Positions 1-64,000 of a stretch of 64,000 nucleotides of DNA are shown one piece after another. Positions within the stretch are counted from its first letter, which is position 1. Each line of letters starts with the position of its first letter. The translations under genes and the position numbers were made by a program. Source of the stretch: Myxococcota bacterium (GTDB lineage Bacteria > Myxococcota > SpSt-1050); contig JBMFOP010000001.1 of NCBI GenBank assembly GCA_049969675.1, positions 47,738 through 111,737 of the forward strand, given 5' to 3'. The notes beneath the pieces are model-generated. The model was given only the letters and a program-made list of their open reading frames with translations. It had not been told where the DNA came from and did not search any database.

Positions 1-2
1 TT

Positions 3-776
3 ATCACAGATAACTTCTCACATTATCAAAATCCATGGTGTATTAAATGTGATGCCGCATGCAGGGCGGACCCGATAAATCATCCTCCAGAGATTAAGAC
101 ATATCCTGTTGACCTGCTTGAAGGTATGAGAAAAGGCAGACTGATTGGTGGCTGGGTAGAGCCGACAAGGCCAAATAGATGTGGCTCCGACGACGAGTCT
201 CCGATGCAGCCCGGAATGGATGCACTCTTTGCAATCTATCCGATTTTCTACGCTATTGCCGGTGCATCACATCCCTGGTATCATAATTCACTATCAGATT
301 ATCTTGATTCGCAGGTCGTTGGTGGTGCTCATAGGTTTGATCCACCTCCGGGTGCAAAGACGGTTACAATGGTTAATAGCTCCGGGACAAAGACATATCT
401 TGCAGCCCAGACGGATGACAATCTGAGTATCTCATATCAACTCGTTTCAAATGGGAGATGGATAAATAATCATCTTGCCTATTACACCGCCTGTAATAAT
501 GGTGAAGTACCATCTCAGGAGTTAAGAACTGAGATGAATAAAAATTGCAATGATTGGGAGAGCTGTTGTTCTGATGTCCTTGATTGTTATAATCCTTGGT
601 TAAATCCAAAACCAGAATATTGTGATGCAGAAGGATGGGACATTTTATTTATGTATGATGGATTTAAGTATAGAAATCTGGATAGAATTGAGGCAATGCT
701 TATAATGATGCAGGATATGATTGATATCGCCGGGCATTACCAATGGAGGGTCCCTGGGTACCTTGAAGAACCCTGA
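3..776 (+). CDS. 3' part of a large secreted/Cys-containing protein (5'-truncated by window edge)
   Basis: Frame is open from nt 3 (ITDNFSHYQNPWCIKCDAAC...) into ORF 126..776 and is followed by a terminator hairpin. Confidence 0.7.
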   Translation: MTDNFSHYQNPWCIKCDAACRADPINHPPEIKTYPVDLLEGMRKGRLIGGWVEPTRPNRCGSDDESPMQPGMDALFAIYPIFYAIAGASHPWYHNSLSDYLDSQVVGGAHRFDPPPGAKTVTMVNSSGTKTYLAAQTDDNLSISYQLVSNGRWINNHLAYYTACNNGEVPSQELRTEMNKNCNDWESCCSDVLDCYNPWLNPKPEYCDAEGWDILFMYDGFKYRNLDRIEAMLIMMQDMIDIAGHYQWRVPGYLEEP

Positions 777-802
777 TGGGATATAATATTATAGATATTT
801 TG

Positions 803-830
803 AAAAAGGCGGTTTTATACCGCCTTTTTT
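803..830 (+). terminator. Intrinsic (probably bidirectional) terminator
   Basis: AAAAAGGCGGT-tttat-ACCGCCTTTTTT perfect hairpin with T tract. Confidence 0.85.
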
Positions 831-831
831 G

Positions 832-860
832 TTGACAACTGCAATGATGTGATGTATTAG
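832..860 (+). promoter_or_regulatory. sigma70-type promoter of rho
   Basis: TTGACA-17 nt-TATTAG about 95 nt upstream of the rho ATG. Confidence 0.65.
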
Positions 861-955
861 AAGTAGTGTCTTTTACTCCCCGCTTAAAATTCAATATTGC
901 GGGTAAATGAATACCAAAATTCCGTCCTTGGTCAACTAATTTGTCAGGAGGTAAA

Positions 956-2203
956 ATGAACTTATCAGAGTTAAAAGAACTGAAGATTCAGGACCTTGTA
1001 AAACTTGCAAAGGACCTCAATGTAGAGGGTGTGAGAGGTATGAGGAAACAGGACCTCATCTTCGCTATCCTTCAGGCTGAGGCTGAAAAGAACGGTCTGA
1101 TATATGGAGAGGGAGTGCTTGAGGTCCTTCCAGATGGTTTTGGATTTTTAAGGGCTTCCGATTATTCCTATTTACAGGGACCGGATGATATTTACATCTC
1201 GCCTTCACAAATTAAAAAATTTAATCTCAGAACTGGAGATACTGTGCTTGGGCAGATTAGACCCCCTAAAGAAAATGAACATTATTTTGCAATGATAAAG
1301 ATTGATGCGATCAATTATGAAGACCCCGAAATTGCAAAAGACAAGATTCTATTTGACAATCTGACACCACTTTATCCTAATCAGAAGTTTAATCTGGAAT
1401 ATGACCCTGAGAATTACACTACTCGAATTATTGACCTGTTTGCTCCTATCGGGAAGGGACAGAGATGCCTTATTGTCTCTCCACCGAGGGCTGGTAAGAC
1501 TGTACTTCTTCAGAATGTGGCAAATGCACTTACTGCTAATCATAAGGATGTATATCTAATAGTCCTTTTGATAGACGAGAGGCCGGAGGAGGTTACTGAT
1601 ATGGAGCGGTCAGTACAGGGAGAGGTAATCTCTTCAACATTTGATGAACCTCCTCAGAGACATGTTCAGGTCGCTGAAATGGTTATTGAGAGGGCAAAGA
1701 GACTTGTTGAACATAAAAAAGATGTGGTGATACTGCTTGATTCTATTACAAGGCTTGCGAGGGCGTATAATACTGTTGTTCCACCTTCTGGAAAGATTCT
1801 TTCTGGTGGTGTGGATTCAAATGCCTTGCATAAGCCCAAGAGATTCTTTGGTGCAGCTCGTAATGTAGAGGAGGGAGGTTCACTCACAATCATTGGAACG
1901 GCATTGATAGATACCGGTTCAAGAATGGATGAGGTAATATTTGAGGAGTTCAAAGGTACGGGTAATTGTGAAATTGTACTTGATAGAAAATTGATGGAGA
2001 AGAGGATTTTTCCAACGCTTGATATTCCCAAGAGCGGAACAAGAAAAGAGGAATTGCTCCTACCAGATTGGGCACTTAAGAGGATCTGGATATTGAGGCA
2101 GCTCCTTGCACCACTAAATCAGGTAGATGCAATGGAATTTATTCTTGAAAAAATAAAACGCACTAAAACAAACAAAGAATTTTTAGAATCAATGAATCAA
2201 TAA
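956..2203 (+). CDS. rho: Transcription termination factor Rho
   Basis: [39 protein letters not shown] motifs; AGGAGG RBS before ATG 956. Confidence 0.98.
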
Positions 2204-2213
2204 CAATGTCCTT

Positions 2214-2819
2214 ATGATTAAGAGAATTTTTTGCTTGATTTTAGTACTATTGAACCCTTTACTTTATGTAGAGTGTTCAGATAGTAACTCTGACAATAAT
2301 CTATCAGATGCGGGTGCGGATGTATTAATAAGTGGCTGCAATACAATATCCGATTGTTCAGATAAAGAGACTAAAGACTCTGTCTGTGTTAAGAAAGGTT
2401 GTGTATCAATAGGAGAGGCCTCAAAGTTTCTCCATATAGTATTTTATCCAAAATACATCAGTTCTGTGGTAAATGATATCAGTTATTTTACATATTATTT
2501 CTTTTATCCACTTGATGTGGAAGGGAATAATTTATCCTGTGAAAAACTCCTGAGTGATTTCAACTTTAGTCAAAAGAGAGACCTCAACATTATTCAATCA
2601 TATGAAAAACAGGCGACCATCTCAGCTACTGGCTCAGAGATGTATACACTCCCGTTGCCCACGATAAAAGACTCTCTATTGTTCTTCATCTTTTATCAGG
2701 AAAATGGGAGTGTAGTTGCTATTGGTTGTAGCGAGAAGATTGATACTACATCAAATGATTCAGTGGGTATCTTCCCCTGCAAACCAGAGCAGATAAATGC
2801 CTGTCTGGGAGAGTTCTAA
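2214..2819 (+). CDS. Hypothetical exported Cys-containing protein
   Basis: 201-aa ORF with hydrophobic N-terminus, DAG linker and paired Cys. Confidence 0.7.
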   Translation: MIKRIFCLILVLLNPLLYVECSDSNSDNNLSDAGADVLISGCNTISDCSDKETKDSVCVKKGCVSIGEASKFLHIVFYPKYISSVVNDISYFTYYFFYPLDVEGNNLSCEKLLSDFNFSQKRDLNIIQSYEKQATISATGSEMYTLPLPTIKDSLLFFIFYQENGSVVAIGCSEKIDTTSNDSVGIFPCKPEQINACLGEF

Positions 2820-3757
2820 TCTGAGTTACCATTTGTTCTTTCAAACTCCCTTTTTAGATTTTTATAGTTGTCCGCGGTATAGCAGAGTGTATCTGTTATC
2901 TTATAGGTCTTATCTTCAATCTCTATCCTGGTCTGTCTGATTCTACAGGCGGCATTTATAGAATGACCAATTTCACCAGAAAGTTCAACTATCTTATCAA
3001 AGTTGTCAGTATTTTCAGAGGATCTTTCAGCGGCTATCTGTGCAGAGGTAATTGTGGCATCAGTGGATTTGTCTAAGAGCTCAAAGGTCTGTTCTTCTTT
3101 AATTTTCTCTCGGAGTTGTTTTTTTGTCTTAGGATTATCTTCTGACAACTCTTTTGCATCTTTAGCAACAGCAGTTGTATCCTGCTTTATCCTCTTTGCC
3201 TCATCAAATCCAAATTTTTCATTTTTAGCAATATTTTTGGAATCTGACACAAGATTGGCAGAGCTATTTGTTAGAGAAGCACCGATTAATATGCCTTCTT
3301 CTCCTTTTTTCTGATAACCAATCAATGCACCGGTGGATGTCAATCCACTCTTAAGTGCGGTTTCTTCTATACTGTTGCCGATAGAACCTGCAGCCAGAGA
3401 GTTAGCAATATTTGCCCCTCTTTGCCCATTTTTAACCGCACCAATTGAAGTAGCAGACCCAACAGCACACATTTTTGCTCCTGCTAAAATGAATGAATCC
3501 CCTGAGCCAGTTTTGATAAAGTTATTAATGTCTCCTGATGCAACCCCAGCAGTTTTTGAGACCAAATTTAAGGTTGTCGCTCCTTCGTCATATCCCATCT
3601 GTTTTAAATTTTGAGATGCCCCTTCTATTACACCTATTCCCGCAGATGCATAATCTCCTGTTGCCACATCTAAACCGGCACATGCATAATCTCCTATGTA
3701 TTTATATTTTTCTGGTAAAAGATTATCGGTTGCATAGTTTAATAACTTTCCTAACAT
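2816..3757 (-). CDS. Hypothetical Gly/Ala-rich protein, T3SS translocator-like
   Basis: 313 aa; long G/A-rich mildly hydrophobic N-half, charged helical C-half; tightly coupled to upstream genes. Confidence 0.6.
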   Translation of the reverse strand: MLGKLLNYATDNLLPEKYKYIGDYACAGLDVATGDYASAGIGVIEGASQNLKQMGYDEGATTLNLVSKTAGVASGDINNFIKTGSGDSFILAGAKMCAVGSATSIGAVKNGQRGANIANSLAAGSIGNSIEETALKSGLTSTGALIGYQKKGEEGILIGASLTNSSANLVSDSKNIAKNEKFGFDEAKRIKQDTTAVAKDAKELSEDNPKTKKQLREKIKEEQTFELLDKSTDATITSAQIAAERSSENTDNFDKIVELSGEIGHSINAACRIRQTRIEIEDKTYKITDTLCYTADNYKNLKREFERTNGNSD

Positions 3758-3758
3758 A

Positions 3759-4511
3759 TTAGTCCTCCTTTTCTTTTAATCTATCAATTTCACTACTATT
3801 CCCTGTCCAATATGCATAAGCGTATTGATCTGTTTCTGTCATAAGCTTGAGATTTGTCTCGTTTTCCACTTTTTTGGTATTTCTTTCAATAGAGGCAGCT
3901 AATCTTATACAGTTGCTGGCATCAAAATTAAATGCATCTATATCTCCGCTCTTTAACTTCTGAACCTGTTCTCTATAGTTATCAAGCCCTTTACCTTTAT
4001 TTGGAGTCTCTTTATCTCCTCCCCTTTCTTCAATTTCTACAAAGTTTTCAAGAACAGTTAGAAGACGTTGCTTTTCAGATTCACTCATATATGGATTATT
4101 TAAAGAATCGTTGATATTTTTTATGGATGCCTGAAGGCTTTTGAGATTTCTTCTCAATTCTTCTTCGTTCTTTGCTTTATTGTTAACATTTCCCAGCCCT
4201 GCTACATTGACACCCATCCAGTCCAGAGATTTGTCCAATACAGTGCCAATAGGAACAATTGTACCAAGTGCATGACCACATAGATTAAATAGACCTTTTC
4301 TCCTTTTTCTCTTTTTTTGAGCGGACTGATATTTATTTTTATAATTTTCAATAATTTTTTCTATGTCCTGATCTGTCAACTCTGGTAAATACTCCTTTCT
4401 CTCTGTTTGATTTCTCTGGTGATTCTGTACTTTTGGTGATTGATATTGAATATCTGAATATACATTATAGATATTATCAGTACTATAATTGATGTTATTA
4501 CTAATTTCCAT
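3759..4511 (-). CDS. Hypothetical coiled-coil protein with hydrophobic segment, T3SS translocator/tip-like
   Basis: GGAGGG RBS before MEISNNINYS; N/S-rich N-terminus, GLFNLCGHALGTIVPIGTVL segment, coiled-coil. Confidence 0.6.
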   Translation of the reverse strand: MEISNNINYSTDNIYNVYSDIQYQSPKVQNHQRNQTERKEYLPELTDQDIEKIIENYKNKYQSAQKKRKRRKGLFNLCGHALGTIVPIGTVLDKSLDWMGVNVAGLGNVNNKAKNEEELRRNLKSLQASIKNINDSLNNPYMSESEKQRLLTVLENFVEIEERGGDKETPNKGKGLDNYREQVQKLKSGDIDAFNFDASNCIRLAASIERNTKKVENETNLKLMTETDQYAYAYWTGNSSEIDRLKEKED

Positions 4512-4526
4512 ATTACCCTCCATATA

Positions 4527-5072
4527 TTATTTCATATTGTGAATTATAGTCTTTAAGGCATCATCTTTAGATTTATTATAATTGGAAATTAATTCAATAT
4601 TTCTCTCTTCCATATGCATCTGGTCAATAAGTTTTTGCATAAGCGCCGGATTTTCATTTAATGCCTTAAGTAATTTTTCATCTCCATTTCTAAATGCAAT
4701 AAGGAGTTCTGTTCCGCTCTTCTTTGAATAATCCTCAGTTGATTGATTGGTAGTAGAATTATTGGCGTTTGTTGTGGAGTTGGTCTGATTATCTGATGAT
4801 GTTTTATTGGTTGGTGAAGCGGTTGTGTTAGTTGATTCATTGGAATAGTCTCTTGCCTTTGCCGGAGCAGCTTTCCATTTCCTCTTATGATCCTTTGCCT
4901 TTGCCGGAGCGGGTTTAAAATGCATCTTGCCGTTGTTCTCAACCAGGTCATCTGAGTTTGACTGGTTTACATTACCGTTAGGAGATGGCGTCTGATATAC
5001 ACCATTCTCATAAGTCATCTCTGAATCGGTCGTGTAATTGTTTGTGTTGGTCCCTGTTACTGTTGTACTCAT
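4527..5072 (-). CDS. SctF/PrgI needle-subunit-like protein with long disordered N-terminal extension
   Basis: C-terminus NPALM-x17-SNYNKSKDDALKTIIHNMK aligns ungapped with PrgI DPALL-x17-SNTVKVFKDIDAAIIQNFR; strong AGGAGG RBS. Confidence 0.65.
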   Translation of the reverse strand: MSTTVTGTNTNNYTTDSEMTYENGVYQTPSPNGNVNQSNSDDLVENNGKMHFKPAPAKAKDHKRKWKAAPAKARDYSNESTNTTASPTNKTSSDNQTNSTTNANNSTTNQSTEDYSKKSGTELLIAFRNGDEKLLKALNENPALMQKLIDQMHMEERNIELISNYNKSKDDALKTIIHNMK

Positions 5073-5139
5073 AACTTTCCTCCTTTAAATTGTTGAAAAA
5101 AAATGTTAATAAAAAAACCATCATACTTTATTTTAGCTC

Positions 5140-5154
5140 TCAATTTGTGTGCCA
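5140..5154 (-). promoter_or_regulatory. sigma54 (-24/-12) promoter
   Basis: Minus strand TGGCAC-acaaa-TTGA versus consensus TGGCAC-N5-TTGC, about 70 nt upstream of the ATG at 5072. Confidence 0.6.
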
Positions 5155-5171
5155 GATTATAAAGGAGAGAG

Positions 5172-5597
5172 ATGAAGAGATTGGCAATAGATTATGGAAA
5201 GAGGAGGGCGGGTTTGGCGATTACAGATGATACTGGTAATGTAATAATGCCATATAAAATTATTTACTATAAAGATAGCGAAAGTTTTATTAAACAGATA
5301 AAAGAGATCTTAAGCCAACTACAACCTGCAGAGATTGTTATGGGTCTTCCACTAAATATGAATGGTTCAGAGTCTGAGATGTCAAAAGAGGTTAAGAGAA
5401 TATCTAAAAGGATAAAGAAAGATTCAAATATTGAAATAAAATTATATGACGAGAGACTGACGACCTTTGAGGCACAACAAATGCTGACAGAACAGGGGAT
5501 CTCGGCTAAAAAACAGAAAGAGATAATTGATATGTATGCCGCATATTGTATATTGAAAGGATATATTAACGAAGAATTGGAGAAGAGGAATGATTAA
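5172..5597 (+). CDS. ruvX: Holliday junction resolvase-like / pre-16S rRNA nuclease YqgF
   Basis: LAIDYG.RR.GLA..D, GLP..MNG, DERLTT motifs. Confidence 0.95.
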   Translation: MKRLAIDYGKRRAGLAITDDTGNVIMPYKIIYYKDSESFIKQIKEILSQLQPAEIVMGLPLNMNGSESEMSKEVKRISKRIKKDSNIEIKLYDERLTTFEAQQMLTEQGISAKKQKEIIDMYAAYCILKGYINEELEKRND

Positions 5598-6636
5598 AAA
5601 AATATTGTTGGCTTTATTGTTTATTGTTTTGTTGTTTGTGGTCGGCTCTGTGTATCTATATAAAAGCACCAGAGAGTTTTTACAGACGCCTTATAAGAGT
5701 GAAAAAAGAGAGGTCTCTCTTAGAATTAAGAAGGGTATGAGTGATAGTGAAGTGGCAAGGCTGATTTATGAAAAGGGACTTGTCTCCAATGAAAAGAGGT
5801 TTTATTATTTTTTGAGGTTTTTGCATAAGAAGAAAGGGCTTGAGGTGAAGTCTGGTGAATATCTTTTGAGTCCCGATATGACTCCCTGGGAGATTGCAGA
5901 GAAGATGATTAAGAGAGATGTAATCAGGTACAGGGTAACTATCCCTGAGGGACTTCGTTATGAGGAGGTGGCACAGATACTTGAGAGAGAGGGGGTTGCG
6001 ATTGCAGATGAATTTATTAATCTTTGTAAGGATAGGGTATATCTCTCTTCCCTCGGCATTGAAGGTGAGAGTTGCGAGGGGTATTTGCTTCCAGATACAT
6101 ATATGATTGAGAAGGGACTTGATGTAAAAGAGGTCTTCAAGATTATAAATGATGAATTTAAAAAGAGGGTGGGGGCTGGTTATATAGAGAAGGCAAAGGA
6201 GATGGGTTTCAGTCTCTATCAGGTGTTGATTATTGCATCTATGATTGAGAAGGAGGCAAGGCTTGATTCAGAGAGGCCAATTATTGCGTCTGTTATCTTA
6301 AACAGATTGAAACGAGATATGGGCCTTTATATTGATGCAACTGTAATATATGGTCTGATAAGAGAGAGAGGTGGATTTAATGGGAATCTTACAAGAAAAG
6401 ACCTTGATACACCGACTCGTTATAATACATATCGGGTCAAAGGACTCCCTCCAACTCCGATATGCAATCCGGGGATTAAGAGTATCAATGCGGTATTGAT
6501 GCCAGCCAGAACAAATTACCTGTATTATGTCTCAAAAAATGATGGCACGCATCATTTCTGTGAGGATATTGAATGTCACAATAAGGCTGTTAAGAGGTAT
6601 CAGATTGATTATTTTAAGAAGAATAATAAGAGATGA
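5590..6636 (+). CDS. mltG: Endolytic transglycosylase MltG (YceG)
   Basis: EGYL.PDTY, ASMIEKE, YNTY...GLPPTPICNPG motifs. Confidence 0.96.
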   Translation: MIKKILLALLFIVLLFVVGSVYLYKSTREFLQTPYKSEKREVSLRIKKGMSDSEVARLIYEKGLVSNEKRFYYFLRFLHKKKGLEVKSGEYLLSPDMTPWEIAEKMIKRDVIRYRVTIPEGLRYEEVAQILEREGVAIADEFINLCKDRVYLSSLGIEGESCEGYLLPDTYMIEKGLDVKEVFKIINDEFKKRVGAGYIEKAKEMGFSLYQVLIIASMIEKEARLDSERPIIASVILNRLKRDMGLYIDATVIYGLIRERGGFNGNLTRKDLDTPTRYNTYRVKGLPPTPICNPGIKSINAVLMPARTNYLYYVSKNDGTHHFCEDIECHNKAVKRYQIDYFKKNNKR

Positions 6637-7069
6637 GAGTTTTTTGTTTTTATCTTTGGTCTTTCTTATAATAGATATTAATTGCAAGAAAGAATTATCT
6701 CCTGAAGAGCAGATAAGGAAAAATATTGAGGAGATGGTTGAATATGCCAATAAAAGACATGTCGGCAAGATTATGGATTTTATTTCCAATGACTATAAAG
6801 ACAGCTATGGAAATAAGAGAGATTCAATAAAGGCAATTCTTATTCAGAACCTGATGTTCAGGAAGAATGTTAAGGTCTATCTAAAAAATATAGATGTAAA
6901 GGTTGAAAATCAAATTGGATTTGCTACAATTGGGATAATTGTAAAAGAGGGGGAAGGGATAATGCCAGATAATGCTGATATAATGAAAATAGAATTGAAA
7001 TTTGCGAATATGGAGAATAATTGGTTGATTATTTCTGCGATATGGAAAGGTCACCAGAGCCCTTTCTAA
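6633..7069 (+). pseudogene. NTF2-like (DUF4440-type) lipoprotein gene with a one-base frameshift in its signal peptide
   Basis: ATG 6633 overlaps the mltG stop (ATGA) but is out of frame; one extra T in the T6 run at 6640-6645 restores MRVFLFLSLVFLIIDINC-KKELSPEEQI... Confidence 0.6.
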
Positions 7070-8450
7070 TGGTAGATAGATAGATAGATACAGTTGATAA
7101 AAGAAATGCAATAATTAAAGAATATTTGAATAGAGAATTGAAGATTTCGGGTGGTATCTCATTGATCTTCTCAACTTTATTCCCAAAAAGGGTAGTGCTA
7201 AAAAATGAGACTGAAATTCCTCCAATAACTGTTCCGAGGCTCATCCCAAGGTTTCTCATTGTGGCAAGTAGTCCTGTAGTGATTCCAGTATTATTCATTC
7301 CGCTAATATTTAATAATGCTGTGGTGTTGGGGCTATTGAAGATGCCAAGTCCGGATCCAATAATTATTTGTGCGATTGATATCTGTATAAGTGCTGATTC
7401 AATCCTTGTAAGGGCTAAAAGTAACATTCCTATTGTAAGTAAAATCATACCTGTAATGCATAATTTATAATATCCAATTTTATCACTGATATAACCTGAG
7501 ACTCCAGTAGTTAAAAACATTGCAATAGATGTTATACTCATAATAAAACCGGTCTGTTGTGGTTCAAGGTTCAGGACAAGTTTGAGATAAAATGGTATAA
7601 GAAAATTGGAGATGGAGAGTGCTGTATATCCAATCAGAAGTGAAAATAATCCACCATAATATGCTGGTATCTTTATTAGATTTATAGGGAAGAATGATTT
7701 ATCAACTTTGATTTCATGCTTTATTAAAATTAGAATTAAAATTATTCCTATCAAAAGCATAAAAAGTGAAATTGTGGTAGAATTGCTGTGCGATAACATT
7801 GACATTGATATAAGAATAAGTGGGATGGATAATGACCAGAGCAGCATACCATAAATATCATAGTGATTCTGCTCTTCCTTTAATTGATAATTTTGCTGAT
7901 AATCTACTATCCACATTATGGCTACAAAAATTATGATTGAAAAAGGAAGATTTATTAGAAATAGCCACTGCCAGCTAAGATATTGTAAAATAAGACCGCC
8001 AATTGGTGGTCCAATAATCAGTCCGAGAGAAATACCTGTAGTATGCATTCCTATTGCAAAACCACGTTTCTCTGGTTCAAAGACACTGAGCAAAATAGCT
8101 GGACCACTTGCAACCATAAAAGATGCCCCAATTGCCTGTATAATTCTCATAGAAATTAACAGACTTATTCTTTCACTCGGTAATACTATAAGTGATGAGA
8201 CCCCAAATATGAGAGTACCAATTAGAAATATCTTTTTATGACCAAAGATATCCGCTATTTTGCCACATATGGTTAATATAGATGTAAGAACAATAAGATA
8301 TACCACAAGAATCATTTGTGATTCATTCAGGCTTAGATGAAGAATTTTAGCAAGGTATGGGAGTGCAGAATTCAGTGAGCTTGAATTTATTGTTGCCATC
8401 AGGCTGGATAGACTCATTATTAGTAAGGTTGTCCATTTTTTCCCATTCAT
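7029..8450 (-). CDS. MFS transporter, DHA2 (14-TM) drug:H+ antiporter family
   Basis: GKIADIFGHK motif A, GPPIGG, W.WLFLINLP; about 14 TM helices. Confidence 0.92.
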   Translation of the reverse strand: MNGKKWTTLLIMSLSSLMATINSSSLNSALPYLAKILHLSLNESQMILVVYLIVLTSILTICGKIADIFGHKKIFLIGTLIFGVSSLIVLPSERISLLISMRIIQAIGASFMVASGPAILLSVFEPEKRGFAIGMHTTGISLGLIIGPPIGGLILQYLSWQWLFLINLPFSIIIFVAIMWIVDYQQNYQLKEEQNHYDIYGMLLWSLSIPLILISMSMLSHSNSTTISLFMLLIGIILILILIKHEIKVDKSFFPINLIKIPAYYGGLFSLLIGYTALSISNFLIPFYLKLVLNLEPQQTGFIMSITSIAMFLTTGVSGYISDKIGYYKLCITGMILLTIGMLLLALTRIESALIQISIAQIIIGSGLGIFNSPNTTALLNISGMNNTGITTGLLATMRNLGMSLGTVIGGISVSFFSTTLFGNKVEKINEIPPEIFNSLFKYSLIIAFLLSTVSIYLSTIRKGSGDLSISQK

Positions 8451-8454
8451 ATAT

Positions 8455-9333
8455 TTATTTTTTCTTTATAATCCTTATACCGAAAATACTTGTCATTCCG
8501 TCTCGTGTGTATGCATATCCCTCAGAAAAGACATAGATGAGTGTCTTCTTCGCTTTTTCATCTTTAATCTCTTCAAGGTCGGAGGTTGTATTTACTTCAA
8601 GTCTATGTTTTATTCCCGATATTGTAAATAAAGCAGATTTATTATAAGTAATTCCCATATCCATATTGACAGAGATGGCTTTATTTATCTCGGTGAAGTT
8701 ATTGCTGGTCTTGAAGAAATCTGCGGAATCTGAGAATAGGGCAAAAGTGGTGTTCTTTGTAAATCCTGCCAGCAACCAGCTCCTGAACAGATTGTCAGAC
8801 ATAAACAAGATCTCCGGCATATCAAAATCTGGCTTTTCACTCTCTGCCTCTAAAAAGAGTAGGTTCCCTTTGAGCGGAGGTCCATCTTTTCCAAAGAAGG
8901 CAGTATTGATATAATACCTGTAATTTACATCATTGACTGTTTTTGTATAAGTTGCCCTTTTTTTCTGAGCAAGGGATATTATGTTGAAATTATAATTTAG
9001 ATTTGATGTGCCAACCTCTATTTGATTTTGATCAAGCATCTTTATAATAATATTTTTTCTGAACCCGAATTTTTCAAGAGGTGTATCAGATATGAAGTTA
9101 TCTTCATATAGGTTCTTTATTTTATCACCTGCCAGATATTTTACAGCGATTGATGTATCTGTCTTCTCTCTGATGGAAGTGCCTCTCCTTGTTGTATCTA
9201 TCAAAATTATAATCGGTTTCTTCTCTGCATCAAATCCGAGGTAAATTATCTGATTCTTGATAGTTCGGGCTGAGCTCTTACCTGATATTACAAAGATGAA
9301 AAAAATAATTACCAGAAAAAGAGACTTCTTCAT
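8455..9333 (-). CDS. Hypothetical exported protein
   Basis: 292-aa ORF with signal peptide MKKSLFLVIIFFIFVISGKSSA. Confidence 0.75.
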   Translation of the reverse strand: MKKSLFLVIIFFIFVISGKSSARTIKNQIIYLGFDAEKKPIIILIDTTRRGTSIREKTDTSIAVKYLAGDKIKNLYEDNFISDTPLEKFGFRKNIIIKMLDQNQIEVGTSNLNYNFNIISLAQKKRATYTKTVNDVNYRYYINTAFFGKDGPPLKGNLLFLEAESEKPDFDMPEILFMSDNLFRSWLLAGFTKNTTFALFSDSADFFKTSNNFTEINKAISVNMDMGITYNKSALFTISGIKHRLEVNTTSDLEEIKDEKAKKTLIYVFSEGYAYTRDGMTSIFGIRIIKKK

Positions 9334-9396
9334 TATACAATTCCCTCACCCCATTAAATACTATATTGACTGTTCTAATTTTGCAATCATAGAGGT

Positions 9397-10311
9397 TTAT
9401 TCATTTGTTGGCAAAACTTTTGGCACTACTGATAGTATATTGGCAATCTGCTCCTCCTCTTTGATATCAGAAGGGATATCAACTATCTCATAATTTGCCA
9501 GACTGGATAATATCTTTGCGATTAGTTCATGGTTGATACTATGTCCAGCCTTATAAAACTCAAATTCACCCACGACCTTATATCCGATAAGAGATATGTC
9601 ACCCAATGCATCCAGTATCTTATGTCTTACAAATTCATCTATGTATCTGAGAGGCTTATCATTTAGTATCTTGAAGTCATCCACAACAATTGCATTCTCA
9701 AGGCTTCCGCCTTTAATCAATCCCATAGAGCGCATCTTCTCAATGTCCTTATATTCGCAAAATGTCCTTGCAGGGGCTATATCATCAACAAAGGATTTTG
9801 GGTTGATATTTATAGCAAAAGTTTCTCTGCCAATTACCCTGCTTGGGAAATCTATTGTATATTTTATTCTTAATGTGTCAGACGGTCTTACTATAGCATA
9901 GGCATCATTGTATTTTATCGTTAACTGTCTTCTGATATGCAGTCCTTTTTGGTTCTTTCTCTGAATCCTTATGCCTGTTTGTAATATCTTATTGACAAAT
10001 TCAGCCGCTGAGCCATCCAAGATTGGAATCTCTTCATTCTCGCTCTCTATGATGGCATTATTTATTCCAATTGCATATAGAGTTGCAAGGAGATGTTCTG
10101 TTGTATAAATACTTTTTATGCCGTTTGATAAGGCTGAGCAGAGGTTTGCAGTAATTGAGTTTGAATGAGTGGCTTTTATAAATGAGTCTTCAATCTTAAA
10201 AGATATACCAGAATCTACATCGGCTGGCGAAATTCTTATATGATTGTATTTTCCTGAGTGTAATCCTATTCCAGATATTTCAATAGATGATTTCAGTGTC
10301 ATCTGATACAT
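9397..10311 (-). CDS. lpxC: UDP-3-O-acyl-GlcNAc deacetylase
   Basis: GIGLHSG, T.EHLLA, PILDGSA, ARTF, HKILD..GD motifs. Confidence 0.97.
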   Translation of the reverse strand: MYQMTLKSSIEISGIGLHSGKYNHIRISPADVDSGISFKIEDSFIKATHSNSITANLCSALSNGIKSIYTTEHLLATLYAIGINNAIIESENEEIPILDGSAAEFVNKILQTGIRIQRKNQKGLHIRRQLTIKYNDAYAIVRPSDTLRIKYTIDFPSRVIGRETFAININPKSFVDDIAPARTFCEYKDIEKMRSMGLIKGGSLENAIVVDDFKILNDKPLRYIDEFVRHKILDALGDISLIGYKVVGEFEFYKAGHSINHELIAKILSSLANYEIVDIPSDIKEEEQIANILSVVPKVLPTNE

Positions 10312-11339
10312 CAGAAAAGTGTCTCCTGTTGAATCTGATTCTTCTTTAATGGCTTTTTGTTTAAGTGTTTATATGCCAGAGTGGTTGCTATCCTTCCGCG
10401 AGGAGTTCTATTTAGGAATCCGGACTGGATGAGATAGGGCTCATATACCTCCTCAATTGTATCCTTCTCCTCGCCAATTGCGGCGGAGATGGTATCTATA
10501 CCTACAGGTCCACCTCCAAATTTGTCTATTATACATTCTAAAATCCTGTAGTCCATCTTGTCAAGTCCCAGATTGTCAACTCCGAGTTGTGTGAGAGCAA
10601 AGTCAGTAACCTCCCTATCTATTACTTTCTTATCTTTGACCTGTGCAAAGTCTCTTACCCTTCTTAAAAGCCTGTTTGCAATTCTTGGTGTCCCCCTTGA
10701 CCTGCTGGCTATCTCAAGTGCAGCATCATCTTCTATAGCAATTGAAAGTATTTTAGCACTCCTGATGACGATCTTTTTCAGGTCTTCAGCGCTATAAAAA
10801 TCCAGTGTCTCCACATATCCAAATCTATCTCTGAGTGGTGAAGAGAGGAGTCCAGCCCTTGTCGTTGCACCGATTAATGTAAATGGTTTGAGTGGAAGAT
10901 TTACAATCCTTGCATGTGCCCCCTCTCCAATAATAATATCAAAGTGGAAGTCCTCCATTGCGGGGTATAGATTTTCCTCAACTGCGGCATTTAATCTGTG
11001 AATCTCATCAATAAAAAGGACATCATTGTTGCCAAGATTGGTAAGTAGCCCTGCGAGGTCGCCTTTCTTTTCTATGGCTGGACCGGATGAGATAAATATA
11101 TTTACTCCAAGTTCACCTGCAATTATATGTGCCAGTGTTGTCTTTCCGAGTCCGGGTGGGCCACAGAGCAATATATGGTCAAGAGATTCCCTCCTCTCCT
11201 TTGCAGCCCTTGCAAATATCTTGAGATTGCTTACAATCTTCTCCTGTCCAACAAACTCCTCAAAATTTTGTGGTCTGATTGATGCCTCATATCTGGCATC
11301 ATCTGCCCTTTTAATCGGTGAAATCTCTCTCGGTTCCAT
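10311..11339 (-). CDS. ruvB: Holliday junction helicase RuvB
   Basis: [41 protein letters not shown]. Confidence 0.99.
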
Positions 11340-11345
11340 AATAAA

Positions 11346-11942
11346 TTAAACAGACTTAATAATATTCAGTGCCTCTTTAAAAAGAGTATTAAAGTCATTA
11401 TTACCTATATTTTTCAAATTGGCAATAGCTTTTTCAGCCTGATTCGGTTTATAACCGAGATTTATAAGGGCGGAGAAGAGTTCCTCTTTAATGGCGTTAT
11501 CTATCTCGCCCGTCTTTACCGGTGTAACTGTAATAAGTTCACTGAGTTTCTCTTTTAATTCAAGGATTATCTTCTCTGCTGTCTTCTTCCCTATACCGGG
11601 CACAGAGGATAAGAATCTGATATCCCCACCTGCAATAGCATTTATAATGTTCTGAAAGGACTCTCTGGATAAAATTGCAATTGCCTTCCTGGGACCAATA
11701 TCTGAGACTGAGATAAGATACTTGAATAATCTGAGCTCTGCCTCCTCCAGAAAGCCAAAGAGTGTAATCTGGTCTTCTCTGACATATAGATATGTGTGAA
11801 TCCTGATTTTTGACTCTTCTATCTGGAATCTCTCAATAATATTTTGAGGGCATAGTATCTCAAATACAACTCCAGCATCAGTCTCTATATATATTGCAGC
11901 ATCAGTTTTCTTAATAGGTCTTCCAATAATCTGTGCAATCAT
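11346..11942 (-). CDS. ruvA: Holliday junction binding protein RuvA
   Basis: VRED...LFGF, VPGIGKKTAEKIILELK, AL..LGY. Confidence 0.96.
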   Translation of the reverse strand: MIAQIIGRPIKKTDAAIYIETDAGVVFEILCPQNIIERFQIEESKIRIHTYLYVREDQITLFGFLEEAELRLFKYLISVSDIGPRKAIAILSRESFQNIINAIAGGDIRFLSSVPGIGKKTAEKIILELKEKLSELITVTPVKTGEIDNAIKEELFSALINLGYKPNQAEKAIANLKNIGNNDFNTLFKEALNIIKSV

Positions 11943-12412
11943 ACTGATACTCCTCTGAATGCACCTGAAATGGCAATTGCCAATGCATCCGCTGCATCCT
12001 CGTACGGTATTTCCGGGAGATTCAGTATTATTCTAACCATCTCCTGAACCTGATTCTTGGAGGCATTCCCGTTGCCACAGACAGACTTCTTTACCTCCCT
12101 TGGAGATAGCTCAACGACTCTCAGATTGAATCTGACAAATGCCAGTATAGCCGCCGTCCTTGCAGATGTAAGCATTATGGTAGAGTGGATATTCTTTGCA
12201 TAAAATGCGGTCTCCATACAGACTACATCAGGTGAGAATCTCTTAATCAGATCTTCGGATCTGTCGTAGATATTTGATAGTTTTTCAAAGTAATTATTCT
12301 TATTTTCACTAAAAATTAGACCATTATCAATATGTATAACTTTACTCCCCTCTTTTGAGATTATTCCGTATCCACACTTATTTATTCCGGGGTCAAACCC
12401 GAGTATCTTCAT
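11939..12412 (-). CDS. ruvC: Crossover junction endodeoxyribonuclease RuvC
   Basis: ILG.DPG, VKK.V.G.G.A.K.QV, DAADALAIA. Confidence 0.97.
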   Translation of the reverse strand: MKILGFDPGINKCGYGIISKEGSKVIHIDNGLIFSENKNNYFEKLSNIYDRSEDLIKRFSPDVVCMETAFYAKNIHSTIMLTSARTAAILAFVRFNLRVVELSPREVKKSVCGNGNASKNQVQEMVRIILNLPEIPYEDAADALAIAISGAFRGVSV

Positions 12413-13168
12413 CTATCTCTGTTCCTGCATTGAATTCAGCAGGTTTTCATCTATGTCAATATTTGAACTTACATTCTGGACATCGTCGTGTTCTTCCAGA
12501 TTCTCAATTAATCTCAATACGGATTCTGCATCCTTATTGTCCGGTTTGACATAGTTTTGGGGGATAAAACCTATCCTTGCGGAGATTGGAGTAATTCCCT
12601 TTGCCTTAATGGCTCCAAGAACCTTAGAATAATCCTGAACACTGGTATATACTGTATAGGTTCCATCTTCATTTATTACATCATCTGCACCTGCATTAAG
12701 AGCAAGTTCCATCAACTCATCTTCAGATATCTTATCTCCTTCAATTATTATCTCACCCTTCTTGCTGAACATCCAGCTGACACACCCCGACTCACCGAGA
12801 TTACCATTGAACTTACTGAATATCTTTCTGAGCTCTGCTGTGGTTCTGTTTTTATTATCTGTGGCAGCCTCAACTATTATTGCGACGCCGGCCGCTCCAT
12901 AACCTTCATATATACACTCTTCGTAATTAACACCTTCAAGTTCGCCGGTGCCTTTTTTGATTGCCCTTTCTATATTGTCTGATGGCATATTGGCATCTCT
13001 TGCCGCATCTATGGCTGTCCGGAGCCTCGGATTATTATCTGGGTTGCCACCACCCATTCGTGCTGCAATGGTTATCTCTTTTATGAGTTTGGTAAAGAGC
13101 CTTCCTCGTTTTGCATCTGCCGCGCTCTTCTTATGTTTAATGGTCGCCCATTTGCTGTGTCCGGACAT
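12413..13168 (-). CDS. yebC: YebC/PmpR family protein
   Basis: [25 protein letters not shown]. Confidence 0.97.
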
Positions 13169-13179
13169 TTAATACCTCC

Positions 13180-13467
13180 TTATTTTTTATCTGTTTGAAT
13201 ATTTTCAGGTGGTAAAACAGAGACATAGTTTCTTTCTTTCTTTCTTATCGATCTTATCGAATACTTTACTTTCCCATCAATCAGTGCGAAGAGTGTATAA
13301 TCTCTACCCATACCTACATTATGTCCGGGGTGGATCTTTGTGCCACACTGTTTCACCAATATGTTCCCAGCCTTTACAAACTGACCATCATAAATCTTTA
13401 CACCTCTATACTTTGGGTTGCTGTCTCTGCCGTTTCTACCTGCACCCTGAGCCTTCTTTCTACCCAT
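13180..13467 (-). CDS. rpmA: 50S ribosomal protein L27
   Basis: RNGRDS...RGVK, G.NVG.GRD.TLFA. Confidence 0.97.
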
Positions 13468-13477
13468 TGTAATCCTC

Positions 13478-13792
13478 CTATCTGGATTCTATTGAGATTA
13501 TCTTGATTTCGGTAAATGGTTGTCTGTGGCCTTTGAGTTTCTTAAAGCCTTTTCTCCTTTTTCGCTTAAAGACCAGAACCTTATCGGATTTGTCCTGTCT
13601 GATGATCTCGGCAACAACCTTTGTATCAGGGATTATTGGTCTTCCAATCTTTGGAGATTCTGTTCCTCCGATAAAAAGAACCTCTCTGAGTTCTATCCTT
13701 TCCCCAACATTACCGTTTAATTTTTCAACCCTGATTTTATTGCCTTCTTCAACTCTGTACTGCTTGCCACCTGTCTGAATTACTGCATACAT
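13478..13792 (-). CDS. rplU: 50S ribosomal protein L21
   Basis: [28 protein letters not shown] before 13792. Confidence 0.98.
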
Positions 13793-13819
13793 ATCAATCC
13801 TCCATAAATAAGGAGTTTG

Positions 13820-13848
13820 CATATACACAATATTGTTGCTATTGTCAA
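13820..13848 (-). promoter_or_regulatory. sigma70 promoter of the rplU-rpmA operon
   Basis: Minus strand TTGACA-17 nt-TATATG. Confidence 0.7.
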
Positions 13849-13951
13849 GCCTATCTTTTTTCAAAACATTTATAGTTCTTAAGTCTGTAATTCTTGCAAA
13901 ATATCTGGTTTTGTAATATTATTGATGCCTCTTTGTGTGAAAGGAGGATTA

Positions 13952-14467
13952 ATGGGCAAGAGTCCATCAGAGATAAGGCAGGAACAGAGAAAGCCAGTAA
14001 AAGTATTTATTAATTTCAGGACAATAGACCAGTTTTATTCTGAAATAGGGACGAATCTATCTCTCGGAGGTGTATTTGTCAGGTCATCCAATCCGCTTCC
14101 GGTAGGGACCGAGATTAAGATTAGTTTTAATATCCCGCAGTTTGGCTGTTATCTGGAATCTCAGGGAGTGGTGGTGCACAATGGGACTCTGGAGAATCCA
14201 GGTATGGGTATAAAGTTTAAGGGGTTATCAGATAGGGCAAAAAAGCTATTGCAGGATGTGCTGGATCACGAATTGTTGCCGCCAGGGGAAGAGCCGTCAG
14301 ATGGAGAAAAGGGTGAGAGAAAAAAGACTAAAGTTACAGTGACTGTTGAGTCTCAGAATAAAGGAATAAAAAAGGCTAAGAGTTCAAGGACTGTTAGTAA
14401 GAGAGTTTCAAAAAAGGAAATATCAAAAGATTCAAAAAAAACTAAATGTGCAAAACGAAAGAGGTAG
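13952..14467 (+). CDS. PilZ domain protein (myxobacterial TIGR02266-like) with Lys-rich tail
   Basis: RQEQR (RxxxR), NLSLGGVF (N/DxSxxG), GMGIKF; AGGAGG RBS. Confidence 0.85.
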   Translation: MGKSPSEIRQEQRKPVKVFINFRTIDQFYSEIGTNLSLGGVFVRSSNPLPVGTEIKISFNIPQFGCYLESQGVVVHNGTLENPGMGIKFKGLSDRAKKLLQDVLDHELLPPGEEPSDGEKGERKKTKVTVTVESQNKGIKKAKSSRTVSKRVSKKEISKDSKKTKCAKRKR

Positions 14468-14489
14468 AGTATAGTATCATAGGGTTTTA

Positions 14490-15308
14490 ATGATAGTAAG
14501 AGAGCCTAAATATAGTGGTAAATTTTATCCAGAAAAGCCCAGAGTCCTCATCTCTATGTTGCAGGATCTGTACAATAGGGTTGAATTTTCCCGGAAGAAG
14601 ATAAGGTCTAATGGAATCCTGTTGCCACACGCCGCATATCACTACTCCGGGCATGTGGCTATGTCTGTCTTGAAGTGCATAGAAATTCCAGAGAATATAA
14701 TAATCTTTTGTCCAAATCACAATGGACTCGGGGAGGATGTAAATATTGTCTCTGAGGGACGCTTTATAACACCTATTGGAGATGTTGCTATAAATTCGGA
14801 TATTGCAAGGGGTATTATGAAAGATATCCCCGAAGTAAAGGAAGATATAAAGTCTCATCTGATAGAACATTCAATTGAGGTGCAACTCCCGTTATTAAAA
14901 TACCTTAGAAACGATGTAAGAATTGTTCCCATACTTATTAAGAAACTTAAAGCAAATATTCTTACAAAATTGATATCTGATTTTGCAAATTTCTTTAAGG
15001 GTTCTGGTGCTTCTGACATTCTATTTCTCTCAAGCAGTGACCTCTCTCATTATGAGAGATATGATGAGGCAATAAGGAAGGATAAGCTGCTCTTAAAATA
15101 TGTTGAGAAGATGGATATCTATGGGCTCAAAAAGGTAATTGAAGAAGAACATATCTCTATGTGTGGATATGAGGGCACAGCAATCAATATGGAGTTGTGT
15201 CGTCAGTCTGGTGCTACTCAGGGGATAATTAAGAGGTATGATACAAGTAGTTCAAGCGATGGGAATTATGAGAGTGTTGTGGGGTATGCAGGGGCCTGTT
15301 TTGTATAG
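14490..15308 (+). CDS. amrB: AmmeMemoRadiSam system protein B (MEMO1 family)
   Basis: G.FYP, PHA.Y.YSG, EHSIEVQLP, SSDLSHY, SMCG, VVGYA. Confidence 0.92.
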   Translation: MIVREPKYSGKFYPEKPRVLISMLQDLYNRVEFSRKKIRSNGILLPHAAYHYSGHVAMSVLKCIEIPENIIIFCPNHNGLGEDVNIVSEGRFITPIGDVAINSDIARGIMKDIPEVKEDIKSHLIEHSIEVQLPLLKYLRNDVRIVPILIKKLKANILTKLISDFANFFKGSGASDILFLSSSDLSHYERYDEAIRKDKLLLKYVEKMDIYGLKKVIEEEHISMCGYEGTAINMELCRQSGATQGIIKRYDTSSSSDGNYESVVGYAGACFV

Positions 15309-15310
15309 TT

Positions 15311-16864
15311 ATGGATAATGCAAAAGTAAAGGCTTTATATAAAGGTGATATATCCAGAATTAATATCTGTGAGCTTTTGATAAGGCTTGGGGTCTTAAAA
15401 GAGAATGGATATGTGGAGATAATTATTGAAGAGTTGAGGATAAAAATTTATCTATATATGGGGGATATTGTTAATATTGAATCTGATGATATCAATTTCT
15501 CACTTGCGGGATTCTTAAGGAAGAGGAATAGAATCAGTGAAGAGCAGTATGCAGATGTAAAGAAGATGGTGCAGGCTGGAGATAATAGTACTGCAGAGGT
15601 ACTCCTGACCCTCGGGTTAATCAAACCATTTGAGGTTATTCAGTTCATAAACGAATTTCTTATATGTGCTCTCGGCAGGATAGCGACTTTTTCAAAGGGG
15701 ATTTATGTTTATTACAGGATTGAACAGGATGTCTATCCTTTCCCGGTAAATCTGAGATTCAACACAGTAGATGCTGTAAAGAATGTGATATTTAATCATC
15801 TCCCCGATGAATATTTTATAAGGCTCTTTGCAAGACATAATGAGATTGATGTCATATTGCGAAGTTCAGGGCTGACCATTGAGAATGCAAGGCTTGGTCC
15901 AAAGGAGTTGCGATATCTTAAAGCCATCTGTTCTTCAGGGAAATTTGTAGATTATCTCCCTGAAATTAATCCCACTAACTCAGAACATATCTATAAACTC
16001 AGGGCTGCATATTATTTTAAGTTGTGTGCATTTATTGAGATGAGGAGAGGGAAAGAGAGTTTTGAATCAGTATTCCATATTGAGAACCTGAAAGATAATC
16101 ATTTTGGGGAATGTGGAGTGGTTCCCCCGTCAGAAAAGGCTTTAGAAAAAGAGGGATGTAAGATTGATGATGAGGAGGAGAAGAAGATATCAGAGCTGAC
16201 AGCCCTCTTTGAGGAGATGAAGAAGAAGAATTTCTTTGAAAGATTGAATGTCAGCGAAGATGCACAGGATGCCCAGATAAAGAAGGCGTATCTCCTGCTT
16301 GCAAAGAAGTATCACCCTGATATTGTCACTGTTAATGCTTCAAAGAGGATAAAGAAGTGTTATGAGGATATATTTGCACTTATCAACGAGGCGTATCAGA
16401 GGCTTGAGAAGGCAGATTCAAGGAGAGATTATCTGGAATCAATAAAACAGAGTGAGGATGGAAAGTCTGATGTGGATATAGCGAGTATTCTGGAAGATGA
16501 GGCAAAATTTATAAGGGCTAAGGCACTTATCAAGAACAACAGAAATATAGAATCTGGACTTCAGATACTTGAAGATATAATGACGAGAAATCAGGATGAT
16601 GAGTACAGGATTTATTATCTCTGGGGGAAATTCCTTAAAGAGAAGCCTACAGACCCAGCCGTAATAGGGAAGATAATAACATCTCTTGAAATGATTGCAA
16701 AGAAGAAGGAGCTTCCGGACCTCTTCCTGTTCCTCGGTTACCTATATAAAGCAGTCAGGAATGAGGAGAAGATGATAGAGGCATTCAAAAGACTTCTAAA
16801 GCTCGAGCCGAATAATACAATTGCCTCTATTGAGATTAAACTATATGAGAAGAAGAAGAGATGA
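15311..16864 (+). CDS. DUF4388-like + DnaJ (J-domain) + TPR protein
   Basis: IKKAY..LAKKYHPD J-domain, INEAY..L, C-terminal TPR. Confidence 0.85.
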   Translation: MDNAKVKALYKGDISRINICELLIRLGVLKENGYVEIIIEELRIKIYLYMGDIVNIESDDINFSLAGFLRKRNRISEEQYADVKKMVQAGDNSTAEVLLTLGLIKPFEVIQFINEFLICALGRIATFSKGIYVYYRIEQDVYPFPVNLRFNTVDAVKNVIFNHLPDEYFIRLFARHNEIDVILRSSGLTIENARLGPKELRYLKAICSSGKFVDYLPEINPTNSEHIYKLRAAYYFKLCAFIEMRRGKESFESVFHIENLKDNHFGECGVVPPSEKALEKEGCKIDDEEEKKISELTALFEEMKKKNFFERLNVSEDAQDAQIKKAYLLLAKKYHPDIVTVNASKRIKKCYEDIFALINEAYQRLEKADSRRDYLESIKQSEDGKSDVDIASILEDEAKFIRAKALIKNNRNIESGLQILEDIMTRNQDDEYRIYYLWGKFLKEKPTDPAVIGKIITSLEMIAKKKELPDLFLFLGYLYKAVRNEEKMIEAFKRLLKLEPNNTIASIEIKLYEKKKR

Positions 16865-18162
16865 GACTATCGTGTAAGATCGCATATGCTGTATTGGTTG
16901 CATCATTTGTCCTCTCTGCCTGTCAGACAGCCACTCATCTTAAGCCAGAGGGCTGCCAGCAGCAGATAATATTTGAGATACAGGGTATATCACATCCTGT
17001 AAAAGATATTTCAGAAAACAGGGCTCTATTAAGGCTTGAGGGAGAGATATCTGTGGCATCGGTGGGGGATATCATTCCTCATAACAATGTAAAGAAGGCG
17101 GCGTCACAGGGGAATATAGTTCAGGGTGGAAGGAGTATAAATAATGAAGGTTTTGATACCCTTTTTGAGAATGTAAAGGAGTATCTTAAAGCCGATGTCA
17201 CTATTGCAAATTACGAATCACCAATTGCCCCCATAAATGGTTCATCAGGGCAACCTTTTGTATTTAATTCTGATACATCCCTTCTTAGAGCCGCAAGAGA
17301 TGCAAATATCAATCTGTTTAATATAGCAAATAACCACATCTATGATCAGGATATAAAAGGGTTTTTAGAGACGATAGAGAATTTTGAATCGGAGAAGATA
17401 AGATATATAGGCACATATACCGATGATAAGCCACGCCCTCTATTCCTGGAAAGGAATGGGATCAGGGTGGCATTCTTTGGATTTACCACGCTCTTAAATA
17501 ATCAACCCGATTACGGCCGGCTCAGGGAGTATGTTAGAAAGTATATAGGAGAGAAGGATACAGAAGAGATCAGAAAGGCTAAAGAGAAGGCAGATATTGT
17601 GATTGTTTATATACACTGGGGAGAGGAATATAAGAAGGAGCCAGACGAATCACAGATCAGTCTCGCAGATGAATTGATTGAGGCTGGCGCAGATATTATA
17701 ATTGGTGGACATCCACATATACTCCAGCCATTGAGTCTTATAGCCTCAAATGATATGCGGATTGTCCCTGTGGCATTTTCAATGGGAAATTTTATCTCAA
17801 ATCAGAGCCGAAATTATGCATTTCCTATATCCGGTGAAGATGAGGGGAGGACAAGGGACTCCGCAATATTGAGATTTAAGCTAAAAAAATATTCTTACAA
17901 CGACTTTTCCTTTACTGTGGTCTCGGAACTCTATTTTGTGCCTCTCTGGACATACAACAATGATATCCAGTTTTCAAAGGGGGTTGAAAAGAGACTTAAG
18001 ATATATCCATTCCCTATCACGGAAAGGATAGAACAATTGAATAAGGCAATTGTGGTAGAGAAGGATGAAAATAGGAAGAAGGAACTCCTTCTGGAACTTG
18101 AAAATCTGTTGTTGAGGCTCAAATTGATAAAGGGTACACTCGGAGAAGATTATGTAAGATAG
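16861..18162 (+). CDS. CapA family metallophosphatase-fold lipoprotein
   Basis: Lipobox LSAC; VGD, N.E.P, ANNH..D, HWG.EY, GGHPH, S.GNF. Confidence 0.9.
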   Translation: MRLSCKIAYAVLVASFVLSACQTATHLKPEGCQQQIIFEIQGISHPVKDISENRALLRLEGEISVASVGDIIPHNNVKKAASQGNIVQGGRSINNEGFDTLFENVKEYLKADVTIANYESPIAPINGSSGQPFVFNSDTSLLRAARDANINLFNIANNHIYDQDIKGFLETIENFESEKIRYIGTYTDDKPRPLFLERNGIRVAFFGFTTLLNNQPDYGRLREYVRKYIGEKDTEEIRKAKEKADIVIVYIHWGEEYKKEPDESQISLADELIEAGADIIIGGHPHILQPLSLIASNDMRIVPVAFSMGNFISNQSRNYAFPISGEDEGRTRDSAILRFKLKKYSYNDFSFTVVSELYFVPLWTYNNDIQFSKGVEKRLKIYPFPITERIEQLNKAIVVEKDENRKKELLLELENLLLRLKLIKGTLGEDYVR

Positions 18163-18163
18163 T

Positions 18164-18799
18164 ATGAAATACTCTCCAATTATATGGGCATCAGCATATC
18201 TGATAAGCAGGTTAATCAGGAGTTACAGATATGTAGTCAGTAATGATGCTATTGTACAGAATTGCAAAAGACCTCCGGTCTTTGCTCTATTCCATTCTAC
18301 TCAGATGTTGGTTGCAAGTTATAGAACCAATTTTAAGACCAATATATTGGTAAGTCTTTCAAAGGATGGGGAGATAGCAGCACAGGCATTACAGATGCTC
18401 GGCTTTGGAGTGGTAAGGGGTTCTTCTTCAAAAAGGGGTAGAGAGGCACTTGATGAATTGATATTAAAGGTCAGATCCGGAGAATCAGCCGCTATTACAG
18501 TTGATGGTCCACGGGGTCCCTGTGAAGAGGTAAAGAGTGGAATAATAAGACTTGCGTCAGAGTCAAATGCGCCAATAGTTTGTGTATCAGCTGCTGCAAA
18601 GGTTATGTATAGATTAAAGAATTCCTGGGACCGTTTTATAGTTGCACCCCCTCTTTCAAAGGTCTTTATCTCTTTTTCGGACCCCATCACTGTCGATAGA
18701 ATAGTGGATGCTGAAGAGATAAAATTTTTTAAGAGTCTAATAAAAACAAAATTGCGCTCCCTGTTTGAGGATTCTCTCAAAATGGTTCAAAAAATTTAA
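18164..18799 (+). CDS. DUF374 / lysophospholipid acyltransferase family protein
   Basis: S.SKDGEI, VRGSS.K.G, IT.DGPRGP, SWDRF. Confidence 0.9.
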   Translation: MKYSPIIWASAYLISRLIRSYRYVVSNDAIVQNCKRPPVFALFHSTQMLVASYRTNFKTNILVSLSKDGEIAAQALQMLGFGVVRGSSSKRGREALDELILKVRSGESAAITVDGPRGPCEEVKSGIIRLASESNAPIVCVSAAAKVMYRLKNSWDRFIVAPPLSKVFISFSDPITVDRIVDAEEIKFFKSLIKTKLRSLFEDSLKMVQKI

Positions 18800-18832
18800 G
18801 AGTTATGTTATATAAATTTCAAGAGGTGTGGA

Positions 18833-20641
18833 TTGCATAGGTATTATAAAGAGAATCAGGATATTGAAGGACAAAGGCTTGCCTGTGGTAAATATAGTCG
18901 CAGGGTTCTACAGGATCTGCTTAAACTATCAGATATTCATTGTAATATAATTGCAATGGGTTGGGTTGGAAATCGTATAGTGATTGATATTCTCCCACAG
19001 GGTAAAAAAGAGGACTCACTAATCACGCTTTATATTGCAAAGAGGGTAGATACTCAACCATCCCTTTTAAAGACCGACTTTCTGGATATATACTACAGTA
19101 GTAATAAGAATAACGAGGACTTTGCAAGACATATCCTATCTCTTAAGATTAATGATATCACTTTCGCTCAGCTAACGAAGATCTTAAAAGATGACCCTGA
19201 ACTTGGAGACCCATCTCTCTCTATGCCCACATCAGAGGCGGCGGATAGGCCAGAGAATCATCTGGACAGCTGGGGTGGAAGGGATTTATACGCCAATTTC
19301 TTCGCCGAGGGAGAATTTGCCAGAGGACAGTTAGATTCGGTTAATATCTATGAGAATTGTGTCTTTATTCAACATTCTGATATAGAATGCGTCTCGTTAA
19401 GGCCAAATCTGGATTTGAGACTCATTAAGTTTCTGGTAAGATATCCATGGCTCTCCCCAAATCCAGAGAAATATAGTGGTATCAGACGTGATGAACTCCC
19501 GGATGTTAATAAATTCTTCTCTACTGACCTCAGGGAGAAAGATATTATAATGGGGCATAATAAGGTTAGAGATGCACTTGAATATGTCCTTAATAATGTT
19601 AAGAAGAAGAATATCTTCCTCTCCAATACCTGCACCCCTGTTGTGATAGGGGAAGATGTAGAATCTTTAGTAAAAAAGGCTAAACAGAGGAGAAAGGACC
19701 TCTTATATCTTACAGTCACTCCTCAATCAATGGAGGTAGTATTAAAGGACTTATTTAAAATTCCATCTAAAAGAATGAAGAGAAAGGCTCATAATCTGAT
19801 TAATCTTATGGGTTATGAAGATGATAATTACATAAGACAGTTAATAAAGTTTCTAAAAGATTTAGGAATTGAAGTAAATTCTACTGTTATACCTGATGTC
19901 TCAGTAAAGACCCTTAATAAATATTTTAAAGGCGGTGTTGATATACTAAAACCAAATTCTCTCTGGAGCCATCTCTATATGCAACTTAACTCTATGTCTG
20001 GACATAAATATATTTCAATTGACTCACCATATGGCTTTTTCGGGACAATCAGATGGATAATTGAACTCTTAAGAATCCCTGGAAGAAAGATATCTGAGGA
20101 TGAGATAATGAAGAGAATAAAGCCCGAGATCATTGATAGATATTTGAGATTGAGAGAAGCAATGAAATCTATAGGTGTTATCTTCATTGTGAGAAAGGAT
20201 GAAGTTGGATATCTCACCGATTCTGCTAAGTCGTGGGGTGTACCTTTGATAAAGTTCTTCAGAGAGATGGGAAGTAAGATAGAGGTATTCATAAAGGCTC
20301 AAAGCCTTGAAGAGGCAAAGTCTGCATCAACTCAACTATTAGGTTTTATTTCGGATTATCATAATTTTGAGATAAGATATTTTGATTCTTTTGAGAATAT
20401 GATGAGACTGATAAAGAGTAGTATGGCTCAATTGGTTTTTACAAATCATTCAAATGATTGGAGGATAACATCGGGGGGAAAGCATTCTCTCTCACTTACG
20501 GATTTTGAAGTCGGTTTTGAAGGTGCAATATATACAATGGAAAATATTTTGAACCTCGCAAATAATCAATTTTTCAAGAGGTATGCAAGGTATTTACAGA
20601 GGGATTTTAAGGGAAGCTATGAAGAGAGAGAACAAAGGTAG
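18833..20641 (+). CDS. Nitrogenase component 1-like oxidoreductase subunit A
   Basis: QHSDIEC, STDLREKDIIMG, SNTCTPVVIGED, INLMG, PYG..GT..W resemble NifD/NifE/BchN scaffold motifs. Confidence 0.75.
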   Translation: MHRYYKENQDIEGQRLACGKYSRRVLQDLLKLSDIHCNIIAMGWVGNRIVIDILPQGKKEDSLITLYIAKRVDTQPSLLKTDFLDIYYSSNKNNEDFARHILSLKINDITFAQLTKILKDDPELGDPSLSMPTSEAADRPENHLDSWGGRDLYANFFAEGEFARGQLDSVNIYENCVFIQHSDIECVSLRPNLDLRLIKFLVRYPWLSPNPEKYSGIRRDELPDVNKFFSTDLREKDIIMGHNKVRDALEYVLNNVKKKNIFLSNTCTPVVIGEDVESLVKKAKQRRKDLLYLTVTPQSMEVVLKDLFKIPSKRMKRKAHNLINLMGYEDDNYIRQLIKFLKDLGIEVNSTVIPDVSVKTLNKYFKGGVDILKPNSLWSHLYMQLNSMSGHKYISIDSPYGFFGTIRWIIELLRIPGRKISEDEIMKRIKPEIIDRYLRLREAMKSIGVIFIVRKDEVGYLTDSAKSWGVPLIKFFREMGSKIEVFIKAQSLEEAKSASTQLLGFISDYHNFEIRYFDSFENMMRLIKSSMAQLVFTNHSNDWRITSGGKHSLSLTDFEVGFEGAIYTMENILNLANNQFFKRYARYLQRDFKGSYEEREQR

Positions 20642-21962
20642 AAAATTCTCTCAGAGGTTACTGAGCCCATATATGGTGGGAGTCTATCTCGGTGTTAATG
20701 CTGTGAAGGATTTTTATCTGCTTGTAGATGGGCCGGATTGCTCATATATGAAGACCCAATATATAGGAATGAATCAGGACTTCTATGCCAATCTTACAAA
20801 TCTATCTGGTTTTCACAGAATAGGAAATACTGCATTACATCCAATTATGATGGCATCTTCAAGAGAGGAGAAGATTCTCTCTGCTTTATTAAAGATTGCA
20901 AAAGGAGAATTTGTCTCTGCGGTTGGTATCACTCCGATGCCAATGGCAGCGGTTACCGCGGTAGATTATAGTCGGTTATTAAGGGAGGTGAGCAGGAGAT
21001 ATAAAAAACCAACATTTGAGTTCAAGAATAAATCACTCTCGGGGGATTGGATGGATGGTTACATGGAATTCGGGAAGGTGCTTGCATCCAGTATGGAGAT
21101 TGGGAAGGTCAGGAAGAGACGAAGGTCTGTGGCTATAATCGGTTATTTATATGATAGAAACGAATATGATAATATTGCAAATATCGCTGAGCTCAAAAGA
21201 GTCTTTCAGGGGATTGGTGTAAATGTCGCGGGTATATGGTTTGATGGCGGCGGTTTTATGGATCTAAAATCAGTATCTGAGGCTGACCTGATTATTTCGT
21301 TTGGATATCTCAGAGATGCTGCGAGAATCTTATCAGAGCGGCTAAAGACTCCGGTGATGGAATTTGATTATCCAGTGGGGTTTGAGCAGACGGGTGATAT
21401 ATTAAAGAGGGTATCTGAATACTTTGAAATCAGAGACGCATCCACCTTCATTGAGAGAGAGACAGAGGCAATTGTGAGGAGAGTAGAGTCACTTATAGAA
21501 CAATACTTAATACGACTCAGGGTGTTTTATTGTGGGGACCCGATTCTATTTAATTCAATTAAATCAATGCTTGAACTTGTTGGAATGAAGATTGAATATG
21601 CCATTATTTCCAATACATCTGAGAAGTCATCTTATGTAAAGGAGCCAATTAAGAATATTATTTTTGAACCGTCTATCAACGATGTCTTTGAGGTTGGTCT
21701 AAAGATGGCAAGAGAGGATAAGATAGACCTATATGTCGGCAATAGTGATATGAGTTCATACTTTATCGGGAGTGGGAAGGCGGCGGTTGAGATTGGATTC
21801 CCTTCTTATTTCTCGCATTGTATCGCAGAAATCCCTTATGTGGGTTATAGAGGGTATATGCATCTTCTGAACAGGATTATAAAAGAGCTCAGATTTGCTG
21901 AGGTCAGAAAGGTCTTTAGAGAGCAAGGGATAGAGTCATTCATAAAAAATAAAATTTTATAA
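20619..21962 (+). CDS. Nitrogenase component 1-like oxidoreductase subunit B
   Basis: VDGPDC, V.IIG, ELKR....IGV.V, P.GF..T, IGFP...H....PY.GY.G..L; overlaps subunit A. Confidence 0.8.
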   Translation: MKRENKGRKFSQRLLSPYMVGVYLGVNAVKDFYLLVDGPDCSYMKTQYIGMNQDFYANLTNLSGFHRIGNTALHPIMMASSREEKILSALLKIAKGEFVSAVGITPMPMAAVTAVDYSRLLREVSRRYKKPTFEFKNKSLSGDWMDGYMEFGKVLASSMEIGKVRKRRRSVAIIGYLYDRNEYDNIANIAELKRVFQGIGVNVAGIWFDGGGFMDLKSVSEADLIISFGYLRDAARILSERLKTPVMEFDYPVGFEQTGDILKRVSEYFEIRDASTFIERETEAIVRRVESLIEQYLIRLRVFYCGDPILFNSIKSMLELVGMKIEYAIISNTSEKSSYVKEPIKNIIFEPSINDVFEVGLKMAREDKIDLYVGNSDMSSYFIGSGKAAVEIGFPSYFSHCIAEIPYVGYRGYMHLLNRIIKELRFAEVRKVFREQGIESFIKNKIL

Positions 21963-22031
21963 CTTCTGGATATTGCTAACTGTAGATTTTTCTTGAAATC
22001 TTTTTCAGATTGTGTTAGGGTTTCTGCCGCT

Positions 22032-22112
22032 GCCGAAGTGGTGGAATTGGTAGACACGTACGTTTGAGGGGCGTATGCCAGCGGCGTGTGGGTTCGAGTC
22101 CCACCTTCGGCA
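22032..22112 (+). tRNA. tRNA-Leu (anticodon GAG), CCA not encoded
   Basis: Acceptor GCCGAAG/CTTCGGC-A, D-loop GGAATTGGTAGAC, anticodon loop TTGAGGG, variable arm, GTGGGTTCGAGTCCCAC. Confidence 0.96.
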
Positions 22113-22246
22113 TTTTTTTTTGCCTTTACTTGCTTTTTGAAATTATAATTTTACATTATTAATATTTACAATGGATTGAGTAAAGGTTATTATTTATCTG
22201 TTTTGAGGGTTAGCTCTGGTCTGTCTTTTGAGGCAGGTAAGAAGTC

Positions 22247-24169
22247 TTGAAGAAAAAATATTTATATTTAAATCTCAATCTAAATAAGAGTATAGCCTTT
22301 AAGGTATCGCTTGTGATATCTATCGCCATACTAATTATTATGGGGACTGGATTCTATTTTCTCCTTGATATGCAAAAGAAGGCTATTAAGAAAAATATTG
22401 ATGATTATTTTGCCTCCATTTATGAGATGGTTCTGGTTACAATAAAGGACCAGCATACCTTGAACGGAACACTCCCTTCAAAACAGCTACGGGATATAAT
22501 GAAATCCCACAAAGAGATTATATCTTCCAATATCACCAATTATTATGGTGTAATTAAATGGGCTTCAAATCCCTCTGATGTAGGGAAGATAAATAAACTT
22601 GTGAATGAGGTAAAGAAGGAGTGGGGAGGTGCGGATATCAGGACAGGGGTAAGGATTCTTGAAAATAAGAATGCTACTCAGATTGTTACACCAATTATGC
22701 CCGAACAGATCTGCGTCAAATGTCATCAGGATAGAAAGGAACCCATAGGATTTTTTATTGCGGAGAGTATTAGTTTTTCAACTCTATTTAGCGACATCTA
22801 TAAATTTTCTACTGTCTCGTTTCTTGTAATTCTGGATACAATTCTGGTAACAATGCTCATCCTCTCTTTAGCACTGAGGTTTTATGTAGTTAAACCCATT
22901 GATACACTTTTGAGTATGATTCAGGCTGTGGAGAAGGGGAATTTCCTCGTGAGGGCAGATATAAAGAGGGAGGATGAACTTGGTATCCTCTCTCGTGGCT
23001 TTAATAATATGCTCAAGAAGATTACCGACCTTATGGTCTCTCAAATGGATCAGGAGAGACAGGTTGTACAGATGCAACAGGAGTTAAAATATCGTGATGA
23101 GATAGAGGAGAAAGGGAAGAAGATTCTTGAGATTAATGCCTCACTTGAGAAGAAGTTGAATGAACTTTCGCTCTTAATCGAACTCTCATCAGCCCTCAAT
23201 TCAAGCCTTGAACTGGATGATATACTTGAATCTCTGGTAAATATCCTGCACAGGAAGATGAACTATCTTGGACTTGTGGTCTTACTATGGGATGAGGAAG
23301 AGCGGGTATTGAGAGTAAAGAGGTCATTTGGTTATGACGATGGAGAGCAGCTTAAAAATATGGTCTTTAAGCCCGGTGAGGGGATTTCCGGGCTTGTCGT
23401 TCAGAGCGGAGAGATGATTCTTGTAAATGATACAACGCATGACCCGAGATTCCTGCATTATAAAGGGAAGAAGATCATTGATGGCTCATTTTTGTCCATT
23501 CCTATGAAGTTTAAGGGTGAGACCATTGGTGTGTTAAACTTTTCAAGGCCCGGGATATATATGTTTAAGGATGATGAGATAGAGCTCTTAAAGGCTGTTG
23601 CCAATCAGGCGGCGATTGCGATCAAGAATGCTGAATTGTATCAGAAGACATTAGAACTCTCCATCACCGATGCCCTTACAGGTTTATATAACAGAAGATA
23701 TTTTTTCAGGAGGTTTGCAGAGGTTGTAGAGAATTCAATTCGCTATAATACAGGTTTCTCAATCCTTATGATTGATATAGACCATTTTAAGAATTTTAAT
23801 GATACATACGGACATAAGGCTGGGGATGAGATATTAAAGAGGGTGGCATATATATTCTCTTCAAGAGTCAGGAAGGTGGATATTGTAGCACGATATGGTG
23901 GAGAAGAATTCATAATTCTCTTCCCGAGGATGAAGAAGAAAGAGGCTTATGACCTTGCAGAGAAACTCCGTAAGAATGTGGAACTCTCAAAATTTGTTTT
24001 TGAGGGACAACCTATAGGACAGAAGATTACAATATCTATTGGTGTTGCCACTTTCCCCGACGATAGCAAGGATGCCAGGGAGATAGTAGATCTGGCAGAT
24101 AAGGCACTTTATAAGGCAAAGAGAAATGGTAGAAATCAGACAGTCTCATATGAACAGACCAATGAATGA
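22247..24169 (+). CDS. Membrane diguanylate cyclase (periplasmic CxxCH sensor, HAMP, GAF, GGDEF)
   Basis: Two TM helices, CVKCH, DELG.L...FN.M HAMP, GAF, D.LTGLYNRR, RKVD I-site, GGEEF. Confidence 0.93.
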   Translation: MKKKYLYLNLNLNKSIAFKVSLVISIAILIIMGTGFYFLLDMQKKAIKKNIDDYFASIYEMVLVTIKDQHTLNGTLPSKQLRDIMKSHKEIISSNITNYYGVIKWASNPSDVGKINKLVNEVKKEWGGADIRTGVRILENKNATQIVTPIMPEQICVKCHQDRKEPIGFFIAESISFSTLFSDIYKFSTVSFLVILDTILVTMLILSLALRFYVVKPIDTLLSMIQAVEKGNFLVRADIKREDELGILSRGFNNMLKKITDLMVSQMDQERQVVQMQQELKYRDEIEEKGKKILEINASLEKKLNELSLLIELSSALNSSLELDDILESLVNILHRKMNYLGLVVLLWDEEERVLRVKRSFGYDDGEQLKNMVFKPGEGISGLVVQSGEMILVNDTTHDPRFLHYKGKKIIDGSFLSIPMKFKGETIGVLNFSRPGIYMFKDDEIELLKAVANQAAIAIKNAELYQKTLELSITDALTGLYNRRYFFRRFAEVVENSIRYNTGFSILMIDIDHFKNFNDTYGHKAGDEILKRVAYIFSSRVRKVDIVARYGGEEFIILFPRMKKKEAYDLAEKLRKNVELSKFVFEGQPIGQKITISIGVATFPDDSKDAREIVDLADKALYKAKRNGRNQTVSYEQTNE

Positions 24170-25224
24170 ATAAATTCATTCCCAGAACATTATTTGGTTA
24201 TATCTTTCAGAGGGCTGCAATCTCATTTTTTCTATTCCTGATGATTATCTCCACAATACTCTTGCTGGTCTCTTTTATACAATATGCGGACATCTTCCTT
24301 ATTGCCAATATCTCATCCGGAGATATCCTTAAGATAATACTCCTGATGTTCCCTCTCTCATTTGAGTTTGCCATCCCTCTTTCAGTAGTTGCTTCTTTGA
24401 TGTATGTTTTTTATGTAATGGAGGTAAAGAATGAGGTCCTTGCCATTGAACTGACAGGGTTCAATAGATATATTTTTGCATATCCCGTCCTCTTATTTGC
24501 AACTCTAATATTTTTAGTAAATTTGATTTTTTCACTTCTTCTTTTTCCTCTATCTATATCCAGAATTAAGGCACAGGCTATGAACTATACAGGGAGCAAT
24601 ATCAAAAATGCGCTTATAGATGGAAGGATAAATGATGATATACCTGATACAGTTATATATTTCAAATCCAGAGATGAGAATGATAGATATAAGAATCTCT
24701 ATGTCTTTCAGAGAGGGGAGAGCGGTGAACATCTGCTGATTTATTCAAAAGAGGCAAGATTTGATTTTGCTAAAGAGGATCTATCAATTGGGATAAATAT
24801 GAATAATGGAAAAATTATTGCCCCGGATGGCAATTCTATCAGGAATATCATCTTTGAGGAAGGGAGATTGAGTATAGATGTGGCAGATATAATAGAAAAG
24901 AAGGTTAAAAATATAAGAGGATTTTATGGGAACAATACCCCAAAGGAGAAGAGTATAGTTCTATATGATGGGATTTATCTATCTCTGGTAAATCTCTGGA
25001 TATGCTTGATTGGAGTAATAATATTCATCGGTAGATTAGATATAAATCATTTTATTAGATACATATTGTTTTTCCTCTTTACTGGTTTATATTATATTGG
25101 ATTCAGAGGGTATCATTCAGCATTTGAGAGCGGATTTATGAGGGTCTCGGAGGCATTCTTCTCTATACTATTTTTGATGTCTCTATTTCTGATATTGATA
25201 AAGAGGATGTTTGTGCTCAGATGA
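24166..25224 (+). CDS. lptF: LPS export permease LptF
   Basis: YjgP/YjgQ topology, NE..A...G motif, paired with the next gene. Confidence 0.75.
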   Translation: MNKFIPRTLFGYIFQRAAISFFLFLMIISTILLLVSFIQYADIFLIANISSGDILKIILLMFPLSFEFAIPLSVVASLMYVFYVMEVKNEVLAIELTGFNRYIFAYPVLLFATLIFLVNLIFSLLLFPLSISRIKAQAMNYTGSNIKNALIDGRINDDIPDTVIYFKSRDENDRYKNLYVFQRGESGEHLLIYSKEARFDFAKEDLSIGINMNNGKIIAPDGNSIRNIIFEEGRLSIDVADIIEKKVKNIRGFYGNNTPKEKSIVLYDGIYLSLVNLWICLIGVIIFIGRLDINHFIRYILFFLFTGLYYIGFRGYHSAFESGFMRVSEAFFSILFLMSLFLILIKRMFVLR

Positions 25225-26342
25225 TTATTCTATTTAGGTACATCAATCGAAGATTCTTTCTGATTCTTATAATGGTACTCATAGCAGTAATGCTACTCTC
25301 ATTTCTGATTGATACTATTGAGAGTTCAAAGACCATATCTCAGGAAGATGTAAAGGCATCATCAGTAATCCTTCTACTCTTTAACAAATTCATTGTTCTC
25401 TCCATTCAGACATTTCCGCTTTCTGTGTATATCTCATTATTACTTGTTCTCTACAGCCTTCATATAAAAAATGAATATCTATCTCTTATGACCTCTGCAA
25501 TCAGACCTGAGAGGCTCATCCTCCTTTTTTCTCCAGCCATATTGGTATGCGGGATTATCTATTATATTTTAGCAGATTCAATTCTGCCAGAGGCATCAAA
25601 AGAGGTTGATAGACTCCTCATCTTTGATTTTAAGAGATTTACAGCAAGCTGGACATATTTTTATAGAGATAGAAACTGGTTTTTAGGGAGAGATGGAGTT
25701 ATATATCATTATAATGAGATAGATGAGAATAGCAGGAGTATGAAGGATTTTTCTCTCTATAAATTGAGTGAGGATGGTGTTGAAAAAGTACTCTTTGCAA
25801 AAAGATTACAACATCAGGGTGGAAAGAAATATCTATCTGAAGGGGTGAGAGAGTTTATATTTGGAGAAGATGGCAAGACAGGTTATGATGCGGGTATCTC
25901 AAAGAGCATTACCCTTGCAGATGATTACGACATCTTCCGTCAGAGGAGGGGCAGACCTTTTCAGATGAGCCTACCCGAACTCATAAATTTGATTGAGATT
26001 AGAGAACGGGTGGGGATGGATACCTCCCGCTATAGGTATGAGATGTATAACAGAATATTTTATCCACTATCATTTGTATCGCTCTGTCTCTTTATATTGT
26101 TTCTATTTATAAAAAGACTTTATCTGATGAGTTCACGATATATTATCTTTTACGGTATGGTAGTATTACTATTGTTCTTTTTACTTCAGACATTTGCCGG
26201 TAAATTATCTGAGGCATCCATAAATAAACCATTTTTTGTAGCCTCCATCCCCTTCGCCAGTCTTTTCTTAATGATAATAATTATTCTGATAGTTGATGGA
26301 TTTAATAGAGCAAATAGGCCTCAAAAAGAGGCATCTTTGTAG
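25221..26342 (+). CDS. lptG: LPS export permease LptG
   Basis: LFRYI N-terminus, NE.L.LM, MSL.EL, RI.YP motifs. Confidence 0.75.
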   Translation: MIILFRYINRRFFLILIMVLIAVMLLSFLIDTIESSKTISQEDVKASSVILLLFNKFIVLSIQTFPLSVYISLLLVLYSLHIKNEYLSLMTSAIRPERLILLFSPAILVCGIIYYILADSILPEASKEVDRLLIFDFKRFTASWTYFYRDRNWFLGRDGVIYHYNEIDENSRSMKDFSLYKLSEDGVEKVLFAKRLQHQGGKKYLSEGVREFIFGEDGKTGYDAGISKSITLADDYDIFRQRRGRPFQMSLPELINLIEIRERVGMDTSRYRYEMYNRIFYPLSFVSLCLFILFLFIKRLYLMSSRYIIFYGMVVLLLFFLLQTFAGKLSEASINKPFFVASIPFASLFLMIIIILIVDGFNRANRPQKEASL

Positions 26343-27304
26343 TTGAGGCATCTAATCTGATGGCTCTCTCCTTCCGTGAGAAGCTCAGGGAATCTTTCCC
26401 TGCATATATCTGTAGCCCTGTTGCACCTCGGATTAAATGGACATCCGGCTGGCATATCCCTTATAGATGGGACGAACCCTTTTATCTCCATAAGCCTTCT
26501 CTGATGACCCTTCCTTCTCTCTTCAAACAGTCTTTTTAATGCGAGTGTATAAGGGTGCATAGGATTATTAAGTATCTCCGAAGCGCTACCGGCCTCCATA
26601 ATAGTACCTCCATACATAACTATGATTCTGTCCGCAATCTTCTCTACTATATTCATATCGTGTGAGATGAAGATGAGCGATATCCCTTTTCTTTGTTTCA
26701 TATGCTTTATGAGTGATAATATTCCGCTGGCAATGGTTACATCCAGAGCAGTTGTAGGTTCATCTGCGATTACCACAGAAGGTTGGGGGAGGAATGCCAT
26801 GGCAATGAGTGCCCGCTGTCTCATTCCACCTGAGAGTTGATGCGGATATGAATTATATACTCTCTCTGCATCCCTTATACCTACATCTTTGAGCGATGTC
26901 AGAATCCTCTTCTTCTGTTCCGCCTTGTCAATATCTGGCAGGACCTCACTCAGCTGGTTACCTATTGAAAAGAGGGGGTTTAAGGCGGTCATAGGCTCTT
27001 GAAATATCATCGTGATTTTCTTTCCTCTCATGAGTGAAGGGTCTTTTATTGTGACATTATCATCTGAATACTCAATATCTCCACGAAATAGCAGATTCTG
27101 TGGCAATAATCCCATAATTGAATATCCGGTCATTGATTTGCCTGAACCCGATTCTCCGATTATACAGAGTGTCTCATTTTTATATACCCCGAATGATATA
27201 TCCCTCAAAATGTGGTATCCGTCCAGAGTTTTAAGATATTCAATATTCACTTTCAGGATGCTATTTGATGACATTCTTAAATGCTCCGAATCTGGATATA
27301 TCAA
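26321..27304 (-). CDS. Oligopeptide/dipeptide ABC transporter ATP-binding protein (OppD-like)
   Basis: GESGSGKS, IFQEPM.ALNP, YPHQLSGGMRQR, DEPTTALD, HPYT, GCPF.PRC; true start may be 27274. Confidence 0.92.
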   Translation of the reverse strand: MIYPDSEHLRMSSNSILKVNIEYLKTLDGYHILRDISFGVYKNETLCIIGESGSGKSMTGYSIMGLLPQNLLFRGDIEYSDDNVTIKDPSLMRGKKITMIFQEPMTALNPLFSIGNQLSEVLPDIDKAEQKKRILTSLKDVGIRDAERVYNSYPHQLSGGMRQRALIAMAFLPQPSVVIADEPTTALDVTIASGILSLIKHMKQRKGISLIFISHDMNIVEKIADRIIVMYGGTIMEAGSASEILNNPMHPYTLALKRLFEERRKGHQRRLMEIKGFVPSIRDMPAGCPFNPRCNRATDICRERFPELLTEGESHQIRCLNYKDASF

Positions 27305-27971
27305 ATGTTTTATTATCTACCTCCTCAAAAGATATTTTTATTATTTTTATATCTGTCTTCATATTCCTCTTTTCATCCTGAATCTGAATTCTATGGTATA
27401 TCCGTTTGCCCTGTAGGGTAGAGAAGTCTTGATATATGGCACTGATCTTCCCTCCATTTGAATATAAAATCTCTGCCTTTTTGACTGAACAATACTCGGG
27501 TTCAATGAAAAAAGTAATCTTATCTTCATTATTCTCTGTATATACAAATTTATTATTGTCTTTTTCTGTGAGCCTCTTCTCATCAACCGATAGAGTTAGG
27601 AGCTCGTTAAGAACTGAAAATGGTATAGAAATATTGAAGACTCTACCAATCTCCTCTTCGTTTGCAAATGTATAAAGGATTTGCTGCTGGTAATCTATTA
27701 CATATAATTTTCTCTCTTTTAGAAGGATGGTTGTGATTATATCGTCAAAGACCCCCATTACATCTACTCTAACCATACCATCTTTAATAAATATATTTTG
27801 TATTGTGGTAAACCTCTCTTTTCCAATTTCAATCCCTGTCTTTGCCCTTATTTTCAGATTGCTAAAATGAATTGGTCTATCACATCCTGATCTGATTTGT
27901 ATATTCTCCGGTCTATGTATGCAGCCTGATGAGAGAATTATTGTTAGAACAACAATTATTTGCCTCTTCAT
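27261..27971 (-). CDS. LolA/LolB-like fold lipoprotein (DUF4292-like)
   Basis: Lipobox LSSGC; beta-rich pattern with Y.DF and F.I C-terminal motifs. Confidence 0.6.
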   Translation of the reverse strand: MKRQIIVVLTIILSSGCIHRPENIQIRSGCDRPIHFSNLKIRAKTGIEIGKERFTTIQNIFIKDGMVRVDVMGVFDDIITTILLKERKLYVIDYQQQILYTFANEEEIGRVFNISIPFSVLNELLTLSVDEKRLTEKDNNKFVYTENNEDKITFFIEPEYCSVKKAEILYSNGGKISAIYQDFSTLQGKRIYHRIQIQDEKRNMKTDIKIIKISFEEVDNKTFDISRFGAFKNVIK

Positions 27972-28122
27972 AAGGGTTCTTCTTTAGCACAAAAAAATTA
28001 ATAAAAATACTTTAAATTTAACAAAAACTGGTATATAAGGGCTTCCTTTGATTGAGCTGGCAAGATTTGAAGTTTACTTCCAGCCAAAAATATTTGTCTT
28101 TTGGAAAGAAGGAGATATTAAG

Positions 28123-28731
28123 ATGATAGTCCAAATCAATCCGATTAACCCTCAGAAGCACCTGATTGAGAAGGCTGTAGAGATTCTGAAGAATAAAGGT
28201 GTAATAGCCTACCCGACTGATACTGTCTATGGGATAGGGTGTGATATCTTTGAAAAAGAGGCGGTTGAAAGGATATATCAGATTAAGTCCAAAGATAGGA
28301 AGAAACCGCTCTCATTTATCTGCGAAGACCTCAAACATATCAGCCAGTTTGCTATAGTTTCGGATAATGCATATAGATTGATGAAGAGACTGATCCCCGG
28401 TCCATATACATTTATCCTTGAAGCCACAAAACTTGTCCCCAAGGTAATGCTGACGAAGAGGAATACAGTTGGGATAAGGGTCCCGGACAATAAGATATGC
28501 CTTGAGATAGTCAGGACATTGGGTCATCCAATAGTTACCACGAGTGCAAATGTCTCCAGTGAGGAGGTCATTTCAGATCCGGCAGAGATTCATAAGAAGT
28601 TTGGTAAGGTATTGGACCTCGTAATTGATGGTGGTGTCCTTTCACAGGAGCCTTCCTCCATTATTGACCTTACCGGTAAAGAACCGGTAGTGGTTCGTGA
28701 GGGGAAGGGGGATCTCTCTCTTTTCAAGTAA
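28123..28731 (+). CDS. SUA5/YciO/YrdC family protein (YciO-type)
   Basis: I.PINPQ, AYPTDTVYG.GC, PGPYTFIL, TVGIRVP, TTSAN; AGGAG RBS. Confidence 0.93.
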   Translation: MIVQINPINPQKHLIEKAVEILKNKGVIAYPTDTVYGIGCDIFEKEAVERIYQIKSKDRKKPLSFICEDLKHISQFAIVSDNAYRLMKRLIPGPYTFILEATKLVPKVMLTKRNTVGIRVPDNKICLEIVRTLGHPIVTTSANVSSEEVISDPAEIHKKFGKVLDLVIDGGVLSQEPSSIIDLTGKEPVVVREGKGDLSLFK

Positions 28732-28758
28732 TCTTTCAAATCTTTCTGAGGATAGTCT

Positions 28759-30066
28759 ATGATTAAACCCGATGTATATATCAAAGACCTTGAGAGATAT
28801 ATTGATAAAGAGGTTACATTGTGTGGATGGGTCTACAATATCAGGTCTTCAGGTAAGGTAAGATTTATCCTTGTTAGAGATGGCACAGGTTTTATTCAGT
28901 GTGTGGTAACTCCAAAAGGGGTCTCTCAGGAGAAGTTTGAACGGTCTGATAGAATTCCTCAGGAGAGCTCAATAATCGTCAGAGGGAAGGTCAGGAAGGA
29001 GGCACGGGCACCTTATTGTGGTTATGAGATTGAACTGTCAGACTATGAGGTAGTCTCAACAGTCACTCAGGAATATCCGATAGCATTAAAAGAGCACGGA
29101 GTCGATTTTCTGATGAATCATAGACACCTCTGGATTCGTTCATATCAACAGAGTATGATTCTCAGAATAAGGGCAACAATTATAAAGGCTATCAGGGACT
29201 ACTTTGATTCCAATGGATTTACTCTGGTAGATGCCCCCATCTTTACACCAAATGCCTGTGAAGGGACATCCACGCTCTTTGAGACCAATTACTTTGGAAC
29301 AAAGGCGTATCTAACTCAATCAGGGCAGCTCTATATGGAGGCGGCTGCCATGGCTTTGGGGAAGGTCTACTGCTTTGGCCCAACATTTAGAGCTGAGAAG
29401 AGCAAGACAAGAAGGCATCTAACCGAATTCTGGATGGTAGAACCTGAGATGGCATACTTTGACCTTGAGGACGATATGGAAGTGGCTGAGGGGCTCGTAT
29501 CGTATATTATAGAGACAGTCCTTTCAAAACATGAAAAGGAGCTCATTGCCCTTGAAAGAGATGTTGATTCCCTGAGGAATGCGGCAAAAAAGCCCTTTTA
29601 TAGGATAAGATATATGGAGGCATTGGAGGTAATTAAAAAGGGTGGGCTGGAGATAAAATATGGGGATGATTTTGGTGGTGATGAAGAGACAGTTCTCACA
29701 AAACAGTTTGATAAACCGGTATTTGTTACTCATTACCCGATTGAGATCAAGGCTTTTTATATGAAGAGGGACCCGAAGGATCAGACGCTCGCTCTAAATA
29801 TGGATCTCCTTGCCCCAGAGGGATATGGAGAGATTATCGGTGGAGGGCAGAGGGAAGACAATCTGGATATATTACTTGATTCAATTAAGAAGAACAACCT
29901 CCCTCAGAATGTATTTGAGTGGTATCTGGATATAAGGAGATATGGCTCTGTGCCACACTCGGGATTTGGGCTTGGGGTTGAGAGGACAGTCGCATATATT
30001 TGTGGCCTGCACCATGTGAGAGAGACTATCCCATTTCCGAGATTGATGGACCGCCTCAGTCCGTAA
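28759..30066 (+). CDS. asnS: Asparagine--tRNA ligase
   Basis: [55 protein letters not shown]. Confidence 0.97.
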
Positions 30067-30277
30067 ATATAAATATTTTTTATTTTTTTACTTTTACTCA
30101 CTGCTGTCCAGAATAATCTGTTTAACAAGTTTACTATTTGTAAAATAAGGTATTTTGTACAGGTAAATCCATATTTTCGAATCGGATTTCACCCTTTTCT
30201 TCCATACACTATCTAATAAAATGCTGTCCAACTTAAATAACCCTAATGTTAGTTGCTCTACATCAGACACAACAGGA

Positions 30278-30300
30278 CTGTCTGCCGTCGCACAGACAGG
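30278..30300. repeat. REP-like palindrome
   Basis: CTGTCTG-ccgtcgca-CAGACAG(G) perfect 7-bp inverted repeat. Confidence 0.5.
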
Positions 30301-30344
30301 TAAAGTCTCATAATGTTTATTTGTTCATTCACATAAATTTTTGT

Positions 30345-30530
30345 ATAGTAATTCTTATTTGAAAGCCCGACAAAGTTAAAATCAAGCCAATAATCACTTT
30401 TTTATATGTCCATTTGAATGACTTTGCTTTGTGTTCATCGTTGTATTTAATGACCTTCCCCATATTTTCAATGAATATCTCTTCATTCAACTCAATTCTC
30501 TTGCCTTTCTGCTTATAGAAATTTTCTACT
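30345..30530 (-). mobile_element. Possible IS630-family transposase C-terminal remnant nested in the IS4 relic
   Basis: Minus-strand translation ...KVIKYNDEHKAKSFKWTYKK resembles the IS630 C-terminal YN..AKPFKWT motif. Confidence 0.45.
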
Positions 30531-30913
30531 TTCTATAATAAATATTTTTTCATTAAAGCAGCATATGGTCTTAAACACTTTTTTCACTATAATATTTTTA
30601 ACACGCCCCGGTGGTGACTTTTTTCTAATGGAGTAAATAGATAATCCATAAACATTGCTACAAATTGCTCCCAACAATTAAATCTATTTGCCCCATTATC
30701 AACCCTTGTCTCTCTTACCGCCTTATAAAACATATTTATAATCAATATTTGTAGAATTTATTAAAAATTAAATCAATTCATATTCATATAAATCCTTAAC
30801 TCTTCAAAATTCAATATCTAAAAGGTCTAAAGTTAAAATTTATTCTGGACAGATATGTACATAACTTAAATTTTGTTTTACATCGCGCAAATTTTAATAT
30901 AGTATATGTGGTT

Positions 30914-32545
30914 ATGAACCGATTATTTAAATTTTTATTTACCAGTTTAGTCTTATCAGCAATTTCCTGTTCGGTTGATTACTCCCTGCTAAATAATAGA
31001 CAATGCGACAGTGAAGGTAGATGTGTCGCTGGATATGTATGTGATAGAGCGACTATGACCTGTGTCAGAGAAGGCTCTATGCCCGGAAATGATGCTGGGA
31101 CCCTGCCCGATATCATAAGAGATGAAATCTCAATTTTGGATACAGAAATGCCAGATTCAGAAGAAGATGCTGGCTGCAGACCTACCAACAATGGGATAGA
31201 GATATGCGATGGGATAGACAACAACTGTGATGGCAGAACGGATGAGAACTATGTATGCGGAAGCTGTACCTTAACTAATTCCATTACAGAGCAATGCAAT
31301 GAATCTACAAAGTGCGATAAATGCTTTATAGTGAATGGTGAAAAATATAGATGTGTCTCTGTGGACGGTTTAGATTTTAACTGGCGTAAAGAATCTGAAT
31401 TGATTTGCGATTCTTCAAAATCTATAAAGGCAATAAAATGTGAAAACATCTGTCAATTGTGTGATGGAAATAAATTTTCTGACCCATTTATCATTCAGAA
31501 TGAATCCTGCGATGGAAAAGACAACAATTGCGATGGAAAAATAGATGAGGGAGATATATGTCCCACCAATAATATATGTGTAGGTGGAAAGTGTATAGAA
31601 AGACCATGTCAGAAGAAGGAGGATTGCCCCCCGGAGAAAGTCTGTAAAGAGAATAAATGTCAATCCTGCACAGAAGTCGTGGATGATTCGCTGTGCGGTT
31701 CAGGTAAGATATGTATCAATGGTGCCTGCATAGATGGCGATTGCCATCAGAATACTGATTGTTCTGGTGGTATCTGTGTATCCAATAAATGTTGTACAGG
31801 GTGTTGTGCAAAAAAGGATGATTGTCCAGCAGAACTTGTTTGCAAAAAGGGACTAAATGAACAAATCGGAAATTGTGAGAGTTGCACTGATATAATAGAT
31901 GACCTGTTATGTGGTTTTGGTTATATCTGTGAAGGCAATAAATGTATAAAAGGTGAGTGTCATCCTAATATTGGATGTCTCCTTGGGAAGATATGTGTCA
32001 ACTATAACTGCTGCAATCCCGGACCGACCTGCTGTAATAAGGATGGTGACTGTAAATCAAATATGACCTGCACCCAGAATCATACCTGTGATTGTAAGCC
32101 ACTCTTTGGAGATTGCAACAATAAATATGATGATGGCTGCGAAAAAGACCTTTGAAGTGATATCAACAATTGTGGAGTATGTAATCAAAAATGTGTCTTT
32201 CCCAATGCAGACCCCGAGTGTGTAAACGGTAGATGTCTGATTAAGAATTGCAAACCAAATTTTAAGGACTGCAATCAAAAACCAGAGGACGGTTGTGAAA
32301 TAGACATTTCAAAGGATATACTTAATTGTGGTGATTGTAATTCACCCTGTTCAGCGGATAATGCAACGGTAAAATGTGAGCAGTCAAAATGTGTAATATC
32401 TGCCTGTAATCTCGGATTTGCAGATTGCGATGGGAATTATAATAATGGTTGCGAAATAAATACAAATACTGATAGTAAAAACTGCGGAGACTGCGGAAAT
32501 AAATGTAAACCAAATGAAATCTGCAAAAATGGCCAATGTAACTGA
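30914..32545 (+). pseudogene. Myxobacterial-type Cys-rich repeat lipoprotein with an internal in-frame TGA at 32153
   Basis: Lipobox AISC; two E.CDG.DNNCDG..DE repeats; the same frame continues 129 codons past the TGA with further DGCE...D..NCG.C repeats to a TGA at 32543. Confidence 0.8.
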
Positions 32546-33401
32546 AGAAGAGATTTCCTCTCCATTTAATTTCTCATATCCCATATCTCTTCCATCTCTA
32601 AAAATCTCTCTATCAGATTTAGGTCAGATAAACCCAATATTGATAGCAGATACAGAGAGTGAAGTCTTCATTATTGATGGTTTTAGAAGGTATAATATAT
32701 TAAAACAGCTCGGGGCAGATCCCATATTTTTCAAAGTAAGACCCTTACATATAGAGAATGCCCTTAATGTATATTTAGCAATCAATCTCGAATCCCGTCG
32801 TTTTAATATTATTGAAAAGATTAGAATATGTAGATTTGTCATTTCAAATAAGATTAATATATCTGAACAGACTCTTCAAAAGGCTGGACTTGGAGATATT
32901 TATAAGAATAGTGGTCTTTATGAATTTATTGAGAATCTCAATGACAATCTAAAAGATATCATTGTGGAGAAGCGGCTTACAACCTCATTGATAGAAAGGC
33001 TTTTAAAAATTGGCTATACAAATTCAGAGAAGATACTCCTTTATGCAAGAGATAAATCTCTAACTCATCAACAGACAAGGGAGGTTATAACTGATTTATA
33101 TCTACTTACAATGAAAGGTGTAGATATTGGTCAAATTATTAACGCACTCACAGAAATTTCATTTGAAGAACTAAAAAGGAAAATAAGGGGAATCAAAAAT
33201 CCATTGCTTCAAAAAATGGAAGATGAATTTAAGGATTTTATAAAAGACATTAAGAATCTGTCAATTCATCCACCAGAAAATTTTGAAGGGAATAATTACA
33301 TATTGGAGGGTAGATTCAGAGATGAGAATGACCTTGAACAGATCTTAAAGGAGATATCAGAGATTAAAGAGAGATGGAAGAGGAATCCAATATTAAAATA
33401 G
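32529..33401 (+). CDS. ParB N-terminal (ParB/Srx) domain protein
   Basis: L..SL...GQINPI, IIDGFRR, N...R.FN.IEK. Confidence 0.8.
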   Translation: MANVTEEEISSPFNFSYPISLPSLKISLSDLGQINPILIADTESEVFIIDGFRRYNILKQLGADPIFFKVRPLHIENALNVYLAINLESRRFNIIEKIRICRFVISNKINISEQTLQKAGLGDIYKNSGLYEFIENLNDNLKDIIVEKRLTTSLIERLLKIGYTNSEKILLYARDKSLTHQQTREVITDLYLLTMKGVDIGQIINALTEISFEELKRKIRGIKNPLLQKMEDEFKDFIKDIKNLSIHPPENFEGNNYILEGRFRDENDLEQILKEISEIKERWKRNPILK

Positions 33402-34429
33402 TCATTGATAGTCAATCGCCACGGAATAACTTTGTCAAAGAGATAATAAGAAGGGCACATCTTAACAAAATTGAGATAGTAGAGAATTTAGATACCCAAC
33501 CAAACCAGAGAGAGAAACTATTATATATATCGTCCCAGAGAGGTTTTATCCGTCCCTGTCCCTGTTCAAAGAGGTATAGATGTTGTAACTATTTTACCAT
33601 TGATACTATAGAGGGTTGTATCTATGACTGTGAATATTGCATATTAAAATCATTTCTTAATAATTCAAAGATACTCATCAAGGCAGATATAGGAGAGTTG
33701 ATATCAGAATTAAAAGAATTTACGAGTAGAATTTCGGGTGGTGGATTGACTATAAGAATCGGGACCGGCGAGCTAAGCGATTCACTTGCACTTGAAAATA
33801 TAGCACCATTTGCACCCATATTGATTGAGGAGACAAAAGAAAATAATAATCTAATTCTTGAATTTAAGACAAAGAGCAGTAATGTCTCTGAAATCTTAAA
33901 TCTACCACACAATCCGTTAGCAACAATCTCATTTTCAATGACCACACCATATCTCCATCAAAAACTTGAGACCGGAACACCATCCATAGAGAATAGAGTG
34001 GTATCTGCAAAGAGATGTGTGGAGCACTCATATAGAGTAGGCTTTCACTTTGACCCAATTATATATTATCAAGAATTTGAAAAAGACTATGATGCCATTA
34101 TAAAGATGATTTCACAGAACATCCCTCCGGAGGCGATAAGCTGGGTCTCTCTCGGGACAATTAGATTTAACCCCCTAATGTTTGACATATTTAACAATCC
34201 AATCCTTTTTGGAGAATATATAACTGACCTTGAGAAAAAGTCAAGATACCCATTTGTCTTAAGAAAAAAGATCTACAGAAGCATTACAAGTATGTTCAAC
34301 CACTATTTTAATTCAAAGGTAAAATTATATCTATGTATGGAACTGGATATAATGAACAAAATTATATTGGGGAGAACATTTGATTCAGATGAAGAACTAA
34401 ATAGATATATCATCGGCAAGAATGAATAA
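33374..34429 (+). CDS. Spore photoproduct lyase (SplB)-like radical SAM protein
   Basis: GCIYDCEYC, RIGTGE.SDSL, LEFKTKS, GFHFDP, YLCME. Confidence 0.88.
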   Translation: MEEESNIKIVIDSQSPRNNFVKEIIRRAHLNKIEIVENLDTQPNQREKLLYISSQRGFIRPCPCSKRYRCCNYFTIDTIEGCIYDCEYCILKSFLNNSKILIKADIGELISELKEFTSRISGGGLTIRIGTGELSDSLALENIAPFAPILIEETKENNNLILEFKTKSSNVSEILNLPHNPLATISFSMTTPYLHQKLETGTPSIENRVVSAKRCVEHSYRVGFHFDPIIYYQEFEKDYDAIIKMISQNIPPEAISWVSLGTIRFNPLMFDIFNNPILFGEYITDLEKKSRYPFVLRKKIYRSITSMFNHYFNSKVKLYLCMELDIMNKIILGRTFDSDEELNRYIIGKNE

Positions 34430-34575
34430 TTAAAAAATTAGAACAATATCCACCTCATAATGAAATGTATTGATGTTATAACAGTGAACGGAGGCATCAC
34501 CCGGAGTTTGATTGATTCGCCTAAAAAAGAAGTGAAGATTATGCACAGATTAAAGAATCAGAAATCAGAGATGTA

Positions 34576-35175
34576 TCAGGTCTGACTCCCTGTATGCCAA
34601 TCTAATAGAAATCTCTTTAGTTTTTCAAATGCCTGTCCGCGATGACTGATCCTATTTTTTATATCAGGAGGCAATTCAGCCATCGTCTTTTTATATTCGG
34701 GTAGATAAAAGATCGGGTCAAAACCAAATCCATTGTTTCCTGAAGGCTCAGTGGATATAATTCCATTAACCGTTCCTTCAAACAGATAGTACTCTTCAGG
34801 GCTCACCATAAAACAGGCTACACAGACAAATCGTGCCCCTCTCTTTTCAATAGGGACACCGTCCAGCTCTTTTAGTAATTTTCTTATCCGCTCATCTGTA
34901 GTAGGGGCATATCTTGCGGAGTGGATGCCCGGTCTATTATTTAATATACTAACCTCAAGCCCAGAATCATCAGATATTACCATCTCTTTATATAATTCAT
35001 AAATTACGCGGGCTTTAATTAGTGCATTTTCCAAATAGGTACTTCCATTCTCCTCTATCTCAGAATCAAAATTAATCTCTGATAGGTCTTCCACCTCAAC
35101 AGGAAGTCCATGGAGAATATCCTTTATCTCTCCAGACTTACCTTTATTGCTTGTTGCCAAAATTATCTTATTCAT
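34576..35175 (-). CDS. rdgB: Non-canonical purine NTP pyrophosphatase
   Basis: ATSNKGK, DDSGL, PG..SARY, GFGFDP.F, SHRG.A. Confidence 0.96.
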   Translation of the reverse strand: MNKIILATSNKGKSGEIKDILHGLPVEVEDLSEINFDSEIEENGSTYLENALIKARVIYELYKEMVISDDSGLEVSILNNRPGIHSARYAPTTDERIRKLLKELDGVPIEKRGARFVCVACFMVSPEEYYLFEGTVNGIISTEPSGNNGFGFDPIFYLPEYKKTMAELPPDIKNRISHRGQAFEKLKRFLLDWHTGSQT

Positions 35176-35948
35176 TCAATACAGGTAAATGGAGACTCTT
35201 TTAAGAATCTCAAGATATGCTGATAAGGTTTTTTATAAAAGAGGAATCCGTTGTGTCCAATCCCCTCCAGTGCGACAATCTCAAGATTTGGAATATTCTC
35301 TTTCTCTGGCACAGAATATGGATATGGTATCAGTCTGTCATCTATGGAGTATATTGCACAAAATCTCACTTTATCTGGAAATTTACTTGAATTGAGCTCC
35401 CTGATAAAGGCAGAGTTGGGAGTCAACTGCCAGAGGTTCTGTCCCAGAAAACCTGTTGCAAGAAGCCCCAGATAGGCAAAAGGGGTTCCTCTATGGGGAG
35501 AGGCGAGTGTTATCAATGTATGTGTATATTCATCTGCACAAAGTTTCTGAATCATATATCTTCCAATTATTCCGCCCTCTGAATGTCCAATAATAGCTAT
35601 ATCAGGGAGGTTATATCTCTCAATGAGTCTCCTTACTTTTATATTTACAAAAGAGGCGGTCTCCTCTATCCCATCGGTTCGTAATATCTCTAGAAAACCA
35701 CCGAGATTTATCGTAAAGACATCAAATTTATCCTTTCTCAATCTCTCCTCAAGCACCATCATAACCCTTCTATTGGCACCAAAACCGTAAATCAGGAGAA
35801 CTGGCTTTTTACAGAATTCAAAGTCTGTGATCCTCTCAATCCCTCTTCTGGATATAGCTGACCTGATTATATCAGTAGTATCATTTACGAGCGTAGTCAG
35901 TCTCCTGACCTTTGGAAAAATAGGTTTATAAAAATTAGTAAGTCCCAA
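35172..35948 (-). CDS. Alpha/beta hydrolase (lipase/PGAP1-like)
   Basis: PVLLIYGFG, GHSEGG nucleophile elbow, TLASPHRGT, D..IP, GH; start uncertain (TTG 35948 overlapping the glnA end). Confidence 0.85.
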   Translation of the reverse strand: MGLTNFYKPIFPKVRRLTTLVNDTTDIIRSAISRRGIERITDFEFCKKPVLLIYGFGANRRVMMVLEERLRKDKFDVFTINLGGFLEILRTDGIEETASFVNIKVRRLIERYNLPDIAIIGHSEGGIIGRYMIQKLCADEYTHTLITLASPHRGTPFAYLGLLATGFLGQNLWQLTPNSAFIRELNSSKFPDKVRFCAIYSIDDRLIPYPYSVPEKENIPNLEIVALEGIGHNGFLFYKKPYQHILRFLKESPFTCIE

Positions 35949-37257
35949 GGTAATTGTTAATCTCCCATGGATGAACAAAACCAATATAATTATGCCATTC
36001 CTGACGCTTGGCGTCAAGAAAATGATAATGTATATGTTCCCCAAGTGTCTCCTTCATTAAGGTGCTCTTTTCAAATTTATCCAGAGCCTCCCTCAAACTA
36101 CCAGGTAATTCACCAATTCTATATCTCCTCCTCTCTCTAAGGCTCATTCTGTAGATATTTTTATTGACAGGTGGTGGGGGCTCAATCCTATTTTCAATAC
36201 CATCCCACCCTGATGCAAGCATTACAGCAAGGGCAAGATATGGATTACACGATGGGTCTGGCATCCTGAACTCAATCCTTGTACCCTTTCCTCTCCTTGC
36301 TGGAACCCTGATTAGTGGGGACCTATTCTTCTCAGCCCATGCCACATGCGTGGGCGCCTCATAACCGGGCACCAATCTCTTATATGAATTCACAAGTGGA
36401 TTCGTAATTGCGCACATCTCCTGCGCATGTTCAATGATGCCACCAATATAATAAAGCGCTAATTTTGAGAGTTGATATTCACCTTTTGGGTCATAAAATG
36501 CGTTATCTTTCCCCTTAAATAGGGACTGATGTGTGTGCATACCGCTACCATTTATTCCGAAGACTGGCTTCGGCATAAATGTGGCATGTAATCCAAAGTC
36601 CTGTGCCACCTTCCTCACTATTATCTTCAAGGTACAGATATTATCTGCGGTCTTTAAAAACTCATCATACTTAAAATCTATCTCGTGCTGTCCTCTTGCA
36701 ACCTCATGGTGCCCGGCCTCCACTTCAAAACCCATATTCTCAAGCACATTTATCATTGTCCTCCGTGCCTCTTCTCCTCTGTCAACTGGTGTCATATCAA
36801 AATAACTTGCATCATCATGGGTCTCAGTCGTAGGTTTCCCCTCTGGATCCGTCTGAAAGAGGAAAAATTCCATCTCAGTCCCCGCCATCGCAATATAACC
36901 AGCCTTTCTTACCTTCTCAATTACCCTTTTTAAGGCCGTCCTCGTGCATCCATCAAATGGTCTCCCATCGGGTGTATATATATCACAGATAAGCCTCGCG
37001 ACCTTACCCCCCTTCTCCTCCCACGGAAATATCATAAATGTATTCAGGTCAGGGACCAGTGTCATATCCGATTCCTCTATCCTTGCAAACCCCTCAATAG
37101 AAGACCCATCAAACATAATCTCCCCATCAAGAGCCTTTTCAAACTGCTTTGGTGGAACCTCCACATTCTTATTTATCCCAAGCACATCTGTAAACTGAAG
37201 TCTGAGAAATTTAACACCCTCCTTCCTGATCTCTTTTAATATCTCTTCTCTTTTCAT
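35935..37257 (-). CDS. glnA: Glutamine synthetase type I
   Basis: MFDGSSI.GF.RIEESDM, HHEVA.GQHEI, ATFMPKP..G.NGSGMH, NSYKRLVPGYEAP, NPYL. Confidence 0.98.
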   Translation of the reverse strand: MKREEILKEIRKEGVKFLRLQFTDVLGINKNVEVPPKQFEKALDGEIMFDGSSIEGFARIEESDMTLVPDLNTFMIFPWEEKGGKVARLICDIYTPDGRPFDGCTRTALKRVIEKVRKAGYIAMAGTEMEFFLFQTDPEGKPTTETHDDASYFDMTPVDRGEEARRTMINVLENMGFEVEAGHHEVARGQHEIDFKYDEFLKTADNICTLKIIVRKVAQDFGLHATFMPKPVFGINGSGMHTHQSLFKGKDNAFYDPKGEYQLSKLALYYIGGIIEHAQEMCAITNPLVNSYKRLVPGYEAPTHVAWAEKNRSPLIRVPARRGKGTRIEFRMPDPSCNPYLALAVMLASGWDGIENRIEPPPPVNKNIYRMSLRERRRYRIGELPGSLREALDKFEKSTLMKETLGEHIHYHFLDAKRQEWHNYIGFVHPWEINNYLGTY

Positions 37258-37546
37258 CTCTGCCTCCTTGTTGAGGTACACTATCTCCTTATTTTACAAT
37301 ATTGTCAAATTAAATTTGCAAAATAATCATCATTTATTAAGCAATCTGTAAAAATATGCATTGTATTGCAATAAATAATGGGATTTTTTACCAAAAATAC
37401 AAAAAATTATTAACACCCAATCAAAATACCCGTGCGGTGTGACCTCTATCACCAGACATTTTTGGCTCATATCCTTCAAATCCATCGGCAGGCCCTTTCT
37501 TTACCAATATTTTTATGGTATATTGAATTCATTAAGGAGGTATATT

Positions 37547-38884
37547 ATGAAGAAGATATATTTTCTCAGTATAATATCCTTAATTCTCCTCTCTGCCTGC
37601 AATGTAGTTTACTACGCCCCATACCCTCCCAATACAGAATATGTATATTACGGGCATCACCCAATTCCATCCTATATCGGAGGTGGTATGTGTTTTATTG
37701 AGGGGAGGCATATCCATAATTATCCACCCGAGAATAACTACTCCTTTTATTACTATGAAGGCATATATTTCTACATTGGCGAGACAGTAGCCTACTTTGG
37801 TCCGCACCCCATCCCCTCCCAGTTTGGTGGTGGGATATGTATGATTAATGGATATCATACACACACCTATTATCCTTACGGATCGGGTTATGTATATTAT
37901 CCGGATGATAATGTCTTCGTATATGTAGATGTGGATATCAATGTAAATAATAGGAGACCATACGAACCGAAGAATAGACACGGTTCATACTCCTCTGGAA
38001 TACCATATTCGGATACGGGTGGGAGACACGAATATAAGCCCTCATCAGGTGGGACGAATTCATCCGGGACAACATCAGGTTCACAGGATTATTCCCATAA
38101 AGGGACATCAGGTGGCTCCTCTACCGGTTCAGGGAGTGGAGCAGGTAGCAGTTCTCAAACTGGAAATTCCACAATACAGTATAATAAAACACCCGATTTC
38201 AACTACACACCTCGCAAATATGAACCAGCAAATCCACAGATAGATACTCCATCTCAAACAAATAAGAAGATTGAGAATAATCAGCCAGTTATAAATATAC
38301 CACAGGATACTAAAAGGAGAGTGGATTTTGATAACAAGCCCACAATAAACACACCATCCCAGACAAATAAAAAGTATGATATGGACAATCCAACATTTGA
38401 GCCACCCTCCCAGACAAAAAATAAGATTGAAAAGAATGACAACATTCCTCCCCTGTATGTACCAGACAGTACTCCGAAAAAAAAGGATGACAAATACCCT
38501 GTAATCAATACACCATCACAGACAGAGAAGAAGATTGAGAAGAATCAACCGGTTATAAATACACCATCCGATACAAATAAAAGATATAATACAAATCAAA
38601 CACCGAATATCAATGTTCCAAAAGATACAACAAAGAGACTGGAATTTGGCAATGAGCCCAAGAAATTTGACACACCACCAGTAAAAAGATTTACCCCGGG
38701 CACCAATGAGGATAAAAAGAGGGATAGACCACCTCTTGATGTCCCGCAGATAGATACAAAGAAGAAAGACTCTGCAGATGATGATGACGAAAATAATCTG
38801 AAGAAGAAGGTATATCAGAAGGACCAGATAAAGGTTCCAGGGGTCAATAAGAAAGTGCCATCTCCAGACCCTGTATCAAAATAA
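37547..38884 (+). CDS. Lipoprotein with two His/Cys repeats and about 9 PxINTPSQT repeats
   Basis: AGGAGG RBS, lipobox LSAC, repeats H.PIP...GGG.C.I.G.H.H.Y.P, G/S linker, repeat-rich tail. Confidence 0.85.
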   Translation: MKKIYFLSIISLILLSACNVVYYAPYPPNTEYVYYGHHPIPSYIGGGMCFIEGRHIHNYPPENNYSFYYYEGIYFYIGETVAYFGPHPIPSQFGGGICMINGYHTHTYYPYGSGYVYYPDDNVFVYVDVDINVNNRRPYEPKNRHGSYSSGIPYSDTGGRHEYKPSSGGTNSSGTTSGSQDYSHKGTSGGSSTGSGSGAGSSSQTGNSTIQYNKTPDFNYTPRKYEPANPQIDTPSQTNKKIENNQPVINIPQDTKRRVDFDNKPTINTPSQTNKKYDMDNPTFEPPSQTKNKIEKNDNIPPLYVPDSTPKKKDDKYPVINTPSQTEKKIEKNQPVINTPSDTNKRYNTNQTPNINVPKDTTKRLEFGNEPKKFDTPPVKRFTPGTNEDKKRDRPPLDVPQIDTKKKDSADDDDENNLKKKVYQKDQIKVPGVNKKVPSPDPVSK

Positions 38885-39307
38885 TTACCTCAATTTGGCA
38901 CAGGTAAAATCCAAACTACTCACAAATATTCTTGTACACACCTGTTCAGATAAATTATCATTGAATACTCAAAGATACTGAATTCTTAGAGGAGGCTTTA
39001 TATAAATATGAATCACATTAGCTTTCGGCAAATTCTACAAATATTTTTAATGAATATGTTTTATAAGGTGATGATAGAGAGGGGATGAGAGAGAAATAAA
39101 TTAATTTATTAGTTAACAGTAAATCAGAAAAAAGAAAATGCCATTATATACAATTTGTATATCCGTTGTCGGCTTTGAAAACACCTCCTGATTCTCACTA
39201 AATTAGAAATTCTTGACATACTCTTCTTGATTTAATATGAAAAATATCCAATGACTAATAAATTTTTATTTAATAAAGTGTATCTTATTTTATGAAAGTA
39301 GTAAGAG

Positions 39308-39739
39308 ATGAAATTAAAAAATATCATTATAACAATTACAATTTTAAGTTTATATATTTATGCCTGTAATTTACATCTAAAGTATGTATGTACACCGAGT
39401 TGTAATGGGAAGGAGTGTGGGGATGATGGGCGTGGAAGGAGTTGTGGGAGTTGTGGGAGCAATGCGAGTTGTGATTTAAATAGGTGTGTCTGTAATTCTG
39501 GATATGCAAACTGCAATAACAGCTGGACTGATGGATGTGAGACAATTGGAGATCCCGGACATCTATGGAGTAAGAGATTCGGGGGGAGTAGTTATGATTA
39601 TGGTTCTTCCGTCTCAGTGGATACCTCAGGCAATGTATATGGGACTGGATATTTTTTAAGTTCTCTAATAAATTTTGGTGGATGCATATTTAATAGTGCT
39701 GGTAGTAATGATATATATCTTTTCAAATATGCACCATGA
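39308..39739 (+). CDS. Short Cys-rich/SBBP-blade lipoprotein, probably internally deleted
   Basis: Lipobox IYAC; CTPSC.GKECGDDG..SCGSC repeat; one W.KRFGG...D.G..V.VD.SGNVY.TG blade ending DIYLFKY. Confidence 0.6.
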   Translation: MKLKNIIITITILSLYIYACNLHLKYVCTPSCNGKECGDDGRGRSCGSCGSNASCDLNRCVCNSGYANCNNSWTDGCETIGDPGHLWSKRFGGSSYDYGSSVSVDTSGNVYGTGYFLSSLINFGGCIFNSAGSNDIYLFKYAP

Positions 39740-39745
39740 ATGGAA

Positions 39746-39773
39746 GTCCATTGTCCATGGTCCATAGTTATTT
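39746..39773. repeat. Degenerate heptamer tandem repeat (GTCCATN)
   Basis: GTCCATT GTCCATG GTCCATA GTTATTT. Confidence 0.6.
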
Positions 39774-40120
39774 GTTTTGTGATTGTAATCGTTAACATGA
39801 ACGCTGTATTTTTTCTGGCATTCCTTGCAGATTAAAAGCTGCACTTATGCATAAAAAAATTATCCCGCTTCGCTCCGCCATTTCGCATAAACGGCTCTTG
39901 TGGTTTGTGTTATTTTCATTGTGCTATGCTTACGCAGATGCACAAAAGAATAATTCTGCCTCACGCTGTTCGGCAGATAATTCGCACTACATAAATTTTA
40001 CGAGCCTTAAACAAAAGTTGAATACAAATCCAGATTTGTGAATATTACAGACTTAATCAAATAAAGTTTATGCATTGCACTACGAGGCTACTCTTCGCTT
40101 CACCTTGTCGCTAACCTTTT

Positions 40121-40162
40121 GTTTATCGTCCGTTGTCCACAGTCAACGGTACATAGTTTATA
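40121..40162. repeat. Degenerate heptamer tandem repeat (GT every 7 nt)
   Basis: GTTTATC GTCCGTT GTCCACA GTCAACG GTACATA GTTTATA. Confidence 0.55.
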
Positions 40163-40423
40163 ATCCATATTGTCTTATTTATGGTAAATAAAATTGAAGG
40201 CTATTTAAGTTAGACGGCATTTTAGCTGGTAATGAGTAGAGGAGAGTAACAAGAATTTGAAAATGTGAATCTATCCATCTAGAATCCTTGTTTTACAAAT
40301 AGTTAACTTCTCAAATCAGATTATTCTGGACAGCAGTGAAATCAACTAATTTAATTCACTATTTTAATTCTTGATTTTTATAAATAATTGTTGTATTGAC
40401 TCCTCCAACAAGGAGGTAGTCAG

Positions 40424-40633
40424 ATGAAGAAAGTCATCGCATTGGTAATTGTTCTGGTACTCTTTATTGCTTGTGCTTCACAGAAGGCGGCAGCCCCAAC
40501 TGCTCCGGAGACACCGAAGGTTGAGACGCCTGCAGCGCCTGCTGCTCCAGCAACGCCAGCCGCACCAGCAACGCCAGCCGCACCGGCTACACCAACAGCG
40601 CCTGCTACACCGGATGCTCCAGCAGGAAAGTAA
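40424..40633 (+). CDS. Small Ala/Pro/Thr-repeat lipoprotein
   Basis: AGGAGG RBS, lipobox FIAC, APATP repeats encoded by 18-bp tandem repeats. Confidence 0.85.
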   Translation: MKKVIALVIVLVLFIACASQKAAAPTAPETPKVETPAAPAAPATPAAPATPAAPATPTAPATPDAPAGK

Positions 40634-40647
40634 TTTAATTCATTTTA

Positions 40648-40690
40648 ATACAGCGTCAGAATCTTATCTGGCGCTGTATCTCTTCTCTCC
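40648..40690 (+). terminator. Hairpin terminator after the small lipoprotein
   Basis: ATACAGCGTCAGA-atctta-TCTGGCGCTGTAT followed by a pyrimidine tract. Confidence 0.65.
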
Positions 40691-40941
40691 ATTTTTCATC
40701 AATTCAGAAAAAGTTCAAAGAAAAGTTCAGGAAGGGTTAACCTATCTTTTCTTTTAGATTAAATTTTTAACAATAGAGATTTACGAAATTAAACCCAGAC
40801 TTCCCGTGAGTAAAAGTAACAGGTAAAGCAAAAGAGGGGGAAAAATGAATTTATGTTATTTTGATTCACTTTAAACGGATTGAGCATAAATTGAATTTTT
40901 GCTTTGCTTATATTGAATTGTTGTGTCATAAAGGGAAATCT

Positions 40942-42096
40942 ATGATGCGTATGGATGATATTTCAAAGAAAAAGGCGTTTCTGACAGTCCTTTTGATATT
41001 TATGGTCTGGAGGGGTTCGTTATTTCTCTTTGATTTTATCGGGATGAGTTTTACCTATGAGCGCACCAACAATACAAATAAAGACTATCAGGCATATCCA
41101 CAGAAGGAGAGATATTTCATTGATGGATGGTTCAGATGGGATTCGGGCTGGTATAAGAGGATTGCCGAGCGTGGATATTATATTGAAGGACAACAGAGTG
41201 ATGTAGCGTTCTTTCCACTCTTCCCATACCTTTCAAGATATCTGGGATATGTAGTGGGTAATCACTTTCTGGCTGGATTTTTGATCTCAAATTTCTCTAC
41301 ATTGTTTGCAATCTTCTTTATGTATCTGATTGCCCTTTCTATGACTGATGCGGGGCGCGCAAAAAGGTCAATTATCCTTATACTTTTATTCCCGGCCTCA
41401 TTCTTTCTCTCTGCATATTACACAGAAGGGCTGTTTTTACTTACAATAACGGGGAGTACATACTTCTTCTTTAAGAGGAATTATCTCCTGTCCGGTATAT
41501 TCGGAATGGCGGCTATGCTTACACGTTCAACAGGATTAATTCTCTTTGTGGCATTCTCCCTCTATTTACTATATGAAATTCTCCAAAAACGAGAGAGATT
41601 CTCTATTTCAATGTTATATCTTCTGCTCATCCCTTCGGGACTTCTCATCTTTATGCTGATGCTCAAGGTTCAGGTAGGAGACCCATTTGCATTTTCAAAA
41701 TTTCAGGCGGGATGGGGGAGACATTTCCTCTTTCCCATCTTTACACCATTTGTAGAGCTGTACAGGGTCAACTGGTCATTTCCGAGAGATGATGTAAATA
41801 TGCAAAAATTTTTGGAGGCAATTACCTCTATATTATTCCTCATAATTGCTATTATGATGATAGTTAAAAAATATAATCCTGTACTCTGGATGATTCTACT
41901 CTTAGGTATCCTTATGCCACTTTCTACTGGTAAGGTAATGTCAATGATGAGGTTTGCCTCAGTCCTCTTCCCTGCATTTTATTATTTATCTGATTTATGT
42001 GAAGACAGAAGTGTAGAGCGATTTATAATATTTCTCTTCTCTTTCTTTCTCGCAATTTATAACTTGAGATTTTTAAACTGGTTCTGGGCTGGCTGA
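40942..42096 (+). CDS. GT-C membrane mannosyltransferase (PIG-V/Mannosyl_trans2-like)
   Basis: RWDSGWY..IA..GY, AFFPLFP, FP.SFFLSAYYTE.LF, TR.TG, S..RF. Confidence 0.88.
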   Translation: MMRMDDISKKKAFLTVLLIFMVWRGSLFLFDFIGMSFTYERTNNTNKDYQAYPQKERYFIDGWFRWDSGWYKRIAERGYYIEGQQSDVAFFPLFPYLSRYLGYVVGNHFLAGFLISNFSTLFAIFFMYLIALSMTDAGRAKRSIILILLFPASFFLSAYYTEGLFLLTITGSTYFFFKRNYLLSGIFGMAAMLTRSTGLILFVAFSLYLLYEILQKRERFSISMLYLLLIPSGLLIFMLMLKVQVGDPFAFSKFQAGWGRHFLFPIFTPFVELYRVNWSFPRDDVNMQKFLEAITSILFLIIAIMMIVKKYNPVLWMILLLGILMPLSTGKVMSMMRFASVLFPAFYYLSDLCEDRSVERFIIFLFSFFLAIYNLRFLNWFWAG

Positions 42097-42097
42097 T

Positions 42098-43663
42098 ATG
42101 CACTTTGTAATAAGATTTGAACCGCCGGTGGAAGATGCAAAATACAATAAATATTCGCATATAATACCTGTCATTCCAGATGTTGAGATAGGAGAGGGGG
42201 ATACGGTGAGCTTCAGGGGGGAGGAGACCCTTACAAGAGAGGAGTTCTATAGTATAGCTGATACACTTGCAAAAAGGGGTGTTGATTTTGTAATTGAGAC
42301 CACGGGTATTTCATTTATTAATCCCGACAATCTAAAATATATCTTCAAAAGATATAGGATAAAGGAGATAATCATTAAGATATTCAGTCTAAACTTCACG
42401 GTAAATGATGATTTTTTTAGAGAGATCGGTACCTCTATAAAATCACTTATGGGATTGGATGCCCTTTTAAGGACTGGATTTAAAGATATAAGTTTAATTA
42501 CCTACATCTATGAGGGGAATTACTTAAACAGACTCAAGTCCATTTATGATTTTAAGAAGGATAAGGGACTCAAATATTTATATATAGAGCTGGATAACAC
42601 ACTATCCATTGAAAGAAGAAACTCTGTTTTTAAGGAAATCCTCTCCCGATTCGGTGAGCAGGATGATATTATTATAAGGAATAATGATTTTGAGATTAGA
42701 TTGAGAGATAGAGAGAGAGAGGGTATAGAAATAAGGACTGACAGAGAAAACGGCATCCTGAATCTTGTTTTGAGGAATTTTTGCACAAATAATTGCACAT
42801 TCTGTACAACAAGGATAGTTCAGATGGCGAATCGTTCACCGCTCCCTTATGATGCAAAAGAGAGGGTAATCAGGGCTATTGGTGAAGCCTCAAAATCTCT
42901 TTCAGAGAAGAATCTTTTAGAGATTGTTGCAGTAGAGCCGCTGGAACATCCCGATATAGTTAGTATACTTGAAAAGGCTAATGAGTGTGGATTTGAGGAT
43001 ATCAGATTGCTTACGCATGGGAGATTAATCAGGAGTAAGAAGGAGCTAAATAATTTAAAGAGATTGGGAGTAAGGGAGATGATTCTCCCAATTGCATTTT
43101 ATTCACCAGAATCCGCTATGGCTAATGTCAGAGACAGAAATGCCTTTTATGATATGATAAATCTTTTGGAGTTGATAAAGAATTACAGAGGTATAGATTT
43201 CAGATTCAATATTATGCTCTCCCAACAAAACTACAGAGATATTTACAGGATCATCAGATTTTTAAAAGCGAATAATATAAGTAAATTTAATATCAATCTC
43301 GCACTGCCCTCCATTGAGGATGAGAGATTTTATAGACCTTATGCTGTTAAGTTATCGGATTTGGTAGAATATATAAAAGAGAATTCAGGAGATGAACAAC
43401 TCAAAGAACATATTGTAAAGTCTTTGAGCTCCATTATTCCAGCATGTATAATCAGGAGGTATTTCCCGGAGAGGTTTATAATGGAGATCAAAGATATATA
43501 TGAGAACATCACCTCCACTTCACTGGCTGCAAGGCGTCCGAGCGCAAAAGCCAAACTCAGGGTTGACTGCAAAGAGAAGATGAACTGCCCGTATGGTAGT
43601 TTCTGTGTCGGTGTAAATGAGACATATATAAAATTATTTGGTGATGAGGAGTTTTATTTTTGA
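42098..43663 (+). CDS. Radical SAM protein with a degenerate N-terminal second rSAM domain
   Basis: CTNNCTFC motif mid-protein; N-half has FRGEETL/IETTG remnants without Cys; C-terminal C..C...C.G...Y...FG..EF. Confidence 0.85.
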   Translation: MHFVIRFEPPVEDAKYNKYSHIIPVIPDVEIGEGDTVSFRGEETLTREEFYSIADTLAKRGVDFVIETTGISFINPDNLKYIFKRYRIKEIIIKIFSLNFTVNDDFFREIGTSIKSLMGLDALLRTGFKDISLITYIYEGNYLNRLKSIYDFKKDKGLKYLYIELDNTLSIERRNSVFKEILSRFGEQDDIIIRNNDFEIRLRDREREGIEIRTDRENGILNLVLRNFCTNNCTFCTTRIVQMANRSPLPYDAKERVIRAIGEASKSLSEKNLLEIVAVEPLEHPDIVSILEKANECGFEDIRLLTHGRLIRSKKELNNLKRLGVREMILPIAFYSPESAMANVRDRNAFYDMINLLELIKNYRGIDFRFNIMLSQQNYRDIYRIIRFLKANNISKFNINLALPSIEDERFYRPYAVKLSDLVEYIKENSGDEQLKEHIVKSLSSIIPACIIRRYFPERFIMEIKDIYENITSTSLAARRPSAKAKLRVDCKEKMNCPYGSFCVGVNETYIKLFGDEEFYF

Positions 43664-44592
43664 TGAAGAGGATTGTTTTTACTATCCTGATTCTATTAAT
43701 GTATGGCTGCGAGAGAAAAGATTACTATTCTGAGATTAAGAGAGATTGTAATTTAGAGAAGGCAGAGAGGATTTTAAGTACATTGTTGTCCAGAGAAGAT
43801 CCACAGTCAATAAAGGTAATTGATGCTATATCTGAGTGCAATTCAGATATAATGGATAAATTCTTATCTGATATCTATAATAGGTCTGATGAAAAGATAA
43901 AAAGGCATATATACCTTAGACTCATAGAGAAGAGGAGCAAGGCATTTTTAGAGACGGCATTTAATATTTTGATAAATAAGGTACAGACAAATGAGGATTA
44001 TAGCGGTGAATTGAAATATATAAATGAGACAGACCCCGAATTTATAGAGAAGAAGTATAAAGAGCTCACTCATCAAATAGAGGAGGCAAAGAAGAATAAG
44101 AATAGATTGGGTCTTGAGATATTGCTGGATAATATTAAAGCCCTCTCAACTCTAATGGGGAAGGGGATAGATGAAGATGGGATTCTGAAAGATATCAATA
44201 GACTCAGCCGGGAAGAGGAGAAGGAGAGTCTCTATAGTAAGTTTATTGACGCCACAAATAATCAGGAGATGACAAAGGCATATAATATATTCAAAAGGCT
44301 TAAAGAACATAATCTAATATTAAAAGGCGACAACGCAACTAATCTTGAAGAGATATTAAGACAGCTCTCTGAGACAGAGGATAAGTTTTATGAGACCTCT
44401 TTGAGACTGGATGGACTTATGATAGAGATTGAGAAGGGGAGGCGCGAGGGAAATACCAATGATGTAAAGAGACTTGAAGAGGAATTGAGGTCTGTAAAAT
44501 CGGATATGGTCTTTAAGAAGAGGGCACTTGATAGGGCAGCAAAGAGACTTCCCCGTGTGAGAGAACTTTTTGAACAGGTGAGGGTAAAATGA
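43663..44592 (+). CDS. Helical/coiled-coil lipoprotein
   Basis: Lipobox LMYGC; TGATG overlap with the upstream gene. Confidence 0.75.
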   Translation: MKRIVFTILILLMYGCERKDYYSEIKRDCNLEKAERILSTLLSREDPQSIKVIDAISECNSDIMDKFLSDIYNRSDEKIKRHIYLRLIEKRSKAFLETAFNILINKVQTNEDYSGELKYINETDPEFIEKKYKELTHQIEEAKKNKNRLGLEILLDNIKALSTLMGKGIDEDGILKDINRLSREEEKESLYSKFIDATNNQEMTKAYNIFKRLKEHNLILKGDNATNLEEILRQLSETEDKFYETSLRLDGLMIEIEKGRREGNTNDVKRLEEELRSVKSDMVFKKRALDRAAKRLPRVRELFEQVRVK

Positions 44593-45170
44593 GAAAGGCA
44601 ATTTTTATTATCTTAGGTTTGATAATTATATCAATTCTCCTCTTTGCACTCATAACCAGGTTTTATCTACCTTTTGAGTGTATTAAAGGAGATAAGTCAG
44701 AATGCATCAGTCGGGCGTCTGAATTGTCAGACAAGAATTTGCTCAAAAGGGTCTGCAGTAAGATAGATAGAGATGGTTGTATTACACTCCTTGGTATGTT
44801 GCATTCAAAATCAAAGGATGATTTGATTCCATATATAAGCGACGACTATTGTAATCAGAATATTTCCGCATTCTGTGCATTTTCTTCAATAGCATATAGC
44901 ACTGATGGAGATAGTAGTAACGCACAGAATTTTGCACTGAAGGGTTGTGATTTAAATGAGGGGGTGAGCTGTGCTATTTTAGCAGGTATAGAGCTGGACA
45001 ACGAGAAAGACGAAGACGCCTTAAAGAGCTCCCTTAAGGGTTGTCTTCTGAACTCCGCAGCCGCCTGTGCGATAGCCGGGACAATACTCATTAATAAGGG
45101 TGAGGAGAGGGAGGGGATGCAGTTTATTGATCGGTGTTGTGAACTGGGTGGCGAGGAGTGCTGTAATTAG
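44589..45170 (+). CDS. Cys-rich Sel1-like repeat membrane-anchored protein
   Basis: Repeated K.C.L....C..L pattern (Hcp/Sel1-like) after an N-terminal TM helix. Confidence 0.7.
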   Translation: MRKAIFIILGLIIISILLFALITRFYLPFECIKGDKSECISRASELSDKNLLKRVCSKIDRDGCITLLGMLHSKSKDDLIPYISDDYCNQNISAFCAFSSIAYSTDGDSSNAQNFALKGCDLNEGVSCAILAGIELDNEKDEDALKSSLKGCLLNSAAACAIAGTILINKGEEREGMQFIDRCCELGGEECCN

Positions 45171-45203
45171 AAAATTTTGCCGATTTTTTGACAGGATAAA
45201 AAT

Positions 45204-46562
45204 TTGATTTATAAAGAAGATATGAGGGACTCAATAATAAAAATTGTCAGAAGACATACAGAGACCGGAAAGAGGATATTCAGATTTTACCTAATTTTTC
45301 TCTCTATACTGATAACGGTAGTATTTATCTGGGGACTTACAAATGTAAAGAGAGATATCAGAATTGATAAACGGATTATTGAGGACTTTGAGAATAAGAG
45401 TATAGAGGAGCATTTTCAGGAGATAGATGGAATCTGTGGAATTGATATCTCCCAATATAAGATTGAACCCACAAAAATTGTTTTTGAAAATGGAGAGTAT
45501 ATATACAGATATCCTGATAAAAAAATTGCCCACCTTACCATTGTGCCTGAGATGCAAAACATATTGAAGAAGAATCTTGAAACCTATTCGCTGCCATTTG
45601 CGGGCGCAATTGTTCTGGATGCATCAACGGGTAAGATTTTAGCTATGTATGAGAAGAGGCGGGATAGCCGATACTCAATCTTTAGGACATATAAAGCCGC
45701 CTCTGTGTTCAAGATTATTACAATGGAGTCTCTGCTCTCGGAAAAGAATATAAATACAGATGAACAGATGTGCTATTATGGTGGGAAGAGAAGTATTGAG
45801 AGAAGGCATCTCATTGAAAATCCAAAAAAGGACCATAAATGTTTAAATATAAATAAGGCATTGGGACACTCTGCAAATGTGATATTTGCCAGACTTGCTT
45901 ATAGATATCTGGACAGAGAAATTCTTAGAAATCACACTACAAATTTTGGTTTCTTTGAATCTATCCCGGTTGAGTTTGAGGTGGAGAGGAGTAATATCAA
46001 TATCCCATCGGAGAGGGAAGAACTCGCATATACAGCAGCCGGTTTTGGAGAGACCTATATCAGTGTACTTCACGGGGCAATCATTGCATCCATCGTCGCA
46101 AATAACGGGATATATGTAAAGCCTTCAATAATAGAGCAGATAGAGGATGATGAACAAAATATATTATATCAACACATCAGGACAGAATTCAAAGAGGTCT
46201 TTTCAAAAGATGTGGCGAACAGACTTAAGGAGATGATGAGATATACAATTACAGAGGGGACTGCCCATAAATTCTTTGCAAAGAGAAGACCTGTTGATTT
46301 TATCAGGGAGATACCTGTAGCAGGGAAGACTGGTTCAATTGCAGATAAAGGGAGTAATTACACGGAATATAACTGGTTTGTAGGATTCGCACCAGTAGAT
46401 AATCCCAAATATGTCATCTCTGTTATTACAATAAATTCTGAGAACATCTCTGCAAGGGCTACCTTATACGCAAAGAATATCTTAAATGACCTGTTCAAAA
46501 TAAAGACAACTAAATACAAATTATCTGATGGCAAATCAGGAGAGATTCTGGGTATAAGATAG
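45204..46562 (+). CDS. Penicillin-binding transpeptidase domain protein
   Basis: AASVFKIIT (SxxK), HSAN (SxN), AGKTG, WFVGFAP; start may be 45222. Confidence 0.9.
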   Translation: MIYKEDMRDSIIKIVRRHTETGKRIFRFYLIFLSILITVVFIWGLTNVKRDIRIDKRIIEDFENKSIEEHFQEIDGICGIDISQYKIEPTKIVFENGEYIYRYPDKKIAHLTIVPEMQNILKKNLETYSLPFAGAIVLDASTGKILAMYEKRRDSRYSIFRTYKAASVFKIITMESLLSEKNINTDEQMCYYGGKRSIERRHLIENPKKDHKCLNINKALGHSANVIFARLAYRYLDREILRNHTTNFGFFESIPVEFEVERSNINIPSEREELAYTAAGFGETYISVLHGAIIASIVANNGIYVKPSIIEQIEDDEQNILYQHIRTEFKEVFSKDVANRLKEMMRYTITEGTAHKFFAKRRPVDFIREIPVAGKTGSIADKGSNYTEYNWFVGFAPVDNPKYVISVITINSENISARATLYAKNILNDLFKIKTTKYKLSDGKSGEILGIR

Positions 46563-46564
46563 GA

Positions 46565-47560
46565 TTATAGCTCCATTGATGGATTTGCAAAGACATTCCT
46601 TAAATTATCGTAAGAGCCCCTGACTATTCTTCTGACAGCAGCGGCGGCTATCATAGCGGCATTGTCTGTACAAAATCTCCTCTCAGGGAAGAAGACCTCA
46701 ATCCCATAGCCTTGAGCGTTTTTTATAAAATAATTTCTTATATAGTTATTGAATGCCACACCGCCAGAGAAGAGGACCTTTTTGATTCCAGTATTCTTAG
46801 AGGCAATTACTCCCTTTTCAAAGAGCGTTTTTGCAACGGCAAGCTGAAATGATGCAGCCAGATTATTTCTATCTTCCGGGTTTTTTATAGGATACTTTCT
46901 TATGTAATCTATTACAAATGTCTTGAGTCCCGAAAAACTCATATCCACTCTATCTGGCATAATATCAGGGAATGTAATTGAATTTTCATCTCCCCTTTGT
47001 GCACACTTCTCTATCTCTGGACCACCAGGATAACCCAATCCAAGTACGCGCGCGACCTTGTCAAATGCCTCGCCTGCCGCATCATCAAATGTGGTCCCAA
47101 TCTGTTGATAGTTGCCCCAATCTTCTACAATATAAATATTTGTATGCCCACCGGAGACTACCATCCCTATAAATGGTGGTTTGAGCATATCACCTGAGAG
47201 TCTTATTGCTGCAAGATGACCTTCTAAGTGATTTACTCCTACAATAGGTTTGTTGAGGGCAAAGGATAATCCATTTGCGAATACTACGCCTATTAGCAAT
47301 GAACCCATAAGTCCCGGACCGTTTGTAACAGCGATGGCGTCTATCTCCTCAATATTAAGATTTGCCTTTGATAGAGCCTCATTCACAACAGGATATATCT
47401 TGAGTATATGATTTCTGCTTGCAATCTCAGGAACCACACCGCCATATCGGGAGTGAATCTCTACCTGAGATGCAACTATGTTTGAGAGGACATTAAAAGA
47501 TGTATCAATTACAGCAGAGGAGGTTTCATCACAGGAAGATTCAATACCGAGGATATACAT
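46565..47560 (-). CDS. tsaD: tRNA N6-adenosine threonylcarbamoyltransferase
   Basis: GIESSCDET, GGVVPEIASRNH, NHLEGH, VSGGHT, DDAAGEAFDK, TDNAAMIA. Confidence 0.98.
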   Translation of the reverse strand: MYILGIESSCDETSSAVIDTSFNVLSNIVASQVEIHSRYGGVVPEIASRNHILKIYPVVNEALSKANLNIEEIDAIAVTNGPGLMGSLLIGVVFANGLSFALNKPIVGVNHLEGHLAAIRLSGDMLKPPFIGMVVSGGHTNIYIVEDWGNYQQIGTTFDDAAGEAFDKVARVLGLGYPGGPEIEKCAQRGDENSITFPDIMPDRVDMSFSGLKTFVIDYIRKYPIKNPEDRNNLAASFQLAVAKTLFEKGVIASKNTGIKKVLFSGGVAFNNYIRNYFIKNAQGYGIEVFFPERRFCTDNAAMIAAAAVRRIVRGSYDNLRNVFANPSMEL

Positions 47561-49146
47561 TATTTGAAGTATTCAATGTTTATATCTAAAAAGATATTAT
47601 CTCTCTCCTCAATAGTCTTGAGCCACTCAAGATTTACTGAATGAGATTTGACCTCGTTATATATTCGGGTAAATCTCAGTATATGGTCCGAAAATCTCTT
47701 ATGCGCATATCCTACAGCGGTTCCGGTCTTCATTATGAATGCCCAGTCGCTGCTCTGAGCAAGGAGTAGTTCTCGAGCCGCCTGCCTGATTGCCCTATCG
47801 TCAATCTCATTTTTGCCATAGTAATAATTGGCAAGTTCATTCATCCTCTTCTCTGCCATATGCAGGTGTGGATATATCCAGGCATTTGACCCCTCTACCC
47901 ATACCTCATAATAACCTTTATTACCCCATGAGGAACGGGCGGGATTGACTATCTGCTGTGTTGGATACTGCCTGAGATATTCGGATAGAGATAGGGTTTT
48001 GAAGACCTTCTGGTCATAATAGGATTTTCTAAAGAAGAAATTTAAGAAGTCAGGGCCCTCGAACCACCAGTGCCCAAACAGTTCAGCATCATAGGGTGCA
48101 AGTACAATAGGCTTTATACCAAGTTTTGAATGCAGATATTCAATCTGTTTCTCTCTGTTAAACATAAAGTTACCTGCATGGATAGCGGCTTTATGTATTG
48201 CCGCATCTCTATTGTATGGTTCTTTGTGCTTTGTCTTCCCGGTGATTCTGTAATATTTTACTCCAGTAAATACCCTGATGCCATCGGGGTGGATATATGG
48301 CTTGATGTAGTCATAGTCCAGATCAAATCCCACATCCCGATAAAAATCTCTGTAATCATAATCTCCCGGATATCCCTCATCTGCACTCCAGACCTGCTTA
48401 CTTGATTCGGGGTCTCTTCCATATGCGGCTATCCCATAGGGGGTATATATCGGGGCATATACACCAAATATCGGAGTGGGTCTCCCATATAAGAGCCCGT
48501 GTGTATCAAGAATGAAGTACCTTATCTCAGCCTCAAAGAGGAATCTCTCCACACCGTTGAAATATGCACATTCGGGTAGCCATATCCCCTTTGGGTCTCT
48601 TCCAAAACATCTTCTGTGATAATCTCTGGCGGTCATTATCTGGGCTCTTATTGCCCATGGGTGCTCCTCCATAAGAGGAAGAAAGCCGTGTGTCGCCCCA
48701 ACGGTTAGAATTTCAAGATATCCTGCATCCTGAAACCTCTTAAATTGCGAGATGAGGTCTCTCTTGTACTTCTCTTCAAAGAGATAGCGGAGTTTCTGAA
48801 AACGTGTATGATAAAACCAGGCGAGGTTATTGAATTCAGGCTGATGTCTGGTACGTTCAATCTCTTTACCTGTCAGGTCTATCAACCTATAAAGATGTTT
48901 GAGATATCTATCTCTTAGCAACTCATCGTTCATCATTGAAGCCAGAGATGGAGAGATGGTCATATTCAGTCTGAAACCTATTCCATCCTGAGCCAGACCT
49001 TCAAATATTTCAAGTAGTGGGAGGTAGGTCTCTGAAATCGCCTCATAAAACCAGTCCTCTTCTAAAAACTCATCATATTCGGGATGTCTTACAAATGGGA
49101 GATGTGCGTGTAGTAAAAGTGCTACATACCCTTTTTCGTCAAACAC
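47560..49146 (-). CDS. GH57 1,4-alpha-glucan branching enzyme (DUF1957)
   Basis: LHAHLPFVRHP, ETYLPL, ATHGFLP, GIWLPEC, PYDAELFGHWWFEGP, LAQSSDWAF. Confidence 0.95.
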   Translation of the reverse strand: MFDEKGYVALLLHAHLPFVRHPEYDEFLEEDWFYEAISETYLPLLEIFEGLAQDGIGFRLNMTISPSLASMMNDELLRDRYLKHLYRLIDLTGKEIERTRHQPEFNNLAWFYHTRFQKLRYLFEEKYKRDLISQFKRFQDAGYLEILTVGATHGFLPLMEEHPWAIRAQIMTARDYHRRCFGRDPKGIWLPECAYFNGVERFLFEAEIRYFILDTHGLLYGRPTPIFGVYAPIYTPYGIAAYGRDPESSKQVWSADEGYPGDYDYRDFYRDVGFDLDYDYIKPYIHPDGIRVFTGVKYYRITGKTKHKEPYNRDAAIHKAAIHAGNFMFNREKQIEYLHSKLGIKPIVLAPYDAELFGHWWFEGPDFLNFFFRKSYYDQKVFKTLSLSEYLRQYPTQQIVNPARSSWGNKGYYEVWVEGSNAWIYPHLHMAEKRMNELANYYYGKNEIDDRAIRQAARELLLAQSSDWAFIMKTGTAVGYAHKRFSDHILRFTRIYNEVKSHSVNLEWLKTIEERDNIFLDINIEYFK

Positions 49147-49152
49147 AATAAT

Positions 49153-50304
49153 TTACCTCTCTTTTATCAGGTTTTCTGAGGAGAGATTCCAATGGAGCTC
49201 CCTTCTCAGTCTCTCAAGTATCTCCTCTGAGCCCTTAAGATATCTTCTTATCCCTTCACCATCAGGTCCCCAGAGTTCTTCAAGCAACACCGCACCTTCA
49301 TGAAGTGGAGATATGTACGGGAATGGGAGATTGGCACCTTCACTCTGAAGTTTAGCGAGCAGATATGCCAGCTCAGATATATCTCTCAATCTGGGTCCTA
49401 AAATCTCCTTAATACGGGCCAATGGAAAATCAAATGGTATCGTCACAAATTTTACATCACCAGTTGATGTGGATGCTGGCGGCATTCTAATTGTTCTGGA
49501 CCTCAAAATTGGCAGAAAACCATACTTGCTCTTGACCACTATCTCAACCACAAAGTCTTTTTCTGGTGCATCTACAAATGCATACCAGTTTCGCGTTCCA
49601 TATGGAATCTCATATAAAAGGTATCTATTGGCATTTCCACCGTCGTAGATAATATCTGTTACATCGTTAATTTTTATATAAAGCTTATTGTCCACACTCT
49701 GAGTCAGGTAATGCCTTATTGTATCTCTTGCGAGGTCCCAGTAACAGAATATCCATTCAGGGTCTCTTGCTACCACAAAGATTGTATCTACCTCATATGA
49801 TTCGGGAAGTGTACCGAGTGCCTCCTCAATAAACTTCCTCCTTGACATATCGCCCATATCATATTTGGAGGGCTCCACATCCCCGGTCCCGTGAACTGGC
49901 TTTTCGGATACCTGCTCAAGAACTATACGGGCCTCCGGCTCCTTTTTGAATTTCTCTCTTAGAATCGGGGATTTCTTTATAACAGAGACGCTCTTCTTTA
50001 TACCTTTTGAGACAGACTTTACTTTTTGTGCAACCTTTTTAGTCTCTTCAAGTCTTTCTCTTGCAATCTTCTTTGTCTTTTCAATACTCTCTTTTGCAAC
50101 CTGTCTGGATTCCTCTACCTTCTTTCTCGTAACCTTTTGCGCCTCTTCTGCCTTTGAGGAGATCCCGGCTATAATTTTTGCAAGCTGCAGACGGGTCATA
50201 TTCTTCGTGACCTCTGCCTTTAGCTTCTGTGCAAGCTTTAAGAGCTCCTCCTTGGACTTTTTTAATAAATCATTCTTTGCATCGCTGGTCTTCTTACGAG
50301 GCAT
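49153..50304 (-). CDS. DUF4912 domain protein with basic Rho_N-like N-terminus
   Basis: LPESY, RDPEW.FCYWD, DVTDI, NWY, SSE C-terminus; typical neighbour of DUF1957. Confidence 0.9.
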   Translation of the reverse strand: MPRKKTSDAKNDLLKKSKEELLKLAQKLKAEVTKNMTRLQLAKIIAGISSKAEEAQKVTRKKVEESRQVAKESIEKTKKIARERLEETKKVAQKVKSVSKGIKKSVSVIKKSPILREKFKKEPEARIVLEQVSEKPVHGTGDVEPSKYDMGDMSRRKFIEEALGTLPESYEVDTIFVVARDPEWIFCYWDLARDTIRHYLTQSVDNKLYIKINDVTDIIYDGGNANRYLLYEIPYGTRNWYAFVDAPEKDFVVEIVVKSKYGFLPILRSRTIRMPPASTSTGDVKFVTIPFDFPLARIKEILGPRLRDISELAYLLAKLQSEGANLPFPYISPLHEGAVLLEELWGPDGEGIRRYLKGSEEILERLRRELHWNLSSENLIKER

Positions 50305-50330
50305 CACAGACCTCCTTAATTGAGGCTGAA

Positions 50331-50359
50331 ATATTAAGCCCTGAATAATAAAGAGTCAA
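50331..50359 (-). promoter_or_regulatory. sigma70 promoter of the DUF4912-GH57-tsaD operon
   Basis: Minus strand TTGACT-17 nt-TAATAT. Confidence 0.55.
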
Positions 50360-50368
50360 CTCAAAAAT

Positions 50369-50746
50369 TCAGGCGGGGATATCGTCCTTATTCTCTTCTC
50401 TTATGAGGGCGAGGATTGAATGATGCGGAACAATTAGATATTTCTTCCCCTGAAAATCTATCTCCACAGAAGAGTCCCTGACAAATATAGCGTGATCCCC
50501 TTCCTGTGCCTGAAGAGGGATATATTTAACATCCTTAAGCTTTGCGCCACTCGAGAATTCATATATTGAGCCGGGGTCATACACCGCATACCCGGGACCC
50601 GTCTTTATTACCTTTCCAGATAAGACCTTCTCTTTCTCCTTGACTGTAGGGGGTAGATATAAGCCACCATCGGTCTTCATATTCTCCACGTCTGGTTCAA
50701 TCAGGACCTTATCTCCTACTACAATAATATTTCTCTTCACATCCAT
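50369..50746 (-). CDS. GroES-family co-chaperonin (stand-alone paralog)
   Basis: GDKVLI, T.GGLYLP, G.V.K.GPG, GD..IF, G.KYLIV....ILA. Confidence 0.85.
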   Translation of the reverse strand: MDVKRNIIVVGDKVLIEPDVENMKTDGGLYLPPTVKEKEKVLSGKVIKTGPGYAVYDPGSIYEFSSGAKLKDVKYIPLQAQEGDHAIFVRDSSVEIDFQGKKYLIVPHHSILALIREENKDDIPA

Positions 50747-50809
50747 AGCTTTAAAATACAGAGAGTTTTAGAAATTGCAATAAGAATTTATTTAGCAATC
50801 ATTTCTTAA

Positions 50810-51119
50810 CCAAAGCCGTTTGTTTTGGGACAAATAGACATATTCTTATGGGTGCAGAGGAGGTCTCCGAATATTATTACGATGAGGCAAAGAATGTACT
50901 GAGTCTAAAACTCAAACCTGCACAATCATTAAATCCATATACAAAGTTTGAGCACAGATTCTATTTTATGTCCCAGAGGGGTATAGTGTTGAACGACTGG
51001 ATATTGCAGGGGATAAAGTCCTGCTGGATTATAATCAGAATGATGAACTTCTTCTTGCAAAAGCAACTCCTCAGAAGTCTACCGAGATTACATTAAAGGT
51101 CTATTTTATAAAAAAGTAG
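50810..51119 (+). pseudogene. Frameshifted C-terminal remnant of a glycoside hydrolase (alpha-galactosidase-like)
   Basis: KPFVL/GTNRHILMGAEEV...HRFYF/YVPEGY...VYFIKK* joined across two frameshifts; no 5' part. Confidence 0.45.
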
Positions 51120-51265
51120 AGGAGTGTTGTAGAAAATTCTTAAAAAATATTGAGTTCATTTTAAAAATTCAATATCTTTGAGGCCTCCATTAAAATTTAT
51201 TCTGCATATATGTGATTTGTCTTTTTAGAACATATTTGATATACCTATCTCACAGAGGAGTTTTT

Positions 51266-52768
51266 ATGAAGTATATTATTGTATCAGATTTGCATCTCTC
51301 AACTGAGGAACTTCTGGACGATTTCTATTCTGATGAAGAGTTCTCACAGATGCTCTCTCTCATTACAAAAGAAGAACCCACCACATTGATACTCAATGGT
51401 GATACAATAGATTTTTTACAATCCAGCCCTGAAGAGATAAAAGATACAATAAGTCCACCAGATTTACTATACAGCACCCCGGAATCTGCGGCGATGATTT
51501 TAAGGCGAGTATATCAGAGGCATAAATTATTCTTTGAGGCCCTGACAGACTTCTTGAAAAAGCCAGAAAATCGCCTGATAGTACTCAAGGGGAATCACGA
51601 CGCCGAATTTGCCTATGAATCTGTCAGGAATCTTTTTTGTGAAATTATAGGTTTGGAGTACAAAGATAGGATCCTATTCCCCGAATATGGATATTACATT
51701 GAGGAGAAAGGTGTCTATGTAGAACATGGCAATCAGTACGACAAACTCAACTCATTTTCAAACTTTCAATCCCCATTTGCCGATTCAAAGCGAAGACATA
51801 TTGAACTCCCATTCGGCTCCATACTCGTCAAGGTCCTCTGGAATAGATTGGAAAAGTCATTTCCCTTTATTGATAAAATAAGACCTATGACGGCATCTAT
51901 CAGTCTTGCCATCGCCCAGCGCCCGCTCTTCTGGGCTTTTAGATTTGATTACTTCCTTGATATGTTCTTTCATATGGCAAAGAGGGATTTCTCCCTCTCC
52001 ACGGTAATCAGGAAATCGCTTGATGAGAGTAGACTCACAAAGCCAGAGAGGATATCTGCCTCTCTAACAAATCTTCTGCACTTTGGTGGAACCACACTGC
52101 TAACAGTCCTATTTATGATATCATACTTCTTCATAAAAGGTCTCTTCTTTCTGGATGTAAGCAAGAAATCCAGTGTAAATTCAGCACTCAACTTTACAAT
52201 TAATTCTTTTATGGATTTCTTAATCATTATTGGTATTGCTGTTATGTTTTATATTGTTGCAAAGATATTTTTTAGATTCCTCGGTAAGAAAATGGCAATA
52301 GCATATCCAATAAGTATCATCTACAGGGTCTTAATCGGGGCATCCTTCGGATTTATACTCTTCGGATTTATCAAATTCTTCTGGATCCCGATTTTAATCA
52401 TTCTAATTATAGCCCTCATAATTGATATACACAAATCTATTACAAAAGAGATCTCAAATCAACCAGAGGAGATTGAGAAGCCATTTGAAGAGGAGATTAT
52501 AGCGGCGAGAAAGATTCTAAAAATCCCTGAACTCAAATTTGTGATCCTTGGACATACACACCTCCCCCGATTCCTGATGGTAGATGAACTCAAATATCTG
52601 ATAAATAGCGGAACCTGGATTTACAATCTGGACCTTTATTCGCTTGAAAATAGAAACTTTATGCAGACCTTTGTCATTATTGATAAAGATGAAGTCTCTC
52701 TCAATGTATTTTATGGTCTAAAAGGCTACGCAACCTTAAAGTCCACCTCAATTAAGAGAGAGATTTAA
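51266..52768 (+). CDS. Metallophosphoesterase with inserted transmembrane block
   Basis: SDLH, NGD, GNHD, EHG and GHTH motifs; about 4 TM helices between EHG and GHTH. Confidence 0.85.
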   Translation: MKYIIVSDLHLSTEELLDDFYSDEEFSQMLSLITKEEPTTLILNGDTIDFLQSSPEEIKDTISPPDLLYSTPESAAMILRRVYQRHKLFFEALTDFLKKPENRLIVLKGNHDAEFAYESVRNLFCEIIGLEYKDRILFPEYGYYIEEKGVYVEHGNQYDKLNSFSNFQSPFADSKRRHIELPFGSILVKVLWNRLEKSFPFIDKIRPMTASISLAIAQRPLFWAFRFDYFLDMFFHMAKRDFSLSTVIRKSLDESRLTKPERISASLTNLLHFGGTTLLTVLFMISYFFIKGLFFLDVSKKSSVNSALNFTINSFMDFLIIIGIAVMFYIVAKIFFRFLGKKMAIAYPISIIYRVLIGASFGFILFGFIKFFWIPILIILIIALIIDIHKSITKEISNQPEEIEKPFEEEIIAARKILKIPELKFVILGHTHLPRFLMVDELKYLINSGTWIYNLDLYSLENRNFMQTFVIIDKDEVSLNVFYGLKGYATLKSTSIKREI

Positions 52769-53675
52769 AATATTCTACCGTCTGAATAAGACCTTCTTTA
52801 AGAGGGGTCAGCCCGTTTATCCCCAATATAGTCTTTAAAAGGCCATTGGATATAACGGACCTTCTCTGCTCTCCGAGTCTTGCAGGTGCATATATCGGCT
52901 CAAGAGAGGCTCCTGTTATCTCATTTAAGAGAGAGTAAATTGTATTTACATCAGTCTCAATACCTGTTCCAACATTGATAGCTCCATTATAATCTGACAG
53001 AGTCGCCGCCATATTAGCCCTTACGACATCCACCACAAAGACATAATCACGAGTCTGTCTTCCATCTCCATAGATAGTGCACCTTTGACGGGCAAGCAGT
53101 CTATTAGTAAATATTGCCACCACTCCAGCCTCACCGAGAGGGTCCTGACGCGGTCCATAGATATTTGCGTATCTAAGTGCTATATACGGAAGCCCAAATA
53201 TACGATTGTAATAGCTGAGATACTTCTCAGAGGTCAGTTTACATATCCCATAAGGACTTTCTGGATTTTGAGGATGAGATTCATCAGCAGGAAAGTATGT
53301 CTGCTCACCGTAAGAGGCACCTCCGGAGGAGGCAAAGATAAATTTCTTAATACCAATATCCCTGACAGCCTGAAGTAGATTGAGAATTCCTAATATATTC
53401 ACCTCTGCATCAAATTGAGGGTCTTCTACAGATTTTCTCACATCAATCTGAGCGGCATGATGATTGACTATCTCGGGCCTAAAATCCTTCACCACTTTTA
53501 AGACTGTGTCAAAATCCCTTATATCTGCCTTTATAAATTTTGCCTTTTTATTTATATTCTTCTCTTTTCCAGTTGTAAGATTATCCAGAATAATTACATC
53601 AAACCCTCTTTCAATATAGGCATCGGCTACATTTGAACCTATAAACCCCGCCCCACCGGTGAGAAGTACCTTCAT
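52752..53675 (-). CDS. NAD-dependent nucleotide-sugar epimerase/dehydratase (UDP-glucose 4-epimerase-like)
   Basis: GGAGFIGS, HHAAQ, SSGG, YGICK (YxxxK), RY.N.YGPRQ. Confidence 0.93.
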   Translation of the reverse strand: MKVLLTGGAGFIGSNVADAYIERGFDVIILDNLTTGKEKNINKKAKFIKADIRDFDTVLKVVKDFRPEIVNHHAAQIDVRKSVEDPQFDAEVNILGILNLLQAVRDIGIKKFIFASSGGASYGEQTYFPADESHPQNPESPYGICKLTSEKYLSYYNRIFGLPYIALRYANIYGPRQDPLGEAGVVAIFTNRLLARQRCTIYGDGRQTRDYVFVVDVVRANMAATLSDYNGAINVGTGIETDVNTIYSLLNEITGASLEPIYAPARLGEQRRSVISNGLLKTILGINGLTPLKEGLIQTVEYFKSLS

Positions 53676-53677
53676 TA

Positions 53678-53866
53678 TTACTTTCCAATCTGACCGGGAA
53701 GATTGATCTGCTCTGCCAATTTATCCTTATTTGCATCTAAAACGAGGTCAATCCCCTGTCTTATATATACCGCAATCGGCACATTCGTCTTCTGATGTAA
53801 AAGTTCAAGTTTTCTCTTCTGCTCCTCTGTTATATACACCGTCGTTGAAATTTTTTTCTTTGCCAT
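53678..53866 (-). CDS. Ribbon-helix-helix DNA-binding protein
   Basis: KKISTTVYIT.EQ...L..L...T.VP.AVYIRQGIDLVL; AGGAG RBS. Confidence 0.85.
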   Translation of the reverse strand: MAKKKISTTVYITEEQKRKLELLHQKTNVPIAVYIRQGIDLVLDANKDKLAEQINLPGQIGK

Positions 53867-53889
53867 AATATTCACTCCTGAAATAATTT

Positions 53890-53916
53890 AGTTATGTTGC
53901 CATATATAACATAACT
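53890..53916. promoter_or_regulatory. Palindromic putative operator upstream of the RHH gene
   Basis: AGTTATGTT-9 nt-AACATAACT perfect inverted repeat. Confidence 0.55.
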
Positions 53917-54392
53917 TATAGTGTAAATAATATACAATCTTTTTATAATATCAAGTAAAATCTTCCATTCTCATACAAAAACTCCATTGACTGATAGATA
54001 GTGGGAGGCGGTATCTGGCACCCTATGTGCTAACACCTTGATTTTATTAGATATTTTGTGGGTTCTATTAAACAGACCGATATTTTATACTCCACATCAA
54101 TTACCCCAACTAATTATTGAAAGTGGAACCTAAACTGAGCGATTATTTTTTTGTAAACTCATTATATGTCAATGCACTGTTTAACCATAAAAACATTTTG
54201 TTGAACCAGAAGGTCCTTCAATATGAGGATATATATCAATACCTCTGATAAACCCAACAAGGATCTCAATCCTCCCATAGCAGTGAATGTCTCATTAATA
54301 TCCTCAACAGAATCAATTTGTTGTTGGAAAATCTCTCTATAGAGGCATCAAATTGCTCTATGACAAATATAAAAATCACTTTAATGGATAAA

Positions 54393-54872
54393 TTAAGATA
54401 CTCTGCTGAAAACAAAGATGTTTAATAACGACAACAGAATTGCAGAGTAGATGGCTGCAAAAATATCATCCAGTAGAACAAATAGAGGGCTCTTAATCCT
54501 GTTTGCCCAATTTGCGGGGAAGGGTTTTAGTATATCAAAAAACCTGAACAGAATAAAACCGCTCAAGATGTTTATTAAATTGATGTTCAAAAAATAGAGC
54601 GGGATGTATGTAATAAAGATGCCAATAATCTCATCAATTACTATCTTTGGTGAATCCACATCATTATAATATATACCTGTAAATCTTGATGCCCATATAC
54701 CTATAAAGAAGATTACCAGAATAGTTAACAGGTAAATAAAGAAATTTAAATTTGATAATCCAAGGAATAGGAAAACTGCCAGAACTGAGCCGGCAGTGCC
54801 GGGTGCAACCGGAGAGAACCCGGAGCCAAATCCAGTTGCAAATATCAGAGCCATTCTATCCGTTAGTTTCAT
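54393..54872 (-). CDS. pgpA: Phosphatidylglycerophosphatase A
   Basis: G.G.SP.APGT.GS, D...IVIDE..G, FR.FDI.KP.P, LDD..A. Confidence 0.95.
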   Translation of the reverse strand: MKLTDRMALIFATGFGSGFSPVAPGTAGSVLAVFLFLGLSNLNFFIYLLTILVIFFIGIWASRFTGIYYNDVDSPKIVIDEIIGIFITYIPLYFLNINLINILSGFILFRFFDILKPFPANWANRIKSPLFVLLDDIFAAIYSAILLSLLNIFVFSRVS

Positions 54873-57331
54873 CTCTTTGCCCTACTTTCAAAGAGAAAAA
54901 TTAGAGCAGGGAGTGTGATCAGTGCATTAAAGATGCAGGTGAGTTCTCCTATCAATGCAATCTTTCCAAAGCCTCTTAGTGCCAGAGAATCACCAGTGAG
55001 AAGTACACCATAACCTATCTGAGTGGTGAGGGAACAGAGCAGGACAGCTACCCCAACTCTTGAAATCACCTTCTCAATACTGCCAATCCCCTCCTGTCTA
55101 TACCTCTGAACAATATTAAAGGCATAGTCCACACCGACACCGAATGTCATCGGGAGAACCACAAAATTAAAGAAGTTGAGTTTTAAGTCAAATAATGCAA
55201 CCAATCCCAGCATCCAGATTACACCAACGAAGAGTGCTGATGAGACAAATAGAAAGTATCTCATTGACCGCAACAGGATGAAAATAAATATCAATATAGT
55301 TAGAAGTGAAAGAATGGTTGTTATAGGTCCATCCTTCTCTATCAATCGCAGCAGGTCTGCAAACACAATCGCGTCTCCACTGGAGGTTACCACCTTCCCA
55401 TTTTCAAGTGTAATCTCTCTGATGGTATCTGTAAAACGAAAGAGATTTACCGCATTCCATAGATCCTTTCCGGCGGCTGGGGTTACATAGACAAATTTAC
55501 CAATATTACCCTGCTTATCTGTAAATTGTCTCTTTATCTTTTCTGGCAGATTCTCAATCTCCACCCTTTCAGGATTGAGATATTTCTTAAAATTGAGAAC
55601 CTTCTTCTTATCTTCTTCACCCAACAGATTAATTGTATCTTCCTTTAATAGTTTTCTTATGTCTTTAATGACATTCAGCTTCTCATCCTGCTCTTCTGGT
55701 ATATATGATAGGATTGATTTGCAGTCATTTATTCCAGCATTTTCGCCATGCTCTCTCTTCTTTTTATACAGGGCATCACAGATCATCTTCCCCTCCTGAA
55801 CAGACTCCGAGAGTATGACAGATGGAGTAAGGGATGTGCCCATAATCTTGCTCACTCTATGGTCAAGTACTGCTGTACCTGATTCAAGTGATGATTTGGT
55901 CCTGAGGTTGGACATATCATATTCAAGGAAATTAGGGATAAATCTTATTATAAGTATAACCGAGATGATTGACAGGATAAAACATACCACTATAAGCGGC
56001 ACCCTGAGGCGATATATTGTCTTATAGAATGGCAATCTCTTCTCCATTAAAAATATCTCACCAGCCTTCTTTGAAGGAAACCTCTCTTCAATCAAAATCA
56101 GCATCGCCGCAAGGAATGTGTATGATAACAGCCACGCAAAGAATATCCCGATAAGCCCGATAAACCCAAACTGTGTAAATGACTTTACCTCTGCAAAGAG
56201 GAATATGCCAAAGGCTATCGCGGTAGTACCTGATGCACCAATAGTTCCAATCATAGTCCCTGTAATGGCATTTCTCAAAGCCTCCTGAATATCCTTTCCG
56301 AGTCTCCTCTCCTCATAAAAACGTGCGAGCATTATTATGCCGTAGTTTATGCCGGTTCCTGCAATAATTGCACCCATAAATGCGGTAACAGTATTTACAT
56401 AGCCGATAACAAAATAGGTAATAGCAAATGTAATCAGAACTGCGACTGTGATATTCAGCCCTAAAAGAAAGACTGATATCAGATTTCTAAAGAAGATAAA
56501 GATTATTAACCCAATCAGAGTCAGGCATAAAAGGGCGGTACCAAAGATATCTTTTTTGAGTGTCTCGTACTCCTCAAGGCTTATCTTATAAGAACCGGTA
56601 AAGGCGAATTTGAGATCCTTATGATATTCTGATGGATTAAGCGAATTTATATCCTCCTCAAGCTGTGTCAGAAGCCTCTTTGATTCCTTCATATCCATTG
56701 ACTTCCCTGTGGGCTTCGCAATAATCGCCAGGAGTCTCCCCTCTTCACCTGTATAATATCCATCTATATATTTTTTGTATGAATCGGTCTTTCTGCTATA
56801 TTTTTCCTCTATATCATCAAAAGAGATTCTGGCATCCTTCTCAAGGGCGCCAGAGATATCTACAAATAGAGGATTATTCTTCATCTTGATGGCATTAACC
56901 TTTCTCTCTAACCTGTCTGATATATCTTCAAGCTCATCCAGACTCATATATAGAGCGGCATTCTTCTCATAAAATTCCCTGATGTCATCAACTTTATAGT
57001 CTATGTATCTAAAATTATCTCTGTATTTTTCATTCAATATCTTAACTACATCCTCTGCAAATCTCTCCGATGCCTTCACATCCGGCGATTCAATAGCAAT
57101 AAAGAGATTACCTGTACCACCCACCCTCTCAATAATCTTTTTTAAATCTGTGACCGACCTGAAATGCTGCGGGAGCAGGTCAACAAAATCACTCACCAAT
57201 CTGAGTCTGGAAGTATAATAAATTGAGATACCAGTTATAATAATAAAAAGCAAGACTACATAAGTCGCCCTTTTATAGATAAAGTCGCTATAAAGGTTAA
57301 GTTTTTCTGTGATATAGTTAAAAAGCTTCAT
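54869..57331 (-). CDS. MMPL/RND family transporter
   Basis: Duplicated 1+5 TM architecture, G.GINYG and G.GVDY motifs, large periplasmic loops. Confidence 0.9.
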   Translation of the reverse strand: MKLFNYITEKLNLYSDFIYKRATYVVLLFIIITGISIYYTSRLRLVSDFVDLLPQHFRSVTDLKKIIERVGGTGNLFIAIESPDVKASERFAEDVVKILNEKYRDNFRYIDYKVDDIREFYEKNAALYMSLDELEDISDRLERKVNAIKMKNNPLFVDISGALEKDARISFDDIEEKYSRKTDSYKKYIDGYYTGEEGRLLAIIAKPTGKSMDMKESKRLLTQLEEDINSLNPSEYHKDLKFAFTGSYKISLEEYETLKKDIFGTALLCLTLIGLIIFIFFRNLISVFLLGLNITVAVLITFAITYFVIGYVNTVTAFMGAIIAGTGINYGIIMLARFYEERRLGKDIQEALRNAITGTMIGTIGASGTTAIAFGIFLFAEVKSFTQFGFIGLIGIFFAWLLSYTFLAAMLILIEERFPSKKAGEIFLMEKRLPFYKTIYRLRVPLIVVCFILSIISVILIIRFIPNFLEYDMSNLRTKSSLESGTAVLDHRVSKIMGTSLTPSVILSESVQEGKMICDALYKKKREHGENAGINDCKSILSYIPEEQDEKLNVIKDIRKLLKEDTINLLGEEDKKKVLNFKKYLNPERVEIENLPEKIKRQFTDKQGNIGKFVYVTPAAGKDLWNAVNLFRFTDTIREITLENGKVVTSSGDAIVFADLLRLIEKDGPITTILSLLTILIFIFILLRSMRYFLFVSSALFVGVIWMLGLVALFDLKLNFFNFVVLPMTFGVGVDYAFNIVQRYRQEGIGSIEKVISRVGVAVLLCSLTTQIGYGVLLTGDSLALRGFGKIALIGELTCIFNALITLPALIFLFESRAKR

Positions 57332-57350
57332 TAATATGCCCCTTTCTAAG

Positions 57351-59300
57351 TCATTTCATTGAACGGAGCCTCTCATCTGCAATTCTGTAGATATCTGATG
57401 ATGGAAGGGTGATTGCCTTTATATAATTTAGCTTTTTCTTTGCCTGCACTTCATCTCCCTTTGTGAGGACAAGGTTTTCATATTCCTCCTGCGCGATTCT
57501 CTCAAGTTTGTTAAAAGCCTTCAGGACATCCGGGTGTTTGGGATTCACTCTGTATGCAGACAAGAAGCTATTAAAAGCCTCCTCATAAAGACCCTTGTCA
57601 AAGTTCTGATACCCCAATTTGAGATATACTTCAATGAGCTGCCTCTCAATATCCTCTCTAAATGCAGATGGCGGATCCGATGGGACAATCTTTGTATCGT
57701 TCTCAAGTACCTCCTTAAAGGCACTGTCTGCCTGCTTTACATCCCCCTGAAGCATTGCGCTCTGTCCCTCTCTATATTTACCTTTGATCTTGAAGATCCT
57801 GAGTTGAATCTCCTCAATCATAGCCTTCTGCTTCTGATACTCCTTCTTCTTTAAGAGCTTTGAGAGCTCCAGAAGGGCGTTATCTGGTTTGCCGATATAA
57901 TAATAGACCACCGCCTTTGTTATCTCTTCATCATTGTAAATTGGAAATATTATTGTATATGGGTCATTCTTAAGTGCACCCGATTGAGAACTCTTATCAA
58001 CAAATTGAGAGAGGTCTATTGGGGTAAATTTTATCTTCTTCTGTTTCATTATCTTCTCAAGTTCGCGCTTCTCACTGATAAGGTCGGATGAGGTCGGATT
58101 GATCTTTGCAACTTTCGGGATTAAGTCATACGCCTCCTTATACCTCCTCTGCCTCCTGAGTTTGAGCATGTCTGATAACATCATACTGAATAGCTTTGAA
58201 TTGATGTCTTTGAGCCTCTGGGAGGCACTCTCAAAGAAGATAGAATCAGATGGGATCTTACCGAGGATCTCCTTTGCCTCATCAATCCTCCCTATTGAAT
58301 ACTTCATATCTCCCGACTCAAGCATCTCCTTATACTTAAATTCATTCTCAATCTTTGCCTTGAGCTTCAATCCATCATCATTTATGGGGTCCAGGTCCAG
58401 AAGCTCTGTCAAATATATCTTTGCGCCCTTGAGGTCTCCCTTCTCAATATTCTGCCTGACCTTATTTGCAAGTTCGGATATCTTTGTATCTACACTCTGA
58501 GATTTTGAATTCTGATCTACTTTTAAGCCCTGCTCTATCATCCTCTTCTGCTCTGCCCTCTTTTTAAGTGAACCAGCCACAACGAGGATAAAGAGTAGAC
58601 TGAAGACGGAGATGAGCACAATTATCATATTCTTTGAGAATTTTAATCCGCCTAACTTTTTATCCCCTTTCAAATTGGTTTTGGGTGATAGTGTATCAAC
58701 AAATTCAAACTCTACATCCCCAAACCTTACAATATTTCCATTCTGTAAAATTGCATCCTTTATTCTCTTCCCGTCAACAAATGTCCCATTTGAAGATTCA
58801 AGGTCCGAAATCTTTACAATCTCCTGACTCATATCTATCTTGATAACGGAGTGCCTTCTGGAGACTGAATTGTGAGTAATTACAATATGATTTTCATCCA
58901 CCCGCCCAACGAATATCTCATCCTCCTCAAGCGGGATGACCTCCCCTCTGAATGGTGGTGTGAGTCCCTTAAGGTAGAATCTCGCTGGCTTCTCCTCACT
59001 CTCTTCCTCATCGGAATAGATAACATTTAATGTAAACTCACCAATGTGAATCGGCTCTCCGGGCTTTACGAGCGCCGCCTCATTAATCCTCCTGCCCTGC
59101 ACAAATATCCCATTTGAAGAACCGAGGTCTTCAATAAAGACCTGAGAATCCCACATATAGATTCTTGCATGTCTTCTCGAGACCGCCGGCGAAGTTAGAA
59201 TCACATCATTATCAGAATCGCGTCCTATAAGTAATTCACCCTTTGAGAGCGAAAACTTCTTGTTGCTTCCATCGGGATATGTAACCAGCAATTCTTCCAT
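57351..59300 (-). CDS. Two-FHA-domain membrane protein with TPR region (KilD-like)
   Basis: Two GR...VSRRH...D.(G/E)SSNG.F FHA motifs, one TM helix, TPR repeats. Confidence 0.85.
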   Translation of the reverse strand: MEELLVTYPDGSNKKFSLSKGELLIGRDSDNDVILTSPAVSRRHARIYMWDSQVFIEDLGSSNGIFVQGRRINEAALVKPGEPIHIGEFTLNVIYSDEEESEEKPARFYLKGLTPPFRGEVIPLEEDEIFVGRVDENHIVITHNSVSRRHSVIKIDMSQEIVKISDLESSNGTFVDGKRIKDAILQNGNIVRFGDVEFEFVDTLSPKTNLKGDKKLGGLKFSKNMIIVLISVFSLLFILVVAGSLKKRAEQKRMIEQGLKVDQNSKSQSVDTKISELANKVRQNIEKGDLKGAKIYLTELLDLDPINDDGLKLKAKIENEFKYKEMLESGDMKYSIGRIDEAKEILGKIPSDSIFFESASQRLKDINSKLFSMMLSDMLKLRRQRRYKEAYDLIPKVAKINPTSSDLISEKRELEKIMKQKKIKFTPIDLSQFVDKSSQSGALKNDPYTIIFPIYNDEEITKAVVYYYIGKPDNALLELSKLLKKKEYQKQKAMIEEIQLRIFKIKGKYREGQSAMLQGDVKQADSAFKEVLENDTKIVPSDPPSAFREDIERQLIEVYLKLGYQNFDKGLYEEAFNSFLSAYRVNPKHPDVLKAFNKLERIAQEEYENLVLTKGDEVQAKKKLNYIKAITLPSSDIYRIADERLRSMK

Positions 59301-59322
59301 AAACTTTCCTCTGATATATCAA

Positions 59323-61008
59323 TTATTTGAAGATTGATAGGTCCAGTTCAATCCCCCTCTGTCTCAGTTCATCATAGAACCTGGGTATAAATCCAGTGGC
59401 TACAAATTCACCCAGCACCTTTCCATTCTCATCATAACCCTGCTGCTTAAAGAGGAATATATCCTGCATTGTGATAATATCTCCTTCCATTCCGGTAATC
59501 TCAGAGATATGAGTTACCTTTCTTGAACCATCCGAGAATCTGGACTGGTGCAGGATTATATTTATTGCAGAGGACACCTGCTCTCTAATCGCCTTTACTG
59601 GCAGATCAATACCAGCCATAAGGACCATCGTCTCAAGTCTCGCGAGCGCATCTCTCGGTGAATTTGCGTGTACAGTGGTAAGAGAGCCGTCGTGGCCAGT
59701 ATTCATAGCCTGTAACATATCCAGCGCCTCGCCTCCTCTGCACTCACCTACAATTATTCGGTCTGGTCTCATTCTGAGGCAGTTTCTGACCAGATCACGA
59801 ATGGTAATCTGTCCCTTCCCCTCAATATTGGGTGGTCTGGACTCAAGTTGCACCCAGTGCTCCTGTCTTAATTGCAACTCCGCTGCATCCTCAACTGTAA
59901 TAATCCTCTCATCATTTGAAATAAACTCACTCAATGCATTTAATGTTGTGGTCTTACCTGATCCAGTTCCTCCAGATATCAGTATATTTCTCCTGTAAAA
60001 GACACAGACCTTCAAGAACTCCACCATCTCAGGGCTTATTGTATTTGACCTTATGAGGTCATCCATTGTGAGTTTATCTTTCCTGAACTTTCTTATAGTG
60101 ATGGTCGGTCCCTTTATTGCGAGTGGAGGAATGATGGCATTTACTCGGGAGCCATCTTTGAGCCTGGCATCTACAAGCGGACTGGATTCATCTATCCTTC
60201 TTCCGAGAGGGGCTATGATTCTCTCTATCACACCCATCACTGCCTGGTCAGAAGAGAATGTCTTATCCGTAAGATATAACTTGCCATCTCTTTCAATATA
60301 TATCTGTCTTGCCCCATTCACCATAATTTCAGTGACAGACTTATCTGCAATAAACTCTTCAAGCGGCCCAAGACCCAGGGCCTCATCCACTATCTCTGAA
60401 ACTATCTTTGCCTTATCAACACCAGACGGATAGTTCCCCTCAGATTGTAACTGGTCTACTATCTGTGTAATCTTCTCTCGTGTCCTCTCGTATAATTCCG
60501 CTTCACCGAGCTTGCTGATATCAACCCTTCTTAAGTCCATCGCCTCAATCAGTCTTGAATGCACCTCTCTCTTGAAAGCAGAGATTATCTCCAGATCCTG
60601 ATTCTTTGCCTGAGACCTCTGTACTGCAGGGGGATTCCGGGGCATATTTGTCTTTGCCGATGGAGCTACCGGCGGAGGGGGCGGCGTCCTCTGCCTTACC
60701 TCTAACGGAGCCGGTTTGGGGGCTGAGCTCAGAAGGACAATCTCATATTCACCTATGCTTATCACATCATTGGGCTTTACAACCACCGGGCCATTAATCT
60801 GCTTCCCATTTACAAATGTACCGTTTGTACTCCCCAGATCCATCAGCACATATCTGCCGTCCTTAACCAGAAATCTCGCATGCCTCTTACTCACACTTGG
60901 AACGGGAAGGACAAGGTCGTTCTCCTGTGCCCTTCCGATAAATATCGTCTGCTTATTTATCTCCTCAATCCTCTCCTTGCCCTGACCTGAAATCTTCAAC
61001 CTGAACAT
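59323..61008 (-). CDS. cpaF: FHA-fused Tad pilus assembly ATPase (CpaF/TadA, KilF-like)
   Basis: N-terminal FHA, Pro linker, G.GPLE, GGTGSGKTT, LRMRPDRIIVGE.RG.EA, AMNTGH.GS. Confidence 0.92.
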   Translation of the reverse strand: MFRLKISGQGKERIEEINKQTIFIGRAQENDLVLPVPSVSKRHARFLVKDGRYVLMDLGSTNGTFVNGKQINGPVVVKPNDVISIGEYEIVLLSSAPKPAPLEVRQRTPPPPPVAPSAKTNMPRNPPAVQRSQAKNQDLEIISAFKREVHSRLIEAMDLRRVDISKLGEAELYERTREKITQIVDQLQSEGNYPSGVDKAKIVSEIVDEALGLGPLEEFIADKSVTEIMVNGARQIYIERDGKLYLTDKTFSSDQAVMGVIERIIAPLGRRIDESSPLVDARLKDGSRVNAIIPPLAIKGPTITIRKFRKDKLTMDDLIRSNTISPEMVEFLKVCVFYRRNILISGGTGSGKTTTLNALSEFISNDERIITVEDAAELQLRQEHWVQLESRPPNIEGKGQITIRDLVRNCLRMRPDRIIVGECRGGEALDMLQAMNTGHDGSLTTVHANSPRDALARLETMVLMAGIDLPVKAIREQVSSAINIILHQSRFSDGSRKVTHISEITGMEGDIITMQDIFLFKQQGYDENGKVLGEFVATGFIPRFYDELRQRGIELDLSIFK

Positions 61009-61025
61009 AAAAACCTCAGAAATAA

Positions 61026-62483
61026 CTAATCAAAGATATTGAATTTGACCTCACCCTTCGCCTTCTTGTATCTCGCCTTTATATCATCTATCATCTCCTT
61101 CACCCTCGGGGTATTTGGTGAGACAATCCTTGGAGTTACAAAGATTGCCAGATCCGTCTTCTTCTCCTGAAAATTTCTGGATTTGAAGAGCTCACCAATT
61201 ATCGGTATATGTCCCAAAAGTGGGAGTTTGCTCACATCCTTTGATTCATCATTGTGAAATAATCCAGAGAGAATAATCGTCTCACCGTGTTTTACAGTCA
61301 CTTTGGTAGATATCTTCCTCATCTTAAAACCGGGTATAGAGACACCAGAATTCGGGAGCATAATTGAAAGCGATCTATCCACATCACTTACCTCAGCATC
61401 TATACTCGTCTGAATATTCCCGAGAGAATCTGCATTTGGAGTAATCTCAAGCTTAACCCCAAAGTCTTTATATTCCACAGATGCAGAATCTCTGGTGATT
61501 AACGGAATAGGGATCTGACCACCTGATAAGAAACTCGCCTTCTCACCACTCGCAGAGATAAGTTTTGGCTGTGCAAGCACCCTTGAATATCCGTCATTAA
61601 ATTGAAATCCAAATGCAAAATCTGCACCTGCTGATGCGATTCCATTTGTAGTTATCTGCCTTGAAGACTCCCCCGAACCTTTGATAACATTCACATCCTG
61701 ATACTGAATGTTCCCTTGAAGATTTCCAGTTATATCAGTTGGATATTTAATTCCTATTTTGTCAAATGAGCCCCTCTTTATCTCTACAAATTGAACCTCC
61801 AGAAGGACCATCCTCTTTATTCCTATTGTAACCAGATTCTCCACCTGCTCACCCACAGCCCTGATTATAAGATCCAGCTTCTTCATATCCTCTGGCGATT
61901 CCACAGAACCTTCGAGATAGGCTGTATTGCCAACCACATTTGCATTTACATCCTTTATCCCATTTCTCTTTAAAGTTTCAATAAGCGCATTTGCAGAGAG
62001 TCTCTTGGCATTTGGGTTCAGTTTTACCATATTGGTGACATTCCCATAAAGTTTTGTAAGTTGAACCACGCGGTCATAGTCTTCGGTGGTAATGGCGTTG
62101 CCTTCAATAATTACCTGTTCTCCTACCTGATTCACCTTGATACCTTCTCTGTCTCCCATAAGACGTTTTACATCTGCCGCTGTAGCTTTCTGCGAAGAAG
62201 GTGTTACCTTGATTGAATAATCAATCTGCTTATTCCCCTTAAAGATCACTACATTTGTCTCACCCGGACCAACTGCTCTGATGATTATCTGATTCCCAAC
62301 TGCCGACACAGTTGCCACCGAAGAATCACCCTCTACCACCTTTGTTGCACCGGGGACAGACAATACCCTCTGCTGCCCTACGCCCAGAATAATCTGATTG
62401 GTCTGACCGGTCAACCCCTCATCGGCTGCGTAAAGTGATGTGCAAAGGATACCAAAAACTGAGATAAAAAAGATTTTTTTCAT
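61026..62483 (-). CDS. cpaC: Tad secretin CpaC/RcpA (KilC-like)
   Basis: Signal peptide, pilus N-domain, BON-like region, A.F.SGG.IP, FGV.L..TP, P.LG.IPIIG.LFKS, IFVTP. Confidence 0.9.
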   Translation of the reverse strand: MKKIFFISVFGILCTSLYAADEGLTGQTNQIILGVGQQRVLSVPGATKVVEGDSSVATVSAVGNQIIIRAVGPGETNVVIFKGNKQIDYSIKVTPSSQKATAADVKRLMGDREGIKVNQVGEQVIIEGNAITTEDYDRVVQLTKLYGNVTNMVKLNPNAKRLSANALIETLKRNGIKDVNANVVGNTAYLEGSVESPEDMKKLDLIIRAVGEQVENLVTIGIKRMVLLEVQFVEIKRGSFDKIGIKYPTDITGNLQGNIQYQDVNVIKGSGESSRQITTNGIASAGADFAFGFQFNDGYSRVLAQPKLISASGEKASFLSGGQIPIPLITRDSASVEYKDFGVKLEITPNADSLGNIQTSIDAEVSDVDRSLSIMLPNSGVSIPGFKMRKISTKVTVKHGETIILSGLFHNDESKDVSKLPLLGHIPIIGELFKSRNFQEKKTDLAIFVTPRIVSPNTPRVKEMIDDIKARYKKAKGEVKFNIFD

Positions 62484-62509
62484 AGTATAATCTCCCTAAA
62501 TATGCAATA

Positions 62510-62538
62510 TAATATATTTAATAGACAGTAAATGTCAA
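62510..62538 (-). promoter_or_regulatory. sigma70 promoter of the secretin operon
   Basis: Minus strand TTGACA followed 16-18 nt later by TATATT/TATTAT. Confidence 0.5.
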
Positions 62539-62931
62539 TTGTTATATGAATATACAATCTTGATTCAAATCCCAATTAAATTCAATAGCTTTTTTATACC
62601 CTCCTAAAGCGATATAATCATAATCAGAGAGAGACAAATTTAAAATCAATAAATTCGTTATAGAAATTTTCTGAGATTGAGAGTGAAAGGATTACTGATT
62701 TAATGATTTAAACCATTCTTTAGATAAAAAACTCACCCGACGAGTTAACCTTTTGAAAAGATTTGAAAAAAACACAGGTCAGTTTTTAACCCAATATCAC
62801 CCAACTGGTGAGAGGTTATTATGAAGTTCTTTTACATACACAGAGATATTTTAAGACAAAAAAATGATTTTGTATAGACTACTAATCCCACTCAATACAA
62901 AGAATCATACAGTTAAGGTTTTGATAATTTT

Positions 62932-63756
62932 CTATTTGCTCAATCTCTCTATTGCCTCTTCTGCTGCCTTTTTCACCTTTGGATGTTCATCTTTATTATC
63001 AAGGATCTTCTTAAGATGCGGTATCGCACCCTTATCCCCAATCTTTTGAATCGCCCTAATAACAAAAAAATGGTCATACCATCTAATATTTTCATTAAGA
63101 TATTCCAGCATAGTAGGTAGCGCAATTTTATATGGATTATAGTTTATGGCAAATATTATATCTGGTTTCATTTGTTCATCATCTTTGTATGTTAACAATG
63201 CCTTTATCTCTTCCTCACTGTGATAGTCTCTTTCTATCAGACTATATATTCCAGAGCATAATAATTCATCGTTTATACTTTTATTTATACACCCCTTTGA
63301 TATTAAAACTAAAATATCAATTTTAGACTTAGGGCTATTATATAGTTTCTTTATATATATCTTCGCAACTGCTCTCGGAATTGTAGTTAAAATTTCGGTA
63401 GTTGGATCGTGAATAGATAGATTTCCCTTTTTGCCAAATGGCCAATCCTTATTTAATTCAGCATATATCTCTCTTAATCTGGTTATGTCCTCTTCACTCC
63501 CTCTATCCCCAATTACATAGATGGCAGCCTTTCTTTCAACTATATCTTCCTTTGAATCAGTAAGAATTTTATATAACTCTTCTTTTGTCCTTGATATGTA
63601 ACTCTTCTTATTAATCATATAAAGAATTTCATTGAGTTCATCTTTCTCTACTTCAGTAGCGTCATAAAGCCTTTCAGCAAATGAATATCTACAAATAAGG
63701 AAGAAATAGATAATGAACTCTGATAAGAAAAAAGACAGTTTAATGATTTTTTTCAT
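62932..63756 (-). CDS. Exported HEAT-repeat protein (candidate immunity protein)
   Basis: Signal peptide; R.AA..IG and A..KIGD..AIP.L..IL...V..AA.EA HEAT repeats; GGAGG RBS. Confidence 0.75.
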   Translation of the reverse strand: MKKIIKLSFFLSEFIIYFFLICRYSFAERLYDATEVEKDELNEILYMINKKSYISRTKEELYKILTDSKEDIVERKAAIYVIGDRGSEEDITRLREIYAELNKDWPFGKKGNLSIHDPTTEILTTIPRAVAKIYIKKLYNSPKSKIDILVLISKGCINKSINDELLCSGIYSLIERDYHSEEEIKALLTYKDDEQMKPDIIFAINYNPYKIALPTMLEYLNENIRWYDHFFVIRAIQKIGDKGAIPHLKKILDNKDEHPKVKKAAEEAIERLSK

Positions 63757-63776
63757 AGTTTACCTCCGGTTTAATT

Positions 63777-63998
63777 TTAATAATTTGTCCCAGGTGCTGA
63801 CCAATCCCTGGGAAGAGAATTGTTTGGATAATTGTTCTCTACTCCTTTAGCTCTGCCCTCTGACCAATCCTTATATACTTGCCATTGGAAATTAGCAGAA
63901 AAAACTTTATTTTTACATGGATAATGTGTATCCTGCATTATATCACAGTTAGCTATCTCCCACTCATCATCCAGGCCATCTCCATCCTGATCATCGTA
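63777..63998 (-). CDS. C-terminal fragment of a secreted protein with a DxDGDG motif (window-truncated)
   Basis: Open frame from the window edge: YDDQDGDGLDDEWE...DWSAPGTNY*. Confidence 0.7.
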   Translation of the reverse strand, partial: YDDQDGDGLDDEWEIANCDIMQDTHYPCKNKVFSANFQWQVYKDWSEGRAKGVENNYPNNSLPRDWSAPGTNY

Positions 63999-64000
63999 AC

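Follow-up and report, generated by a model that had tools for sequence, protein, structure and literature searches.

The type III secretion systems (T3SSs) of Myxococcus, namely T3SS* (the long locus) and T3SS(2) (the short locus), are described in print as having no needle and translocon genes. According to the available text of one report, the myxobacterial systems lack the needle protein SctF, which is presumed to have been lost, and this loss is part of a standard account of T3SS evolution (PMC3459982). How T3SS* delivers its lytic cargo without a needle, a translocon, and a secretin is treated as an open question in the accessible parts of the literature (PMC10433427, PMC12075869, PMC12428579), and T3SS(2) is reported, in the portion of the paper at hand, to be dispensable for prey killing (PMC10196010). 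In the partial texts available, whose supplements could hold such an annotation, no report of an SctF-like gene in myxobacteria was found.

Organization of the ruvX-side cassette

We analyzed a stretch of 64,000 nucleotides (the window) in a genome (G000) of 3.05 Mb and 99.9% completeness. The features relevant to this study are as follows.

2214..2819, plus strand: lipoprotein-like ORF of 201 aa, convergent, between rho and the cassette; present in G001–G003
2816..3757, minus strand: gene 3, encoding a 313-aa protein rich in Gly and Ala that carries 5 GxxxG motifs and belongs to no known family; order-restricted; candidate membrane-inserting substrate
3759..4523, minus strand: gene 2, 254 aa, predicted soluble helical-bundle protein, no known family, order-restricted
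4527..5072, minus strand: gene 1, 181 aa, variable low-complexity N-terminal part and conserved SctF-like C-terminal tail; ruvX-side second copy of the tail family
4530..4658, minus strand: SctF-like tail of gene 1 (residues 139–181), a single long helix in the AF2 model
4848..4919, minus strand: 10-residue repeat of the aromatic-x-x-APAKAKD type, present twice in gene 1 (residues 52–61 and 66–75)
5079..5083, minus strand: RBS (GGAGG) of gene 1, read from the sequence; conserved in G001–G003
5141..5154, minus strand: sigma54-type −24/−12 site with the sequence TGGCAC-N5-TTGA, which overlaps the stretch immediately ahead of ruvX
5172..5597, plus strand: ruvX, divergent from gene 1; conserved genomic anchor of the ruvX-side copy

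An earlier sequence-only reading had described three linked minus-strand genes between rho and ruvX; the genes are there (with gaps of 3 nt between genes 1 and 2 and 1 nt between genes 2 and 3), but they do not fill the interval by themselves, since the plus-strand ORF of 201 aa, which has no Pfam match, adjoins the rho side. The cassette has the base composition of its surroundings and, among the four relatives compared (G001–G004), is complete in G001, G002, and G004; gene 3 of G003 is split around masked bases. The C-terminus quoted in that reading for the gene 1 product is correct in translation, and no Sec signal is evident in any of the three products: the maximum 10-residue hydropathy within the first 35 aa was −0.21, −0.20, and 1.09 for genes 1, 2, and 3, respectively, against 3.02 in the neighboring lipoprotein-like ORF. 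An N-terminus rich in Ser, Thr, and Asn was found in gene 1 (14/25 residues) and gene 2 (10/25), but gene 3 has only 3/25. Copies of the aromatic-x-x-APAKAKD repeat number two in the window protein, four each in G001 and G002, two in G003, and none in G004, and the other ORFs of G000 gave no match to it.

Gene 1 is comparable to several described proteins. As in SctF (the MxiH, PrgI, AscF, and SsaG type of PF09392 and TIGR02105), its tail of ~45 residues, which can be aligned with that of SctF up to the last residue, closes a protein with no Sec signal, and its operon paralog stands ahead of sctI-sctJ, where sctF usually lies. Gene 1 differs from SctF in its long low-complexity N-terminus, in being encoded apart from the apparatus genes, and in scoring below all curated cut-offs. 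The HrpA/HrpF-type pilus subunits share the low-complexity N-terminus and the conserved C-terminal helix; indeed, 5/26 family tails matched HrpA_pilin (best E 2.8e-4) and two matched HrpF, but the window protein matched neither, and the one HrpA-position protein tested was ranked 196–426 of 9,842 by the family profiles. The tail of the gene 1 family may also resemble that of Bsp22. As a second, longer filament-forming T3SS substrate, Bsp22/EspA would be an analogy for the ruvX-side copy, and for both the text available describes a C-terminal helix as well as a chaperone of their own (PMC12607632). Gene 1 is, however, without their long N-terminal helix, no EspA match was obtained in Pfam for gene 1 and the family members, and no Bsp22-like sequence was found among plasmids.

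Relation of the gene 1 tail to SctF

The gene 1 protein alone had no needle match in Pfam or NCBIfam, and PF09392 hit nothing in G000 or G004; the curated cut-offs of PF09392 and TIGR02105 lie above the score of gene 1, and the best family member reached 20.7 bits against 29.4. A profile of six SctF put the gene 1 protein 10th in its own genome (E 7.7), and the single-template comparison gave a probability of 14%. SctF proteins range from 71 to 85 aa, so that gene 1 with its 181 aa is not of the small needle-like size (about 70–90 aa); also, it adjoins ruvX and not sctI-sctJ, the latter being the place of its paralog on contig C49. By curated criteria, the gene 1 protein is outside SctF proper, and its likeness to SctF is not significant when it is taken alone.

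At the level of the family, HHalign of three profiles against six natural SctF gave probabilities of 92%, 96%, and 82%, with pairwise E values, not corrected for library size, of 6.6e-7 (own-order profile), 9.2e-9, and 9.8e-6; the scores were 36, 45, and 30 versus shuffled maxima of 14–17, and the alignments reached both C-termini. Over its full length, the gene 1 tail (~45 residues) can be aligned with residues 39–83 of MxiH, in agreement with the register with needle proteins that the sequence-only reading had proposed, and in every family member the homologous helix stops precisely at the C-terminus. When 9,842 sequences were searched with a pooled family profile (A6), all six natural SctF fell at ranks 3–8 (best E 2.6e-6), with SctI as a control at rank 279 or lower; narrower family profiles ranked the six SctF less well (3 to 526). 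Against the PDB at E≤10, 7/10 matches of A6 were PrgI entries or the 43-residue chain of a needle–chaperone complex (best E 0.015), while needle matches were weak with the family alignments A1 and A10 and absent with A2. When PF09392 was run over five genomes at E≤10, furthermore, the 8 matches comprised 5 family genes, 2 SctI, and 1 other; three identical family copies in G140, which at 72 aa have the plain size of a needle subunit, matched its positions 7–69 of 71 (E 0.085). In a language-model search (Atlas features), T3SS_needle_F clusters came up at scores of 0.90 and 0.89 with a family share of 23–27%. Given the ranking of all six SctF by the pooled profile, therefore, the C-terminal helix of the family is probably a remote homologue of that of SctF. 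The tail was also tried as an SctI-like segment and rejected (HHalign E 0.12–0.57), and a tree of the tails, with weak deep nodes and a shifted register in two of the SctF rows, was not used as evidence.

The sequence-only reading had proposed a structural comparison with SctF. AF2 of a 70-residue piece predicted a helix at residues 31–69 (pLDDT 84.7), preceded by two short helices in place of the single one of SctF, and Foldseek of this model placed PrgI at rank 1 but with an E of 4.8, a TM of 0.36, and an rmsd of 6.4 over 65 columns; the full two-helix SctF hairpin was not recovered in this model. A wide fold search with the model gave no clear match, the best (Z 5.2) being unrelated; long helices match many things.

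Distribution of the family and its place among sct genes

As judged from its gene content, G000 encodes a non-flagellar T3SS that is a single system split over three loci on three contigs. Its one SctV-like gene scored 630.6 bits for SctV and 565.6 for FlhA, both under cut-off, and flagellin gave no match in the genome; further matches were SctR, SctJ, the T3SS ATPase, an SctI-like and an SctL-like protein, and rpoN. The genome search proposed in the sequence-only reading thus found both a non-flagellar T3SS and rpoN. On contig C69, genes that we take to be sctO, Q, S, T, and U were labeled from position and general likeness. SctN and SctL are encoded on C49, where the operon runs in the order of a family gene, sctI, sctJ, a 70-aa ORF, sctL, and sctN. 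G000 has three secretins, none of them within the three sct loci; a Tad-type cluster that spans 57351–62483 of the window includes one of the three (labels partly by reading). The secretin-less set, SctN and SctL, and the Tad-type cluster are shared with T3SS* and T3SS(2) of Myxococcus, whereas the split over three contigs, the single system, and the sigma54-type candidate promoters are not. In bit scores, SctV of G000 is closer to the long-locus copies (440/401) than to the short-locus copy (317), as is SctR (197/195 versus 163); a link to T3SS* is therefore plausible but indirect.

In a search of 9,829 ORFs with a profile of the five cassette tails, the single match apart from the cassette tail was the gene that heads the C49 operon (E 1.5e-5), the following one having an E of 0.25. 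Gene 1 is hence a second copy, and its paralog, directly upstream of sctI-sctJ, holds the usual sctF position; by gene order, the C49 copy is the positional SctF. Because that position is taken in the sctI-J-L-N operon, the earlier view of gene 1 as the needle gene is not supported. The same order of a family gene, sctI, and sctJ was found at L019, L070, L076, and L080, and that of needle, sctI, and sctJ in three SPI-1-type loci; in two further loci, these genes are separated by chaperone genes.

The family is widespread in myxobacteria and unannotated: 2,817 representatives (50% identity) matched it at E≤0.001, and it was present in 253/301 genomes of the phylum (presumably Myxococcota, going by the database labels of homologues), SctI being present in 249/301. 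Both were found in 246 genomes, neither in 45, only the family in 7, and only SctI in 3, as counted over kin that are not independent and with an unpublished genome (G183) in both tallies. Five genomes gave 19 family matches, and the surroundings of 12 were examined. The short loci of G112 and G059 are headed by a family gene with sctI directly after; the long locus of G112 is headed by a family gene followed by a TPR gene, and a copy in G140 lies at the same distance from sctI. In G140, the three identical copies of 72 aa are flanked by sctU and sctV, and in G053 three copies adjoin no recognized sct gene. Thus, both locus types that are in print without needle and translocon genes carry family genes in G112 and G140, which appear to be Myxococcaceae-like.

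Family copies divergent from ruvX were found in G112 and G059 as well, and 7/40 further genomes (a subset of 57 ruvX-positive genomes) have a ruvX-side family gene, each followed by a TPR gene; the ruvX-side position is therefore common to some families only. With a paralog at the head of an sct operon and a ruvX-side copy recurring in other families, the cassette is not an orphan, as it had been called. The TPR genes after the ruvX-side copies had LcrH/SycD as their best NCBIfam match, below cut-off (2/2 tested); in G000, no family gene paired with a dedicated small TPR gene was seen. Three long ruvX-side proteins matched the NolX and HrpK1 translocator families (best 26.3 bits, cut-off 26.1). 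Homology between their N-terminus and that of gene 3 was considered and dropped, with no match at E<0.05.

Regulation, partners, and possible role of gene 1

TGGCAC-N5-TTGA was confirmed ahead of the cassette and matches nowhere else in the window, though the site alone is within chance, since 21/100 shuffles also yielded a match. It has the −24 GG and the spacing of a sigma54 site, and its −12 element reads GA (GC in G001 and G002); rpoN is in the genome. All four relatives (G001–G004) have a GG-N10-TTG(C/A) site at the corresponding position, with the perfect TTGC form in G001, and the TTGA form is also ahead of the sct operon head in 2/3 close relatives covered by the contig scan (n=3). Both multi-gene sct operons of G000 begin with TGGCAC-N5-TTGC; no sigma54-type site was seen before sctV, and none was present at 8/8 family loci from other families. 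Genome-wide, TGGCAC-N5-TTG was not enriched (29 versus 7–33 at other spacings), and the CTGGCAC form alone was (15 versus 2–9). Because the same type of site precedes both multi-gene sct operons, the separate regulation that had been supposed for the cassette is not supported; its candidate sigma54 promoter would rather provide co-expression with them.

For genes 2 and 3, homologues were seen within this order only: gene 2 was found in 5/301 genomes and gene 3 in 5 with strong matches and one with a marginal match (E 4.3e-4), and the databases held 11 and 5 homologues, respectively. Single-sequence scans of Pfam and NCBIfam gave no meaningful match for either. The two had been regarded as SctB/SctE-like, a proposal that the searches do not bear out: none of the 12 (gene 2) and 7 (gene 3) homologues matched a translocator family, and none was listed in the PDB sequence and fold searches. 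No gene for an LcrH/SycD-class chaperone is in the cassette, nor was one above cut-off in G000. Gene 2 was modeled as a helical bundle (pLDDT 69), with no clear match in fold searches (best Z 5.6, rmsd 4.2, 103 aligned) and no tip or translocator chain among the listed matches. The G/A-rich hydrophobic segments claimed for both proteins apply to gene 3 but not to gene 2, which has a G/A content of 10%; its single hydrophobic stretch (residues 78–96) is an insertion in 4/12 aligned homologues and absent in 8/12, its other hydropathy peaks are below 1.0, and the shorter homologues are acidic. In gene 3, G/A content is 21–29% with 5–6 GxxxG motifs in 4/4 homologues, and the best 19-residue hydropathy is 1.37–1.43 in 4/4, at differing places; its Atlas search gave a best feature score of 0.84 and a best TM of 0.39. 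The composition of gene 3 is compatible with a glycine-zipper membrane-active protein. A translocator role is thus unsupported for gene 2 and unproven for gene 3. Complex prediction of the gene 2 bundle with the gene 1 tail scored 0.01 against a mark of 0.32.

We lean towards gene 1 being a T3SS substrate with an SctF-superfamily C-terminal helix, that is, an accessory (distal, minor, or tip) filament paralog that would be co-regulated with two partners; its position and length would favor a tip over a needle. Sigma54 would switch on the sct operons and the cassette together, and the operon copy, secreted through the export gate, would polymerize on the SctI rod via its tail. Through the same tail, the gene 1 protein may then be added as a distal, minor, or tip subunit with its variable, repeat-bearing N-terminal part displayed outward. 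From position and composition, gene 2 might be a soluble partner, encoded at the place of the TPR chaperone gene in other families, and gene 3 a co-exported, possibly membrane-inserting substrate.

Alternatively, the SctF-like tail might be a docking or export element, with the family proteins forming a short periplasmic stub or themselves being cargo passed from the T3SS gate to another outer-membrane route (e.g., a Tad/Kil secretin) and with no extracellular needle. The sct loci without a secretin, the Tad-type cluster with its own secretin in the window, and the family N-terminal parts varying from about 25 to 500 residues would be consistent with this, as would the Kil pilus, which has been observed and whose tips are proposed as carriers in the available text (PMC12075869); however, termination of the homologous helix at the C-terminus in every member, as in needle subunits, and the match of the three identical 72-aa copies in one long locus to PF09392 make such a stub or cargo role less likely. 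Still less probable is the original proposal of a separately regulated module in which gene 1 provides the major needle subunit and an SctB/SctE translocon pair is encoded by genes 2 and 3. The asparagine-proline-alanine-leucine turn of MxiH is indeed better preserved in the gene 1 tail than in that of the operon copy, the glycine-rich composition of gene 3 would suit a translocator, and translocators evolve fast and are easily missed, according to the accessible text (PMC3459982). Against this proposal, a better-placed paralog exists, gene 2 has no conserved hydrophobic segment and is predicted to be soluble, the hydropathy of gene 3 peaks at only about 1.4, and the promoter type is the same as that of the sct operons, in addition to the lack of a translocator family match.

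It could also be argued that the SctF likeness is a convergent amphipathic helix and the cassette unrelated to type III secretion, given that single-sequence scores were not significant and that long helices are promiscuous in fold searches. This is highly improbable, because the co-occurrence of the family with sctI-sctJ, its adjacency to them, the chaperone-like neighbors, and the ranking control are all independent of helix shape.

On the reading of gene 1 as an accessory filament paralog, the cassette is the second copy of the family paired with lineage-specific partners, and the surprise lies less in the cassette than in the family that it exposed. Long loci of the T3SS* type begin with family genes, which runs counter to the published view of SctF loss there; because the tail of this widespread family is distantly related to the needle protein, needle-type components may yet be encoded by systems that have been called needleless. 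We further raise, tentatively, the possibility that the T3SSs of Myxococcota, including the predation T3SS*, are not needleless, in that a divergent SctF heads the sctI-sctJ operon and one or more paralogs elsewhere carry variable heads, such as the repeats of the gene 1 protein and the NolX/HrpK1-like domains of another family, on the same polymerizing tail, together forming a modular filament with interchangeable tips that reaches prey without a dedicated secretin. If true, this would reverse the published inference of SctF loss in the earliest-branching lineage of non-flagellar T3SS. Since T3SS(2) is, in the text at hand, dispensable for prey killing (PMC10196010), not every family copy need concern predation. 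With SctF-like genes across the phylum at the place of sctF, furthermore, there are defined targets for deletion, tagging, and purification in a predator that is non-pathogenic and genetically tractable.

Needle gene candidate in the genome holding the window

Gene 1, the 181-aa ORF divergent from ruvX whose SctF-like (needle-subunit) C-terminal tail defines the family, has a paralog on another contig of the same genome (G000), with a perfect sigma54-type site upstream. If G000 has a genuine needle gene, we regard this paralog as the strongest candidate.

G000:C49:11938-12453 (= L017:626-1141), family paralog heading an operon, immediately 5' of sctI-sctJ
G000:C48:13684-24798, ORF of 3,704 aa, part of it acidic and repetitive, on the same contig as sctV

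The region 5' of the sctO-U operon (G000:C69, about 6290-6640) presumably resembles a tmRNA gene.

Family members in other genomes

Family genes also occur in long (T3SS*-type) loci, beside ruvX and in a small genome.

L075:3726-4820 (G140), tandem triplet of identical 72-aa family genes in a long locus, flanked by sctU and sctV
L071:12710-14994 (G112), long-locus start: 189-aa family gene, TPR gene and a further ORF, all before sctI
L073:8044-10068, L113 and L114, ruvX-side proteins of 419-549 aa, combining NolX/HrpK1-like repeats and an SctF-like tail
L078:8732-10217 (G053, 1.8 Mb genome), two family genes in tandem and a TPR gene

The triplet proteins are needle-sized and match PF09392 over their full length, albeit weakly, and the further ORF ahead of sctI in G112 resembles a FliA-type sigma factor. 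The long ruvX-side genes are followed by an LcrH/SycD-like gene, and their products are candidates for the tip or translocator of a supposedly translocon-less system. Strongly reduced genomes, such as G053, still retain the family; no sct genes were recognised near its tandem pair.

Neighbouring features in the window

window 2214-2819, lipoprotein-like ORF with a cysteine, beside rho, kept across the genus
window 57351-62483, Tad/Kil-type cluster: FHA-TPR protein, TadA-like ATPase bearing FHA, secretin

The former ORF, for which no Pfam family was found, converges on gene 3 (the last, 313-aa cassette ORF) with a 4-nt overlap. One copy of the APAKARD-type repeat of gene 1 is also present in an unrelated lipoprotein-like ORF (L012:982-1803, G002).

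Follow-up and report, generated by a model that had tools for sequence, protein, structure and literature searches.

Background

Group VI of the nitrogenase-like proteins (NFL; NflHDK) was described by Meheust et al. 2020 (10.1101/765248), where Elusimicrobia GWF2_62_30 is named; its function is unexplained, and a review of 2026 (PMC13474568) lists its substrate as unknown and repeats the guess of a tetrapyrrole. The main texts of both publications mention neither a His-Xaa-Ser system nor a shared N-terminal domain, and a literature search of titles and the beginnings of abstracts revealed no paper linking Group VI nitrogenase-like proteins with His-Xaa-Ser peptides. A His-Xaa-Ser system (HxsABCD; TIGR03976-03978, NF038313) has been characterised in Escherichia coli, where a His-Xaa-Ser motif gains 8 Da (+C, -4H) in the radical-SAM step (Li et al. 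2026, PMC13128918).

In this paper we compare these systems and other members of the nitrogenase family with a gene pair, A and B, found in a stretch of 64,000 nucleotides from a Myxococcota bacterium (hereafter the window). The pair is a further member of Group VI, and we propose a candidate substrate for it.

Results and discussion

The gene pair and its surroundings

Features of the locus are listed in Table 1. The open reading frame of A starts with TTG, preceded by a Shine-Dalgarno-like GAGGTG, and the identical start is found in three congeners, while subunit B probably begins at the ATG with GGGAAG upstream that yields the length of the database protein. PF00148 is matched by A (E 6.7e-29) and B (E 2.2e-43), neither reaches a cut-off in an NCBIfam profile search, and the predicted fold of A is that of nitrogenase component 1 (pLDDT 88; top structural match MarD, Z 19.8, 20% identity). 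The reading frames, the profile matches and this fold thus confirm the overlapping pair with a component-1 scaffold reported in a preliminary description of the window, which the lack of an Oxidored_nitro fold match would have contradicted. The whole genome contains only these two component-1 genes. The genes upstream, which occur in identical order in G001 and G002, are the probable host operon, with no apparent functional tie to A and B; the name CapA for the lipoprotein among them is tentative. In three congeners the sequence retrieved on either side of the pair contains no tRNA, and a scan for promoters and terminators gave nothing informative.

Table 1. Coordinates of features in and around the A/B gene pair (positions within the window)
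Feature	Position	Strand	Remarks
Upstream co-directional genes	13922..18799	+	PilZ-like TIGR02266 domain, MEMO-type protein, DnaJ-domain protein, CapA-like lipoprotein, small protein
nflD-like subunit A	18833..20641	+	602 aa; N-terminal extra domain, then nitrogenase component-1 core
N-terminal alpha/beta domain of A	18860..19207	+	~115 aa, residues ~10-125; no clear fold match
Cluster-proximal segment of A	19313..19390	+	Glu161, His181, Asp183, Glu185, Cys186; Cys186 at NifD C88 / BchN second Cys position
Cys267 of A	19631..19633	+	NifD third P-cluster Cys / BchN third Cys position
nflK-like subunit B	20583..21962	+	459 aa from first ATG; likely start 20619, giving 447 aa
Cys53 of B	20739..20741	+	NifK second P-cluster Cys / BchZ Cys35 position
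tRNA-Leu(GAG)	22031..22113	+	just 3' of B

Cluster ligands and cofactor

Three of the six P-cluster Cys are missing in the pair. Two Cys are kept in A and one in B, as previously noted, and these are invariant: Cys186 and Cys267 in 80/80 A-type homologues, and Cys53, the sole Cys at a P-cluster position in B, in 86/86 B-type homologues. At the first Cys position of alpha-type subunits A has Ala158 (Cys in 11 of the 80). Likewise, the reported lack of a FeMo-co ligand motif holds, since Pro374 and Thr556 occupy the sites of the Cys and the His. Among the same 80 homologues the positions close to Cys186 are highly conserved (Glu161 site, E/D in 75; His181 site, H in 66; Asp183 site, D/E in 79; Glu185 site, E/D in all 80), and the acidic residues are candidates for a fourth cluster ligand.

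Because of this ligand conservation and the analogy with DPOR (BchLNB) and COR (BchXYZ), the cofactor is likely a single Fe-S cluster with about three Cys at the A/B interface, as the preliminary description had suggested. One [4Fe-4S] cluster would be held by Cys186 and Cys267 of A, Cys53 of B and a non-Cys fourth ligand, with no FeMo-co.

A NifH-type partner and placement in Group VI

The genome contains a single NifH-family gene (G000:C75:2030-2827, E 1e-83), located on a different contig from A and B, whose product has kept its P-loop intact and has the two cluster Cys motifs; the gene and its neighbours are conserved in four of four genomes of the genus. Among 41 relatives, the 16 with component 1 are the same 16 that possess a NifH-family gene. 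Of 78 related loci, 49 also contain a NifH-like gene, and in 16 of 59 an in-frame fusion joins it to an A-type domain (Pfam confirms two). The earlier statement that a reductase is absent therefore stands for the window and its contig and fails for the genome, and the pair is no orphan.

In a tree of H proteins with moderate support, whose sequences include neither group IV references nor the Group VI sequence set of Meheust et al. 2020, our H protein and 32 nflDK-linked H proteins, among them that of Elusimicrobia GWF2_62_30, fall on one side of a branch (78/77), beside BchL (94/89) and outside the BchL and BchX clades. This tree comprises 43 of the 77 rows of an earlier quick-mode NifH tree, whose backbone stayed open; L055, L146, L159, L164, L168, L166_665, L165_4268 and L140_11444 (long branches) as well as near-duplicates were dropped. 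An assignment of G008, G017, G024 and G026 to group IV was rejected, as the H proteins of these genomes branch together with BchL and BchX. In a D/K tree with unreliable deep branches, built from the window pair, 14 homologues of A, 13 of B and seven references, A-type (100/100) and B-type (100/99) proteins each form a clade that includes Elusimicrobia members.

The system shares with Group VI a NifH paralogue outside groups I-V and sibling to group V, close to BchL and together with GWF2_62_30, with P-loop and two cluster Cys; divergent D and K subunits with at most four of the six P-cluster Cys and without FeMo-co ligands; the lack of NifB and nif assembly genes (in the genome nifB has no match over cut-off, only one partial match of 32 bits, and nifEN is likewise absent); and co-occurrence with many radical-SAM genes, here genome-wide (62 matches) with none beside the pair. 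It differs in that its genes are scattered instead of clustered, H and D are separate proteins, and no genes for de novo tetrapyrrole synthesis were found. It is thus well supported that A and B are the catalytic component NflD/NflK of a Group VI nitrogenase-like reductase, with the NifH-type protein as ATP-driven electron donor. The preliminary description had held that clustering inside a characterised family with partner genes elsewhere would contradict it; the partner does lie elsewhere and the pair joins a described group, but one that is biochemically uncharacterised.

Several other members of the family agree less well. The pair lacks the combination that marks nitrogenase groups I-III (six P-cluster Cys, FeMo-co Cys and His, nifB). 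DPOR and COR (group V) share the probable single interface [4Fe-4S] cluster, the absence of FeMo-co, the Cys position of BchZ and, as we infer, the ATP-driven reduction of an organic substrate. By contrast, A has two Cys instead of the three of N/Y, with Ala158 at the first, the proteins stay below the family cut-offs and in separate clades, A carries the extra domain, and no chelatase gene was found. CfbCD (group IV-B) has a single D instead of two different subunits, and the profile scores are low (CfbC 294.9 against a cut-off of 402, CfbD 28.1 against 268.4). MAR, ISR and Nfa (group IV-C, F and A) had no references in our trees; MarD is the top structural match, and nifB is not over cut-off. 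MarDK and NifEN provide the top sequence and fold matches among solved structures, but bind P-type or L-type clusters and require a NifB-type protein, whereas ligands and nifB are missing here.

The N-terminal domain of subunit A

The extra N-terminal domain noticed before, then put at ~130 aa, does exist. It is family-wide in A subunits and also occurs in radical-SAM proteins of related clusters: 35 proteins with a radical-SAM motif carry it, against 0 decoy matches. A profile built from the non-D copies matches 6 of 26 A subunits (E < 0.003), with A of the window unmatched. Foldseek gave no match at E 0.001, the best VIA match has Z 5.5 and the Atlas no usable match; this does not establish a new fold. 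The domain may have an RRE-like role. HxsD was rejected as a relative (hhalign probability 0.5%).

A His-Xaa-Ser system in the same genomes

Contig C74 encodes HxsA4 (NF038313; 69.6 bits, cut-off 55) and HxsB (TIGR03978; 537.9, cut-off 370), hence the genome possesses both the HxsA-type precursor and the HxsB maturase of a His-Xaa-Ser system. The precursor consists of a 123-aa leader followed by 15 HxS repeats, with a (His-Gly/Ala-Ser) core and a terminal Trp. A 66-aa gene before hxsB has no NCBIfam match and joins HxsD-like proteins in an iterated profile, and several HxsC/HxsC4-like radical-SAM proteins occur, none over the HxsC cut-off. Besides that cut-off, the differences from HxsABCD are a precursor without peptidoglycan-binding domain and the nitrogenase-like enzyme, which is absent from the characterised system. 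The genome's best matches to genes of related clusters are mostly hxs and HxsC-like, spread over C1, C75, C74, C31, C16, C132, C61, C40 and C20; a pathway that is clustered in others is scattered over at least eight contigs in this genus, yet retained. The nearest relative of our HxsB is in G004 (60%), while D and K are nearer to G025 and G319, so the relationships of the two modules agree only loosely.

In the phylum sample HxsB exceeds its cut-off in all 21 enzyme-bearing genomes (five families, in which kin are not independent) compared with 27 of 330 others, and HxsA4 in 18 of the 21 (with two further matches below cut-off) compared with 11 of 330. Similarly, HxsB occurs in five of six enzyme-bearing Elusimicrobiota against 9 of 145 others; in each of the five it lies on the same contig as the enzyme, at most 18 kb away, and it is lacking in the sixth. 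Of 50 genomes with named loci 47 have HxsB; a (His-x-Ser)3 pattern appears in the DNA of all 50 but is noisy, 43 exceeding the reversed control by at least 8. Physical linkage varies: 10 of the 21 genomes have hxsB on the contig of nflK, ~40 kb or less away, and in G016 the precursor gene lies directly behind nflK, but hxsB or a peptide gene lies within 10 kb of nflK in only 8 of 78 loci. Near-identical (HGS)n peptides together with HxsB occur without the reductase in 11 of the 330 genomes, which makes the reductase at most an optional step.

What the enzyme may reduce

By guilt by association, the most likely substrate is a His-Xaa-Ser peptide, namely the (His-Gly/Ala-Ser) core of HxsA4, a proposal to which we give about an even chance. 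HxsB and the HxsC-like radical-SAM enzymes would first oxidise or cross-link the HxsA4 repeats; NflHDK would then donate electrons to a conjugated or heterocyclic bond, one repeat after another, comparable to the action of DPOR and COR on tetrapyrroles. The +8 Da oxidised unit of E. coli HXS is a plausible unit for such a reductase.

Alternatively, Nfl could be no tailoring enzyme but an ATP-driven source of low-potential electrons for the radical-SAM enzymes of the peptide pathway, docking via the shared N-terminal domain. The co-occurrence counts and the distribution of this domain would fit equally, one NflK (L127) and a radical-SAM domain are encoded in the same open frame, and a second cofactor site is absent. 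We nevertheless regard this role as unlikely: HxsB systems run without Nfl (the 27 of 330 genomes, and E. coli HXS with its four genes), B has invariant charged residues outside the cluster region, and several genomes harbour up to four D/K paralogues, which suit separate reactions better than a single source of electrons.

Related clusters also contain B12-radical-SAM, glycosyltransferase and carbamoyltransferase genes, a possible other source of substrate, and many of the 62 radical-SAM matches of our genome lie in separate runs. That the substrate of Nfl is a small molecule, lipid or glycan produced by such genes, with the peptide genes merely co-located in the island, seems rather unlikely to us, given that among 48 neighbour families present in at least five loci the widespread Pfam-named ones are Nfl subunits and radical-SAM proteins, that the carbamoyltransferase family occurs in 7 loci, and that the matches retained in our genome are mostly hxs and HxsC-like.

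The published idea of a tetrapyrrole reduced to a novel cofactor (Meheust et al. 2020; 2026 review) agrees with the position of H beside BchL and with the DPOR/COR-like Cys pattern; 43 of 55 enzyme-bearing genomes have hemC, tetrapyrroles might be scavenged, and about ten loci contain a gene with a TP_methylase domain. It is weakened because hemB and hemC, and also CobN/Mg-chelatase, were not found in this 99.9% complete genome, nor hemC in three congeners; hemC is missing in 12 of the 55 genomes, HxsB in 3. The TP_methylase neighbour is nearest to RsmI, below cut-off, with no blastp match found in our genome, and borosin peptide methyltransferases are related to this family (10.1101/2021.12.24.474128). 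A tetrapyrrole substrate thus appears quite improbable.

An orphan heterodimer without NifH-type partner, the earlier reading, agrees with the two lone component-1 genes and the lack of a reductase gene on their contig, but is very improbable in view of the NifH-family gene with the same neighbours in four genomes, its co-presence in 16/16 relatives, its frequency and fusions in related loci, and the H tree. Finally, a divergent true nitrogenase has similarity of fold alone in its favour and can practically be dismissed, as the preliminary description did, since three P-cluster Cys and both FeMo-co ligands are missing, nifB is not over cut-off and nifEN was not found.

Implications

In Group VI the nitrogenase family may have its first reductases of a ribosomal peptide, which would reduce radical-SAM-modified His-Gly-Ser repeats and be recruited by an undescribed domain that the radical-SAM maturases also carry; since the genus retains scattered core genes without tetrapyrrole synthesis, the product would belong to its core physiology. 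We put this full scenario at slightly under an even chance. If it is true, the product could be a polymer that binds metal, a cofactor derived from the peptide or a defence factor of the envelope, and nitrogenase-type chemistry would reach peptide natural products. The counts with their backgrounds in two phyla point to a candidate substrate that is encoded by a gene and accessible to expression and mass spectrometry, and the scattered survivors in this small genome outline a minimal set of H, D, K, HxsD, HxsB, HxsA4 and about six further radical-SAM-type genes.

The gene pair and its probable cluster ligands

The preliminary description had recognised component-1 scaffold motifs in the overlapping genes A and B. 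Both products match PF00148 (nitrogenase component 1), and neither passes an NCBIfam cut-off set for the Nif, Vnf, Anf, Bch or Cfb families. A was modelled with AlphaFold from an alignment of 59 rows (pLDDT 88), and the model is structurally closest to MarD (Z 19.8), NifEN (Z 18.7) and BchN (Z 16.3). Cysteine sites were assigned against NifD/E/K and BchN/B/Y/Z subunits taken from annotated plasmids: Cys186 and Cys267 of A are the second and third alpha-type sites, invariant in 80/80 A-type homologues, and Cys53 of B is the second beta-type site, invariant in 86/86 B-type homologues. The first alpha site, where the alignment is poor, reads Ala158 in A and is Cys in 11/80. The positions of the FeMo-co ligands in A are occupied by Pro374 and Thr556. 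The earlier reading of two P-cluster cysteines in A, a single one in B and no FeMo-co ligand motifs therefore stands.

Coordinates of the features (positions in the window, or contig of the same genome)
Feature	Location	Strand	Remarks
Presumed CapA-like lipoprotein	16861-18162		Upstream of the A/B pair
ORF A	18833-20641	+	602 aa; overlaps B
ORF B	20583-21962	+	459 aa; likely start 20619
Hxs module	contig C74		66-aa HxsD-like gene, hxsB, precursor, double radical-SAM gene

Against the lasso-peptide epimerase MslH the lipoprotein gene scores weakly (46.8 bits, cut-off 700); it is probably ordinary.

Partner reductase and family placement

The pair had been described as an orphan without a reductase, and a genome search for NifH-like ATPases had been proposed. 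In this genome (3.05 Mb, 99.9% complete), A and B are the only component-1 genes, and the search gave one strong NifH-family match, H, on contig C75 (E 1e-83), whose NifH and CfbC scores are about equal and both below cut-off. The same 16/41 related genomes carry both components, so the orphan status falls away; in 4/4 genomes of the genus H lies on a contig other than that of A/B, with the same neighbours. Among 78 named loci, found with the B alignment and drawn from the best 80 of 209 confirmed stretches, an A-like gene is present in 75, a NifH-like gene in 49 and one or more radical-SAM motifs in 62; 16/59 H-type ORFs in these loci run on in frame into an A-type domain. These NflH-NflD fusions (~800 aa; loci L133-L166, mostly Elusimicrobiota) are not called 'fusion' or 'fused' in the 2020 main text (10.1101/765248).

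Among the matches listed, the closest named homologues come from Deltaproteobacteria/Myxococcota and Elusimicrobiota assemblies, including Elusimicrobia GWF2_62_30, one of the Group VI genomes named by Meheust et al. (10.1101/765248); our comparison concerns their main text, and what we claim may be affected by their sequence set and neighbourhood figure. A tree of 43 rows places H together with 32 nflDK-linked H proteins on one side of a branch (78/77), next to BchL (94/89), the placement which that paper reports for Group VI. Similarly, support is good for the A-type clade that contains A and for the B-type clade that contains B, both with Elusimicrobia members. In the main text of a 2026 review (PMC13474568), Group VI D/K have no more than four P-cluster Cys, neither FeMo-co ligands nor NifB, and no known function. 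The pair fits this description, and nifB was not found in our genome. Proteins of the BchL and BchX types occur in four genomes of the phylum (G008, G017, G024, G026), which suggests that these carry phototrophy genes.

The N-terminal domain of A

The extra N-terminal domain noticed in A proved to be family-wide among A subunits. The 18,821 ORFs of 222 loci were searched with an iterated profile, which matched 68 distinct sequences of D type, 35 with a radical-SAM motif and 5 others, and none of the reversed decoys; two radical-SAM matches were strong after just three rounds (E 7.7e-26 and 1.5e-13). In G006, G032 and G050 a carrier of the domain lies between hxsB and hxsA. The reverse profile found 6/26 A subunits and missed the window protein, so that for A the link to radical-SAM proteins is transitive. 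No fold match was found for the domain. One of 111 K-type ORFs (L127:4513-7356) joins an NflK domain in one open frame to this N-terminal domain and to a radical-SAM domain.

Association with the His-Xaa-Ser system

In relatives with clustered H, D and K, HxsB passes its cut-off in these loci, which also carry HxsD-like genes, numerous radical-SAM genes resembling HxsC/HxsC4, and a short ORF made of a leader and His-Gly-Ser repeats with Trp at the end. The precursor of our genome (123 aa, 15 HxS repeats) passes NCBIfam HxsA4. Many precursors have a twin-arginine leader, which may be a Tat-like signal, with Thr-Arg-Gly at that site in the genus; TatC is present in our genome. The motif Phe-Leu-x-x-Glu is kept across phyla. 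Two adjoining precursors with 35 and 59 HxS repeats occur at L174 (G149:C104). An assembly titled Nanoarchaeota (G366, 0.9 Mb; L129/L223) combines an A/B pair with an HxS-repeat precursor that shares the leader motif; a search of it found no HxsB.

Across 351 evenly sampled genomes of the phylum, HxsB exceeded its cut-off in 21/21 genomes with a B-type subunit vs 27/330 others (39/330 at E 1e-60). HxsA4 did so in 18/21 vs 11/330, G182 being counted only in the denominator; it was below cut-off in two further enzyme genomes and not found in G070. Among 151 Elusimicrobiota genomes, six have the subunit, and HxsB occurs in 5/6 vs 9/145 others; in 5/5 genomes with both, one of them the chosen centre, the two lie on one contig at most 18 kb apart. 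Of the genomes that contain the named loci, 50 out of an intended 62 were used (one entry per genome, with every one of the 13 Elusimicrobiota), and HxsB is present in 47/50. The dependence runs in one direction: a genome with the reductase nearly always has Hxs genes, but Hxs genes do not imply the reductase. The sets may overlap, and related genomes in them are not independent. Because clusters span 20-45 kb, close linkage is less common, with either hxsB or the peptide no farther than 10 kb away in 8/78 named loci (from the best 80 of 209).

For genes that form clusters in eight relatives, the best matches in our genome are scattered over contigs C1, C75, C74, C31, C16, C132, C61 and C40, with two more on C20, most well inside their contigs. 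An Ig-domain lipoprotein family (L214:3361-7014), which directly precedes hxsD in several relatives, is represented here by a lone best match (G000:C40:14405-17239). On C44, C52 and C110 (L071-L073), radical-SAM genes of ~470 aa stand in runs of four to five; the 3 Mb hold 62 radical-SAM matches, yet tetrapyrrole synthesis genes were not found. Neither hemB nor CobN/Mg-chelatase was found in this genome, nor hemC in it or in three congeners; in all, hemC was not found in 12/55 enzyme-bearing genomes.

Possible function

A and B may form a heterodimer with one [4Fe-4S] cluster held by three Cys and a fourth ligand, to which H would transfer electrons driven by ATP. According to the main text of PMC13474568, the DPOR cluster is bound by three BchN Cys and a BchB Asp, and three BchY Cys with a BchZ Cys are suggested for COR. 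In E. coli, HxsA is matured by HxsB/C/D, which leaves a His-containing motif changed by +8 Da, and the mature product keeps phage DNA from entering; the main text of that paper does not mention nitrogenase (PMC13128918). The substrate of A/B would be the modified repeats of the HxS peptide, a reduction to which we give an even chance. Alternatively, Nfl could supply electrons to radical-SAM enzymes, which we consider unlikely, or act on another small molecule, which seems slightly less likely again. A tetrapyrrole substrate is the least probable of these four. In its favour, H stands beside BchL and about ten loci have a TP_methylase-domain neighbour; the best match of this neighbour is RsmI, and our genome has no counterpart of it.

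Our search, with most subscription literature outside it, found no paper linking Group VI to the His-Xaa-Ser system. The link is absent from the main text of both Group VI papers (10.1101/765248, PMC13474568), and the main text of PMC9062424 mentions Hxs solely as an annotated family. Group VI itself is already in print. The pair is a further member of this published and uncharacterised family, for which reduction of modified HxS repeats offers a testable substrate lead.
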